Assembly: GCA_002104905.1 (NCBI GenBank)
Contig: MCFE01000300.1
Coordinates: 1-64,000 of the forward strand
Reading direction: 5' to 3'
Source: Basidiobolus meristosporus CBS 931.73
Taxonomy: Eukaryota > Fungi > Basidiobolomycota
DNA: 64,000 nucleotides
Made by a program: the position numbers and the translations under genes. Below are positions 1 through 64,000 of the stretch, piece by piece. The number at the start of each line of letters is the position of its first letter. Within the stretch, counting starts at the first letter, position 1. A model generated the notes under the pieces. The model saw nothing but the letters and a program-made list of their open reading frames with translations. It was not told the origin of the DNA and did no database searches.

Positions 1-1122
1 GTGATATGTGGGTGGTGTCCTCTTGGTGTGTAACACGGTCACAATAGGGGAGACAGATGCACCAGCATTTTCTGATGACATTTTAAGAGTGGATTGTAGA
101 CTTTCAAGCTCGTTGGTAGGACACCAACCTTCTGCAATCAAGCATCTACGGTTTCGATCGTAATTGAATAGATTCATCACATAATAAAGCGCCTTCTCTT
201 TCTTGACGATGGCATACCATGCGGGAATGCTGATAGAGATTTTACTTAATTCGGCGCGCCGGGTTTGATTGTTGCTATCCATGACTGCTTTGATATCTTC
301 AATTCTGGCAGATATGCGAAGCGCTTTGGCCATCCTTGCCTCGGCGGTGTCATCGACCGAGTGTAAAGTGGCCCCCATGGCTTCTGAGATTTTTCGGATT
401 TTCCCTAAAAGCTCCTGTCCATGGGAAAAGATCACGAACGCATTCTTCGGGATTGCGATACCTGATTGAGGATCCCACAATGGTTCCTGAATCTCACTCT
501 GCTTCATGTAGAGATTTCCACGCAAGCTTCTCCATAGAACTCGCTCAAAGGTGTTGCATCTTTGACGAGATATGACTCCAACCACGTATCGCACGCCGTA
601 CGAGTCACCAGGCCCTGACTCCAGCAGTAGCTGGGTGGTGTCGACATCGGAGGATATGCCTCCATCTCCTTGGAAATTATCCTCGCGAAAGAAGGTGCTG
701 GACTCTTGGAGGATAGCGTGTTGCTCAATCAGCTCAAAATACTGCCGTTGGAGCTCGCTGTAGGAGGAATTCAATTGATCTAGCATCTGCTCGTTGGTAT
801 TCAATATGTCATGAAGCTCGTCGATTTCCCTGATGGACTGAATACGGGATATCTCAGGATCATCGTAGTCACACGTGGAAATGGGGATGGCTTGTTTTTC
901 GGCTTCCTCTGATAGAAGCCGCAACTGACGCTCGAGGCCGTCTAACTTCTTGATTTCTGAAATAAACGAGCGTTGAAAAGAGCTCAAACTCGGGTTAAGG
1001 TCACGGAACTGGACGAGCCCTTTCTCCCCCAGATGCGAGATGGTGATACGTGCTACCTCGCTAGGGATAAAGAGCTGTACTAGCGACATCTCTTCTGAAC
1101 GAAAAAATGTTGAGGGGGCCAT
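1..1122 (-). CDS. VPH1: V-type H+-ATPase V0 subunit a (Vph1/Stv1 family), copy 1; N-terminal 374 codons, intronless, runs off the window edge
   Basis: Not in the ORF track because there is no stop inside the window. Manual translation from ATG 1122: [44 protein letters not shown]...FERVLWRSLRGNLYM...[11 protein letters not shown]...TPPTYH. Every codon was checked: no stop and no intron. Confidence 0.95.
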   Translation of the reverse strand, partial: MAPSTFFRSEEMSLVQLFIPSEVARITISHLGEKGLVQFRDLNPSLSSFQRSFISEIKKLDGLERQLRLLSEEAEKQAIPISTCDYDDPEISRIQSIREIDELHDILNTNEQMLDQLNSSYSELQRQYFELIEQHAILQESSTFFREDNFQGDGGISSDVDTTQLLLESGPGDSYGVRYVVGVISRQRCNTFERVLWRSLRGNLYMKQSEIQEPLWDPQSGIAIPKNAFVIFSHGQELLGKIRKISEAMGATLHSVDDTAEARMAKALRISARIEDIKAVMDSNNQTRRAELSKISISIPAWYAIVKKEKALYYVMNLFNYDRNRRCLIAEGWCPTNELESLQSTLKMSSENAGASVSPIVTVLHTKRTPPTYH

Positions 1123-1971
1123 GGCGAAGGGATAGAAGAAGCTCCCACCACTATCTAAGAAGTAGAAAGAATAGAGAAAGAGGGGACATGCTGGAATGCG
1201 CTTGTAGCCACTATATAAGGCCTGCACACCCTAGGGATGGACTAATTAGTAGCAATATTTAGCCTTTATGCAGGGCAACCGAGATTTTGCATTTATTGTA
1301 AGATAAGGTTATTGCTGGTAGGGGGTATCAAGGTGGAATATAGCCAATATCCAGCCATTATACGGCGATCGGAAGATTGTTACCACCCCCTTTATCCGCT
1401 TCATAATCTCCGAGCCTTTATACTCCGGCTTACTCACGGATCAATATTGGCTTAGCATTTACTCAGCAAACGGATCATAATTTGTTTAGCATATATACTG
1501 AGTAAATTGTTGACTACCTTTTGCTGTTCCATTGGCCCACTCTTTCTATATTTGTGATTCATTTGACGCTTATGATTTTGTTTATTCTATGGAATTTCCT
1601 GTTTATACTATGCTAATCCAATTATTAGATTGATTCATCTGGACGTTTATTTTGAATTCATCAAGCTTCACGTACCTCTGGTGAGCACCGTTTCCCATTC
1701 ATGCTCTCCGTTTGACCTGGATGTTCAATGTTCGAAAAGTCCAAAGAGGCACGACACGAGGGTAACTTATTATCATATTATCTACCTTTCCTCGCCAGGC
1801 CCATTTATTGTTGTAACATTAGGTGCTGTAGGCGTTAATTCTTCCCATCAAAGCCAACAAACGACTCCAAAATTTCGAAACTCGGAAAAAGGTTTCTCAG
1901 CTATTCTAGGAACTTTACCCCAATCCAAGCGACAGCTTTTCGAAAAGCGAGGTGTTTTACGCACCAGCACA

Positions 1972-4900
1972 ATGCCCAATTCCCAACACGCAGAAACAAG
2001 TTCGAAGAAGAGTTCTTGTAAGGCGGATCTGAAAAGTAATTTACTCTAAATCGCGCAGATATTCCTTCGTAATAACACAAGTCGATCCCCTCTAGGGCCT
2101 GGTAATAACTCTTCCACTGGCACCTTGCTAGACACCAAGCGCAAGAAGAAAATAAAGCTCAAGAAGCAAAAGAAAAATCTCAGTCAGGAAAACCCAGCTA
2201 ATGACGGGACTTGCGCGTTTGATGTTTCTGTACTGGACAAGGAATTGATAGATGAGACTGTGGATCCTGCTATCAATCAAAAAATCATCGCTAAAACATC
2301 GGAGCATATTCTTCGCAACTATCCGAGGCTTAAGAGATCAGACTCAAGCAAAGGAACAAAGACAGACTCAGATAGTAAGTTGGAGGTACTTAATACGCCC
2401 CCCTCGTCAAAAAATACCGAAACCAATGCAGAGTGTGATCAGCCACCTATGATGAATCATCAATCATTGATAACTCCGAAGCCGCAAACGACAACGCATC
2501 AACACGCCAAGAATATAATATCCTTTAGCGAGGATTCGACGACTTCACTAAGTGCCTCACAAGTTGACTCGTCCCTTGGCGAGAACAAAAAACGAGCAAT
2601 CGCTGAGATGGATGGTAACCTGAATACCGAGTCCAGTCCACCTGACTTGGTCACTGTCGAAGGGCCCAAAAAAAAGAAGAGAAAGAAAAGGAAAAAGAAG
2701 AAAAATCAAGGTATTTCGACTCATCCGGATTATAGTTACTATTAGAATCACATTTAATTCTGTTCAATTCAAGACGCAAAGAATAATTACGAAGAAGTGA
2801 GCGCAGATGTCAAGTGCAACATGTCGTTCAAGTCTGAGGCTGATATTACTGCCGCACCTGCTTCGGATGGTGCTGCGAAGAATGCTGTTGGAGGAAAATT
2901 TCCACCTACAAGTGGCAAGATGAAGGAGTTTGAAGGAAGCAGTGAACTTACGCGGCAGGACCACAAAGGCTCCGACGTTACAGTAGTAACAGCAAGCGCG
3001 GAGAAGCAAACATGCAAAGAAAATATCGTGGCTTCATCCCCAAGCCATCCTGCAATTGCCAAATTAGTAAATGATTCTCCAGTGCTAGAGAAGGTCGAAT
3101 CCATTGAAGAAATACATGTAGGAAACCCGATCACAGCCTCAGCTTCGGTAATTGAATCGATAGCTTCTAGTGATCCTGTCGATGCAGAAGCTACGTTCTC
3201 TTCTTCTCAACAGCTGCCCTCCAGCGAAGTTAATTCATTCATAGAGTCACCAGTAATAGGTGATTACTCCTCAGTTACTTCGGGAGACCTGAAGCCATTG
3301 GGTAATATCACTTTTCCCGAATTGAGCATCTTTCGCAAAGCAACATACGTTCTTGATAGGTTATTTGCGATATCGCTTAGCAGGGCCTTCATTTCGCCCT
3401 ATGGGACCACTCACCTTTACGAGCCGCCACCGGGTGGGCTGAATCTCACTATAATAGAGCAAAAGCTCTGGCATGGCTTGTACAATAATTTTAGCGAATT
3501 CATTCAAGACTTGAAAAGGGTGGCTGAGGCAGTGGAAGTGAGCTACGACGCAACTACTGAAATATACTTTCTCGCTAAAGAGTTTGGTCGTTTTTTTGAA
3601 AGCCTCAGACCAGAAGAGGCGGACCAAGATATTGCACCATCTTCAAGACAGCAGCTAGAAGACGTGATGCAAAGTTTGGAATGTACAGAAAATAGCACAT
3701 TCTATATTGTAAAACTTGCCACGCTGGAGGAAGTATCTCGTAGTAATTTTGGATTATTGGAGAAAGAAGTATATGCATCCATACATCATCCATTCTTTGG
3801 ATGCTTTGGATCTACTCCCGATACGCTGACGGGCTCACCAAATGCCACACTACCCGCAGTCCTTCGAGTTTTTGTATCACACAACCGAACGATATTGGAG
3901 TTGGCTAGAGACGATCCAAACGGGTTTCTGTTGGTATTTACGAATGTCAAGAAAAGCCCAACCGCCGTTAAAGGGTACATCCGATTGCAAGCTGATTGCT
4001 TTGTAACTAAACCCATTGGGCAAAGGCATGACATTGAAGATATGGAAATGTTACAATCACTGGACTCTGTGAAGTCCTGGATCAAGGTTATAATCCTGAA
4101 ATCGTTCAAGTTTGACGCCGAGGTACATAACAGATTTCGCACGGTACATTTGCTCAAACCTTTTCGTCCAGTGCGATATGATTCGCGTACCATTGGAACA
4201 ACCCCACTGTCTCAAATTATTTTGAATGCCAAGAATTACTGGGATCCGGATATAGTTGAGAAAATGCAACTGGAAATGATGAGGGATCCATCAGATCGTT
4301 CGTCGCAATTAACAACAAGAAGTACTCAGACTCCCAAGGCAAGAAAAGCTAAGAAGAGCTTGATTGCCGCAAATCTCGGCTGTTCCTTGAAAGACAGCGA
4401 GTACACGGATTATGAGGCCAGTGCGACCGACGAATCGTCAGCAGATATGTTCGAACCTACACGTGAGGTACTACGAACGCGAAAAGGGTCCAAAAGTATC
4501 ACCAGATCTCCACAAGAGAGTGTAACAGACGATGAGTCTAGCAAGTGCACTCCGCCAATTTCATTTGACACCATTGTAAGGCAAACCCCCATTGTAGAGA
4601 GGACAATAAGTGAAATTCAAAGCAAGCTGCAAGCATTCAGGGATTCTGAGAGGCCAACCAAGGATGATATTGACCTACTTGACCAGAGTCGACTGCCTCA
4701 GGAAGCCAGAGTTATTTATCTCAGAATTAAAGAGGCAGGCTCAAAACTCGGGATCAGCTTCAAGAATCTTGAGGAAACGATGGCCCCAAGCCCATCGGAA
4801 AGATACGTTGTGGGGCACTCCAAAAATGTATATATCAACACTATCGATACCACAACGGTGATTCAGCTCTACAAAAACGTTGAACAAGAGGTGGTTGAGA

Positions 4901-5779
4901 ATCGGCTCATAGAACTCGCATGTTTGGTGAAACTCCACGGAGTAAAGCGTATTGGACAGATTCAGGCCATAATAGAAAGCAAAAATGGATGTCCCGTGGG
5001 ATTGGTCATGAGTCGGTGCCAACAAACTTTGAGACAATACCTCCACGGTCGGTGCAGCATTTCCGCTGCTCAGAAGTACAAATTGATGCGCGACTTAATT
5101 GTCGCCGTGAAGGAGTTGCATGATCAAGGAATATCCCATCGCAACCTATCCGAAGGAAATGTAATGATAAATGAGGTTGAAGGAGATATTCTGCAGGACG
5201 GTCAACCCCGGCCCAAAGTAGTTCTTATTGACTTCCGAAAGGCACAATTCACCCGGAAAGAAGACATTCAACAGTGGCGCGTCAGTCTATTAGACTCGGA
5301 GGAAGAGAACCTTCTTCCGAAGACCAGCACTCTTCCGGATCATGAGAGTAAGCGTTATAGGTAGGTAACCGATCTTGTAGAGAAGCAGCATGCGTAAACT
5401 AATCCCACTGCTCTGCACTAGGTCTGTAGTCACTCTCCCGAGAAGCAAATATCACACAGATCTCTTACCGCTCATCATCGACCCATTAGCCGAAGATGTA
5501 TTCTCGCTTGGAGTACTTCTTTGGCAAATAGCTACCCAGCGGAATCCGTGGACTGGAATCTTTGAAGATGACATCATGGGTCTACGCCAGATAGTCGGTG
5601 ATGAACGCCGCCTTCGCATAGAGATCTGTCGAACCGTTCCGGGTAACAGATGCCGTGAATTATTGTTTGGCTGTCTTGGAGTTCGCGCCGAGGATCGTTG
5701 GAATCTCCAGCAGCTTTCTGGTTGGATTTGGAATCCAGACAATCGGAAGCAACTTATCTGGGAAATGACTGGACAGTAG
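1972..5779 (+). CDS. Multidomain protein: Lys-rich/low-complexity N-terminus, degenerate bromodomain-like region, unknown middle domain, C-terminal protein-kinase-like (probable pseudokinase) domain
   Basis: ORFs 2125-2745, 2797-5364 and 5390-5779 join in frame via introns 2711-2773 (GTATTT..AAG) and 5361-5421 (GTAGGT..CTAAT..TAG). The first exon and start at 1972 are tentative. Bromodomain-like: ~3319-3606 (LNLTIIEQKLWHGLYNNFSEFIQDLKRV...SYDATTEIYFLAKEFGRFF). Kinase-like motifs: HRNLSEGNVM, IDFRKA, EDVFSLGVLLW, RELLFGCLGVRAEDRW. Confidence 0.8.
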
Positions 5780-5900
5780 ATGGCTAAACAAACAAAGTTG
5801 GCGTTTTGTAGCTAAGCTTTATTCGGCCCCTATCATTGTATGCGGCGACGAATCGTTGAATAAAACCATACAAGTTACAGAAGCTCATTGATCCGATGGT

Positions 5901-7025
5901 TTACTGAATCTTCTCAAGCTCATTGATCAGTTGGTTCCGGCTGTTCTTACAGCAAATAAATGCGCTCAATCTGTCAATGTTCCAGCGGTCGGCCCCCTCC
6001 ATCTCCAGACAACCCTCCAGTAGCTCTCGACACTTGGCTCCAGAGACGGCTTGAAGTTGGTGGCAGTTCTCGGCCATCGCATCTGGTTTGAGCACACGCC
6101 AAATCAGCATTCCTAACGAACGAATATCTTTTTCCTTGCTGCACTCAAGCGAGAAAATGAATCAAGTAGCTCAAGAATCTCAGCAGGACAAGACATACCT
6201 GCATTCGTGGTCTGCGAGAGGATGCGCATGGGTGTGGGGCAGCAGAAGTTGATCATTTGCCGACAGAGGATGAAAGCTGAAGCGAGCATTTTTGAAGCTG
6301 GTCAGAGCAACCCTAGGGCGTGGTGAATGATCCTTCAATGGCATCCCGTCAACTTCATTGACCATAAATGACTCTTCGGATAGGCTGCAATGGGCTATTC
6401 CTTGAGAGTGAAGAACCTTGACCGCAGCAACCATCCCCTTGATTAGTTTGTATTTTTGCCGCGAGGTGATCCTCCGTTTGACTTGGAAATACGTTTCCAG
6501 GGACATTTGGTACTTGACCGTGGTGATTCCAATAAAGTTTCCGCTCTCGTTCTCGATGACTGAGACGATTTTTGCGATCCGCTTTGCCCCCTTTAGAAGG
6601 ATCAAGCAGATCAGCTCCACCAGCATCGCGGTCTCTAAACTCATGTAGAATGTATTCACGACGCTACTCTTGCTCCGTTGTGCCTGCAAAGTGCTGAGGA
6701 ATTCAATGTTTTTCCGCGCCCCGAGCTCTCTTAGCCTCGACTGTAGATTCTGGGCGGCCACGTCATCTTTCAGACACCTTTTCTGGAACGGTCCCTCCGC
6801 CAGCTTGCAAAGACCAAGCAGAGAGGCGCTTTCCCGAATGAGCTTGGAGCAGTCGCTTTTGTTGCTTCGAAACTTACCTTTCCCGTCGGTCTTTGGAGCA
6901 TTGCTAATCCTCACCCAGTCCCTACTTGGTCGCTCGAGGCTGTTTGCTGAGCAGTCAGACTGCGGTGATATCAAATGTAAGCCCAAGCGGTGCCCTCCTT
7001 CCCCATCTTTACTGGGTGAGTTCAC
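5901..7025 (-). CDS. Shorter inverted (tail-to-tail) paralog of the kinase-like domain; highly degenerate pseudokinase; 5' exons unresolved (possibly up to ~7627)
   Basis: ORFs 6180-7025 and 5901-6110 join by a phase-2 intron (AG|GTATGT..GCAG|C) at the same position as the 5361 intron of the neighbour. Similarity: QKYKLIKGMVAAVKVLHSQGIAHCSLSE vs QKYKLMRDLIVAVKELHDQGISHRNLSE; CRELLEGCLEMEGADRWN vs CRELLFGCLGVRAEDRWN. Confidence 0.75.
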
Positions 7026-7989
7026 TTGTTCTCCTAAAGATAGGCCATAAGTGCTTACGTCCTGGTCAATCTTGCCGGTTTCTTCTGGTGTCTGAGTGTC
7101 CGAAAGTTGAATCCCAGATAGATCCAGCTGGGCAACGTCCGGATCCTCCTGGCGGTCTACAAGAGTGCGTTACTAAGTGGGCAAGCCTCGAACAGACAAA
7201 GGTATGCTACATACACCTCCTCTTTTTTGGTTTCTTCCCCACCTCGACCGACCCATCGAGGTTATGCTTTCGGGGACTCCGGACGGCATTTTGGTGACGC
7301 TAATATGGCAACTGGGTTGAATAAAGTATTTCTCGGCGAACCTCAGGCGGGACTTTTACCGACAGTGTCTGGTGGCTCAACTGGGCTGGAAATCTGTAAG
7401 AGCCGGGAGAATAGCCTTGTGGAGATTCTGGGCCCCTTAGTCTTTCGTCTCTTCTTGGAGGGTTCTGTATACTGGTCGAGAGAGGCGGTGGATGTTGGAC
7501 TGAGGGGACGTGTTTCTTTTTCAGTGGTGGAGGAGGGCCGTCCGGATTCAGAAGGGTCCATTCTTGGGAACTCTCTCGTAGAGGGCTGAAACGATATAGG
7601 GGGAGGATGGTTTTGCCTTGAACCCATTTACTTCTTCTGTTCGCACTGTTGGTGGTGGTGAAGCAAGTACAAGTGATGCGTTGCAAGAGGAGACCTCGGG
7701 TTTTCCCTGCTTCCCACCTCCCCCTGAGCTGCCATTTTATAGAGATAATATATTTGAGTTCATCCCTACAATAGGACTGGTCCATACATACATAAGCCAG
7801 TCCCAGCCTCATTGCCTCAATAGGGGAGGCAAATTAGCCAGTTTGGTTAAGGTGAAAGATGATAACCATGAGATCGTGTTGATCAGTCGAGAGGTGCCGA
7901 TCCCGACCAATCAGGTGGTTTGTTTACCCTGAGCTCACTTGGTACATCAACAGTGGAAGACCTCCCGCTCGTGGTAAGCCTCAACAGAA

Positions 7990-8406
7990 ATGTCAAGCGC
8001 CGCCGCCAGTTTACGGGCCCAAGTGGAGGAGAAGAAGATAGAGTATCAAAATCTGCGATACATCTGCGATCTGTCTCACAAACTCGACCTACAATTCAAC
8101 GAACTCTGCTACCGCATGGACGAGTTGAACCGAGGCTACGCAGGTAATTGAGGAATGGAATGGAATGGAAACGACTCGACTCGACTCGACTCCCACCAGA
8201 TACTAACCCAGCTTGCACAACCCAGTGGTCGCTCAAGTCATGAACAACTGGAAGGGGGTCTTCCTATCCGCCAACATGCCAGGTATTGCTTTTCGGGCCA
8301 TTCGCTGTTCACCCGTTCTGTTCTAACCCAACCACAACCTCCCCTCACCGCAGAGACCCAAGAGAACAGTGTCGAGCCCACAACCTTCGTGAAGATCCCT
8401 AACTAG
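7990..8406 (+). CDS. DAD2: DASH/Dam1 outer kinetochore complex subunit Dad2 (87 aa, 3 exons)
   Basis: Exons 7990-8143, 8226-8282 and 8354-8406 total 264 nt: MSSAAASLRAQVEEKKIEYQNLRYICDLSHKLDLQFNELCYRMDELNRGYAVVAQVMNNWKGVFLSANMPETQENSVEPTTFVKIPN. This fits the Dad2 pattern (EKK.E..NL, VA.V..NW..V, terminal P.T.V.IP). Absent from the ORF track. Confidence 0.8.
8152..8191 (+). repeat. Compound pentanucleotide microsatellite (GGAAT)3-GGAAA-(CGACT)4 in DAD2 intron 1
   Basis: Read directly from the sequence. Confidence 0.9.
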
Positions 8407-8517
8407 CCAACCGCTTGTACAAATACCATGACTTGAATGTAAAGAAATAAACTCCCACCCACACACACCCTACGTGTCGCGCATATAATCTTTTCATGAA
8501 CAGGGTATTTATTGGAT

Positions 8518-10325
8518 TTATCGGAGTCGGATCCCGTTCATCTTCATCCCAACCGCCAGGGAGCATATGACGAGCAGGTAGAGGCTGCACACGAGGAAGG
8601 ACGCCAGTGGGGCCATGTAGATGGTCTGCATCGAGATGTTGATCGCCCCAGTGAGCAGGTTGGCCACCAGGAAGATCGTAAGCCCGTTCTGGTTGAGGCT
8701 GTCCAGGAGCTTGGGGACCGCCGGGGTCAGCACGTTCGGGTGGATGCATCGCTCGATCGACATGATCCCCAGCAGCAGGGTCAGGTTGAACGCCACCACC
8801 CAGAGGACGTACGGAAGGTTGGCCTAAGGAACAATCATTTAATCATCGTACGACGAAATGCTCGGCGCTGGAGACACCTACCATCCTTCTGGAAACCTCA
8901 ATCTCGAGGAATCCTCGGACGACGTGGAACACCGTCCACATGACCACCGCTGAGGCCAGAAGCACCATCGGCTGCTTCTGACGTTTCTTGTAGGTGGCGG
9001 GGTCGGGGAGAACGAGGGATCCGGTTTCCAGACCGATCAGGAAGATGGACAGGTAGCCTAGTGGTTGGGGAGGAGGAAAGGTGGGTCAGGAACCATGGGA
9101 TGCAACACATGTGTACTGGGCGGGGTCTTACCAAGGAAGCTGAACACCCCCTCTCGGTTCATGCTCAAGAGATCCACCCGAGGCGCATTCAGGATGAAAT
9201 CCTCCACGCCGTACCAAAGAGCCAGCTGGTAACCTAGTCGTTGGTTCGTTTAGACATTCCCAACGTTCGTGTGACCGATCACTTGCGTCTCCTTACCTAG
9301 AATGATCAAGGGTCCGGCGATACGAGCCCCCTTGGCCAGTCCTCTACTGATGGTCACGAAGATGGGCAAAAACCCGAGCGTGATGAAGAAATTCCAATGG
9401 ACCCCGTACTCGGTTACATGTTCCTGCCAGGGAGGAGAGAATGATCAGCTCGCTGTTGAGCGATAGGTCTCTAGGCGTGAGTGCGTTACCTGGTACTCGA
9501 TCCCCTTCACCATCAGCAGTCTGAAGAAGCCAAGTACCAACAGGGGGAAGCGCTCTTCAACGACTTGAGGAACTCCTGCAGGAAGGACCCGACCTTGCCG
9601 GAGAGTTCCGGAAGGGTGTTTTTCGCGGCCACCACACCAGCGGAGAAAACGAACGAGCCGACTCCGAGATCCATCTAAAAAAGGAGGGATCAGCCAAGGG
9701 AAAAGCTGTGACGTTGGGGAAAGGGTCGGGAGAACAGGAGGCGGTGGCGGGGTGGTGTTGTAGGAACCGAAAGCGTTACCATGGAAGTACCGAAGGTCTC
9801 CACTTTGGCGAAGCGTCTAGGGAAGATGGGGAAGTCCACAGCCAAGATGTCCACGCAGGTGAGCAGCATCATCAACGAACGATACACGCTAAGGTAGGAC
9901 TTCCGGCTGAACTTGCTCGGGGTGAGACTTTTCTTGTACTCTTCCTCCGAAAGGTGGCCCGTTTCTTTCGGGTACTTCAGGTAGAGCCCAAGGCTAGTGA
10001 GCAACAACCCTGGAATGAGGAACCGGTTGACCTCGGTGAAGGTTTGGGAGGTGAGCGAGATCACGGGGAATAGGATGAACTCCCAGGCGAACCAGCTGCT
10101 CACCGGTGTTCGACCTCCTGGGAACCCGCTCCTTTGGCAACAAGTCCAGAGGAGGAAGGCGCACTAAGGGGGGAGGGTCTAGATTAGCAGGGACGGGCCG
10201 ACTTGCTCTACTTCTAACCAACCTACCAGGTTAACAAAGATAACCACGTTGATTTCGGAGATGGAGGAACCCGTCTGTCCCGTTACCCACTGGATCTTGG
10301 CTTCACGGTAGTCTTCTGGAGTCAT
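8518..10325 (-). CDS. GWT1: GPI inositol acyltransferase Gwt1/PIG-W; multi-exon, with one apparent 1-nt deletion frameshift at ~9543-9547
   Basis: Start MTPEDYREAKIQWVTGQTGSSISEINV. Motifs: [102 protein letters not shown]. Stop at 8518-8520. Confidence 0.92.
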
Positions 10326-10577
10326 GCGAAGTCAACAACTTTGGGTGAGGTGAGATGGCACCGGCCATTTTTCCCGGGACCCATTTATCCCACCTCGACC
10401 ATCCGATGAACGAATCAAGTGCCACACTAGTGCCCATTTCTGGAGTTAAAAGGGGGATTTTATTATCACTAAGTTGGTCGGATTCCATTGAGCCAAGGGA
10501 GATCCAGGAGGGGGGAACGGTAGGGGAAGGGAGAGGGAGGGGGAGGGGATTACGGGGAGTCTCGGTTAAATCGGATA

Positions 10578-13400
10578 TTATTCCGCGTTCTCTAACACGC
10601 GTTTGAACGAGAATGGCTCGAACTGCACTCCGGTTCCTTGGTAGAACTTGCCGTTGAATTCCACCCAATGCAAACGAAGGGCGTGCAAGAACGCCGACAG
10701 CCCCTCCATACAGAGCAGGATACTGACGGTGAGCGAGAACCACACGGCGAAGCCGATCACGATGCTGACGGGAAGCAACGAGGGAGGAAGTGGAAGCATG
10801 AGGGAGGGGGCCAGTGTCATGTCCCAGAGGACCTCGGACAGCTGCGCGTGGGCCAGAGAAAGCGCCCACAAACGCAGGTAGGACGCGGTGTTGGAAATGC
10901 AATTCAGGCAGAACTCGATGGTGTGAATGGCTTGATGGACCATGATGTCAGCGAAGTCATACGCATCATGGCCATCCTTGTCCCCATCGTCGTGGCCGTC
11001 CACATCCCCATCCGACTCTCCATCGTTGCCTTGAACTGGAGCATATCCGGCCTCGACGATCTTGTCATGCTCCCTCTTGAGGATGTATGGCTTGGTGAAG
11101 AGCATCCATGGGACGCAAACAAGCGCGATGAGGAGGAGGGTGAACTGGAGCGGGCCTTGTCCGGGGAAGAGCTGGTCCTTGGGATCGACATTGCCTGGGC
11201 TAAGGAACATGTAGATCAGCATGTTCAAAAGGCTTGGTGGGCTGTTGTGGAGGGGGACGCCATTGGCATCGGTGGCGAACCAATCGATGCTCCATTTGTA
11301 GAGAATGGTGAGGACGAGATATCCGAAAATCGACTCGAGGAAAAGGATCTGGGGGACAAACTCGGCCCAGATGCTGTACTCCTTGTTGAAGTGCTTGTAG
11401 TTGTAGATGGTCAGGATGATGCCCAAGGTCATCTGGCCGATACCGAAGATCACCGACATCTTCATCTTGTACGAGTTGGTGAAGATCAGGAAATTGTCGG
11501 TTCCATGCCAGGCCGGATCAAGCCCGAATGGATACACTCCGACGGAGACCGCCTCGGTAACCTCGTTTGCGATCGGCTCGGGGAACACCCATCCGGATTG
11601 GAAGATGGCCAGGCTCTGAGAGAAGATGTCATTATAGATCAGACCCGTGAACATGGAGAAGAAGCCCATCAGGAGAATCAGGTAGCGTCCACCGTACACC
11701 ATTCCGAACATCTCTCCGCCGTCGAATGCCTTGAGCTTCTTCTCATTGAGGCATAGGTAGAGGCCGAAGCAGGTCATGATCATTCCGTGGCCAAGATCAC
11801 CAAACATGACCGCGAACAAGAACGGGAAAGTGATGATGGTGAACAGGCCGGGGTTGACTTCCTTGTAACGGGCAACGCCGTAAGCATCCACGATGTTTTG
11901 GAAGCCTTCGGTGAACTTGTTGGTACGATGGTAGGTGGGTGGCTCCCTGGTGGTATGGAGCTCAGTGAGGACAGACCCGACATTGCCGCCAGGTTGTGCA
12001 GAGTCGGCCCGCAGGACTTCTTGGATCTCATCAATGGAGATGCTTGGACACCAGCCTTCGGCGATGAGGCATTTTCGGTTGGCGTCGTAGATGAATCTGT
12101 TCATGGTGTCGTAGACAGCCTTCTCTTTCTTGACAATGGTCATCCAGGTGGCCAGGTTCTCGGCGACCTTGGTGAGCTCGGCACGGCGAGTTTGGTTGAT
12201 GTTGTAAAGAACCTACAGGGAGCCAGTTTAGTCTTCATGTCTAACGAATGCTGCGCGGGATCTGCCATTACATTGTTCAGGTCCTCGATTTTGTTGGCCA
12301 CATCGAGGGCACGGGCGCGTCTGTCTTCAGCATTCTCCTCGATGCTGTATAGTGTAGCGCCCATCGACTCGGACACCCTGCGAATCTTGTTGAGGATCTC
12401 TTGGCCGTGGGCGAAGATGATGAAGACGTTCTTCTCCACTCCATCCTCGGTCTCGGGGTCTATCAATGGGTCGTGGATCTCAGCATAATTCATGTAGAGA
12501 TTACCACGAAGTGCTCTCCAAAGGATTCTTTCGAACACGTTGATTTTGCTTCTGGCGATGACACCGGAGATAAATCTGGAGCGAGGGTTATCGATTGTAA
12601 ACGAAAGCCCATGACCACCTAGAAAAGCTTACCCAACGTTAAGATGCTGTAGTTCGCCCGACGGGCCGGTCTCGACATCTCCCTGGAGGAGAGCGGATGA
12701 TTCATCGATCGAATTGCGGCGGATCTGTTCCGCACGATTCTCGTCCTAAACAAGCAAGTTCCAGCCGGACATTAGCGCAACCGCCACATCGGAATTCCCG
12801 GGATTCCCATACCTCGCGGAAGAACTTATTGGTCTGCTCGACGATATGCTTGACCTCCAAGAGCTCGGTTAATCTCTTCTGCAGTGTCTCGTGAGAGCTG
12901 TTCATCTGAAGGACCCGTCCCTCCTGCTGGAAAACCGTCTCCTCCAGATCCACGATCTCCTGTGGCGCCCGAGGTCTGGAGAGGTATTTCCCGGAAGCAG
13001 CGGGCTGAATGGGGAGTTGAAGTTTTTCGCACTGAAGCGACAGAAACCCTAGGACTTGCATCAGTATGAAGCAACAGGCAACACTGGTCATCTAGAAACA
13101 CCTACGTAATTTGCGTTCGATCTCGTCCAACTTCCTGATCTCCTTGACGAAGGCTCTCTGGAAGGTGGTGGTATCGGAGTTCAACTATTCGGAAGAGGGT
13201 GAGTCAAAGGGTTGCTTGGGAGATGGGGAGGAAAGGTCACATACGTCTCTGAATTGTATGGCTCCAAGCTCGCCAAGGCGCGATACAGTTGGCTGGGCTA
13301 CTTCAGCTGGGATGAAGAGCTGCACGAGGGACATATCCTCAGAGCGAAAGAGTGTGGAGGGCGATCTAGGCGCCACTCTACTATAGATCGGCGAAGACAT
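10578..13400 (-). CDS. VPH1: V-ATPase V0 subunit a, copy 2; 5 introns, all in the 5' half, and a 1635-nt uninterrupted last exon
   Basis: Start MSSPIYSRVAPRSPSTLFRSEDM. Introns follow QFRD, ERKL, FFRE, LNVG and DLNN. The last exon (10578-12212) carries the membrane domain with [12 protein letters not shown] (essential Arg) and [18 protein letters not shown]. Confidence 0.96.
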
Positions 13401-13916
13401 TTCTTCGTTGAAAGTCAAAGTGGGTGGTAACGAAAACTAATAGGTCTGTTAAACACGATAGCTAACAACGTTGTCGTTGTCAACCAACAAGTATAGGGGG
13501 GCGATTGATTTAAGCCTCCAAGGGTCAAGGTGGAAAAATGGCACCGACATGGGTCATAGATTCAGGGTCGTCATTTGATTTACGTCTAAATGAACATTAC
13601 GATGAGCATTACGACGGGCATTACATCTTACATTTTCAAATCAGGTTCAATGGTTGTTACGTTTGTGATGGGACTCTGGGAGTGTTTCCCCTCTCCAGCC
13701 AATCATCTGACGCACGGAAATAATGTTACACTGACCAATCTACGAATATTAAATTACTCGCCTGATATGGCCGCAATGCTACATGGTTGTGTACATTCAC
13801 GCTTGGCCAGTGTGCGACCATCCGTAGTTGAAAATCAGCCAATTCCATTACAAAGGTTCTTTATTTGACAACACCATGGTGTTGGTGCCTGTACTGATAT
13901 GGATGATCGAATGGAG

Positions 13917-16900
13917 CTATTCCCTGTCCCCATCAAGGACGCTCTTGAAAGAGAATGGCTCGAAAAGCGTTCCGGTGCCTTCGTAGAATTTGTTGTTGAA
14001 TTCCACCCTAGAGACAGATGCGGAGTTAGTAACGGTTCAACTGGCCTCCCACCAACGAAACCTACCAGTGCAGTCGTAGAGCATGAAGAAACGCGGACAA
14101 TCCTTCCATGATGAGAAGAATGCTGACTGTGAGGGTGAACCAGACACCAAAACCAATGAAAATCCCGAGTGGGAGTAGGCTGGGATTGAGGGTGAAGCAC
14201 AATTCTAGGGTCATACTCCAGAGAACCTCGGAGAGCTCTAGCAAACAAGGCATTAGGTCATGTGACTCTACATATCCTGGGTGAGCGCACACTTACGTGC
14301 ATGGGCCAAGCTGAGTGCCCACAGGCGGAGGTAGGATGCGGTGTTGGATATACATCCAAGACAAAACTCGATCGTGTGGATTACTTGATGGATCACGATA
14401 TCACCGAAATCAAAGTCCTAAGGGGGTTCTTAGCCATTATCCATCAACGGTGATCTCTAGCTGGAACTCACTTACATCATGGCTTTCCGACTCGTCGTTC
14501 AATGGCCCATCATAGCTCTCGCTATCATGATTGTGGGTTCCGACTGTGGTGTAGCCAGCATCGATGATCTTGTCGTGTTCTCTCTTCAAAATGTATGGCT
14601 TGGCACAGAGCATCCAAGGGACGCATACAAAAGCCACCAACAAAAGGAACGCTTGGAAAATACCCTTGGACAATGTCAGCACGCAAAGCGATCCACTCAG
14701 TTATTCCCAAGCATACCTGTCCTGCGAAGAGCTGGTCTTTGGGGTCAACATATCCTGGATTCAAAAACATGTATATCAACATGTTCAGCAGCCCCGGTGG
14801 ACTGTTGTAGAGGGGAGCCCCATGGGAATCAGTGGCGTACCAGTCAACCGACCATTTGTACAAGATGGTGATCACCAAGTATCCAAAGATGCATTCCATG
14901 AAGAGAACCTGGGGTAGGAACTCTGCCCAGATGCTGAATTCCTTCTTGAAATACTTGTAGTTGAACACGGTCAACACGATACCGAACGTCATCTGGTCAA
15001 CCATCAGAGGTTAGCTGCAGGAGCAAGGACAAAGTCGATTGCTGTAGCATTACCTGGATCACACCGAAGATCACCGACATTTTCATCTTGTACGAGTTGG
15101 TGAAAATTAAATAGTTGTCACTTCCATGCCATGCCTAATAGGAGACGTTGAGCCCGGGCCAAGCAACAAAGAGAATGGTTTCAAGAGCGTACCGGATCAA
15201 GGCCAAAGGGATAAACGCCAACCTTGGTGGCCTCAAAAGACTGGCCATCTGGAGCAGGCTTTGAGAATTCCCAGCCAGAGCGAAATAGGACGAGGCTTTT
15301 GGAAAACATGTCGTTGTATATCAATCCCGTGAATATGGAAAAGAATCCCATGAGAAGAATGATATAGCGACCAGAAAACATCATGGCAAAGATCTAGACG
15401 AGGATGATTAGCAATGCCTCAAAGATATACGCGGACAAAGCCCATACCTCCCCACCGCCGGCCTTCTGTAGCTTTCGTTCGTTTATGCACATCCATAGCG
15501 CAAACGCAGTCATGATCAAACCATGGCCAAAGTCTCCAAACATAACAGCAAACAAGAAGGGAAAGGTAATGATGGTAAAAAGGCCAGGGTTCACCTCCTT
15601 GTACTTCGCAACACCGTATGAATCTACGATGCTCTGGAAGCCTTCGGTGAATTTATTCGTTCGATGGAATGTTGGCGGTTCTTTTGTTGTGTGGAGCTCA
15701 GTTAGTATGGAGCTGATGTTGGATCCTGACTGGGCCTATATCAAACTATTAGTACTCCATCGATCTGAACCATTTGACCCAGCATTACCGAATCGCTGCG
15801 GATCACGAACTGGATGCGATCTATCTCATTTGTAGGACACCACCCTTCAGCAATCAAGCATTTCCGGTTCGAGTCGTAGATGAATCGGTTCATCACATCG
15901 TAAATGGCCTTTTCTTTTTTGATAATGGTTAGCCAAGACATCAGGCTGTCAGAGGCAGCGACCAACTCGGTTCGACGGGTTTGATTGATATTGTACAAGA
16001 CCTGCAGGCTGGAAGTAAGCATCGATTGGGGATATGGATGGTGATGGTGGTGACCACTAACATTGTTTAGATCTTCAATCTTGTTGGCCACGTCCATTGC
16101 GTGCGCGCGTCTATCCTCAACATTCTCCTCGATGGGGTACAGAGTAGCGTTCATCGACTCGGAGACTTTCTTGATCTTGGCAAGGATCTCCTGGCCGTGG
16201 GCAAAGATAATGAAGACATTCTTGTCGATATGTTCTTGTGTTTCGGGATCTATGATGGCGTCTTCGATCTCTCCCCAATGCATATACAGGTTCCCACGCA
16301 GCGCCCTCCACAATACCCTCTCAAAGATGTGGATTCTATGTCTTGGGATGACTCCAGCAATGAATCTACGCATAGTGGGGGTGAGACGTGCATTGTGGTC
16401 CAAGATAGGAATCATTGCTTACCCAATATTTACGTGTGTGGCGCCTTCTGGAGCAGCGACTTCTAAATCCTGAAGGAGTGGGGCCGAGTCATCAAAGGAA
16501 CTGCGGCTGATTTCCTCCTGGTGTGCTTCCGCCTACAATTGAATGGGTTAGTGTTTCAATCGAGTCAGCTCGTTCGAGGGGGGGGGGTAGCAACTTACTT
16601 CACGAAAGAAGGTTGTGGCTTGCTGAAGGATGTGTTTGATCTCGGTCATCTCCATCAGTCTCTTTTGTAGCGATTCGTAAGAACTGTTCATTTGAGCCAG
16701 ACGCTGCTCATACTGGTTCACTTTCTCTTCGAGCTCGTCGATTTCACGGGTGGTCTGTGGCCTACTGAAGTATTCCTGAATAGGATAGGCGCGTGGTTTG
16801 ATAAGCAACTTCTCACTTTGCTTTATGAGGGAGACTGAGGAAACTCGTTAGAGGGAGTTGTGTGGGTGGGGGAAGCGTTGAAGAGCATACATATATTCCT

Positions 16901-17183
16901 CTCGATGTCGTCTAATCTTCGGATTTCATTTACAAAGGCGCGCTGGAACGCCGTGGTGTCCGAATTCAACTAGAATCGAGCGTCAGGCTTCGTGGAGAGT
17001 CACAGGCAAATAGGCAACTTCACTTACGTCACGGAACTGGATCACGCCAAGCTCCCCCAAATGTGACACCGTTGGACGAGCAACCTCGGTTGGAATGAAC
17101 AACTGAACTAGCGACATGTCCTCAGAGCGGAAAAGACTAGACGGCGCCCGCCTAGTCGAAGTTGGGAAATAATGATCTTCCAT
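13917..17183 (-). CDS. VPH1: V-ATPase V0 subunit a, copy 3; 13 introns
   Basis: Start [23 protein letters not shown], end [14 protein letters not shown]-stop (13917-13919). It has the same five 5' introns as copy 2 plus eight more (after RSDS, GGGE, GLDP, GVIQ, FAGQ, SHD, AHA, LHW). Catalytic motifs are intact. Confidence 0.95.
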
Positions 17184-17625
17184 GTTTCCCAAGGCAACTT
17201 TCAAAGGATCCTGGGAACTACGGTTGTAAGGTTAAGGGTTGGGAACAAGGTGATAAGGGTGGTGGTACATGGCTTATCAACCATTGAGTAACTATATTCA
17301 AATCAGGGCATGGCATTTACGTGATGGCTATAAATATATCAGTTCATAAACAACAAATAGTCGATCTAAATATCGATATTTATTGACGTGAGTCCTACTG
17401 AATCAAGCATTCAAGGGGTACGGGTGTGGATACAGGTACCGATGGTCCATTACTCCTTCATGCATCATATATTTATATACCACAATTGATTACAAGGGAC
17501 AGCCACAGGCTCTGGAGGGGTGTGTAACAAAAGCATCACTGGAGTGTTAGATTGGAATTAGGAGAGGGTTTAAGAAGGTTATGGCAGCGGTTGGGTAGAT
17601 GTTAGCCTGGACGGATACAAGTTAT

Positions 17626-20600
17626 TTAGCTTTTGTTTAAACTGACAATCTTGCGTGGCGAAGGGCTCTTGGAGCCTTCCACTTTGCGGCCTACTGTAAG
17701 TTTGTGTAGGCTGTTCGGCGAGACCTGCTGTCCAGGTGTGAGACGCCCCGGGGTTATGCGTCCTTGGCGGCTTGGGGTTTGGCGACTGGGTGTGTGGCGG
17801 CCAGCAGTGGGAGTTGGCGTGGTTGTGGCTGACGGAGAGGTGTTCACCGACCAACTGACCGCTCGTCGCTGCTTCGGGGTCTTCAGGTTTAGGTTCAGGT
17901 TGATCCTCTCCCCACCCAACTCGATGACATCACTGTTGAGCTCCGTGTTGTGATCTGGAATACATTGTGAGGACAGATTGACATGACATGACATGGCCAC
18001 GAGACTACTTACCAAGCAGATAGCTTCATTGGGTCGAGACAGACGGATTGTCAATGGGTTAATTCAGTTCCACCAATGATATTAATGCAGGTGCTTACCG
18101 TGACAGTTCACACCACCCGCCACCCACGCGGACCATCACCATCTTGCTCGCCAGGATGCGGCAGTAGCAGAGCGTTTCTCCAATCCAGTATTTGTTCGGA
18201 TCGTTCGCCTTGGATATCTTCACACGCAACGGGCAGTTGTTCACAATGCGCCCGATCTCCGAGTCAAGCTGGTCTTTGGGGTTGAAGGTGTAGCTATTGG
18301 GAGAGACAGGCAGTTCTTTCGGGCTGATGCGCAGTCGGCTGAACCGGCCGCCGGGCGTGGAGATTCGCGAAAGTGATCTACTGGGGGTTCCAGATCGGGA
18401 GTGGGGGGTGGTGGATCTTGAGGGGGTTGACTGCGAGGCTCTTCTCCGGGTCGACACGCTGGCTTTCTTGTAGGCCTCTAGGAGTTCCTTCTTTCTTTTG
18501 GAGAGCAAGCTGCGCAGCTCTTCCCATTGCTCTGGCAAAACGTTCCACCTAGCAATCACCCGCCAGTCATCCAGCTCCATGGCTATGGCATGGGCCTTTT
18601 CTATGGTCTTCACGATGTCGGGAGCGAGCGCTATGAAATTCGTCTCCAAGTGATGCAGTGCAGCATCGTAGCTGAATGATTCGTCATGAGTCGCGTCGTA
18701 AATCTCCAGCATTTTGCCCATCAACTTGTCTACCTCGTCGGCAAGGGCGTGGAACTCCTGGGCCCTGCCTACCTGCTGCCGCTTGCTCCGAACCAATTGA
18801 TTGAGCTCTTCCAGCTTCTTGTAGAGAGTATGCCGGGATGGTTCCATAGATGGATCGATGTCTGCGAAGTCCATCAGCATCTGGGATACTGAATCAATGG
18901 CCGGCTTGATGTTGGCCTCGATATCAGTCTCCGTGGTAGCGAGCTCCTGTTCAGGGTCTATGATTCTACCTATCTCCTCGGGATTTCCCATTTTGCTGAG
19001 CTTGGCTTTGGCCATGTCCAGAGCAGTGAGCGCGCTTCTGTATTCCGCCATGATGTGTTTCTTGTTGCTCAGGAACGTGGTCATGGCATCCCATTCCTTA
19101 TTGGTCTTTTCCTGGAGGCTTGATATTGCCCCCGAAAATGCGCTTACCTCGTCGCTGCTCAAGGTCCCCTCCTCCTTGGTCTCCTGAACCTCCTTTAGAG
19201 TGCTTGCAGTGAGATCGTTAAATCCACGAAGGTCGCTGGCTCGCTTCTCGATCTCCTCGGACTTTCGCTCAATGGAGGCAAGGAAATCTTGGCCCACTTC
19301 GACGCGTATCTCTAGAATATCAGCAATTAGCTCATTTGTTGTGGCTTCAATGCCGGTTGCTGCTTGGATGTGGGCAACAATGCCCTCATAGATATGAAGC
19401 TGCTGGTTTTCCGCGCCAATAGCCGAGTCTAGGCTCTCCAGGATCGAGTCGATGTCCGTACTAGGGATGTCATCGGGTGATATGTTGCTGATCTCTTGCA
19501 TGATCTCTTGTACACTAGACCACTCTTGCTGAAGTTGTCCAAGGACATCAACACTGCCAGAGAGTGACCCGTGACCGTTCTTGATGAGTGTTTTCAGAGA
19601 TCCAAGCTCACTGTCAGGGATGAACTGCTCGCCAAGTGTTTGTCGCCGTTGTTGGATCTTCTCCTTCTCACTGGCAATGGTAAGGCGGATGTTCTCAACG
19701 TCTTTGTCAAACGCGTCTTGAATAGTCTTCGATTTGCCAGCATCGTGAGTGCTGCGGAGCTCCGAGAGGTGATCGAAAAGGGATGATTTTCTGCTAACAA
19801 ATGCCTCATGATTGGGCTCATCTTCAGCTGCTTGTATCCCAATGTCATCCATCTGCTCAAAAAGCAGCAGAGATTGAGCAAGCAGGTCCTCGGTCTCTTG
19901 GATAGCTCGAGGCAGGTCGACTAATGAAAGTGTAGGCGTAAGGCCAATCTTCTCTTCCGCCCGACTTGATTGTTGGGCTATCTCGTCGAGATAGGTGTGA
20001 AGATACAGCCAATGCTCTATGGATTTCAAGCAAGCTTCTTGATCGTGACAGAAATTCACAAATGACCTCCAGCTACTCTCGACATCATCCATATATTCCG
20101 ACACCTCGCCTGATGTTTCCGGTAGTTTGCCAAGTAGTGAATCTCTGTGCTCGAAGATCGCCTCTAAACGGGTTTCGTAGCTCAACAGAGAATCCTGGAG
20201 AGTATGGAATGCGGACTTCATCTTCTCGAAATTCGCTTCGTCCCGAGCTTTCTCTTGACCCCTCATCACCCCGAAGACCTTTTCTGCCTCAAGCATGGTC
20301 TCGATAGCTTGTTTCAACAAACCTTGGAACTGTGAGGCATCGTCGAAGAACGCCCGTTTCATTCTCACTTCGGCTATCTGTTTTAGCTTATCATCTAAAG
20401 TGTTCCTGACAACCTCCACCTTTCGCTCGATCTCATCTTGATTGTCCTTCAAGAGTTTACGGTCGTGCTCAAGATCGCTAACACAGGTGCTCATCTCGCT
20501 AAGGAGATCGGTCAGCACTGCGTTTTCCAGGTTGTCTACGTCGTTCTTCCAGGCGGAGAGTTTTTCGTCTAGGACCTCTTCAGGCTTTGCCTCAGCGATC

Positions 20601-20992
20601 TCGTTCAGATGGGTCTGAGCAAGGGAAGAGAGCTGATGAAAATGGCCCAAAAACATTGCTGAGGAGGCGTTGCTATTTAGCCCTTGGCGGTATTGGGGTA
20701 AAGCATCCTTCAATCTGTTGAGTTGGCCGGGGATCTCCGACTTGTCGAGTGTGTGGTGGTTGGTTTTCAAGGGAACCTCTTGAAAGCGTTCTGCCAACTT
20801 CAGCAGATACTCTCGGGTGTGAGGGCTTCCTCGCAAAGACCCTAAGAATCCGGATAGCTGCGCAATGGCCTCCTCTACCTCACCAGTGGTAGAATCCGTG
20901 CAACGCAAGAGTGGTGTAGGATTGGAAAGCGACCCAGCTTCTGGTTGAGACAATGGGTATGCTTCGGTAGACAAAGTCATGGGTATGGGCAA
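17626..20992 (-). CDS. Helical rod + C-terminal GAS2/GAR-domain protein lacking CH domains (~1077 aa); paralog of the adjacent larger gene
   Basis: Exons 18099-20992, 18013-18023 (11 nt) and 17626-17954 total 3234 nt, in frame. GAR motif: DQLDSEIGRIVNNCPLRVKI...KYWIGETLCYCRILASKMVMVRVGGGWCELSRYLLDH. Confidence 0.85.
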
Positions 20993-21544
20993 AAGGGTGG
21001 GAGGGGGAATTTACAACGGAGTGGGAAAACAATGGGTGGGCAAGAAAGAAGATTCTAAGATTGCCCTAAGGAAAGTTGGCGTTGGCTTCCACGTTTACAA
21101 AAACCAAACAATATTCACCACCTCGATAGATTGTATGTTATTCTAGAAACCTTGGTGTAGAGTTGGGTTCCAGGAATATAGAGGGGCTGAAGGGAGCACG
21201 GAGAGGGAGAGGGAGAGGGATTGGGTGCAGGAGGTGGTGGGAGTCGTATGGATTAGATTGAAAATGAAATATGTGGGTGAAATATGTGGGATCTGTATTG
21301 AATATCGGGAGCTAGCCCAGATATAGAATGGCATTTGGGATGAGCCACTGCACCATGGTTGACAGATTGTGCAGATTACGCATAGCTTTCATCATCATTC
21401 AGCACTGTTGTAGATACAAGCTCGGTTGCAGATATGAGACACAAGCTCAGTTGTGGATATGGGATATATTCTTTTAAATACAAAAGTGAGTGTTTACATT
21501 AATGATACTGGGAATGGGATTCAAGGTGGTTCGTCTATTAAACT

Positions 21545-24500
21545 CTATGCTTTGGCCTCCTTGCCAGAGACGGGGGTGCTTCGTGGGGAACTCTCTGGAA
21601 CATCTTGGGATTCAAAGCCGACAGGGACGAATTTACGCTCGAAGGAAGAGTGATCTAGAAAAAGCAGGACTTAGCGGCGTTTCACAAGCAGTATGGAATC
21701 AAGCGAGGCTTACCAGATAGATATCTGCAATATGTACACGACGGGCGTGCGTGGGAATGAATCAGTACTACAGCAGGAATTGGGATCAGTCGTTGGAAAT
21801 TGCTTACCTAGAAAGCTCGGCCCATCCGCCTCCCACACGCACCATCACCATCTTGCTATTCAAAATGCGGCAATAGCAAAGCTTGGGATCAATTTCGCCG
21901 ATCCAATAGCGGCCACTCTCGTTTGCTTTGGCTATCTTGATCTTGAGGGGACAGTTGTTGACGATTCTCCCGACCTCAACATCGAGCGGGTCTTTGGGAT
22001 CCGGGATGTAGTTGTTGGGTGAGTTGGGAACCAGTCTTTTCGGAACAGGCCGCGATGTATTCCATGTATTGACTCGGGCGTGTGCCTTGCGCTTTGTTTG
22101 GGTGGGCTTGGGTAAGGGCGAGGGAGATGGCGATCCTCCTGAAGATTTTCGGCTCGATTTGACGGGCTGGTTTGCAGCAGACACCCTTGACAATGAAGCC
22201 AAAGTGGGCCTCATGTAGCTACCAGACATTGGGCTTGTGGGTCTCCAGATGGATTGGGGAGTTGCCGATCTAGACCTAGAGGCGGTGAACGGGGAAACTG
22301 ACCGCGAGGGAGAGAGAGGGCGTCGCTCTGTGGGCGTGGGTATCAAGCCAGATCTTGAGATCTTTCTCTTGGCCAGCTCGTTGAGCTCCTGGAGGCGTTT
22401 TCCAACCAGACTCTTCATTTCCTCCCATTGCTCTGGCAGGATCTTCAGTCGCTCCGAGACATTCCAGTCGTTCAGTCCCTCAGCAATGGACTTGGCCTTT
22501 TCAATCGCTTTGGGAATTCTCCGGGAGAGGGAGCTGAACGAAGATTCCAGCTGCTTACTGATAGTGTACGCACTGGCGCCCCCCTCTCCAGGATTTTGGT
22601 CAACTAGATCCAGTAAGGATCCCATTGCGTTGTCGATCCTATCAACCAGAACATGGAACTCTTGCACCTGCTCGACCCATCCTTTGAGATCGTCCAGAGT
22701 GGTAAGCAATGCTTTGACTTTCGTCTCCACGCCATTCCGCTGGTCTTGGTATTCGCTGCCTAATTCTTCCGAGGTGGCAAAGATAGGATCCAACTCTTGG
22801 ATCTTGTTCATGATTGTGTTTCTGAGGGTAATCTCGATCTCTTTGACCTCATTGCTGATGACTAGCGGGGTTTCGTTACAACTCTTCATGCCATCTATCT
22901 TGCCTTGAAGAGCGTCAAGTTGCTGCTGTATGGCCTCCAAGTTCCTGCCCACAAAGAGCTTCCTTGCGTTGTACGGGGCCGTATCCAGCTCCTCAAGTTT
23001 CTGTTGGATTGAGGAATGCAAGGTTTTGAGTACACCGACGTTTTCAAGCTGGCTTTTGGGGGGCGACATCCAATCCGGGTGTTCAGTAAACCCAAGGATG
23101 CTCCGGCATTTCCCGAGTCCCTTTTCAAGATGGTCGATCTCGTGCTGTAAATCAATTGAATCGATGTCGGTGGATGGCTGTTTCCGGGCCACGAGGGAGT
23201 TCAAGAGAGACTCCGCGTCTCGAAGTTGCTGGTGCCATTGAACATAAAGGCGGAGAGACTCTATCTCATTCTTCATTGTGTGGTATGAGCTGGAGAGTCG
23301 GGCCCACTCCGATTCGATTTGATCTTGGCTCTGGCTAATCTTGTCGGTGGCATCGGGAGATTGAGCCAAGATTGTAAAGTAGTATTCGCGCAAATGATCA
23401 TGACGTGCTGTGCACATTCTTAGATCAGATTCAAGCTTGGTGTAAGCAAGTATGTAGCCATTGAGTTGAGCTTCGTCTTTGTCCAAGGTCTCCCCACTCA
23501 TCTTGCTGTGAGTATCCTGAATGGTCAGTGCTTCTTGATTCCGTTCTACGAGTGTGGTTCGGAAGTCCTCTACGTCGTCAAGGTAAACAGCCAACAGCCG
23601 GCTACTTTTGATGCTAGAGACAAACTTTGCGAGTTGTACCTTCGCCTGATCTATATCCTTCTCGACACATTCATTTTGCTTACGAACGATGGCTTTATGC
23701 TCAGATACATAACATTCGCACGCAGCCTCAAACTCTCCGGAAGTCTCTTGCTCGATGGTCTCTAGCTGCTCGCGCCACTTCAACACGACGTCGTTCTCTA
23801 CTCCTGCAGGGTCCGTCGACTCAATCTCATCTTGAATGTGGCTCAGGGTGGCAAGCAGGCTCTGGGTGCTTCTCAGGTAGCGAGAAGAGGCCACTGCTGA
23901 CCTCATCCTATCGGAGGAGCTGGCTGCAAGCTCTTGTAAACTCTCCCAAGATTTGGCAATCTCTTCATCACACCTCGCTATGGCTTGTAACTGCTCCAAA
24001 GCGTCCGGCTCTTTAGCGCTCTCCTTAAATCTTGAATGAAGGGTGGCGAGTGCTCGATAGGAAGCCTCCTGTGTAGGGGTCTCTTCAACAATTGAGAGAA
24101 TACGATCCCAACGCTCCTCTAACACCTGTGTGTCGTTATCCATAAGATCCGTGGGGCAAAGGGCGAGTAGCTCCTGCTCCTTGTCACTAATCCAGGATCG
24201 GAGATGATCGTAGGTCTTCATATAATCATCATGAATCGCAGTCTGCTGTAGGTTGTATTTTTGCTTAGAGAACTCCTCTAGGGCGGATTGGATGGATTCC
24301 GCGAGGCCTTGGTAGCGAGAAATGGCTGCCTGAAGCGCTTTCGAGCTGGATTCACTGACCATATTCCCATCTAGAAACTCCACCATGCCGGGAATACTGT
24401 GCACTTGATTATTCACCTCCTCCAATTTATCCTGGAGTGCTTTGAGTCTCTCGCCTATCACTGCACCGCTACCCTCCATGCTGGTCAAAGTCCCACCGAA

Positions 24501-27500
24501 GAAAGCTTTGGCTTCAGCCACTGCTGCTTCCAGTTCGGTCGCCGAAGCCATAAACATAACGATTGCTGAGGTTTGACCAATGAGAAGCTTAATGCTCTCC
24601 ATCGTGTCGCCCAGGCCGTCGTACTGGGCCAAGACCAAGTCCCTCTTTGCCAGTATATCATCTTTGATTTTGGGAAGACTGACATGGGCGGAGCCTTGGA
24701 GAGCCTCTATGACTGGTGCTACGGATTGGGATTGTGGAAGAAGCTGCTTCTCTTTGATTTCTTTAAGCTCCTCGTCTAGTGTGGTATACCTCGGTAGGAG
24801 CTGAGAGACATCCATTACTTCCGAACTCCATTTGGCGTCAGATCGCAGCTCCTTTGCAACCTCATTCTTGATGGCCAACTGATCACTCAGCGCCTTAAGA
24901 CTGCATCGCAGAGGGAGCACATCAATCAAGATGGTCAGCAACTCCTGAGAATTGCTTAGCCTTTCCTTGATTTGAGAAATGTCAGCCTGAATGGCTTCGT
25001 AGTCAAACTGGATCTTACTCGAGTCCTCGGGTCTTTCCTCATCGGACAGGGAATCCAAGCAATGCTTGGAATGAGCGAGGAAGGCTATCTCCTTTGCCTC
25101 AAACTCTTGCAAGTGCTTGATAGCTTGCTGGGTGTTTGCCAGGTGGAGGTCGACTTCCGACTTGCTTTGCATCTCTTCCGCCGTAGTGGGCACTTGCTCA
25201 CTCTCCTGTCTGAATTTCTCAAGTCGTGCTCTGGCTGCCTCGGCCATTTCCCACCACGCCTTCGAGTTGTTTTCTCTCTGTGAATCGATTAAGCTGCGTC
25301 TAGTTGCTTCGTATATGTTCTCAAGCTCTGTCAATCTCTTTACGTAGGTCTCGTCTTCGGAATCAAAGAGCTCCTCATATTTCAAACTCAAATCGTCGAT
25401 TTCACCCTTGAAAGCATCCAGCTTCGCTTCTGTCTCTCCTCTGATGGCTGCATCACTCACCACCTTCGTTGCTAGCAGATCCATGTCCTTCATTTTGCAT
25501 TCTAGCTCGTTGGCGCATTTGGCAAAATCGAATCCCCGCGATAAGAGCCTAACTTCTCGCTTCCGCCTCTCCAAGCTCTCCTGGACTTCGATCCAGGAGC
25601 CAAGAAGAACCTGGTGAATGTTCTCAATGATGGCACGGATTCCAGCGGTGCTCTCGGCGAGACGCTCGTTGGTTTGTTTCTCAAATGGCTCCCAGGTGGC
25701 TTTCTCGAAATCGGAGATTTCCCTCTCGAATCTGTCGATCTCCTCCAGGAGACCGGTATGCTGCTCTGTAGTGCAAGTGAGACCATGGATAGGGATCCGG
25801 GCTGACAGGGTTGAGCGCAGATTCTCCAAGACATTTTCGATGTCTTTGGCAGTGTCTTGCCACCGGGTTGGAGTTCGCTTTTGACTTAGCTCCTCCCACT
25901 TTTTCTCATATAGCTTCTCATTTTCCTCCACAAACTGCTTCAACTCGGCATGTCGTTCTTGGGCAAGTTGGATATCGGCCGCTTTCGAGTAGAGTGAGGC
26001 CATGTCATCGAATTTCTTACGGAGCAAGCGCAGACCATTACCGGTCTGTATCATGGTGTGTTCGGCGCTTTCCTCGTCCCAGCTATCGATCGCGGCTCTG
26101 ATCGACACCAATTTGGTCCGAATCAACTTTTCGATCTGAAGGTATTTGAAAAGCTCATCGAACTTCTGGGTCTCTTGGGTCAGACTGTCTAACTTTGTCT
26201 GCCACTGTTTGGCCAAGTCCTGTGCTGCGTCCATGAGCTTTGGGATGGACGCTGCGTCCGGGCTGCCATTCGCCATTTGGTTGAGAGTCGAGAGCTCGGA
26301 CTCTCTGGCTTTCAGTGAGCTTGATGAGTTTTTCAGCTGGGCCTTCTGCTCTGAAAGCACCGTCTTGTACTTTCCGAAATCCTCCACGCTGGCCACGATA
26401 GCCTCCTCGATTCCGGTGATTTTATCGATGCCTTCCTGGAATTTCAGGGTTACCTCTTCGTAACGCGTTTGGAAATCCTCGGCGGATTTCTCCTGCTTGA
26501 GCCGATTGTTTTCCTCCACCACGAGCGCCTTGGCGTCAGACACTGCTTGAACCAATGCCTCCTTGGCATCAAGTAGATACTTGGGGGATGGGTTGGGCAT
26601 GTCGCTGCATATCACACCGACCGATTGCTCCAATTCGTCGAAATCGTGATTGATACTGACCAGCAAGGAGGAGCGGTCTTTTCGGACTCCGCCAGACAGT
26701 CGCAAATCGACGAGCTTTTGAATGTCGCTTGAGAGCTCCTCAGTTGCTTTTTCAAAGACGTGTATCTCCTCCATTTTGTCAACGATTGCTTGTAATGTCT
26801 TGCACCCGCTACTCTGCTCAGAGGCTTTGCTAGAAAGGTCCTGGTAACTACTGAGAACATCTGAAAGCTTCTCCCGAAGGCTTTTGGAAGCGTCTTCTGG
26901 TAAATCCTCGTCCAACAAGATGGCTTGCGTACTTTGCTCATAACAATGCAATTCCTCCGATAATTCCGAGGCCACATCTTCCACTGAAGCAATTGAAGCT
27001 CGGTGATTCCCTAGGGAAAGTTGATCCATTACAGTCTCAAAGTCAGACTGCATTGGAAGTGAGCTCAAGCATCTGTGAATTTTCATCAGAAGGTCGTCTC
27101 CGAGCGCGACTGCCTCTTTGGCCTGTTCTTCTAGCTTCTTCCGATGCCGCTCAAGATCAAGCTCCTTACGAACGGCCTCGATCGTCTGACAGTATTCCTC
27201 GTCCTTCTGCCTCTTCGACATCACCTTGTAATATTCCGACACATAGGTCATGATGGATTTTTCATCCGGCAAATCCACGTTCATGATGTCCTCGGCATCC
27301 AGCAAAAATGGGATCCCCATGGCTTCGTTGGCAACCAAGAAAGCATCGTTCAATATGTTTCTCCATTCCTCCTTTCCCCTGTCGACTCGCGTCTGAACGA
27401 CCTCGGGATGGGCAATCAGCCTGGGGTCATGGCGATTAATGAGCGCAGAGAATGCCGCACCGCTCTTCCAAGACCGGTGGAAATCTTTCACCACCGGGGC

Positions 27501-28236
27501 CATCTCGCCGTACAACGCCAGTTGATTCTGCACCCACAGGAGGAGCGAACCCTTGATGTCTTTCTTACTTACCAAATCACTCCAGGATGATTTCTTACTC
27601 AGAGTGGCCGGAAGGCTTAGAGAGCCACCTTTGTTCTTCTTTATACAACGCAAGAATCCGTTAGTAGGCGCACAAGGAAACACAGGATATCATGCTATTC
27701 ACCAAGCTTTCGTTGTGCCCGGGTGGCTCCTCGAAATTCATCTCTAGCGAGTGGATTAATTCCTCTCTATCGACCTGTTGGATCTGGAACTTCAGAATCA
27801 ACAGCCAGACAAGCCCCAGGGTCAGCTTGGTGTTTCCATCGACGATGTCCTCGCTACCGATGTTTTTGAGCGATTCCCCTATATTTTGCTCCAGGAATTG
27901 TAGCGCTTTGGTCACGTTTGACATGGAGTGAATGCGCATGGAGAGTTTCTCCGGCTTGGGTAGAGTTTGTTTGGAGAGAGTTTCCAGAAGCTTGAGCAGC
28001 AGCTTTCCGTCTCTGAGATCCAGATCGATGGAGACGATCTGGTCCTCTTCATCTTTCAGCTGTGAATTGATCCACTTGGTGAAAGTTTTCTTCTGGATCT
28101 CCTCGTAGGTGATGGCAAGCTCTCGTATCTTTTCGTCATTATAGTCGGACTCGTTGTATTCGGAGCCGGTGGAGGTGGACGAACGAGTAGGTGAGCGGTA
28201 TGCCGATAGACTTCTTCTAAGTGTGGTCCACGACAT
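21545..28236 (-). CDS. Large cytoskeletal linker: tandem calponin-homology (actinin-type actin-binding) domains, ~1600-aa helical rod, Ser/Pro/Arg-rich segment, GAS2/GAR domain (~2161 aa); spectraplakin-like architecture
   Basis: Exons 27703-28236, 21808-27638, 21714-21724 and 21545-21654 total 6486 nt, in frame. CH1: IQKKTFTKWINSQL...DLRDGKLLLKLLETLS...DIVDGNTKLTLGLVWLLILKFQI. CH2: LLLWVQ...VKDFHRSWKSGAAFSALINRHDP...PDEKSIMTYVSEYY. GAR: YCRILNSKMVMVRVGGGWAELSRYLSDH. Confidence 0.88.
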
Positions 28237-28464
28237 GGAGAAACACCCTCACGCTTCAAACTAGAGAGATTCCTGGCGTCTTCCCAACGTATTTACCTTT
28301 TGATATGTGTGCAAGTATATGCCTTCACAGCTGTGAAATGTGGTGGACAATTGGGGACTTCTCCTTTGCTTGGAAATTCACCACAACACAGCACACTCTG
28401 TTTCCAGGCCAACTGTAGATGCTGGCTCATCACATCACCAATCTCGATGTCGGCTTGTTGCTAA

Positions 28465-28660
28465 CCAATGATTGATTGATGTACATCGGTGAAGATATTG
28501 GTTCGCTACAGTAGCCCAGTAATTTAAGAAATCTCCTAAATTGAATTGAACTCTATTGTACTTTGATCAAAGCCACCATTCGTGAAGTGTTTTCCCTCCT
28601 GCTTTCCCCTTTCACACCCCTAATCCACAGAGCGGTCAAACCATCGTGGCCAATGATTGG
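28465..28660. promoter_or_regulatory. Two CCAATGATTG(G) CCAAT-dyad motifs in the divergent promoter between the spectraplakin-like gene and PUS7
   Basis: CCAATGATTG at 28465-28474 and the palindrome CCAATGATTGG at 28650-28660. Function is inferred only. Confidence 0.35.
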
Positions 28661-28819
28661 TCATTTTCCGGTGTAGATCCCCTCCCCATATTCGACAACT
28701 TGCTCCAGGGTTGGTTTATTCCAGAATCCATTCGGAATCCCACTCAATCAAGAAAAAAAATATGGTGGCAATAGTCGATACACGGCTGGGAACAAACACC
28801 ACATCGTATTACCACTAAC

Positions 28820-30765
28820 ATGAGTTCTCCTCCCGCAAAACGGATCAAGGTGGACGTGGAACAGGAGGCGTGTTCGACAACCGGTGAGCACAAACAAGAG
28901 AACACCACTCTACCATGGGGCGAGCATTGTGTCGGAATAACGGAATTTGTTAACGCTAGTATTCCTGGGTTTACGGGAATCATTAAGCATCGGTACACCG
29001 ATTTCTTGGTCAACGAGATCGACGAGGAGGGCCAAGTCGTCCATTTGACCGATTTCTCCTTACCCAAGAGCACTCCCCTGGAGCCACCAAAGGAGGAGGT
29101 TCCTCTACTATCTCTCGAAGAAAGCGTTTCTAATCTGACTGATCTACTTGGGAATGCCGAGACACCGCTGGAGATCCAGAAACTATTCGAATCGAAGGGG
29201 GAAGAGCCACAACACGTATTTATTGAGGCTATAGACGACAAGGAGAAGCGTACCAAGATCCACCAGTTCTTCAAAAACGCTTTCGACCGTAAATTGGTCA
29301 CCGAAGCCTCCGACGGGCGTATCAAGGTCCGGTATGTTGCCGAGGGAGTCGACAGAAGGGACAGGAAATTCCAACGGAAAAGAAACGACTGGAACGTGGC
29401 CGAGGGGGATTTCTGCCGGTTTGTGCTCCACAAGGAAAACAAGGACACCATGGAGGCGGTCAACATGCTCTCTAAAGTCATGAAGATGAGCTCGAAGATT
29501 TTCTCCTACGCCGGGACGAAGGACAAGCGAGGGGTCACTGCACAATGGGTGACCGCGTACCACGTGAAGCCCGAGAGACTCCTAGGGCTGAACAAGCGTC
29601 TTCGCGGCATGCAGCTCGGCAATTTTGGCTACTGCAAAAATAAGCTCGACCTCGGGGACCTGAAAGGTAACCGCTTCTCCATCGTCCTGAGGGATGTCAC
29701 CGTTGACTCGCAAGAGATCATCGATCAGGCGGTAACCACCATCAAGGACAAAGGGTTCATCAACTACTTTGGCATGCAGAGATTCGGATCCAGCGGAGCC
29801 CCCACCCATACCATAGGCAAGGCCATGCTGCTTGGCCAATGGGAGCAGGCGGTAGATCTCATTCTTATGCCTCGCGAGGGAGAGAGCGGGGACATTGCTG
29901 AGGCGCGCAAAGCCTGGGCGGAGCACCACGACCCTAAGAAAGCGCTCGAGGTATTCCCCAGAAAATGCGTCGCGGAAACCCACATTCTCTCCGCCTTTGC
30001 CAAGAGCGGTCAGCAGAGAGATTTCCTAGGGGCTATCAAGATGATTCCTCGCAACCTGAGAATGATGTACGTCCACGCTTACCAATCCTACGTTTGGAAC
30101 CACATGGTCTCCCAGAGAATCCAGCTCTACGGCTCTGACAGACCAGTTGTTGGAGATCTTGTGTTGGCCAACGAATCGGAGCTGCGTGAGGTGGAGGAGG
30201 CGGATGTAAGTGAGGATGGAGACGAAGAGTCCGGCCATGTCGCGGTCAAAGTGTTGACTGAGGATGACCTGCCCCAGTACACCATCTACGATGTGGTTCT
30301 CCCTCTTCCCGGGTTCGACGTTGTGTATCCCGAGAATGAGATTGGCGGCAAGTATAATGAGCTGATGAGCCAGGATGGACTCGACCCTAGAGATATGCGT
30401 AGAAACGTCAAGTAAGTCTCCCTCACATATAGATGCTGCCAGTGAGATCCTAACCATCCCGTCCCAGGGAATTCTCCCTCCCCGGATCCTATCGCAAGTT
30501 CATGGCCAAGCCGGAGAACGTCTCTTGGCAGACGTTGAAGTACACCGATGCGGACGCTTCCCTCGCCCAGACCGATCTGGACAGATTGGCGGGGATCCAG
30601 GAGCCGGCGGGTGTGCCTGATGGCGATCATCTCGCACTTCGCGTGGCCTTCTCCTTGAGCTCCAGTCAGTACGCTACCATGGCGTTGCGGGAAATCCTCA
30701 AGACCGAGACGACCGGCAGCTTCCACCTGGCATTAAGCCAGAAGGCCAATCAACCTCAGATCTAA
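28820..30765 (+). CDS. PUS7: Multisubstrate pseudouridine synthase 7 (TruD family), 629 aa
   Basis: Motifs: GIIKHRYTDFLVNEI, LHKENKDTMEA, FSYAGTKDKRGVT (catalytic Asp), LGDLKGNRFSIVLR, GFINYFGMQRFG, MYVHAYQSYVWN. The single intron 30412-30467 gives ...RNVKEFSLPGSYRKFMAKP...; exons total 1890 nt. Confidence 0.96.
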
Positions 30766-31084
30766 CAGAATAGAATAGCTACACATAGAGATGCCTGTAT
30801 ATATCCTATCTCATTATTGATGTCAGGGAAGGGATCAGACTGCCCCTCGATTGCCCCTCGATTGCCTGATAATAAAGTGGATTTCAGAATGCTTGATTAC
30901 CATCTGTCCCCCACCCCCATTGACGGATCTCATCCGCATGGATTATACTTTGGAAATTTTCCGAAGCCACTGCCCGACCGCGATTATCTCCGGGCGGTAT
31001 AAGAGTCGGGCAGTCGCTCAAGGACACCTCGTAGGCACCACTTAACCCGCCCGTAACCAATCCTAACCTTTACTAACCTAACCC

Positions 31085-31696
31085 ATGCGCGCATTCGTCT
31101 TACTCGCTCTGGCCACCTTCCCAATAACCCACGCGGAGTCTAACGAGGATCACAAGGATGCGGAGAACGACCCAGGCCTTGCGAACCTCGGGCTCCTAAA
31201 GTCCTTGCCCATCATTGGCGACTCGGACTCCAGGAGCAAATCTGGCGACAAATCGCCCGGTCTCCTGGGTACCGGCCTAAGCCTGGGCCTGCTGGGGAAG
31301 GAGAACCCGCAGGAGCGAAAGACCCCTACCATCCATGAGTATGTGACTCCGATCGAGGAGAACGACGACGAATACGAGTACTACCCACGCCCCCAGCCCA
31401 ACCTTTACCCCTCGACGGAGGAGTATCCCCGGTACGGCCGGTACAAGGGCGGAAGAAAGCACCGGTCGAAGTCGAGGTACGACGAGGATTCCAACGCCGT
31501 CAACGCCGATGGTAAGCGTAGGCCGAAGAAGTGGTCGTACACCACTTCCTGGACCACCACCTATCCCACCACCTACACCACCTACACCGCGAAATATCGA
31601 CCCACCCGTACCCCGGTGGCCCAGCCCACCAATCAAGCGACGCAGCCAGACGCTGAGGACTGTTTACTCGGCATTGGTGGACTGGGATGTTTATAG
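31085..31696 (+). CDS. Small secreted protein of unknown family (203 aa)
   Basis: Intronless GC-rich ORF with a signal-peptide-like N-terminus (MRAFVLLALATFPITHA), Gly/Leu-rich motifs, Tyr/Pro and Thr/Tyr tracts, and a C-terminal DCLLGIGGLGCL. Confidence 0.7.
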   Translation: MRAFVLLALATFPITHAESNEDHKDAENDPGLANLGLLKSLPIIGDSDSRSKSGDKSPGLLGTGLSLGLLGKENPQERKTPTIHEYVTPIEENDDEYEYYPRPQPNLYPSTEEYPRYGRYKGGRKHRSKSRYDEDSNAVNADGKRRPKKWSYTTSWTTTYPTTYTTYTAKYRPTRTPVAQPTNQATQPDAEDCLLGIGGLGCL

Positions 31697-32344
31697 CCCA
31701 AAAATCTTGTACATTATCCTTCCCCGACCTTGTATTCAACTCCAATAAATCCCGATTTACCATACTGTATATTTACTTGGCTTGCAAATCTCTTGATTTC
31801 CAGACAAAACCTATCATTCATTGAATGGCGGGTAGAGCATCCAAAAGATCCCCAATTTCACCTACATACCTAGTGGACCTTCCAAACCATCCTCCATTAT
31901 TGTACATAGATAAAGGCTCCTTCACGTCTTACAAGTCACCAAGTGAGCATCATATAATTGACTAGCTCTCCCTATCACTTCCAGCGTCCTCATAATCCTT
32001 GCATTAGCTATGAATCAGGCCATCATTTGCAGGATTCTTTACCAATATCATCGTGAGAATTTCTCCTTTTACTAAAAGCTATAATGCCACATTATGCCAG
32101 CAGATTCACAGTGTTTGATTGATGCAGCACTCTATAGTACCATATAATACAACAACTCCTACCATCATGCCAGAAGTAGGACACACTAGCTTGTAATTCT
32201 GCTTGTTGTTGCTCAGATATTCAGAGCAGTGTTGTACTTCCTTTGTTTTTCATAGTACTTCATATACATACCCCTTGGTAGATGACTTCTTGTCAGCATA
32301 TGCTTAACATCTTGACTATTTACCCTATTCTACTTTTTCTTCTA

Positions 32345-32600
32345 TACAGATAGCAAGCCTATATTCCCTTGCAACAGTACCCTGCATGAGATTGGCAAGA
32401 TCCCAATATGTTATGAGAAAACAGCTGTTGAAAAAAAATACCAGGGATACTTTATGGGGCCTTGTGAGCCCAGTAATTTCTTTACTGGTGAATGCTGAAA
32501 TGTATTGACTTGTGAGGTGGTATGTTTCCACCATTATTAGTACTGGGGGCTTTGAGGATTTACTGCTACTTCTTGTCAAAATTGTTCCAGAATGCAACTA
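32345..32600 (+). repeat. Unclassified dispersed repeat, homologous to ~42070-42330
   Basis: Shared sequence CAGTACCCTGCATGAG..GGCAA.ATCCCAATA and GGGGGCTTTGAGGATTTAC. Both copies translate similarly (STLHE.GKIPI...EKK.QGYF...EPSN.FTG). Confidence 0.7.
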
Positions 32601-32746
32601 ACCATGTAGATGGTACAAGTAGACAACCATCATGTAGCTTGCAACAAATGAGCCAGAGACCATCCTGATACCAGCATGTGTTAAAAGTTGCATAGCATGT
32701 ACATCAGATAATGCCACCATTGCAAGGTGCTAACTTGCCAGGAATC

Positions 32747-33057
32747 TGTTGTCAAGCTCATAAATGCACCTAAGCACTCACCTGACTTAGTCATGCAGAT
32801 CATGACCTACAAATCCTAGAGATTTCTGACCAGATTTCTCGTTGGTATTTACTTGGAATATTCTTACCAAAACATCAAGTACCCAGCACATGAAATTTCT
32901 CAAAGTTGTCCAAAAACCCCAAACTTTGCACACATGCTTGTGAAACCTTTCTATATATATCCTATATGCTTGCTTTGCCAAGACTATAGAAGGGTGTTAA
33001 TACTACTTCGACATTCAATAAATCATCAAGTGAAAACCACATAATCTACTTGTTCTT
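32747..33057 (+). mobile_element. Copia family A LTR (sense on +, 3' ~37 bp missing), fused to the opposite-orientation 3' LTR stub of element A1
   Basis: Starts TGTTGTCAAG and aligns with the reverse complement of the LTRs at 35874-36222 and 36952-37298. Confidence 0.8.
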
Positions 33058-36000
33058 GTGACTAAGCTAGGTGAATATTGAGGTGGAATTACAATTTTTT
33101 ACAACACTCCCACTCAGCTAAATGCTCATACTAACTAGTCCTAATTTTGACCTAAGATATTCAAACTTGTCTCGAGCCAATGGTTTGGTAAATATGTCTG
33201 CAATCATTTCTTCTTAAGGACAGTAAGCTAAGCTAACCAAGTTATTCTGTATAGCTTCATGTATGAAATGATGTCTAATATCTATGTGCTTAGTTCTAGC
33301 ATGAAAAGTTTGATTTCTACCCAATTGTATATACCCTTGATTATCTTGAAATAGAGTAAAAGGCGTTTTTTGACATAGGCCTAAATCTGTAAGAAGCTTT
33401 CTTAACCACATTGCTTCTTTTGTAACTCAAAAAGCTGCCAAATACTCTGCCTCTGTGATAGAAAGCTCTATAGTTGGTTGCATTCTGAATTCCATAAAAT
33501 TGCTCCTTGACAGTAAAGAAAGATGTATTCTGTGGTGGATCTTCTGTCTTCCAAATTTTGTCCCCAATCAGCATCAGAGTATCCCACAAGATCCTGTTCT
33601 GAGTCCTTATAAGTGTATCTTAAGCAGATATCAGCAGTTCCTTTTAGGTATCTAAAAACTGGCTTAACTGCTGCAATATGATCAGATCTATAATTCTGAT
33701 TATGTTGGCTGACAACTCCCACTGAATATGAGATATCTGGATGTGTTCCAAGCATGATTTATATCAGACTGCCAATCATAGATTGATAAGGAAAGTCAGG
33801 GCTTTCAGATGGCACCAAGCTCTCTTGATTTGGTTGAGTTTTGACCAAGTTAAGGTTTGTCTCCTTTGGGGTAGCTGCCAGTTTACAGTCTACCATTTGG
33901 TACTTCATTAGTAAATCTTGAATATACTTGGATTGGCTTAGCATATTAGTCTGGGTACTTCTGTCTATGGAGAACTTTACCCTAAGTAGTAACTGAGTTC
34001 TCCTAGATTGGATATCTTGAGCTCTTTAGATAGGCTGGATTTAGTCTCTTCCAATGCTGCTAGGTTATTGGTGGCTATAATAAGATCATCCACATATATA
34101 GCTAATAGAACTGGATTTGCTCTATCTGGCTTATAATATATATACTATAGTCAACATTACCCCTATTGAAACTCAAGGATTCCAAATAAGAATATATGTT
34201 GCAATTCCAGGCTCTTGGTGATTGTTTGAGACCATAGAGAGATTTCTTAAGCTTGCAGACCAAATGGGGGTTATCTTGGTCAGCAAACCCATCAGGCTGG
34301 TCCACATACAAGGCCTCATCAAGTTCTTCATTCAAAAATGCAGTTTTACATCCATTTGATGTATAAAAAACGTATATTTGGCTGCAATAGCCAATATTAA
34401 TCTGATGGAATTAAACTTTGCTACCAGTGCAAAGGTCTCAGTATAGTCAAGTCCTTTTGTTTGAGAGTATCCTTTGACCACAAGTCTTGCTTGGAATCTT
34501 TCTATTGTTCCATCATCCTACATTTTGTCTCAAAGACCCATCTGCATTCAATTGATATTTGGTTGATTGGTAATTTGACCAAGTCCCTAGTTTGATTTTC
34601 CATTAGGGCCTGATATTCCTCAGTCATTGCAGATCTCCAAAACTTAGTCCAAGGCCTATTTAGGTCTGTATCCATATCATGCTTCAAATGGAGTAGAATC
34701 ACAAAGTATTCTGTTCTAACTCCTATTTTCAAGGTATACAGCTGTGGCAACTGATTTTGCCTAAAAATCATAGGATAATTTTTGATCATGGATCACAAAT
34801 CTTACCATATCAATTATTGATCAGTTTGCACATTCTGCTACTCCATTTTGCTGTGGGGAGTATGATACAGTAGTCTCTTGCTTTATCCCATGAATTTTGC
34901 AGAAGTGGACAATGAGTTTTGAGGTATATTCTCCACCATTATCAGAGCATATTTTCTAAATTTTTTGACCAGTTTCACTCTCCACCATGGCTTTAAACTC
35001 CCTGAACTTAGACAGTGCTTCTTCCTTTCTCTCCATGAAGTAGACCCACATGTATCTTGTATACTCATCAACAAAAGTGATTAAATAACTCATCCCACCT
35101 AAGGATAAATTTTGCATAGGTCCACACAGATCTGAGTGAATTAGATCTAATTTTTTCTTAGTTATGATTAACCCAGAGCTCTTGAGCAGTTGTCTGGCTT
35201 GTTTCCCATATATGTGGGCTTCACAATACTCTAAATTAGCTGGGGGATCAAATTTTACTCTGGAAATTAGCTGATCTTTGATCATTTTGCGCAAATAATC
35301 AAAATTGATGTGCCCCAATCTCCTGTGCCAGAGCATTGGTGTTTCTTCTTATAAGTTACTGATATTGGCTTCCAGATATGATGGAATATAAGCCCACTTG
35401 TACAGATTCCAATCTCTGATACCCAAAGCAATATAGGCATCATATTGATCAGTGATCCTGCATCCAGAATTGTCAAATCTGAAGCTGAGTCCTTCTAATG
35501 TGGCCTTGCTTGCAGATAGCAGGTTCTTGGCTATTTCTGATACATAGAGCACTTCATCAAAGGTCAGTATATGGCTTCCTTCACTGCCACTATGGTTTAC
35601 TTGGATAGTTCCTTCTCCCACTGCATCAAGTGTTGTATTGTCACCCATGAAAACCTTCTTGGTTGAAATTTCTTGATGTTGTATAAAAAGTTCTCTTTGG
35701 TGTGTAAAGTGATGAGATGCTCCATTGTCAATATGCCACATCTGAGAATCTTTGTTTGTGGTCATGTTTAGTGCAGATATGACTAGTCTATCTTCAGTTG
35801 TTGCAGCATTTCCATATTCAGGCTTCCTTTGCTGATTATCTCTCTTTTTGCAACACCAGTCTGATGTGTATCCTGTTGTAAGAGTCTTGGAGATATTGGA
35901 AGTGATTGGGAGAACAAGTAGATTATGTGGTTTTCACTTAATGATTTATTGAATGTAAAAGTGGTATTTATACTTTTACCTGGTCTTGGCATTACAAACA

Positions 36001-37298
36001 TGTAGAATAGGTTAAGGAAGGTCCCAAGAACATGTGTGCAAAGTTTGGGGCTGTTTGGACAACTTATCTAATTTTCATGTTCTGGGTACCTGGTATTTTG
36101 GTGAAAATATTCTAAGTAAATCCCGACAAGGAATTTGGTCAGTATTCTCTAGGATTTGAAGGTGATGATCTAGGTGACTAAGTTAGGTGAATATTTAGGT
36201 GGAAATACGAATTTTTACAACATATCCTTTCCTTTTGCAGTAGTTGCAAAACAGGTTGCTGTTGCCTTTGTAAGGTCTTGGGTACCTCCTTTGTTAGTTA
36301 TCATTGGTTATTTAAGCATCTTCTTCTTCCTTCTTATTGGCACTTGATTTTCTTAATTTTTCATCCAGGAGCCTTCCATATATGCAATAGAAGTTCAAAT
36401 CTTCAGTTCTGGACTCTAGGGCTGATACAAAGCCCTGAAACCTGTCTGTCAGGCTATGCAGGATAGTTACTATCACATTGTCATCAGTAGTTGGTACACC
36501 CACAGATTACATCTCATCTACCAGCAGGGTAATTCTGTTGATTAGATTTTCATTTCCTCTCCTGGCAGCATCTTTTTAGAAAAGAGTTTTTGTCTCAGAT
36601 ACATTTTCTTAGCAGCTGAACATGACTGGTGGGTGTCTTCTAATGCCATCCTGGCATTCTTTGCCATTTTGCTCTTGAGCATTGAATTAGCAATTTGTCT
36701 TTAACATTAAGGCAAATGCCGTCAAAGGCCCTTTGTTCTTTCCTTTGGTACTCTAAGGCTTTCTCTGCCACATTTTTAGGATAGAATTCATCTCCCATGA
36801 CAACATATCAAGGGCTCTTTTTTGTAGCAGCCTCCTTATCTTCACCTTCCACGCTTGGTAGTTAGATCCATCAAATTTTGCAGCAGAGGGAAATATTCCA
36901 GTAATAGCAGTAGTAGACATCACAGAGAGTGACAGCTTGGGGCTCATAACCTGTTGTAAGAGTCTTGGAGATATCTGAAGGGATAAGGAGGAGAAGTAAT
37001 TTATGTGGTTATCACTTAATGATTTATTGATTTTAAAAGTAGTATTTACACTTTGACATGGTCTTGGCATTGAAAACATATAGAATAGGTTAAGGAAGGC
37101 CCAAGAACATGTGTGCAAGGTTTGGAGCTGTTTGGATAACTTTGGGAATCTTCATGTTCTTGGCACCTGGTATTTTGGTGAAAATATTCTCAGTAAATCC
37201 TAACAAAGAACTTGGTGAGTATTATCTAGGATCTGAGGGTAATGATCTAAGTGACTAAGTTAGGAGAATATTTAGGTGGAATTACAAACTTTACAATA
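33058..37298 (-). mobile_element. Ty1/copia LTR retrotransposon, family A copy 1 (decayed, near full length, internal deletion)
   Basis: 5' LTR 36952-37298; PBS GGTTATGAGCCC; gag (FDGSNYQAWKVKI, CCHC knuckle); protease (WHIDNGASHHFT); LWHRRLGH; integrase (LIHSDLCGP, TFVDEYTRY); RT ([25 protein letters not shown]); RNase H (LVGYSDADWG, ARTKHIDIRHHFI); PPT GAGTGGGAG, then TGTTG at 33106. Confidence 0.93.
35874..36222 (-). mobile_element. Solo family A LTR (349 bp) inserted in the gag zinc knuckle of A1
   Basis: TGTTG...CAACA termini flanked by a perfect 5-bp TSD TATCC (35869-35873 and 36223-36227). The host sequence resumes colinearly with the intact knuckle seen at ~44110-44165. Confidence 0.92.
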
Positions 37299-40200
37299 GT
37301 AAATACTATAGTCAACATCAGTTCTTTTGAAACACAAATATTCCAAACAAGAATCTATTTGCAATTCCAGGCTCCTGGTGATTATTTGAGTCCATCTAGA
37401 GATTTTTTCAGCTTTCAGGCCAAGTGGGAGTTATCTTAGTCAGCAAACCCATCAGGCTGGTTCATATACATATCCTTTTCAAGTTCTCCATTTAAAAATG
37501 CAGTTTTTACATCCGGTTTGTGTATAAAAAATTTTATATGGCTGCAATAGCCAATATTAATATGATGGAATTAAACTTGGCTACTGGTGCAAAGATCTCA
37601 GTATAGTCAAGTACTTTTATTTGAGAGTATCCTTTGGCCACCAGTCTTACTTTGTATCTTACAATTCCACCATCAGCCTTGTATTTCTTCTCAAAGACTC
37701 ATCTGCATCCAATTGATTTCTGAGTGATTGGTAATTTGACCAAGTACCAATTTTGATTTTCCATTAGGGCCTGGTATTCCTCAATCATTGAAGATCTCAA
37801 AAACTTTGTCTGAGGGCTATTAAGGGCCTCTTTCACAGTCTTGGGCTCATTGATATAGACTGAATAGGCACAGGCTAAGTTTGTACCCACGTTGATTTGA
37901 TAATTTGGGCTATTTCTTGTCCAGTTGAATCTCCAGGCATATGATACCAGAATGCTCACTTCTGGGATATTCCTGGCACTGCTACAGGCTGAAAAACAGT
38001 TGTAGAGTTCTCTGGAGGGAAAAATATCTCATTGTTTTGCGATAATTCAATCCTGACATTTGGTGGACTTGAGATCAGCTGTTCATCATCCTCTGATGTC
38101 AGTTTTTGTGAGAAATTTGAGTATCAGTCAGACTACACAGCCATGGACCTGATCAGCTTTTTTGCTATTGTATTGTAGAATCTATATGCTTTACTCTCAT
38201 TGCAGTAGCCAAAAAATATGCATTTTACCCTTTTTGGCCCATATTTTGACTGATTCCTGGGCAGTTTCTTGGCATATGCTGTACGCCCAAATATTTTTAG
38301 ATGTTCTGCACTTGGACAGTATCCATATCATGTTGCAAATGGAGAAGAACCACAAAGTATTCTGTAATAACTCCTATTTTTTAGGTATACAGCTGTGGTC
38401 ACTGATCCTGCTTAAAAATCATAGGGTAATTTTTGGTCATGGATCACTTATCTTGCCATATCAACTAATGTTCTGCTTGCACATTCTCCTACTTCATTTT
38501 GCTGTGGGAAGTATGGTAGAGTAGTCTCTTGCTTTATCCCATAAATTTTGCATAAGTGGATAAAGAGTTTTGGGATATATTCTCCACCATTGTCACAGCG
38601 TATTTTCTTGATTTTTTCATCAGCTTTTCTATCTACCATGTTTTTAAGCTCCCTAAGACTGGACAGAGCCTCTACCTTTCTCTCCATGGGGTAGACCCAT
38701 ATGTATCTTGTATAATCATCAATAAAAGTGATTAAATACTTCATCCTGCCTATGAATAAATCTGGAATAGGTCTACACAGATCTGAGTGAATTGAACTTA
38801 TTTTTTCTTAGCTTTGATTAACCCAGGGCTCTTGAATGGTGTTCTGGCTCTTTCCCATATATGCAGGCTTCACAGATCTCTGAATTAGCTGGGGGAGCAA
38901 TATTCACTCCAGAAATTTGCTGATTTTGATCATTTTGGGTAAATAATCAAAATTGATGTGCCCAAATCTCCTGTGCCAAGGTATTGGTGTTTTTTTACTC
39001 AAGTCACTTATAATGGCTTCCAGATATGCCAGAATATAGATCAACTAATACAGATTTTGATCTATGATATATAAGCAATATGAGTACAATTGTAATCAGT
39101 GATCCTGCATGCAGAATTGTCAAAGCTGAAACTGAGTCCTTCTGTTGTGGCCTTGCTATTGTCACCTATGAAAACCTTCTGAACTGGAATTTCTTGATAT
39201 GTGGTAAAAATTTCTTTTTGGTGTGTAAAGTGCTGATGCTCCGGAATCAATGTACCACATCTGAGAACGCTTGTTTGTGGTCATATTTAGTGCTGATATG
39301 AATAGTCTATCTTCAATTATTGCAGCATTTTCATATTCAGGCCTTTTCTGCTGACAATATCTTTTTTTCCAGCACCATTCTGATGTGTCCCTTCCTTTTG
39401 CAGTAGTTGCAAAACAGGTTGCTATTGCCTTTAAAAGGTCTTAGTTATATCTGTTGCTGGTTATCACTGCTTACTAAAGCATTTTCTTCTTCCTTCTTAT
39501 TAGCGCTTGATTATCTTAATACTTCATCCAGGAGCCTTTCATATACATAAAATAAGGTCAAATATTCAGTTTTGCACTCAAGTGCAGATGTAAGGCCCTG
39601 AAACTTGTCTGTCAGACTATTCAGAATGGTTACTATCACATCCGCATTGGTAGTTGGTGTGCCTAAAGATTCCATCTCATCCACCAGCAGGGCAATTCTA
39701 TTAATTAGATTTTTCATTTCTTCTCCTGGCAGCATCCTTGTAGTAAAGATTTTTTGTCTGAGATACATTTTCTTAGCAGCTGAACATTGTTGTAAGAATT
39801 AAGTTGTCACCAGAGTAATCATGCCAACTTAGTCACACAGATCTACTCTTTGATTAGTGTTCAGTCCTGACCAAATTTCCTGTTAGGATTACATAGAATA
39901 TTTTCATCAAATTATCAGGTACCCAATTTATGATCTTTCTTAAAGTTGTCCAAAAGCCCCCAAACTTTGCACACAAATTCTTGGGACCTTCCTTAACAAA
40001 ATCTAGACATATGTTTTCCTACTTTATCAAAAGTATAAATACCCATACTTTTCATTAATAAATCTACAAGTAAATAACTTGTTAAACCTCTAGTTCTCCA
40101 CATCACTGCAAGTACTCCTCAGAATATTACTACAAAATGAATGATAGGTGTATTCTACTGCCTTCCAGGCATTCTTTGCTGTTTTTATTTGTGAGCATTG

Positions 40201-40815
40201 AATTAGCAATTTGTCTTTGCCATTGAGGTAAATACAGTTAAAGGCACTTTGTTCTTTCTTCTAGTACTCTAATTACTCCTTTCCCACATCTTTAGGAGGG
40301 TGTTACCATCCCATAACAATTTCCAAAAGGCCTTTTTCTTGTAGCAGCATCTTCATCTTCACCTTCCACACTTGGTAGTTATATCCATACAACTTTTCAG
40401 CAGAGGGAAAATTTCCAGTATTTGCAATAGTCAATATTGCAAAGAGTGATAGCTAGGGGTGCATAATCTGTTGTCAGAGTCTTGGAGATATTGGAAATGA
40501 TTGGGTGAGCAAGTAGATAATGTGGTTTTCAATTGATGATTTATTGCATGTAAAAGTAGAGTTTGTACTTTTACATGGTCTTGGCAAAACAAGCACATAA
40601 AATATGCATAGGAAGGTCCCAAAATCATGTGTGCAAAGTTTGGGGCTGTTTGAGCAACTTTGAGAATTTTCATGTTTTGGGTACCTGATATTTTGGTGAA
40701 ATATTCTAGAAAAATCCTGACACAGATTTTGGTGAGTGTTCTCTGAGATTTGAAGATAATGATCTAAGTGACTGAGTTAGGTAAAATTTAGGCAGATTTA
40801 CATATTTTTACAACA
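37299..40815 (-). mobile_element. Ty1/copia family A copy 2 (5' LTR 40469-40815, gag-PR-INT, truncated within RT by the 5' LTR of A1)
   Basis: ORF fragments YLRQKIFTTRMLPGEEMKNLINRI, YLITFIDDYTRYIWVY and KIRCDNGGEY. The RT fragment ends abruptly at 37299. Confidence 0.88.
39788..40135 (+). mobile_element. Diverged solo family A-related LTR inserted in opposite orientation into the gag of A2
   Basis: Starts TGTTGTAAG and contains the conserved core AAAGTTGTCCAAA..CCCCAAACTTTGCACACA. Host gag resumes at ~40136; the right TSD is eroded. Confidence 0.75.
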
Positions 40816-41399
40816 AAATATGCTAGACCTGGGTAGTTACTAGAATGTGATTGCTGAATTCTTAATTTTGCTGAGGCACAATCCTAATTTTGTTGAGATG
40901 CACACTAAACCAAAAGGTTTACTAACCTGTATTTATACTTCTCTGTGCAAGTGGAATTAATAAGCACCAAGTGACTGAGCTAATTGAAATTAGTTTGGAT
41001 GTTGATAGTCACATAAGATAGATGGAAATTGCATCATCAGCCAGCTGATGCTTTCACAACTGCTGAGTGGTTAGACAGATTTCAGATGACTAATCACTTG
41101 GAAAGGCTTAGTTGATCAGTGGAGGACATAATGACCATATGAAAATTGATCAGTTATGACAGCTAAAAATAAGTTCTGGGAAGTGATAAAATGAACCATA
41201 AAAAGGATACGTTATGGGTGGGTGAGGGAAAATTAGTTAGGGTACTAGACTCTCTAGAGTAAAATAGGTTAGGTTTTAAATGATGATGCACAACAGTGTT
41301 CCTCTGCTGTTACTTTGGGAAATGGCTAAATTCTTGGCTGTGATATTGAGCTACTTGAATTCCTTCTTTGCAGCATAAATACTGCATTTTCTACCTAGG

Positions 41400-42330
41400 T
41401 TATTGATTGCTCTACATATGTTATCTACTCATTCATGTACTAGACTATTTCCTGACTTCTCTGGGCATTTGCTTCTATCCAAAAAGCCACTGTACCTAAT
41501 TACCTGCTTAATACTTTGGTATGAGCTGACAATATACTGGCTGAAATGGGCCAAGGTGATGTTACAGAAGTGAGTCAGACCAAAGGGAGGATAGTGTTAC
41601 ATATAGATCTATATATGGTGACACTGCTTTGTTTAAAATGCTTAATATGGCAGGTCATCATGGAATCTTACAGTCATGCAGCTGCAATGTTTCAAATACA
41701 AGACTGTCTTGAATTTGCGTGCACATCAACAATAAAGTGACATAATAACATTATATTTGAGTGTCTACACTGCAAGAGAAAAGAAAAAGACCATGTGGCT
41801 ATTTTCACAAGCCTCTCAGCCATGTGGCACACAGACAGCATAGGAAGTACTATAAGGATCACAGATAGTATTATGCACACAAGTCATATTCAACCATTCA
41901 TTGGTAACTTCAGTACCAACAATATTTTGCAAGCCACTTGATACTGCTGTAACACTGCCTAGCTGTACTTGTCACCTTGTGCAAACTGAGTCTAGAGAGT
42001 TTGTGATGCCTTTGGGCTCACCTCAGCCTTTGGAGTATAGCATGTAGAGTGATAGCTCAGAAGAAAAAGGCTTGCTGATGGATTGTGAGTCTATCTCCCT
42101 TAACATCAGTACCCTGCATGAGCCTGGCAAAATCCCAATATTCAAGGAGACAACACCCATAGAGAAAAAAAGCCAAGGATACTTTATCAAGCAAGGTGAA
42201 CCCAGCAACCCATTTACTGGAAAATGATGCAATGTTGAGGCTAGAGGAGCGCATGCATCCACTAATATGAGTAATGGGGGCTTTGAGGATTTACAACTAC
42301 TTCTTGCCAAATAATTCCAGGATGCAACTT
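41400..42330 (+). repeat. Unclassified repeat; left part homologous to ~45240-46130, right part to ~32345-32600
   Basis: Shared blocks GCCACTGTACCTAAT, GCTGACAATATAC and GAGTCAG.CAA..AGGGA..ATAGTG.TACAT.TAG. Confidence 0.6.
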
Positions 42331-42344
42331 ACCATTTACATACG

Positions 42345-45211
42345 CTTACAATCAAATAAAAAAGTTCCAAGTTTAACTACCATTCAGGGTCTGATATTCT
42401 CAGTCATTAAAGATCTCCAAAACTTTGTCTGAGATCTATTAAAGGCCTCTTTTATAGTCTGGGGCTCATCAATATGTACTGAATAGACATAGGCTAAGTT
42501 TGTACCCTCATTGATAGTAAATTGGGCTATTTCTTGTCCATTTGTATTACCTGGCATTTGATAATTGAATAAGCACATCAGGGATATTCCTGGGCACTGC
42601 TTCTGGCTGAACCACAGCTTTATAGTCTTTTGGAGTGAAAAATATTTAATGTTTTGCTCTAATTCAATCCTGGCATCTGGTGGACTTGAGATCAAATTTT
42701 TGTCATCATTTGATGTTATTTATGTGAAAATTTTGAATATTTATCAGACTAAACAGCCCTGCATCTGATCAGCTTCTTTGTTTTTGTATTGTAAAGTCTG
42801 TATGCTTTATTCTCATTGCTGTAGCATAAAAACATGCATTTTTCACTTTTTGGCCCATATTTTGACTGATATCTAGGCTGTATTTTAACATATGCTCTGC
42901 ACCCAAATATTCTTAGATGTTCTGCACTTGGTTTGTATACATACCATTCTTCATATGAGGGGGATTCAGACAGTATTCTGTTATGACTCCTATTTTTAAG
43001 GTAGACAGCTGTGGCAACTGATTCCTCCCAAAATCATAGGATAAATTTTGATCTTGGATAATAGATCTTGCCATATCAACTATTTGTCTGTTTGCATGTT
43101 TTGCTAACCCATTTTGCTGTGGAGAGTATGGTAGAGTAGTCTCTTGCTTTATCCAATGAACTTTGCAGAAGTAGATGAAGAGTTTTAAGGTATATTGTCA
43201 ACCATTGTCCAAGTGTATTTTCTTGATTTCTTCACCTGTATTTCTCTTCACCATAGCTTTAAACTCCCTGAGCTTACATGGAGGATCATCCTTTCTCTCC
43301 ATCAAGTAGACCCACTTGTTTCTTGTATAATTATCAATAAAAGTGGTTAAATACTTCATCTAGCTTACAGATATATCTTGCATAGATCCACAAAGATCTG
43401 AGTGAATTAGATCTATTTTTTTCTTAGTTATGATTATCCCAGTGCTCTTGAGTGGTTGCCTGGCTTGTTTCTCATATATACAGGTGTCACAGTACTCCAC
43501 GTCAGTAGGGTCATCAATACTTTTTCAGGAAGTTAGCTGATCTTTGATCATTTTTCCCAAATAATCAAAAATGATATCTCCAGATCTCCATGCCAAAGCA
43601 TTGCTTTTTCTTCACTTAAATACCTTAAGTTGGCTTCCAGGTATAATGGAACATAAGTCAACTTGCATTGATTCTGATCTCTGATTCCCAAAGCAATATG
43701 GTACCATTTTGATCAGTGATTCAGCATCCAGAATTGATAAAGCTGAAACTGCATCCTTCTGCTGTGGCCTTGCTTACAGATAGTAGGTTCATGGCTATTT
43801 CTGGTACATGGAGTGCTTCTTTAATGGTAAGGGTGTGGCTTCCTTCACTGCTGATTAAGATCTACCTGCATAGTTCCTTCTCCCACTGCATCAAGTGTGC
43901 TATTATAACCCATGAAAACATTGTTAATTGGAATTTCTTAATATTGGGTAAAAAGTACTTTTTGGTGTGTAAAGTATTGAGATGCTGCAGAGTCAGCATG
44001 TTAAATGATCTGAGAATCCTTCTTTTATGGCTGTATTTGGTGCAGATATGAAAAGGCTATCCTCTGTTGTTGCAGCATTTCCAAATTCATGCTTCCTTTG
44101 CTTATTATCTCTCTTTTTCAAGAAACCATCTGATGTATGTCCTTTTCTTTTGCAGTAGTTGCAAAAAAGATTGCTGTTGCCTTTGAAGGACCTTGAGTAC
44201 CTCCTTTATTGGCTAACATTGCATATTAAATCATTGGCTTCTTCCTTCTTATTGGCACTTGATTCTTTGATTCTTCATATAGGAGCCTTCTGTATGCAAA
44301 ATTTAAGGTCAGATCTTCAGTTCTGGACTATAGGGCTGATATAAGGCCTGAATCTTGCCTGTCATGCTATTCAAGATGGTTGCTATCCCATCCTCATCAG
44401 TAAGTAGTAGCCCCAAAGATTCCATTTCATCCACCAGCTGGGTAGTTCTGTTAATCAGATTTTAGTTTCTGTCTCCTGGCAGCATCTTTGTAGTAAGAGT
44501 TTTTGTCTGAGATACACTTTCTTAGCAGTTGAATATGATTGGCATATGTCTTCCAATGCTTTTCAGGCATTATTTGTGGCTCTTGACCTTCAGCATTGTA
44601 TTAGTAATTTGTCTTTGACATTAAGGCAAATGCAGTTAAAAGCACATTGTTCTTTCTTCCAGTACATTAAGGCTTCCACTCTGGCATTTTTGGGAGGGTA
44701 TTCTTCTCCTATGAGAATATCCTAAAGGCCTCTTTCTTGTAGCAGCATCTTCATCTTCACCTTTCACACTTGGTAATTAGATCTATCCAACTTTTCAGCA
44801 GAGGGAAAAATCCAGTGATAGCAGTAGTAGACATTACAGAGAGTGATAGCTCAGAGCTTGTAACCTGTGTAAGAGCCTTGGAGATATTGGAAGTGATTGG
44901 GAGAACAGGCAGATAATGCAGTCTTCACTCAATGATTATTAAACATAAAAGTAGTATTTATACTTTTATATGTGCTTGACATAACAAGCACATATTATAG
45001 GTTTGGAAAGGTCCTAAGAACATGTGTACAAAGTTTGGGGCTGTTTGGACAACATATCTAATATGCATGTTGTGGGTACTTGATAATGTGGTGAGATATT
45101 CTAGGCAGGTCCCAACTAGGAATTTGGTCAGTATTCTCTGGGATTTGAAGGTAATAATCTAAGTGACTATGTTAGGTAATTATTTAGGTGGATTTACAAG
45201 TCTTTACACCA
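42345..45211 (-). mobile_element. Ty1/copia family A copy 3 (5' LTR 44866-45211, gag-PR-INT, truncated at the start of RT)
   Basis: LTR homologous to the other A LTRs, degenerate PBS, and gag/protease/integrase colinear with A1 and A2. Confidence 0.87.
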
Positions 45212-46429
45212 TTCTGTATCTGTGACAATGACTGCTCTTCACACATATTTCACTCATCCTGTCTTAGGGCTGTTTCCTCAGTTTTCTGGGACATTGCATC
45301 TATATCATTAGCCACTGTACCTAATAGCCTCAGCAATGCTTCAGAATAGCTGACAATATACCTGCAAGTGCTGCTGGTGTTATTTTATGACAGTCATTTC
45401 CTAGTCATCAATCAGAAGTAATGCATTTGCTAATATCTCATCTGCTTTATCACTACAGGCTGCTTGCAGCTAAGAAGAGGTTATCAGTCATCTACAGCAC
45501 TATGAGCCTGAGGAGTCTGTATCAGTAACTTTGGTAGGCACACTGTCAACATGGTCTTTTTGAATGTAGTTTGGCTTGTTGCATTGACTGTCAAAGTAAG
45601 CAGTTATCCAACTGGTTCCTCTGTCGCTGTCTACAGTTGGGTTGATTGGGAATCATCACAGCTTTACTTTATTTTTTAACAGAATAAAAATGAAAGAGAG
45701 TCAGGCAATAAGGGATATAGTGCTACATGTAGTGCACAAGTGGTGCCACGACCTGACTGAAAGTGCTCACTTTGATGGGTTATTATATGCCATTATACTC
45801 ATGTTGGGACAATGACTCATATACCAGACTGTTGGAAACCAACATTAGTCTTCAGAAATAAGCAATATAATGGTATAGCATTGCTGAGAATCAAGCTGCT
45901 TGCCACATGGACAAGACTGCTCTGACTCAACATTGTAAGAGAAGCAAAGTAAATATATGGCAATTTGTAATAAGACTCTCAGTCATAAAGCACACATATA
46001 GCAAAGGGAGGATTATCAAGACAACCATCAGTGTTTACCATATTTTCAGTAATTTACCACTCATTAGTCACTAACGTACCAAGAATATCTAGCTATTGCC
46101 AACAGTGCTCTTCAACCTTAATCTGGTGCCAATCTCACGGCTTAAGAGCAGAGATCTGCTAGTAGTCTCACTGATACCTGTATCTAAATAAGCACCCATC
46201 CTCTATAGCTACCTGTACCAATTTCTAGAAGAGCTTAGTATGCAATCTGGCAGGATACTGCTAAATGGTTATCATGCCTAAAGGCATGTATTATATGCAT
46301 TTGAGATATTCATGCTATGAGCATCATATCCAGCTTTTTCTGGCCACAATAGAAGGCACTTCTGTTGAACTCAAAATACCACAGAAGCCATCAAGATTAA
46401 CAGTTACTATGACACAGCTATGTTTGGGG

Positions 46430-47150
46430 CTGGAATGCCTAAAATGACTAACCACAATGGCTTCAACTCAAAGTTCTGCCAATGGAAATTGACACTCTGC
46501 AGAAGAATCCCACCTTGAAAGAATGTCAGGAGAGAGGACTTTGCTTGAGCTATCAGAAGCATGGGAATATTGTAAAGCACCTCCCTCTGAGAAGTCATGG
46601 GAAACAGTAAACAAGACACTTCAACCACATTGAAGCCCTTAAGCATAACAACATGGATGACAAGCTTGAAGAAGACTTGGAACTCACTTTCATATGACAG
46701 AAGAATACTTAGTACAGATGACCTCAGGCCTATAGAAGCTTTTGTACTTCAATAGAGTAATCAATTGAGTACCTGCCAAGATCATGATTGCCTCTAGAGA
46801 ATCACATGAGTATGTGTAGGTCAAATTTGCCTTAGAAGCTGGAATCAACTCCAAACCCACCAAATCAGCTTCAGTCTTGACAGCTGATAGGGACTGCCAT
46901 GTTATCAACCACATGACTCAGCCTGTAAGAAAGAAGATCAACTACTACAATGATAATCTAAAGGCCTACATATTTGGAAACTGCAACTTGACTGGTACAT
47001 AGAAAATATTGACATTCTATTGTAATCCTTGAGTTTACTGAAGAACCCATGCTATTGAAATCCAAAAGGACTACATGACTTACAGGCTGCTACCTTCAAG
47101 AGCAGATATCACTTGGCCAATGCCAGTGTATATCAAACAAGAGAGCTTAG
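46430..47150 (+). mobile_element. Ty3/gypsy gag-protease remnant
   Basis: In-frame PMEIDTLQKNPTLKECQERGLCLSYQKHGNIVKHLP from 46479: a gypsy-type PMEID motif followed by a decayed CCHC knuckle. Confidence 0.6.
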
Positions 47151-47179
47151 CAAAACAAAGTTCTGTTGAGCACTTAGTA

Positions 47180-50100
47180 TGTTGTAATTCAAGAAGTGTT
47201 ATGGATATAAGGAACTTACCAAGAAATATTGATAATAGTTGAACTGTTGTTTATTCACAAAGAAGCTTAGTATTTATACCTTTGTGGAAGTAATACAACT
47301 GTAACACCTAGTAAGGAGGGTTTCTCAACATTCAGGAGCATTCTGCAATATTTTAGGGGTCAATACATAATAGACTTGTTCCATTGTGCCATTGATCATA
47401 GCACCAGAAAGTGCTGTATATTTTGTTATTAATTTGACATTTTAAGATCATATGCATGTCAATTTTGATCCCAAATTGGCACTATATGGCACCATCTGGC
47501 ACTCTGTTGCATGATCAGGCACAATCTGGCATGCTATGGCACTATTGGGCACTATAATCAGCTGGAATGATGGAACAAGTCTAATGTTTGGTAAAAGTGC
47601 TAATCTGATCTTGACTATAGGGGAATAATCCCAGGCTCATAGATCTGAAGAAAGTGGGAAAGTTAGAGCTGTAAATAAGTCTCACAGCAACCAAAAATAG
47701 TCCAGAATCATAAAGAAAACTCTTGGTTGCTTAGTAATTCCAAACAGGCCAATATTTCAACACTCCCACTCAACTAAATAGTTCCTTAATCCTATTTCCT
47801 CACTGAGATTCTTAAATTATGGCCTACCTATTGGTGTAAATATTTATGCCACCATTTTGCCAGTTTGGCAGCAAACAAACTCCAATTAGTTATTATCTAC
47901 AGATCCCCTCACAAGATGGTGTTGTATATTTATGTACTTTGTTCTGGCATGACTAGTAGTATTTGAAGCCAATGAAAAACAACCATGATTATCCTTGTAA
48001 GTATATGTTGGTTCATCTGAGCCAATGCCTAAATCTTGTAACAACTTTCATAATCATATAGCCTCCATAGTTGCTTGAAACGCAGCCATATACTCAGCTT
48101 CAGTTGTAGATAGGGCCACAGTTGATTGTTTTTTGCAACCCAAGTAATAGCTGCATCAGCATAGAGAAATAAACACCCTGTGGTAGAGTGTTTGTTAATC
48201 AGATCCCAACCCCAATCTGAATTGCTATAACCATCAAATTCTTGCCTCTTAGCAGCTCCAGAGTATTGCAGTACCATATTTATGGAGCCTTGTAGATATC
48301 TTAAAATCCACTTAACTGCTGTAATTTGATCTGATCCATAATTCTGCATAAATTAACTGACTATTCCAGCTGCAACTGCAATTTCTTGACATGTAGACAC
48401 CTTCAAGCTTATTGGGCTACAAACCATTGATTGAGAGGGAAACTTTTGGTCAGTATTTGAGCCATTTTCACCTAAAACTGAGTGAAATTTGCTCAATTTT
48501 AGATTATTGTCCATAGGGGTAGCTGCAGCTTTGCAAGTTTCCATTTGAAGCACCTAAGAGTGTCCCTGATGTACTTTGACTGATTTGGCACATTTTTCTG
48601 CGTAGGTATGTCATATTCCAATTCAATTCCAGAAGAGTACCTTGATTTTCCAAGATCCCTGATCTCAATCTTGCTGAAGATATCTGGTTTTGTTTGTTTA
48701 AGTACCTCATAGTCACATTTAGCTAGTATTAGGCTGTCTACATAAAGAACTAGGATGATTACACAGTTTTTGGGCTGTTTCACATATATACTGTGATTTC
48801 CAGTGCTACAAATGAACCCAATCTCCTCTAGATAATTGTCAATCTTGTTATACCATGCTCTAGGTGCCTGCTGAAACCCATACAATAATCTCCTGAGTCT
48901 ACACACTTTATGGGGGCCTTTGAACTGGTAAAACCTTCTGGTTGCTGTCTATATATAAATTGTTGCATATCTTCACTTAGAAAGGCTGTTTTGACATCCA
49001 TTTGGTGAAGATCTCAACAGTGAACAGCTGCCAGGGCTAGACTTGTCCCAATGGAGTTAAACTTGGCAACTGGAGCAAATGTTTCCTTAAAGTCTTTTCC
49101 TGGATCTGGGAATAGCCTTCAGCCACCAATCAAGCCTTGTACTTATCAACAGTACCATTTGAGGTTATGTTGATCTTGTAGACCAATCTACATTCTATTG
49201 GCTTTATCCCATTTGGTAAATCTACAAGCTCTCATGTTTTTGCCTTGAACAGTGATTGGTACTCCTCCTGCATGGCTTGTTGCCACATAGTAGCTTATGG
49301 ACTTTGCATTGCTTATTTCCGACTCTAAGGTCCCGCACATAAGGCAAGATAAGCTTCTTCATGATCATTCAATGTTGGCCACCAGGATCCAGGGGCATTT
49401 GTTTTTCTGATAGATCCCCTAACTAGGATAAGCCTCTAATATGGAACTGATAAAATTATTTTCTGTATCTGGCTGAATTAGGTACATATCTTCTTCATTA
49501 GTGCTGATTGTATCATCAGGCAGCTGGCCAACAATTTCAGTGGGTTTATGATCTGAGTGCTCCTAAAGTACAGCATCCCTGCTCTTGATCAGCTTATGAA
49601 TTTTGCAATCATACACTCTATATCCTTTAGTATCTTTGCATTACCCAAGAAAGATACCTTTTCTACTCTTTGGCTCCATCTTTGAGCACATTGTTTCAGA
49701 TTTGTGATAAAAGACATCACTGCTAACAATCCTGAGGTCCTGGAGGTCTGGTTTTTGCCTGTATATGCTTCAAAGAGTATGGAATCACAAAGTGCTACTG
49801 TTGGGCATCTATTCTTGATGTATACAAGGGAAGCAACAGATTCAGCCAAAAACTTGTAGTCCATTCCCTTATCATGTAGCATATATCTTCCTGTCTCTAA
49901 TATTGCTCTATTTGCACATTCTGCTACTTCATTTTGCTGTGGAGTATGTAAAATAGTGGTCTGTGAAGTATACTGGTAGATGAGCAGTGTTTTGCAAACT
50001 CCTTCAAGCAGTATTCACCCCCATTGTTCCTTTGAAGTACCTCCAATTTATACCCAGTATGTGTTTCCGCCATGTTCTTGAAGTGCTTAAACATCTTTGA

Positions 50101-52035
50101 GGCCTCATGCTTTGTTTTGAGGAGGTACATCTATTTATATCTTGTCTTGTCATCAATAAAAATTATAGAGTATCTCTTGGCTCCAAAGGACTGTTCTCAT
50201 GGGCTCACTTATGTATGAGTGTACAATAGCTAATATTTTGGTAGTGTTAATGCCTCCTGAGCCCCTTAAGCATTGTCTAGCTTGTTTGCCATATGAACAT
50301 CCTTTACAAACACTCAATTTCATCAGAATTGAGTCATTTAGGCATAAAACAAGTTCATTTTTCACCAATTGGCTTGTTTTCTACTCCCCAATGTGTCCTA
50401 GCCTCCTATGTTAACAGTGTTGGCATACTCAGGTACAATGACCTTGCATTGTAACTTATATATTTTGTGGTATCTGATTCCCAAAGCTACTTCTTGTCCG
50501 TTTTCACTCAATATTAAGCAATTCAGCGTAGTAAAAGCAAATTTCAGTTTCTGAGCAGTTGCTTTACTCTCTGAGAGTAGGTTCTTTGCTATTCCAAGTA
50601 TGTAGAGTGCGTCAGTCAGTTTTGCTGTTGTAGCCCCTGAGATAGCCCTCATATTTAGTTGTATAGACCTGCTGGTAGTAGCTACCAGTGCAGAGTTGTC
50701 TCCCAGATGAACCTTTTTTATTGGAATATTATCCAAGTTGCTGAACCATTCCTTCATACCAGATATATGCTGTGATGCTCCAGGGTCAATATACCGTTGA
50801 GTACTTTGGTTACTTGCACTCTCTTGTAGAGGTACTAATAGCTGTTCATCAGTAGTTATATGATTTGCCTACTCCAGATTCTGTATCTTGTCTGCCAGTT
50901 TCTTCTTGCATTCTATTGCCCAGTGGTCTGGCTTCTTACAGTAGTTACAGCAACCAGGTTTTCTTTGGTTTTGTTGCCTTCCCTTCATTTATGTGTGCCT
51001 TTCTAAGCTGAATGAAGCATTGTCTTCAATTTTCTCTGCTTAGTCTTTATGTCTGAGTTTTTCATGAAGAATTCTTCCTTTGACAAAGTCTAAAGTCAAA
51101 TTGTCTTCTCTGCTTTCAAAAGAATGTGTGAGTAGTTCATACTTGTCTGGTAGGCTGCAAAGCAGACACAGTATCTTTTCTTCATCATCTACACAAGAAT
51201 TATTACTGTAAAGCTCTTCTACAAGTGTGTTCATTCTGGGATTGAGTTGTAGCATGTCATCATCTGGCTTCTTTCACATGTTGAAGAACTTTTGTTTTAA
51301 ATAAAGCTTGCATGATACTTACTTTGCTCTAAAGATCTTCTCTGAGGATCCCCATGCTGCTTTGTCAGTATTTGAAGCATGGATTTGTCCAATGAAGAAA
51401 TCTTGCATAATAGTACATTGAGCATTGAAGGCCTTTCTCTTCTTCTCTGGAAACTTCTCCACTTCTTCTGCTATTCCTTTGGCTCAACTTCTTTTCCAGT
51501 TGCTATATTCCAAGGCTTTCTTTCCTCAAGGTGGATATACATCTTGATTCTCCAAAGCTTGTAGTTCTTCCCATCATACCTATCCTTTACAGGGAAGATG
51601 TATGTATTGTTCTGTTTGCTGGTAGAAGTCAACATCAGAATAGGCAGAAGTAATTGGGGCTTACAACCAGTTACAAATTCAGAAGTGATTTGGATATTAT
51701 GAGCATATCAAGGAATAGTGATAATAGTTGAATTGTTGTTTATTCATATTGAGGATGATTATCTATGCCTTTGTAGAGGTAATATAGCTGTAAAACTCAG
51801 TAAAGAGGGTTTCCTAACACTCAAGAACATTCTGTAACAGTTTCAGTATTAGTACATAATGTTTGGTAAAGCGTCAATATGATATTGACTCATGGGGAAT
51901 AATCAAAGGATCATGGATCAGAAGAAACTGGCTAAGTTGGGGCTGCTATTAGTCATACAGTGATCAAGACTAGTCTAGAGTTGCCAAGTAAATTTCTAAC
52001 TGCTGAATGATACCAAATAGTCTAATATTACAACC
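47180..52035 (-). mobile_element. Ty1/copia family B copy 1 (near full length, decayed); 3' LTR 47180-47762, 5' LTR ~51669-52035
   Basis: gag (LLCSLPDKYELL, LTLDFVKGRILHE), CCHC knuckle, protease, CKGCSYGKQAR, integrase (QRNNGGEY), RT (LRRLLYGFQQAPRAWY, LVLYVDSL), RNase H (FDGYSNSDWG), PPT GAGTGGGAG + TGTTG. The LTR sequence differs from family A. Confidence 0.9.
47372..47582. mobile_element. 211-bp MITE (non-autonomous DNA transposon) inserted in the 3' LTR of B1
   Basis: 13-bp perfect TIR AGACTTGTTCCAT / ATGGAACAAGTCT and 3-bp TSD AAT (47369-47371 and 47583-47585). The empty site CATAATGTTTGG is seen in the 5' LTR. It contains an internal ~10-bp GGCAC-containing tandem array. Confidence 0.85.
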
Positions 52036-53800
52036 AAGATAATATGGTCATTGGATGTCTGCCACCATGATTGAGGGGCACTTCTTATTTGGGTAGGTTC
52101 CCTAGCAAAAAAGATCTGTTCTGATCTCAAACTGGCAAGGCTTTTATGTTACTGGCTAGATTAGGTATGCTTCTTCTGTATTAGTGGTCAATGCATCAGC
52201 AGGTAGCTGGCCAATGATTACAGCAGCTCTCCATTCTGAATTCTACCCAAGTACAACAACCTTACTCTTGATCAGCTTCTGAATTTCAACATGATAAACT
52301 GTATACCCTTTAGAATAAGTCTGAGTGTTCAATAGCCAATATTTTGGTGGTCTTCATGCCTCCTGAGCTCCTGAAACATTGCTTAGCTTGTTTGCCATAT
52401 GAACATCCCTTACAGACACTCAATATGGTTGGAGTTGAGTTACAAAGGCTCAAACAAGCTGATTTTTCACTAATTGGCTCATTTTCTGTTCTGCAATGTG
52501 TTCTAGCCTCCTATGCTTGGGCTCCTAGTTAGCTTCATCAGTTTCAGCAATATTGACATACGCAGGTGCAGTGGTCTTGCATTGTAAGTGTATATATACT
52601 GATCTCTGATTTCCAAAACAAATTTTTGTCCAATTTCACTTAATATTGAGCAGCTCAGCTGTGTAAAATAATTTTCAGTCTCTGAATGGTCGCTTTGGCA
52701 GTGGAGAGTGCATTCTTAGCTGTTCCAGGCATCTAGATTACATTAGTCAGTTTTGCTATTGTTGCCCCTGATTATCAATCATATTTAGCTGTATAGGCCC
52801 ACTTGTAATAGCTTCCAGGGCAGAGTTGTCTCCAAAATAAACTTTTCTAACATGAATAGTCTTGATACTGCTTGATTACTCATTTATACCACAAATATAC
52901 TCTGGAGCTCACAAGTCAATACACCACTCATTACTTTGGTTACTTGCACTCTTGTATACAATTACAAAAAATGCTCATTGGTAGCTATACAGCTTGTCTG
53001 CACTAGTTTGTGTTTTATGTCTGATGGTTTCTTCTTGCATTCTCTTGCCCAGTGTCCTGGCTTTTTACAACAGTTACAGCACACAGGTTTTCTTTGGTTT
53101 TGTTGCTTTCCCTTCTTTTCTGTGCTCCTTTTGGAGCTGAATAAAGCATTATCTTTGGTTTTCTCTGCTTGGTTATTACATATGAATATTTTTGGGAGAT
53201 GTCTGCTTTTGGCATAATCTAAGGTCAGATTGACTTCTCTGCTTTCCAAGAAAAGCATCAGAAGATTATACTTGTCTGGTAAGCTGCAAAGCAGACAGAG
53301 TATCTTTTCATCATCATCTACAACAGCATTAATACTCTAAAGCTCTTCTGCAAGTGTCTCCATTTTGGTAATCAGTTGCAGCAGGTCATCCTCTGGCTTC
53401 CTCCTCATGTTGAAGAACTTTGCTCTCAATATCTTTTCTACAGATTCCTATGCTGCTTTGGTATATCAGAAGCATGAATTTGGCCAATGACAAAGTTTTG
53501 CACCTTGATACATATGGCATTAAAGGTTTTCACTGCTTCTCCTGATACTTTTCAACTTCTTCTGCTGTTTATTTGTGTTCAACCACCATAACTGTTATTA
53601 TAATCCAGAGCTTTCCTGCCTCAAGGTGGATCTGTGTCTTGAATCCCCATAGACTGTAGCTCTTTTTATCAAGCCTGCCTTTTAAAGGGAAGATTTTCTA
53701 TTGTTATTTTTGCTGATAGATGTCATCTTTAGATTAGATTAAGGCAATTGGGTCTCATAACCTGATGCATCTTAAGAAGTGATTTGGACATAAAAAGCTT
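52036..53800 (-). mobile_element. Ty1/copia family B copy 2, internally deleted and truncated
   Basis: PBS GGTTATGAGACCC (~53750-53762), gag with CCNCCKKPGHWARECKKK, protease and a pre-integrase fragment. The integrase core is missing. Confidence 0.82.
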
Positions 53801-53994
53801 ATCTTCCTTATGAATAAACAAACAGTTCAGCTATGATCATGATTTCTTGATAAGCTTGTTATATCCAAAACCTTTTTAATTTGCAACCACATATGATAAG
53901 TGACAACAAGCAATATGCAAAACTAGCAAAATGTAAATTCTTCAAGTGACATGCTTAGTATTTGGAACACATAGTGACTAGCACAGAAGCGCCC

Positions 53995-54420
53995 TTGGAC
54001 CTCAAGAAGGTTGAAATCACTAAACTTCTGATGCAGTCCCACAGCTTATAAAAGCTTTGAACATTCCTTGGAATGATCTCTTATTATATGCATATGTTGC
54101 AGCCCCTTTTGTTGATATTCTCAAGAAAGAGAACACCCTGGAGTGGGGCACAGCATGTGAGACTACTGTTCATATGCTCAAGTGTGAGCTTACTAAGCTG
54201 CCATGCATATAAGAATATCTGACTTTACTCATTTTGCAGAGTAGAGCTGGTCTATACATCAATAGCATCAGAGGTGCACCATATAGTCTCTGAAGCTCAG
54301 CAAAGTGTCCAAAAGAAAATGCTCATATATTCAGCTACTGCAGGTTGGGAGGGAGTGAATAAGTCCAATATACCAGAGCCTTCATCTCAGACAACTACAA
54401 AAATTGTTCAAGCTGCTTTG
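53995..54420 (+). mobile_element. Ty3/gypsy RT thumb to RNase H remnant
   Basis: Translates to DLKKVEI...TFLGMISYY...ILKKENTLEWGTACE, typical of the gypsy RT-RNase H connection. Confidence 0.6.
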
Positions 54421-54962
54421 GGTCATGATGAAGACTGGGCTAGCTTATAAGTTATAGTAGGACATCTAGTATGTCCTAATCCCATAGGGAGCTCAAGGAG
54501 AAGCAGGAGGCATGTATATTGTCTACTGAGGAAAATCCATGAATTGAGTAAGAAAACTGGATATGAGTCAGCTTTGTATGCTAAGAAGAAATCTCAAGTC
54601 AAGTCAACACAATCAAAGGCAGAAATACAAGGCAGCTGCACCTGACACCTCTCTACTTCCTCAAGATCCTACAATAAGTGGGACTAACAGCTCCAAGCAA
54701 AGGGTAAATAACTAACATGCAGCTGGAGCAGTGCCACCATGGGAAAAGCAGCCAGAAATAGATGTACCAGTAAAATATCTATCAGGCGTAAACTGATGAA
54801 TACTTCCAAGGGCACTTGATCAATGTATCAGTGAACGGTTAGGCAGTGGTAAAGGTGAAGCTAATGGGAGTCATTCAAAGCCTACCTATGCAAGGCAATA
54901 GAAGGTCAACAGAAATGCTGCAGTTCTTGTCAATTGATATTATCAATACAGCGCAGTTGGAA

Positions 54963-57900
54963 TGTTAAGTTATTGGAATATTTGGTATCATTCAGCAGGT
55001 AAAAATTTACTTAGAAGTTCTAGACTAGTCCTGGTCACTGTAGAACATATTTGCAGCCCCACCTTTGCCATTTCCTCACATCTATAATCCAATGATTATT
55101 CCCTTATAGTGATTATCAAATATACACTTTTGTCAAACATTATGTACCAACCCTGATACTGTTACAGAATGCTCCAGATTGTTAAGAAAGCCTCCTTACA
55201 TAGTGTTACAGCTACATTACCTCTACAAAGGCATAGATACTAATCCTCTTTATGAATAAACAACATTTCAACTATTATCACTATTTCTTGATATGTTCAT
55301 TATATCCAAATCACTTCTTAAATTGCAACTGGTTGTAAGCCCCAATTACCTCTGCCTATTCTAATGTTGACTTCGTCCAGCAAACAGAACAATACAAGCA
55401 TCTTCCCTGTAAAGGATAGGTATGATGGGAAGAACTACAAGCTTTGGAGAATCAAGATGTATATCCACCTTGAGGAAAGAAAGCTTTGGAATATAGAAAC
55501 TGGAAAAGAAGTTGAGCCCAAAGGAATAGCAGAAGAAGTGGAGAGGTTTCCAGAGAAGAAGAGAAAGGCCTTCAATGCTCAATGTACTATTATGCAAGAT
55601 TTCTTCATTGGACAAGTCCATGCTTCAAATACTGACAAAGCAGCATGGGGATCTTCAGAGAAGATCTTTAGAGCAAAGTTAGTATCATGCAAGCTTTATT
55701 TAAAACAAAAGTTCTTCAACATGTGAAAGAAGCCAGATGATGACATGCTACAACTCAATCCCAGAATGGAGACACTTGTAAAAGAGCTTTAGAGTATTGA
55801 TGCTGGTATAGATGATGAAGAAAAGATATTCTGTCTGCTTCACAGCCTACCAGACAAGTATGAACTACTCACACATTCTTTTGAAAGCAGAGAAAACAAT
55901 TTGACTTTAGACTTTGTCAAAGGAAGAATTCTTCATGAAAAACTCAGACGTAAAGACTAAACAGAGAAAATTGAAGACAATGCTTTATTCAGCTTAAAAA
56001 GGCGCACATAAATGAAGGGAAGGCAACAAAACCAAAGAAAACCTGGTTGCTGTAACTACTGTAAGAAGCCAGGATACTGGGCAAGAGAATACAAGAAGAA
56101 ACTAGCAAACAAAAAACAGAAACTGCAGCAGGCAAACAATACAACTACTGACAAACAGCTATTTGTAGCAGTACAAGAGAGTGTAAGTAACTAAATCAAT
56201 GAATGCTCTATTGAATCTGGAGCATCACAGCATATTTGTGGTACAAAGGAGTAATTCAGCAACTTGAAGACTATTGCCATAAGAAAGGCTAATCTGGGAG
56301 ACAACCCTGCACTGCAAGCTACCACCAGTGGGTCTATACAACAAAGTATAAGTGATTTCTTGGGGACCACAGCAGCAAACTGATTGACATACTCTACATC
56401 CCTGGAATAGCAAAGAACCTAATCTCAGTCAGTAAAGCAACTGCTCAGGGACTGAGATTTGTTTTTACTAAGTGAACTGCACAATATTGAGTGAAAATGG
56501 TCGAAAATTAGCTTGGGAATTAGAAATCACAATATATATTAGTTACAATGCAAGATCATTGTACCTGAGAATGCCAACAATGCAAAACTGATGATACTAA
56601 CTGGGAGATATGGAATAGTAAGATTGGTGGCTAATGGCTACTCCTGGATCCAGGGAATAGACTTTGAGGAAACATTTGCTCTGGCTGCCATTTTAGCTCC
56701 ATTAGGGCAGTTCTAGCCCTGGCAGCAGTACACAGTCTAGATCTACACCAAATGGATGTCAAAACAGCCTTTCTAAATGTGATTTGCAGGAAAATTAGGC
56801 TTTTTCTTGGAATTGTAGTCAAATTTGACATACCTGCGCAGAAAATGTGCTGAATCAGTCTCAGTACATTAGGAACATTCCTAGATGCTTCAAGATGGAA
56901 AATTGCTAGCCTGCAGCTACCCCTATGGGCAATAATCTAAAATTGATGAAGTCACAAACAGTTCTAGATGAAAATGGCTTAGATATACATCAAAACTTTA
57001 CCTATATATCAATGGCTATAGCCTGATGTGCTTGTTGGTGTCCACATGTCCTGATATTGCAGTGGTAGCTGGAATAGACAGTCAGTTCATGCAGAATCAT
57101 GGATCAGACTATATTAGAGTAGTTAAGCAGATTTTTAGATATCTACAAGGTACCATAATTATGGTACTGGAATACCCTGGAGCAGCTAATAGGCAGAAAT
57201 TTGCTGGTTATAGTAATTCAGGTTTGGGTAGGGATCTGATGAGAAATGCTCAGCCACTAGGCTGTTATTTCTTTATGCTGGTGCAGCTATTACTGTAATT
57301 GTAAGAAAAACTAACTGTGGACCTATCTACAACTGAAGCTGAATATATAGCTGCTTGCCAGGCAACAAGGAGGCTATATGACTACAGATATTAATCAGAG
57401 ACCTAGGCATTAATTCAGATGATTCAACATGTATTTACAAAGATAATCAAAGTAGTATTTCATTAGCTAGGGATCCTACTAATCATGTCAGAACTAAGCA
57501 CATAGTTCTACAACATCACTTTTTGAGGGGAGATGTAGAAAAAAACTTTGCAGAGATAATTTACTGTCCCCCTGACAAAATGCTGGCAGATATACTGATA
57601 AAACTACAGGCTCAAACAAGATTTGAGAATCTTAGAGAGGAATTTGGATTAAGAAATTATTTAGCTGAGAGGCAATGTTGAAATATTGGACTATTGGGTA
57701 TCACTAAGCAGCTAAAAATTTACTTAACAATTCTATACCAATGTTGGTCACTATAGGACTTATTTGCAGCCCCAACTTTGCCAGTTTCTTCACATCTATG
57801 ATCCTCTGATAATTCCTCTATAATGTAGATCAAATTTACACTTTACCACACATTATGTACTAACCCTGAAACTATTGCAGAATGCTACTGAATGCTAAGA

Positions 57901-58800
57901 AACCCTCCTTACTTAGTGTTGCCAGCGGTGTTGTGGTGTAGAGGTACTCCTGGGAGAAGCTACACAACTCAAGGTGTGTGAGGTGTCTGATGGGTGCAAT
58001 AACCTCTGTGTCTAAACTGCTGGTGTCTTTGTCAATATGTCACTATGGTAAAAGCTCCTGCTTCTCTAGCTTCCTAGGTGCTCCAAGTGTCTCCAAAGGC
58101 CTCTGTGTGTCTTGTGCACTACCCTGAAAAGCTCCTTGATGGCAGGTCTGAGATGTACTGTTGAAGGCAGGTGCAGTGATCAACTGCTAATCAATAAGGT
58201 AGAAGAGTTACTGATAGAAGGGATGATTTATTGATGAGGGATTGCTTTCCCTTAAATACTTTTCCTGATTGCCGAGTGATTACTAATGACAAGGTTCTAG
58301 AAGATTCTAGGTATCAGTGGAATTCTTGATGACATCACTATGAGCTAAAAATATGCCAAGAATGTCCTGGAAGGTTCTAAAAGGCACAGCACTCTCAACC
58401 AATCAGGAATCAGTAGTCTGAAACCTGTGCAACATAGAAATACCATATATGGTATTGAAATGGTAGGAATGGTAACACAGACCTAGGTCATGTGTCACGG
58501 GTACTGACGCGGGTACTTGCCTTATATAGGTACATCTACTGATCACAAGGCTGAATAACATCTGGGATAACTAATGCTAATAACTAATCAGGGTAAACAT
58601 CATATGGGGATAATACTGATAATATGGGCAAAAGAAGAATGGGATAATACTGATAAGATAAAATATGGATAAGTATATCATAATGACTATATGAATAAAC
58701 TTGTCTGTGGGAGGTATGTTTACCCCACCACAGCGGTATTACTATTACAAAGGTATATATACTGATCCTCATCATGAGACAATTCATATACTGCAGTTGT
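54963..58800 (+). mobile_element. Ty1/copia family B copy 3, internally deleted (no integrase); 5' LTR ~54963-55330, 3' LTR from 57676, interrupted by another LTR
   Basis: PBS GGTTGTAAGCCCC; gag 55364- (RYDGKNYKLWRIKM); knuckle CCNYCKKPGYWARE; RT fragment LVANGYS..QGIDFEETFA; RNase H. The 3' LTR resumes after 58736. Confidence 0.87.
57929..58732. mobile_element. 804-bp TG...CA insertion (probable solo LTR of an unrelated family) inside the 3' LTR of B3
   Basis: TGTTGTGGTG...CCCCACCACA flanked by GCGG direct repeats (57925-57928 and 58733-58736). The host LTR sequence continues on both sides. Confidence 0.75.
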
Positions 58801-61049
58801 TTTATTGTTTATTGTAGATGGAGTGAAAGTCCCACAAGCAGGCAAGGATCATTGTCAGGTTATTGTGGCCAAATGAAATGCCATCAGAAGAGCTTGAGAC
58901 ATCAATATGCATACATAAAGGCTACAGCACCTCATTGGAGTAGTGCTCAAGAGAATACACTTGAATGCTGAAAGTGCCTATTGGCAGTATTTGGCAATCA
59001 GGAGAGGTAGGACCTTTATTATAGTGATACAATGCCTATTCAGCACCTCACATATCTTGATTTGTATAGCTTTGCCTCAAACTGCTCCAATATCATCATG
59101 ATGCTGTCTTTAATGGACAGAGTAGATTCTACTGACAGGAAAAGTTTCAGTGCCATCATATCAACTGGTAATCAAGATGCCTACAGAGGAGCTATTACAC
59201 ACTAATAGGTGCCTCAACTGGCTGCAGCACATCTTGAAGGGCAGTATTTAAGAAAATGTAATAAGGCACAGAAAATTGAAAGGCTAGCAGTTGAGGTGCA
59301 AGACCTTGCAGAGCCACCTGAGGACCAGGTGGCATGGTAGTCAGTAAACTAATAATAGTTAAAAGTGGCAAGGCTCCTGCTAAGCTCATGAGCAAGGAAG
59401 ATCATACCTCATGCACTAACTGAATGGTGAAGTTGAGTATGAATACTTTTGCATATTATCACAGGCCTCTGTAGCTGGAATCTGAGCACCATAAGCCTCA
59501 GGTACTAGATGCAAGTCCTCACTCTTACAGCGCTCTAATATATCATGCACAAATTGCACCTAAGTAGGTACTTAAGTAGTGATTTTCTCCGGTATGGCAG
59601 GTGAAACACAACAGATATCATGTATGAAGATACAGAAACAGGTTATAGAGTCTTTGGTATGTTTTGAGACTGCTACTCCTCTCTGCTATGCTATGGCTCT
59701 GTTGGGCATTGAAAGCTCAAGCTAATATGAAGCACACTCTGCAAGTACCATATATCAACAAGTCCTTACAATCCTTGAGAATGCCTGTCAACATTCCTAT
59801 TATGATATGCAGCTCTGTACCAGTCCTTACCCACATGAAGCTGGTAATCTGTTAGGCCTAAAAGACCAATTCTTTGCTCAGAAATACCCAGTTCTAATTG
59901 TCTGAGATTTAATGCTGTTCAAGTAGTACCTATCAATGAAATATCCCCTTACTTTAGTGTTGTTACTAATGAGACACATGTACTTGAGCTGTGTAGTGCT
60001 GATTACTATGATATACTGCCTTAAATATCAACAATACTCCCCACTACTATATAGTACCTACTGGCACAGAGCTAGCACACTTTTGCAACCTAACAGGGTA
60101 TGTTTACAGTATGGGCACTTTTTGAAAGGGACTTTTCCAACAGAAAGATGGTGCTGGGTACTGAAAAGCTCATATTGTACTCTGTGTGCTCACTAGTGAC
60201 TGCAATGGTGCAGTGCTGGTTAAGACTGTGATATGTAGCAGTACTAGTGATATAGTCACAGTGTATAGCCTCCTAACATGTCAAATTTTTGCTGAGATCC
60301 ACAATTGCAAGGCTCTACTTTGTCAGCTAGAAAAGTCTTAGTTTGTAATATCATGGGTCATGGTTTTCAGGCAGCTCACTGTGCAATGCAAATGACAAAA
60401 GGCTAGAGATCATCAAACACAACAATTGAGAATATGCACAGCATCCCTAAGAGCTGCACATTACATGCTCAGCTAGATCAAGTGTTATACCCAATCAAAG
60501 CACAATGATAAGCCTAGTGAGAAAGAACCACCATCCAGAATTGCAGGAATATACTAATAAGTATTCCTCAGAAGCTGTGTGCAATCAGCTATGACCTGGA
60601 GTACTTTCTGCCTGATTTAATATTCCCAGGTGCTCTGATTGCCTAGGTGTTGGGCATTGGTGCTTTGCAATTGGAAAATTTGAGTCTTCTGTAGTATTCT
60701 ACAATAACAATGGTAAAATCAAGATGTGAGTGTAAATAGATTTTACTACTTGAGAATTGTTTCATTAAATAGTGCTACAGTATAGCAGAGGGGTACAGCA
60801 TGCCATTATTTGGCTGCAAAGTGTGCAACATTACTCCACTTCTTCAAACATGAAGAAGCTGAAGTCCAAATGGGCATAACCATTCAAGATCATCAAAAAA
60901 TGTCCATTTCAACTTACCAACTATAAATAGAATATACAAGTGAATAATCAAGGAGATTCAATAGATATAGACAGACTTAAGTGTGCAAGACCTACTGACA
61001 GTGCTGAACCAGCAAGATGTCTGATTTACAAAAAAAGAGATTTCAGCAA

Positions 61050-61441
61050 ACCCTCTCAGCAATAATAGGGAATAATGTAATTATCTGTTGCTTGCATGTT
61101 TAAGTATGATCAGTTTTAAGTCAAATCAATTATATGAATGTTAAGTTCTCAATATATCTGTATATTCTACCAAGTGAGTATTATTAGTCAGCAGACAAAT
61201 CAGTAGATCTCTATCAATCAAAAAAGGTATGTTAAGCATGATCAATTGAGTGATGACAATCCATTTGATTGAGTCATCTGCTACAGCCTACATTAGGATA
61301 TACAGTTGGTCAGCAATTCATCTGGCAAAATGTATATAAGGAGCTGCTGGAGCCTCAGTGATATTCAGTTTGGGTTTTAGCAAATTCAATACTAGCTAAA
61401 TTCTTAATACTTACACAGAACCTATATCAAGACTTGTACAG
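61050..61441 (+). repeat. Probable gypsy LTR copy, homologous to ~63000-63400
   Basis: Shared blocks TTTTAGTCAAATCAAT, GTCAGCAGA, GCTGCTGGAGCC, CAATACTAGCTAAA and ATCAAGACT.GTA. Boundaries are approximate. Confidence 0.5.
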
Positions 61442-61619
61442 TAGACTTTTAGCAACAAGTGTTTGGCCTTTTGATTATCTAAGACTTGGGTTGAAGAGAG
61501 CTAGTAGCAGTAGATATGCTGGTACAGAGGGTATAAGTAACTTGGATCAGGCTTAGAGAACTAGACTCAGATACTCCAGCATATTCTCCTACCCAAGGGT
61601 GTTCAGCAACAGGTCTTGT

Positions 61620-62130
61620 GACAGCAGTATTTTGGATACCTTCTCAATGAGGATTGACAGACCTCCGGAGGGAAGAAGTGCACTTTTTCTGACAAATAGA
61701 AGGCAAATAGTGTGAATTTCAGGCACAATTGGACACTGAAAGCTGTATCATCTGGATTAGTTGGTCTTTTGCTGAAAGTAGGCATGACAAGGCACTCTGG
61801 GTGGGAGGCCATTCTGAGCTCCATAGGGAAGAGAAGTTTATGACAGACCTAACTTCTATAGTTGAGGACTGCTGGAGATTAGGATGTATCCCAGTTTATA
61901 GGAAGCCAAAAAATGGAGTGCTTAGAAGGGGGCCAAAGTTTTGTAAGAAGATAATTAACTATTTCAGAGTAAGTGTAGAGCATGTATTTGGATATCTAAG
62001 AAAGCTTAGCATAGTTGCAGAAAAATATAGAGGAAAGCTTATACAGACAAAAGCCACAAAATATCTAAAATAATCAAGAGACTGGATAGTTCACTGTACA
62101 ATCATACAATCATACAAGAAGACATCTACT
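61620..62130 (+). mobile_element. PIF/Harbinger (IS5-like DDE_Tnp_4) transposase fragment, decayed
   Basis: ILDTFSMRIDRPPEGRSALFSDK-KANSVNFQAQLDTESCIIWISWSFAESRHDKALW...PVYRKPKNG...FRVSVEHVFGYLRK matches the DG(T)..I.RP / GS.HD / R..VE..FG.LK motif order. Confidence 0.75.
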
Positions 62131-62999
62131 GCAAGAAATGTATATGGTTTGTTTGAAAATTAAATAAAGCAAGAAAGCACTGGTCTTGGCAATCTAGTTA
62201 AGATTTAGCTATGATATCAGTAACTTTATCCCACTGTTAGCTTCCTGGAAGATACTAAAGTACTAGCTGTTGCCCTAAGTGACCAGATTGATTCAACATA
62301 ATAAACTGGCTGATACTTTGTGACATTATTTGGCAGAACCTACAATTAACCTAGCTTAGTCATGTAAGTGATTTCCTACAGATCTTTAAGAATCATGACC
62401 TAGCTTGCTGCTGGGACTTGCTGAGAAAATTTTTGCCAAACTATCAGGCACCTCAAACATGTATATGCACAAAGCCACCCAAACAACCTCAAGCTTTGCT
62501 CATATGGTTTTGGACCTTTTTGAGTGTATTACATGGGCAGCTCTTGCCAAGAGTAAAGTGTAAGCACAACTTTGACATTTGTTGTATCATCAAGTGAATA
62601 CCATATTAACTACTTGCGTCCCCAATGACATGATATCTCTATAAGACATTTGCTATATGCTTATTGCATGTAGTGATCTTGTTGGTCACATGCAACATCC
62701 ACCACATACAGCAGTAGAAGCATGGCTGAACAACTACTGGCCATAAAATTCAGCACATCAAGCAGTGCTTTACTCTAAAATGGCCATGTTGACAGTGTGC
62801 CCACAGATAGTGATGCTGCAGACTACTCAAGCACTCCATCAAGTAGACAAAAGAAATATCTGTAAGCTGCTAATGGACTTTATTGCTCAGGCAGGTACAT
62901 ATGTGGCAAATGCAGTACCACAAGTAGGCGTGCAGTAAGTGATGGTATTAACATCATCATCACCAGTACTGGCAAGTTTGTTGTCCACACATAACAATG

Positions 63000-63905
63000 C
63001 ATTAACAAAGGAATTAGGTTCAGTGGCTGCTATGATATGCCACTTGAACGTTTAGCTAAGGTATGATTTTTAGTCAAATCAATAAGTTTTATGTTTAGCC
63101 TATTTATAAAGCAGTGTTGTCAATTAAGTCAGTAATTTGGTCAGCAGATGAATCTGCAGTTTTTGATGGGCAGAAATTGGTAAATTAAGTAAGTTCTAAT
63201 TGGTTGATGAAGATGTAATTGAATGAGTCTGCCCCACAGCCTATATTAGGAAAGACAATAAGAGAGCCACTGATCTGACAAGATATATGTAACAAGCTGC
63301 TGGAGCCTTAATCAAGATCAGTTCCAGCTTAAGTGAATACAATACTAGCTAAACTCCCTTATCTACTACAGCTCTTACATCAAGACTAGTAATATTGTTA
63401 GCTGTGATAACCTGAGACCTCCCTCCTGAGGAAAGAAAAAGCCTCCCTCAAGATGGTAGAAAACCAAGATTGGAAGAATGCCATGCTGCAAATTTTGGCC
63501 CAACAGCAACAATAACTGCATATCCTAAGCCAGCAGCAACAAGGGATGGCTACCATGGACCAGAGTCTGCAAAGCCCTGTCAAGAGCAACTTTGATGTGA
63601 AGGTCACTTGTTACTATGATAGAGTCAATGAAAATCTGGAAACTTGGCTATTTCAGATTGAAGAAGCTTTAAAGGCTGAAGGAATATCCCCAGAAAGCTA
63701 GTTGTATTATGCAGATTCTTACTTGCCAGATGCAGCTTTACAGAGGTACCACAATAACTGGGCAGCCACTTTATTAGGATACTCTACCTGGAACAAATCT
63801 GTGTTGGAAATTTAACATTCTTTTGAGCTCCCTCACCAGCAGAAACTACTAATTCCAAAGCAAAAGACTCTCAGACAGAAAGGAATAGTTCATGAATGTT
63901 GTGCA
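63000..63905 (+). mobile_element. 5' end of a Ty3/gypsy element: LTR (~63000-63390) and decayed gag from ATG 63453
   Basis: MVENQDWKNAMLQILAQQQQ...ENLETWLFQIEEALKAEGI...YADSYLPDAALQRY...FELPHQQKLL..KQKTLRQKG has the retrotransposon-gag pattern. Confidence 0.7.
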
Positions 63906-64000
63906 TTACACTCAAAATTTAGCCAATTTTACTCCATTAGAAAATCTAGTACTTAGTCATGATCTCACACTTGAACATCAAAGTTAGATCAGATTTTTTG

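Follow-up and report, generated by a model that had tools for sequence, protein, structure and literature searches.

The window, i.e., the whole stretch of 64,000 nucleotides analysed from Basidiobolus meristosporus CBS 931.73 (contig MCFE01000300.1), carries two tandem genes, denoted A and B, each of which encodes a GAR (GAS2) domain (Table 1). The ~2161-aa protein that had been proposed for gene A in the preliminary description was recovered in full, as the product of a four-exon gene.

Table 1. Features of genes A and B in the window (aa positions refer to the translation of the exon named)
Feature	Position	Strand	Remarks
Gene A CDS	21545..28236	-	four exons, 2,161 aa, CH-CH / rod / basic linker / GAR; ORFs and splice junctions deduced from the DNA
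Gene A exon 1	27703..28236	-	178 aa, holds CH1; start ATG 28236-28234
Gene A intron 1	27639..27702	-	64 nt, phase 0, GTGAAT...tactaac...AG
Gene A exon 2	21808..27638	-	5,831 nt, frame open throughout, stop-free translation
Gene A intron 2	21725..21807	-	
Gene A micro-exon 3	21714..21724	-	11 nt
Gene A intron 3	21655..21713	-	
Gene A exon 4	21545..21654	-	end of GAR helix alpha2, short tail, stop TAG 21545-21547
CH1	27784-28098	-	Pfam CH 3.9e-21, exon 1 aa 47-151
CH2	27216..27554	-	Pfam CH 3.5e-17, exon 2 aa 29-141
Rod	22374..27191	-	~1,600 aa, exon 2 aa ~150-1755
Three tandem spectrin repeats	23199..24281	-	exon 2 aa 1120-1480 (361 aa), structure model and profile
Basic Ser/Pro-rich linker	21993..22376	-	exon 2 aa 1755-1882, 128 aa; has SGLIPTPT, SPLP
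GAR/GAS2	21629..21992	-	split by introns 2 and 3; Pfam GAS2 3.8e-11, exon 2 aa 1886-1942
Gene B	17626..20980	-	~1,080 aa, tandem paralog 564 bp downstream of gene A

Everything from CH2 through rod and basic linker to the greater part of the GAR domain lies within the 5.8-kb exon 2 of gene A, and Pfam places CH and GAS2 together on this exon. The subsequent micro-exon finishes an Arg codon, codes for Tyr-Leu-Ser, and opens an Asp codon. Since an exon of 11 nt is unusual, it might be suspected that gene A is an artefact of the gene model, either with at least two genes merged or with a spurious 3′ micro-exon. This is, however, extremely improbable. CH2, rod, and GAR reside in a single open frame, and the B. 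ranarum ortholog (protein P0001, encoded on locus L001 from ~16437) is intronless at the micro-exon site and encodes, in a single contiguous frame (...GGWAELSRYLSDHSSFERKF), exactly the residues predicted for gene A after splicing, by which the micro-exon is confirmed. The same micro-exon is kept in gene B of both Basidiobolus species. At the junction of exons 1 and 2 the frame is restored in agreement with P0001 near residues 176-185; the N-terminus of exon 1 agrees with that of P0001, and exon 4 is 78% identical to P0001 residues 2136-2153. Gene A is collinear with P0001 at a coverage of 100%, with identities of 91% and 71% for exon 1 and exon 2, respectively. All searches with gene A were run exon by exon, P0001 serving as full-length stand-in.

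The actin-binding head and the rod

Both the N-terminal tandem CH1-CH2 and the C-terminal GAS2/GAR domain, as read in the preliminary description, are recognized by Pfam. The top matches of exon 1 among PDB sequences are beta-spectrin (1.8e-35) and alpha-actinin-4 (4.6e-33). The whole actin-binding domain (ABD) of the B. ranarum ortholog scores 191 bits against alpha-actinin-4, 179 bits against beta-spectrin, and 134 bits against MACF1, with plectin also below alpha-actinin and beta-spectrin; the identity to animal beta-spectrin ABDs is 40-45%. The predicted tandem CH region of gene A is of the alpha-actinin/beta-spectrin type.

From its length, the rod would comprise ~14 units of spectrin size. 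Structure modelling covered exon 2 aa 1120-1480, a segment for which AF2 predicted, with a pLDDT of 89.4, the helix pattern A / B / C+A′ / B′ / C′+A″ / B″ / C″. The top 18 Foldseek matches of this model are all spectrin repeats, and its comparison with repeats R15-17 of alpha-spectrin (1u4q) by VIA gave a Z of 19.6 with an rmsd of 3.3 Å over 308 residues. A single-repeat profile (A3) ranked alpha-spectrin first (E 5e-4). Pfam returned no Spectrin match at E<0.1 on the gene A protein, sub-threshold matches being limited to orthologs and relatives, such as those at the corresponding rod position in the Basidiobolus proteins P0001 and P0003. A profile of the whole rod (A5) retrieved nothing meaningful from the PDB sequences, no internal repeats emerged when the three modelled repeats were compared by hhalign with the alignment of the entire rod, and the greater part of the rod is without sequence similarity to spectrin. 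The motifs that had originally been quoted were located at exon 2 aa 1146, 1227, 1441, and 1763, those with Trp/Leu falling within the modelled segment. According to the model, at least part of the rod is composed of genuine spectrin repeats; the spectrin-like character proposed earlier holds for the 361-aa segment on the combined evidence of AF2, Foldseek, VIA, and the repeat profile.

The basic linker and the GAR domain

The basic Ser/Pro-rich segment noticed earlier lies directly before the GAR domain and contains 20% Ser and 16% Pro at a net charge of +22. Its SGLIPTPT sequence, which had been described as close to the EB1-binding SxIP motif without matching it exactly, does not qualify as such; within the linker, the pattern [ST]x[IL]P is matched once, by SPLP at aa 1840. 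Such a pattern also arises in 40% of composition-preserving linker shuffles, so that SPLP is not significant, and the EB1-motif evidence was discarded. SPLP is present in the Basidiobolus proteins P0001 and P0003 and missing from P0002 and from gene B; the 35-aa tail after the GAR domain of gene A has no SxIP motif.

In a search of PDB sequences, the GAR domain of gene A matched GAS2 (2.6e-6) better than MACF1 (3e-3), with E-values against GAS2 ranging from 2.6e-6 to 3.7e-8 across comparisons. The AF2 model of the GAR domain of the B. ranarum ortholog has a core pLDDT of 94-97, i.e., a confident fold without zinc, and the top four Foldseek matches of this model are the four GAR structures of the PDB (9kbw, 5ve9, 5x57, and 1v5r). 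For GAS2, the residues that contact the microtubule upon docking into the tubulin intradimer groove have been named (PMC12084551). The equivalents of GAS2 K237, R242, R252, G254-256, W257, and H267 are kept in gene A, and K266 is replaced by Asp. In a set of 32 fungal GAR domains from four phyla, no variation occurs at the positions of R252 and G254-256, and very little at those of R242 and W257.

The zinc ligands of GAS2 are C216, C218, D268, and C270, and removal of zinc was reported to reduce microtubule binding of the animal GAR domain (bioRxiv 10.1101/2024.08.19.608523). At these positions gene A has N, C, S, and F, respectively, which means that one out of four ligands is kept, and the zinc motif is absent from every fungal GAR domain aligned. 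The fungal domains share the signature IVNxxP ... PKLCYCRIL ... VMVRVGGGWxELS, followed by a long alpha2 helix ending in xH, as well as an intron directly after ELS[KR]; gene A conforms to both, the latter with its splice site 21808/21807. Since the zinc knuckle is missing and a longer C-terminal helix is found in its place, the fungal GAR is, by model and alignment, probably a zinc-independent variant of the GAR fold. As a side observation, the Cys of IVNxCP, the C-x-C in beta3, and the His of alpha2 were considered as an alternative Cys/His metal site; the beta3 cysteines, which occupy the hydrophobic positions L239 and I241 of GAS2, may be plain core residues.

The loss of the zinc motif bears on what the protein binds. 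Zinc was reported to be necessary for both integrity and microtubule binding of animal GAR domains (PMC12084551 and its preprint), and the canonical motif is missing across the fungal GARs examined. Together with an ABD nearest to those of actinin and spectrin, and with relatives auto-annotated as "spectrin beta" or "actinin alpha 2", this would fit a protein that scaffolds or cross-links actin only, in the manner of spectrin and actinin, and in which microtubule binding has been lost and the zinc-less GAR domain has been repurposed, for instance, for docking or dimerisation. We consider this improbable, because the tubulin-contact residues (R242, R252, the GGG hairpin, and W257) are invariant or nearly so over four fungal phyla, a conservation that is hard to account for without a conserved ligand, and because the GAR fold is confidently predicted without zinc.

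Comparison with known cytolinkers and proposed function

Like the animal spectraplakins MACF1/ACF7, dystonin, Shot, and VAB-10, the predicted gene A protein possesses an N-terminal tandem CH, a spectrin-repeat rod, as judged from the three modelled repeats, and a GAR domain near the C-terminus with an adjoining basic, Ser-rich region, so that its overall layout does resemble theirs, as was first suggested. The differences are considerable. In spectraplakins the basic region follows the GAR domain, whereas in gene A it precedes it; the ABD is followed by a plakin domain made of spectrin repeats with an embedded SH3, which gene A lacks as far as sequence families can tell; and the EF-hand pair immediately before the GAR domain, which helps ACF7 to engage microtubules (PMC9145010), is replaced in gene A by the 128-aa basic segment. 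The absence of plakin/SH3 and EF-hand domains had already been remarked upon; Pfam found no SH3, plakin, EF-hand, or KAR9 families in the gene A protein at E<0.1, and in the three Basidiobolus relatives neither SH3 and plakin families at E<1 nor EF-hand families. Plectin repeats are likewise absent from gene A, its GAR domain retains a quarter of the zinc ligands, and in contrast to the SxIP-bearing C-terminal GSR of spectraplakins it offers only SPLP before the GAR, a pattern matched by 40% of the shuffles. The protein has a third to half the size of the animal ones.

The GAR domain of gene A is closest in sequence to those of the GAS2/GAS2-like proteins (GAS2, GAS2L1-3, Pigs), with which it has in common the CH-plus-GAR logic and the microtubule-contact residues; these are, however, rodless proteins of a few hundred residues (314 aa for GAS2) with a single type-3 CH, as opposed to the tandem CH and 1,600-aa rod of gene A. 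Beta-spectrin and alpha-actinin provide the best ABD matches and share the spectrin repeat fold of the rod but have no GAR domain; beta-spectrin ends in a PH domain and pairs with alpha-spectrin, while gene A has a GAR in place of the PH domain (no Pfam match for PH) and lacks C-terminal EF-hands. Because alpha-actinin and beta-spectrin outscore MACF1 and plectin for the ABD, GAS2 outscores MACF1 for the GAR, and neither a plakin domain nor EF-hands nor the zinc motif of the GAR is present, the predicted protein is spectraplakin-like in layout, and the name is limited to layout.

Spectraplakins are usually treated in reviews as animal proteins, and actin-microtubule coupling in fungi is explained by Kar9/MigA, formins, and cell-end markers. 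Kar9 and MigA, the couplers of yeast and Aspergillus, respectively, may share a cellular task with the gene A protein; Kar9 works through the partners Bim1/EB1 and myosin V and is not known to bind actin and the microtubule lattice directly. Apart from the missing Pfam KAR9 match, the helical bundle of the Kar9 structure aligned weakly with the rod model (VIA Z 14.4, within the helical background).

The reading we favour, with somewhat better than even confidence, is that gene A encodes a fungal CH-CH / spectrin-rod / GAR protein acting as a spectraplakin-like cytolinker of actin and microtubules; such linking is a reasonable prediction from the domains. The head, a predicted ABD, would bind F-actin, the rod would space head from tail by several tens of nanometres, and the GAR domain would bind the microtubule lattice, probably aided by the basic linker, a possible target of phospho-regulation. 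Microtubules would thereby be coupled to actin structures. A setting in coenocytic hyphae, as envisaged in the preliminary description, misfits Basidiobolus, because its hyphae are septate with uninucleate cells. A giant CH-rod-GAR linker that is conserved in most non-ascomycete fungal lineages would be a candidate to position nuclei and coordinate growth at the tip, with Mucor or Mortierella, in which members were recovered from Mucor lusitanicus and Mortierella alpina, as tractable relatives for functional work.

Fungal relatives, origin, and the head-less paralog

Full-length collinear members of the family in Basidiobolus are 71, 55, and 48% identical to gene A, which also matches proteins of Mortierella, Rhizopus, and Rhizophagus. 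The CH-CH plus GAR combination is common to proteins of Mortierella, Rhizopus, Mucor, Umbelopsis, Endogone, Anaeromyces, and Rhizophlyctis. Long proteins with a fungal-type GAR, many of them also with CH, occur in Chytridiomycota, Neocallimastigomycota, Mucoromycota, Basidiobolus, and Agaricomycetes. As the Agaricomycetes hold rod-plus-GAR relatives, the presumed restriction to early-diverging fungi does not apply. CH-plus-GAR relatives were encountered in chytrids, Neocallimastigomycota, and many Mucoromycota, by which the novelty claimed for gene A is weakened. Dozens of annotated fungal orthologs are deposited in public databases under names such as "GAR domain-containing protein", "Calponin-homology domain-containing protein", "Spectrin beta chain", or "actinin alpha 2", and Paradzik et al. 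2022 (PMC9145010) have described [quoted passage not shown] and proposed a pre-fungal spectraplakin progenitor. By its predicted domains, gene A is a member of this catalogued fungal CH-CH / spectrin-rod / GAR family; it adds a member and is not a discovery, because the idea is in print and the genes are in databases. A literature search for bench or binding studies on any fungal CH/SR/GAS2 member found none. Within the family, gene A has the same GAR signature but is shorter (2,161 aa versus about 3,000-3,770 aa in Mucoromycota and chytrids), and it differs by its head-less tandem paralog and by its location in an unannotated Basidiobolus genome. The present analysis adds structural support for true spectrin repeats, the observation that fungal GARs lack the zinc motif, the conserved head-less tandem paralog, and a fix for public gene models that are cut off at the GAR intron.

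As to origin, the layout could have arisen by convergent fusion on the fungal side, a GAR of the GAS2 type having been joined to a gene of the spectrin/actinin type, rather than by retention of a spectraplakin ancestor. The pairwise scores of ABD and GAR, the lack of both plakin/SH3 domain and EF-hand pair, and the position of the basic region before the GAR are in line with such a fusion, to which we assign a chance not far below even. Pairwise scores, however, do not equal phylogeny, and a published tree of concatenated domains (PMC9145010) favours a progenitor of the spectraplakins at the opisthokont base. Chytrids through Mucoromycota show the layout, which makes it at least as old as Fungi. 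A more far-reaching and rather doubtful proposal is that the fungal GARs are zinc-free, with an extended alpha2 replacing the C-x-C...D-x-C knuckle, yet dock on the tubulin intradimer groove, that the head-bearing and head-less genes of Basidiobolus mirror the spectraplakin isoform split, and that the family is the living fungal branch of a pre-metazoan spectraplakin lineage.

The head-less gene in question is gene B, which is composed of rod, basic linker, GAR, and basic tail. Pfam recognizes GAS2 (8e-12) and, under the gathering score, Spectrin (5.9e-4), and no CH domain. It would provide a head-less rod-GAR form and thereby parallel, in its effect, the isoforms without ABD that animal spectraplakins have, albeit as a separate gene. 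Gene B shares 37% identity with the final ~370 aa of exon 2 in gene A and has the same 3′ splice layout, with the micro-exon at 18013-18023. This tandem ABD-less rod-GAR paralog is new here and is conserved in B. ranarum, where a 1,082-aa GAS2 gene, 67% identical, lies at the position of gene B, and where the order at locus L001 is that of the window: TruD, the CH-plus-GAS2 gene, the GAS2 gene, and two V-ATPase a genes.

Organization of the gene and its tandem paralog

Gene A, which encodes the CH-CH/rod/basic linker/GAR protein, lies in a region covered by two long minus-strand ORFs (27661-28236 and 21804-27683), and its exons sum to 2,161 codons, which is exactly the protein length given in the preliminary description. 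The second CH domain, the entire rod and most of the GAR (GAS2) domain are held by exon 2 and, thus, the linkage of CH to GAR is independent of splicing. Pfam finds CH in exon 1 (E 3.9e-21) and both CH (3.5e-17) and GAS2 (3.8e-11) in exon 2, in agreement with the domains initially described; Spectrin and KAR9, for which a search had been suggested, as well as SH3, plakin, EF-hand and PH give no family at E<0.1 in the window protein.

Coordinates of features in the window
Feature	Position	Length	Strand	Remarks
Gene A exon 1	28236-27703		minus	splice junctions read from sequence
Gene A intron 1		64 nt	minus	GTGAAT donor, tactaac branch site, AG acceptor
Gene A exon 2	27638-21808	5,831 nt	minus	uninterrupted
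Gene A intron 2	21807-21725		minus	junctions read from sequence
Gene A micro-exon 3	21724-21714	11 nt	minus	inside GAR alpha2 helix
Gene A intron 3	21713-21655		minus	junctions read from sequence
Gene A exon 4	21654-21545		minus	stop = TAG
Gene B	17626-20980		minus	same strand as gene A, 564 bp downstream of it
TruD/PUS7-type gene	28820-30415		plus	divergent upstream neighbour of gene A
ORF	31085-31696	203 aa	plus	no Pfam family at E<0.001

A word-index protein search returned three full-length relatives of the gene A product, namely the ortholog P0001 of Basidiobolus ranarum (71% identity; 2,194 aa), P0002 of the same species (55%) and P0003 of B. meristosporus (48%). These matches place the window in a Basidiobolus species without an entry of its own for this protein in the database. 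Exon 1 and P0001 have the same start Met and share 91% identity. Searches with gene A were run exon by exon, with P0001 serving as full-length proxy. In B. ranarum gene A, the 3' end of the GAR is without introns and forms a single contiguous frame ...GGWAELSRYLSDHSSFERKF (contig L001, ~16437), which is the product predicted when the 11-nt exon of the window is spliced in. Both introns flanking the micro-exon are lost in this gene, while they are retained in B. ranarum gene B; the micro-exon is kept at the same place in gene B of either species (window 18013-18023; L001 ~20386-20560). Because of this intronless frame and the conservation in gene B, the predicted gene A model including the micro-exon is well supported.

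The B. ranarum contig and the window have in common the gene order TruD, CH+GAS2 gene, GAS2-only gene and two V-ATPase a genes. The syntenic neighbour upstream encodes a tRNA pseudouridine synthase (Pfam TruD 7.8e-81). The GAS2-only gene, gene B, is a tandem paralog absent from the preliminary description. Its product of ~1,080 aa contains a GAR (Pfam GAS2, 8e-12), a sub-threshold Spectrin match in the rod, a basic linker and a basic Ser/Thr/Pro tail; no CH domain is found in it by Pfam. Gene B shares 37% identity with gene A over the final ~370 aa of the latter's exon 2, and weak collinearity is seen with gene A aa 1245-1472. Its B. ranarum ortholog (1,082 aa, 67% identity) occupies the same position.

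Actin-binding domain and rod

Exon 1 alone is best matched by beta-spectrin (1.8e-35) and alpha-actinin-4 (4.6e-33), with MACF1 at 1.7e-24. The whole actin-binding domain (ABD) of P0001 scores 191 bits with alpha-actinin-4, 179 with beta-spectrin, 146 with plectin, 140 with dystrophin and 134 with MACF1. The nearest ABDs are those of fungal CH+GAS2 proteins, followed by animal beta-spectrins at 40-43% identity (among proteins of 1,207-3,840 aa). The ABD of gene A belongs with the classical type-1/type-2 tandem CH domains found in the spectrin superfamily and is not specifically spectraplakin-like.

Sequence methods are nearly blind on the rod; hhalign detects no internal repeats, and a whole-rod profile has no meaningful match among PDB sequences. 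Exon-2 aa 1120-1480, modelled by AlphaFold2 on a five-sequence alignment (pLDDT 89.4), display the helix pattern of three spectrin repeats with continuous joining helices, and the top 18 Foldseek matches of this model in the PDB are all spectrin-family repeats. VIA-align superimposes it on alpha-spectrin R15-17 with Z 19.6 (rmsd 3.3 A, 308/318 residues), on beta2-spectrin R14-16 with 18.9 and on plectin SR7-9 with 18.3, all of which exceed the helical background of ~13-14. With a profile of the first repeat, the three best PDB matches are alpha-spectrin chains (E 5e-4, 4e-3, 0.02), and alpha-actinin rod chimeras come next. Sub-threshold Pfam Spectrin matches occur at that same repeat in P0001 and P0003, and elsewhere in the rods of other family members. 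Modelling, structure comparison and repeat profile, hence, agree in predicting spectrin repeats at aa 1120-1480, where the Trp/Leu motifs noticed initially (aa 1146 and 1227) correspond to helices A and C of the first modelled repeat. By its length, the whole 1,600-aa rod would accommodate ~14 repeats.

GAR domain and basic linker

The window GAR aligns with GAS2 (2.6e-6) and MACF1 (3e-3). The ortholog GAR, modelled by AF2 on 32 fungal sequences, has a core pLDDT of 94-97; its best four Foldseek matches comprise all four GAR structures of the PDB, with TM 0.70 and an rmsd of 2.4-3.1 A from ACF7 and microtubule-bound GAS2. The tubulin contacts of GAS2 according to cryo-EM are K237, R242, R252, G254-256, W257, K266 and H267 (PMC12084551). 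In the sequence alignment, all of them are retained in the window GAR except K266, which is replaced by Asp; among the 32 fungal GARs, no variation is seen at the positions equivalent to R252 and the GGG hairpin, and almost none at those equivalent to R242 and W257. The zinc ligands C216, C218, D268 and C270 of GAS2 (bioRxiv 10.1101/2024.08.19.608523) correspond to N, C, S and F, and the C-x-C...D-x-C motif is missing in every fungal GAR aligned (P0001-P0053; alignments A2, A4). The aligned fungal GARs all carry C-x-C on beta3 and have a longer helix alpha2; IVNxxP and PKLCYCRIL are also shared by P0001-P0053. Microtubule binding by the gene A GAR is predicted with moderate rather than high confidence, mainly because zinc loss weakens binding by animal GARs (bioRxiv 10.1101/2024.08.19.608523).

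The basic Ser/Pro-rich segment described initially is present at exon-2 aa 1755-1882 (Ser 20%, Pro 16%, net charge +22). Its SGLIPTPT, kept in P0001, had been regarded as an inexact likeness of the EB1-binding SxIP motif; it is indeed not SxIP. The single [ST]x[IL]P match in the linker is SPLP, kept in P0001 and P0003. EB1 binding is unsupported, since such a match arises in 40% of linker shuffles and is no significant evidence of an SxIP motif.

Fungal family and classification

The GAR search yielded 46 long fungal proteins from Glomeromycotina, Mucorales, Neocallimastigomycota (Anaeromyces), Chytridiomycota (Rhizophlyctis, Dinochytrium, Quaeritorhiza) and Agaricomycetes (Pleurotus, Amanita); Mortierella members surface in the full-length word-index and ABD searches. 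The ABD search added dozens of CH+GAS2 proteins of 3,100-3,770 aa from Mortierellomycotina, Mucorales, Umbelopsis, Endogone and Calcarisporiella. Neither the GAR nor the ABD search returned a protein of Ascomycota. The proteins added by the ABD search go under 'actinin alpha 2' or 'Spectrin beta chain' in annotation pipelines. Paradzik et al. 2022 described CH/SR/GAS2 'intermediate forms' in Fungi; their tree contains SR-GAS proteins of fungi, and in their view the progenitor of spectraplakins predates Fungi (PMC9145010). With such proteins already reported (PMC9145010) and catalogued in databases, the novelty initially assumed is weakened; our literature search turned up no experimental study of a fungal CH-SR-GAR member.

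Overall, the preliminary observation of a spectraplakin-like domain layout is confirmed, while its interpretation is supported only in part. On paper, the gene A product would work like a small spectraplakin. It should, however, not be called one, since four defining features of animal spectraplakins are not recognized in it, namely plakin/SH3, EF-hands, the zinc motif and a C-terminal SxIP tail. From its sequence, gene A is best filed as a further member of the already catalogued fungal CH-SR-GAR family.

Many public models of the fungal GAR family (P0002, P0004, P0005, P0010, P0011, P0029, P0032, P0052) break off after ...GGGWxELS[KR], precisely where the conserved intron lies, and are probably truncated annotations without the micro-exon and the last exon. 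Mortierellomycotina possess a second protein of ~1,870-1,950 aa with the same ABD type and no GAS2 match (P0055, P0057, P0058, P0060, P0062-P0065 and others), which may represent either a paralog devoid of a GAR or a model that is truncated.
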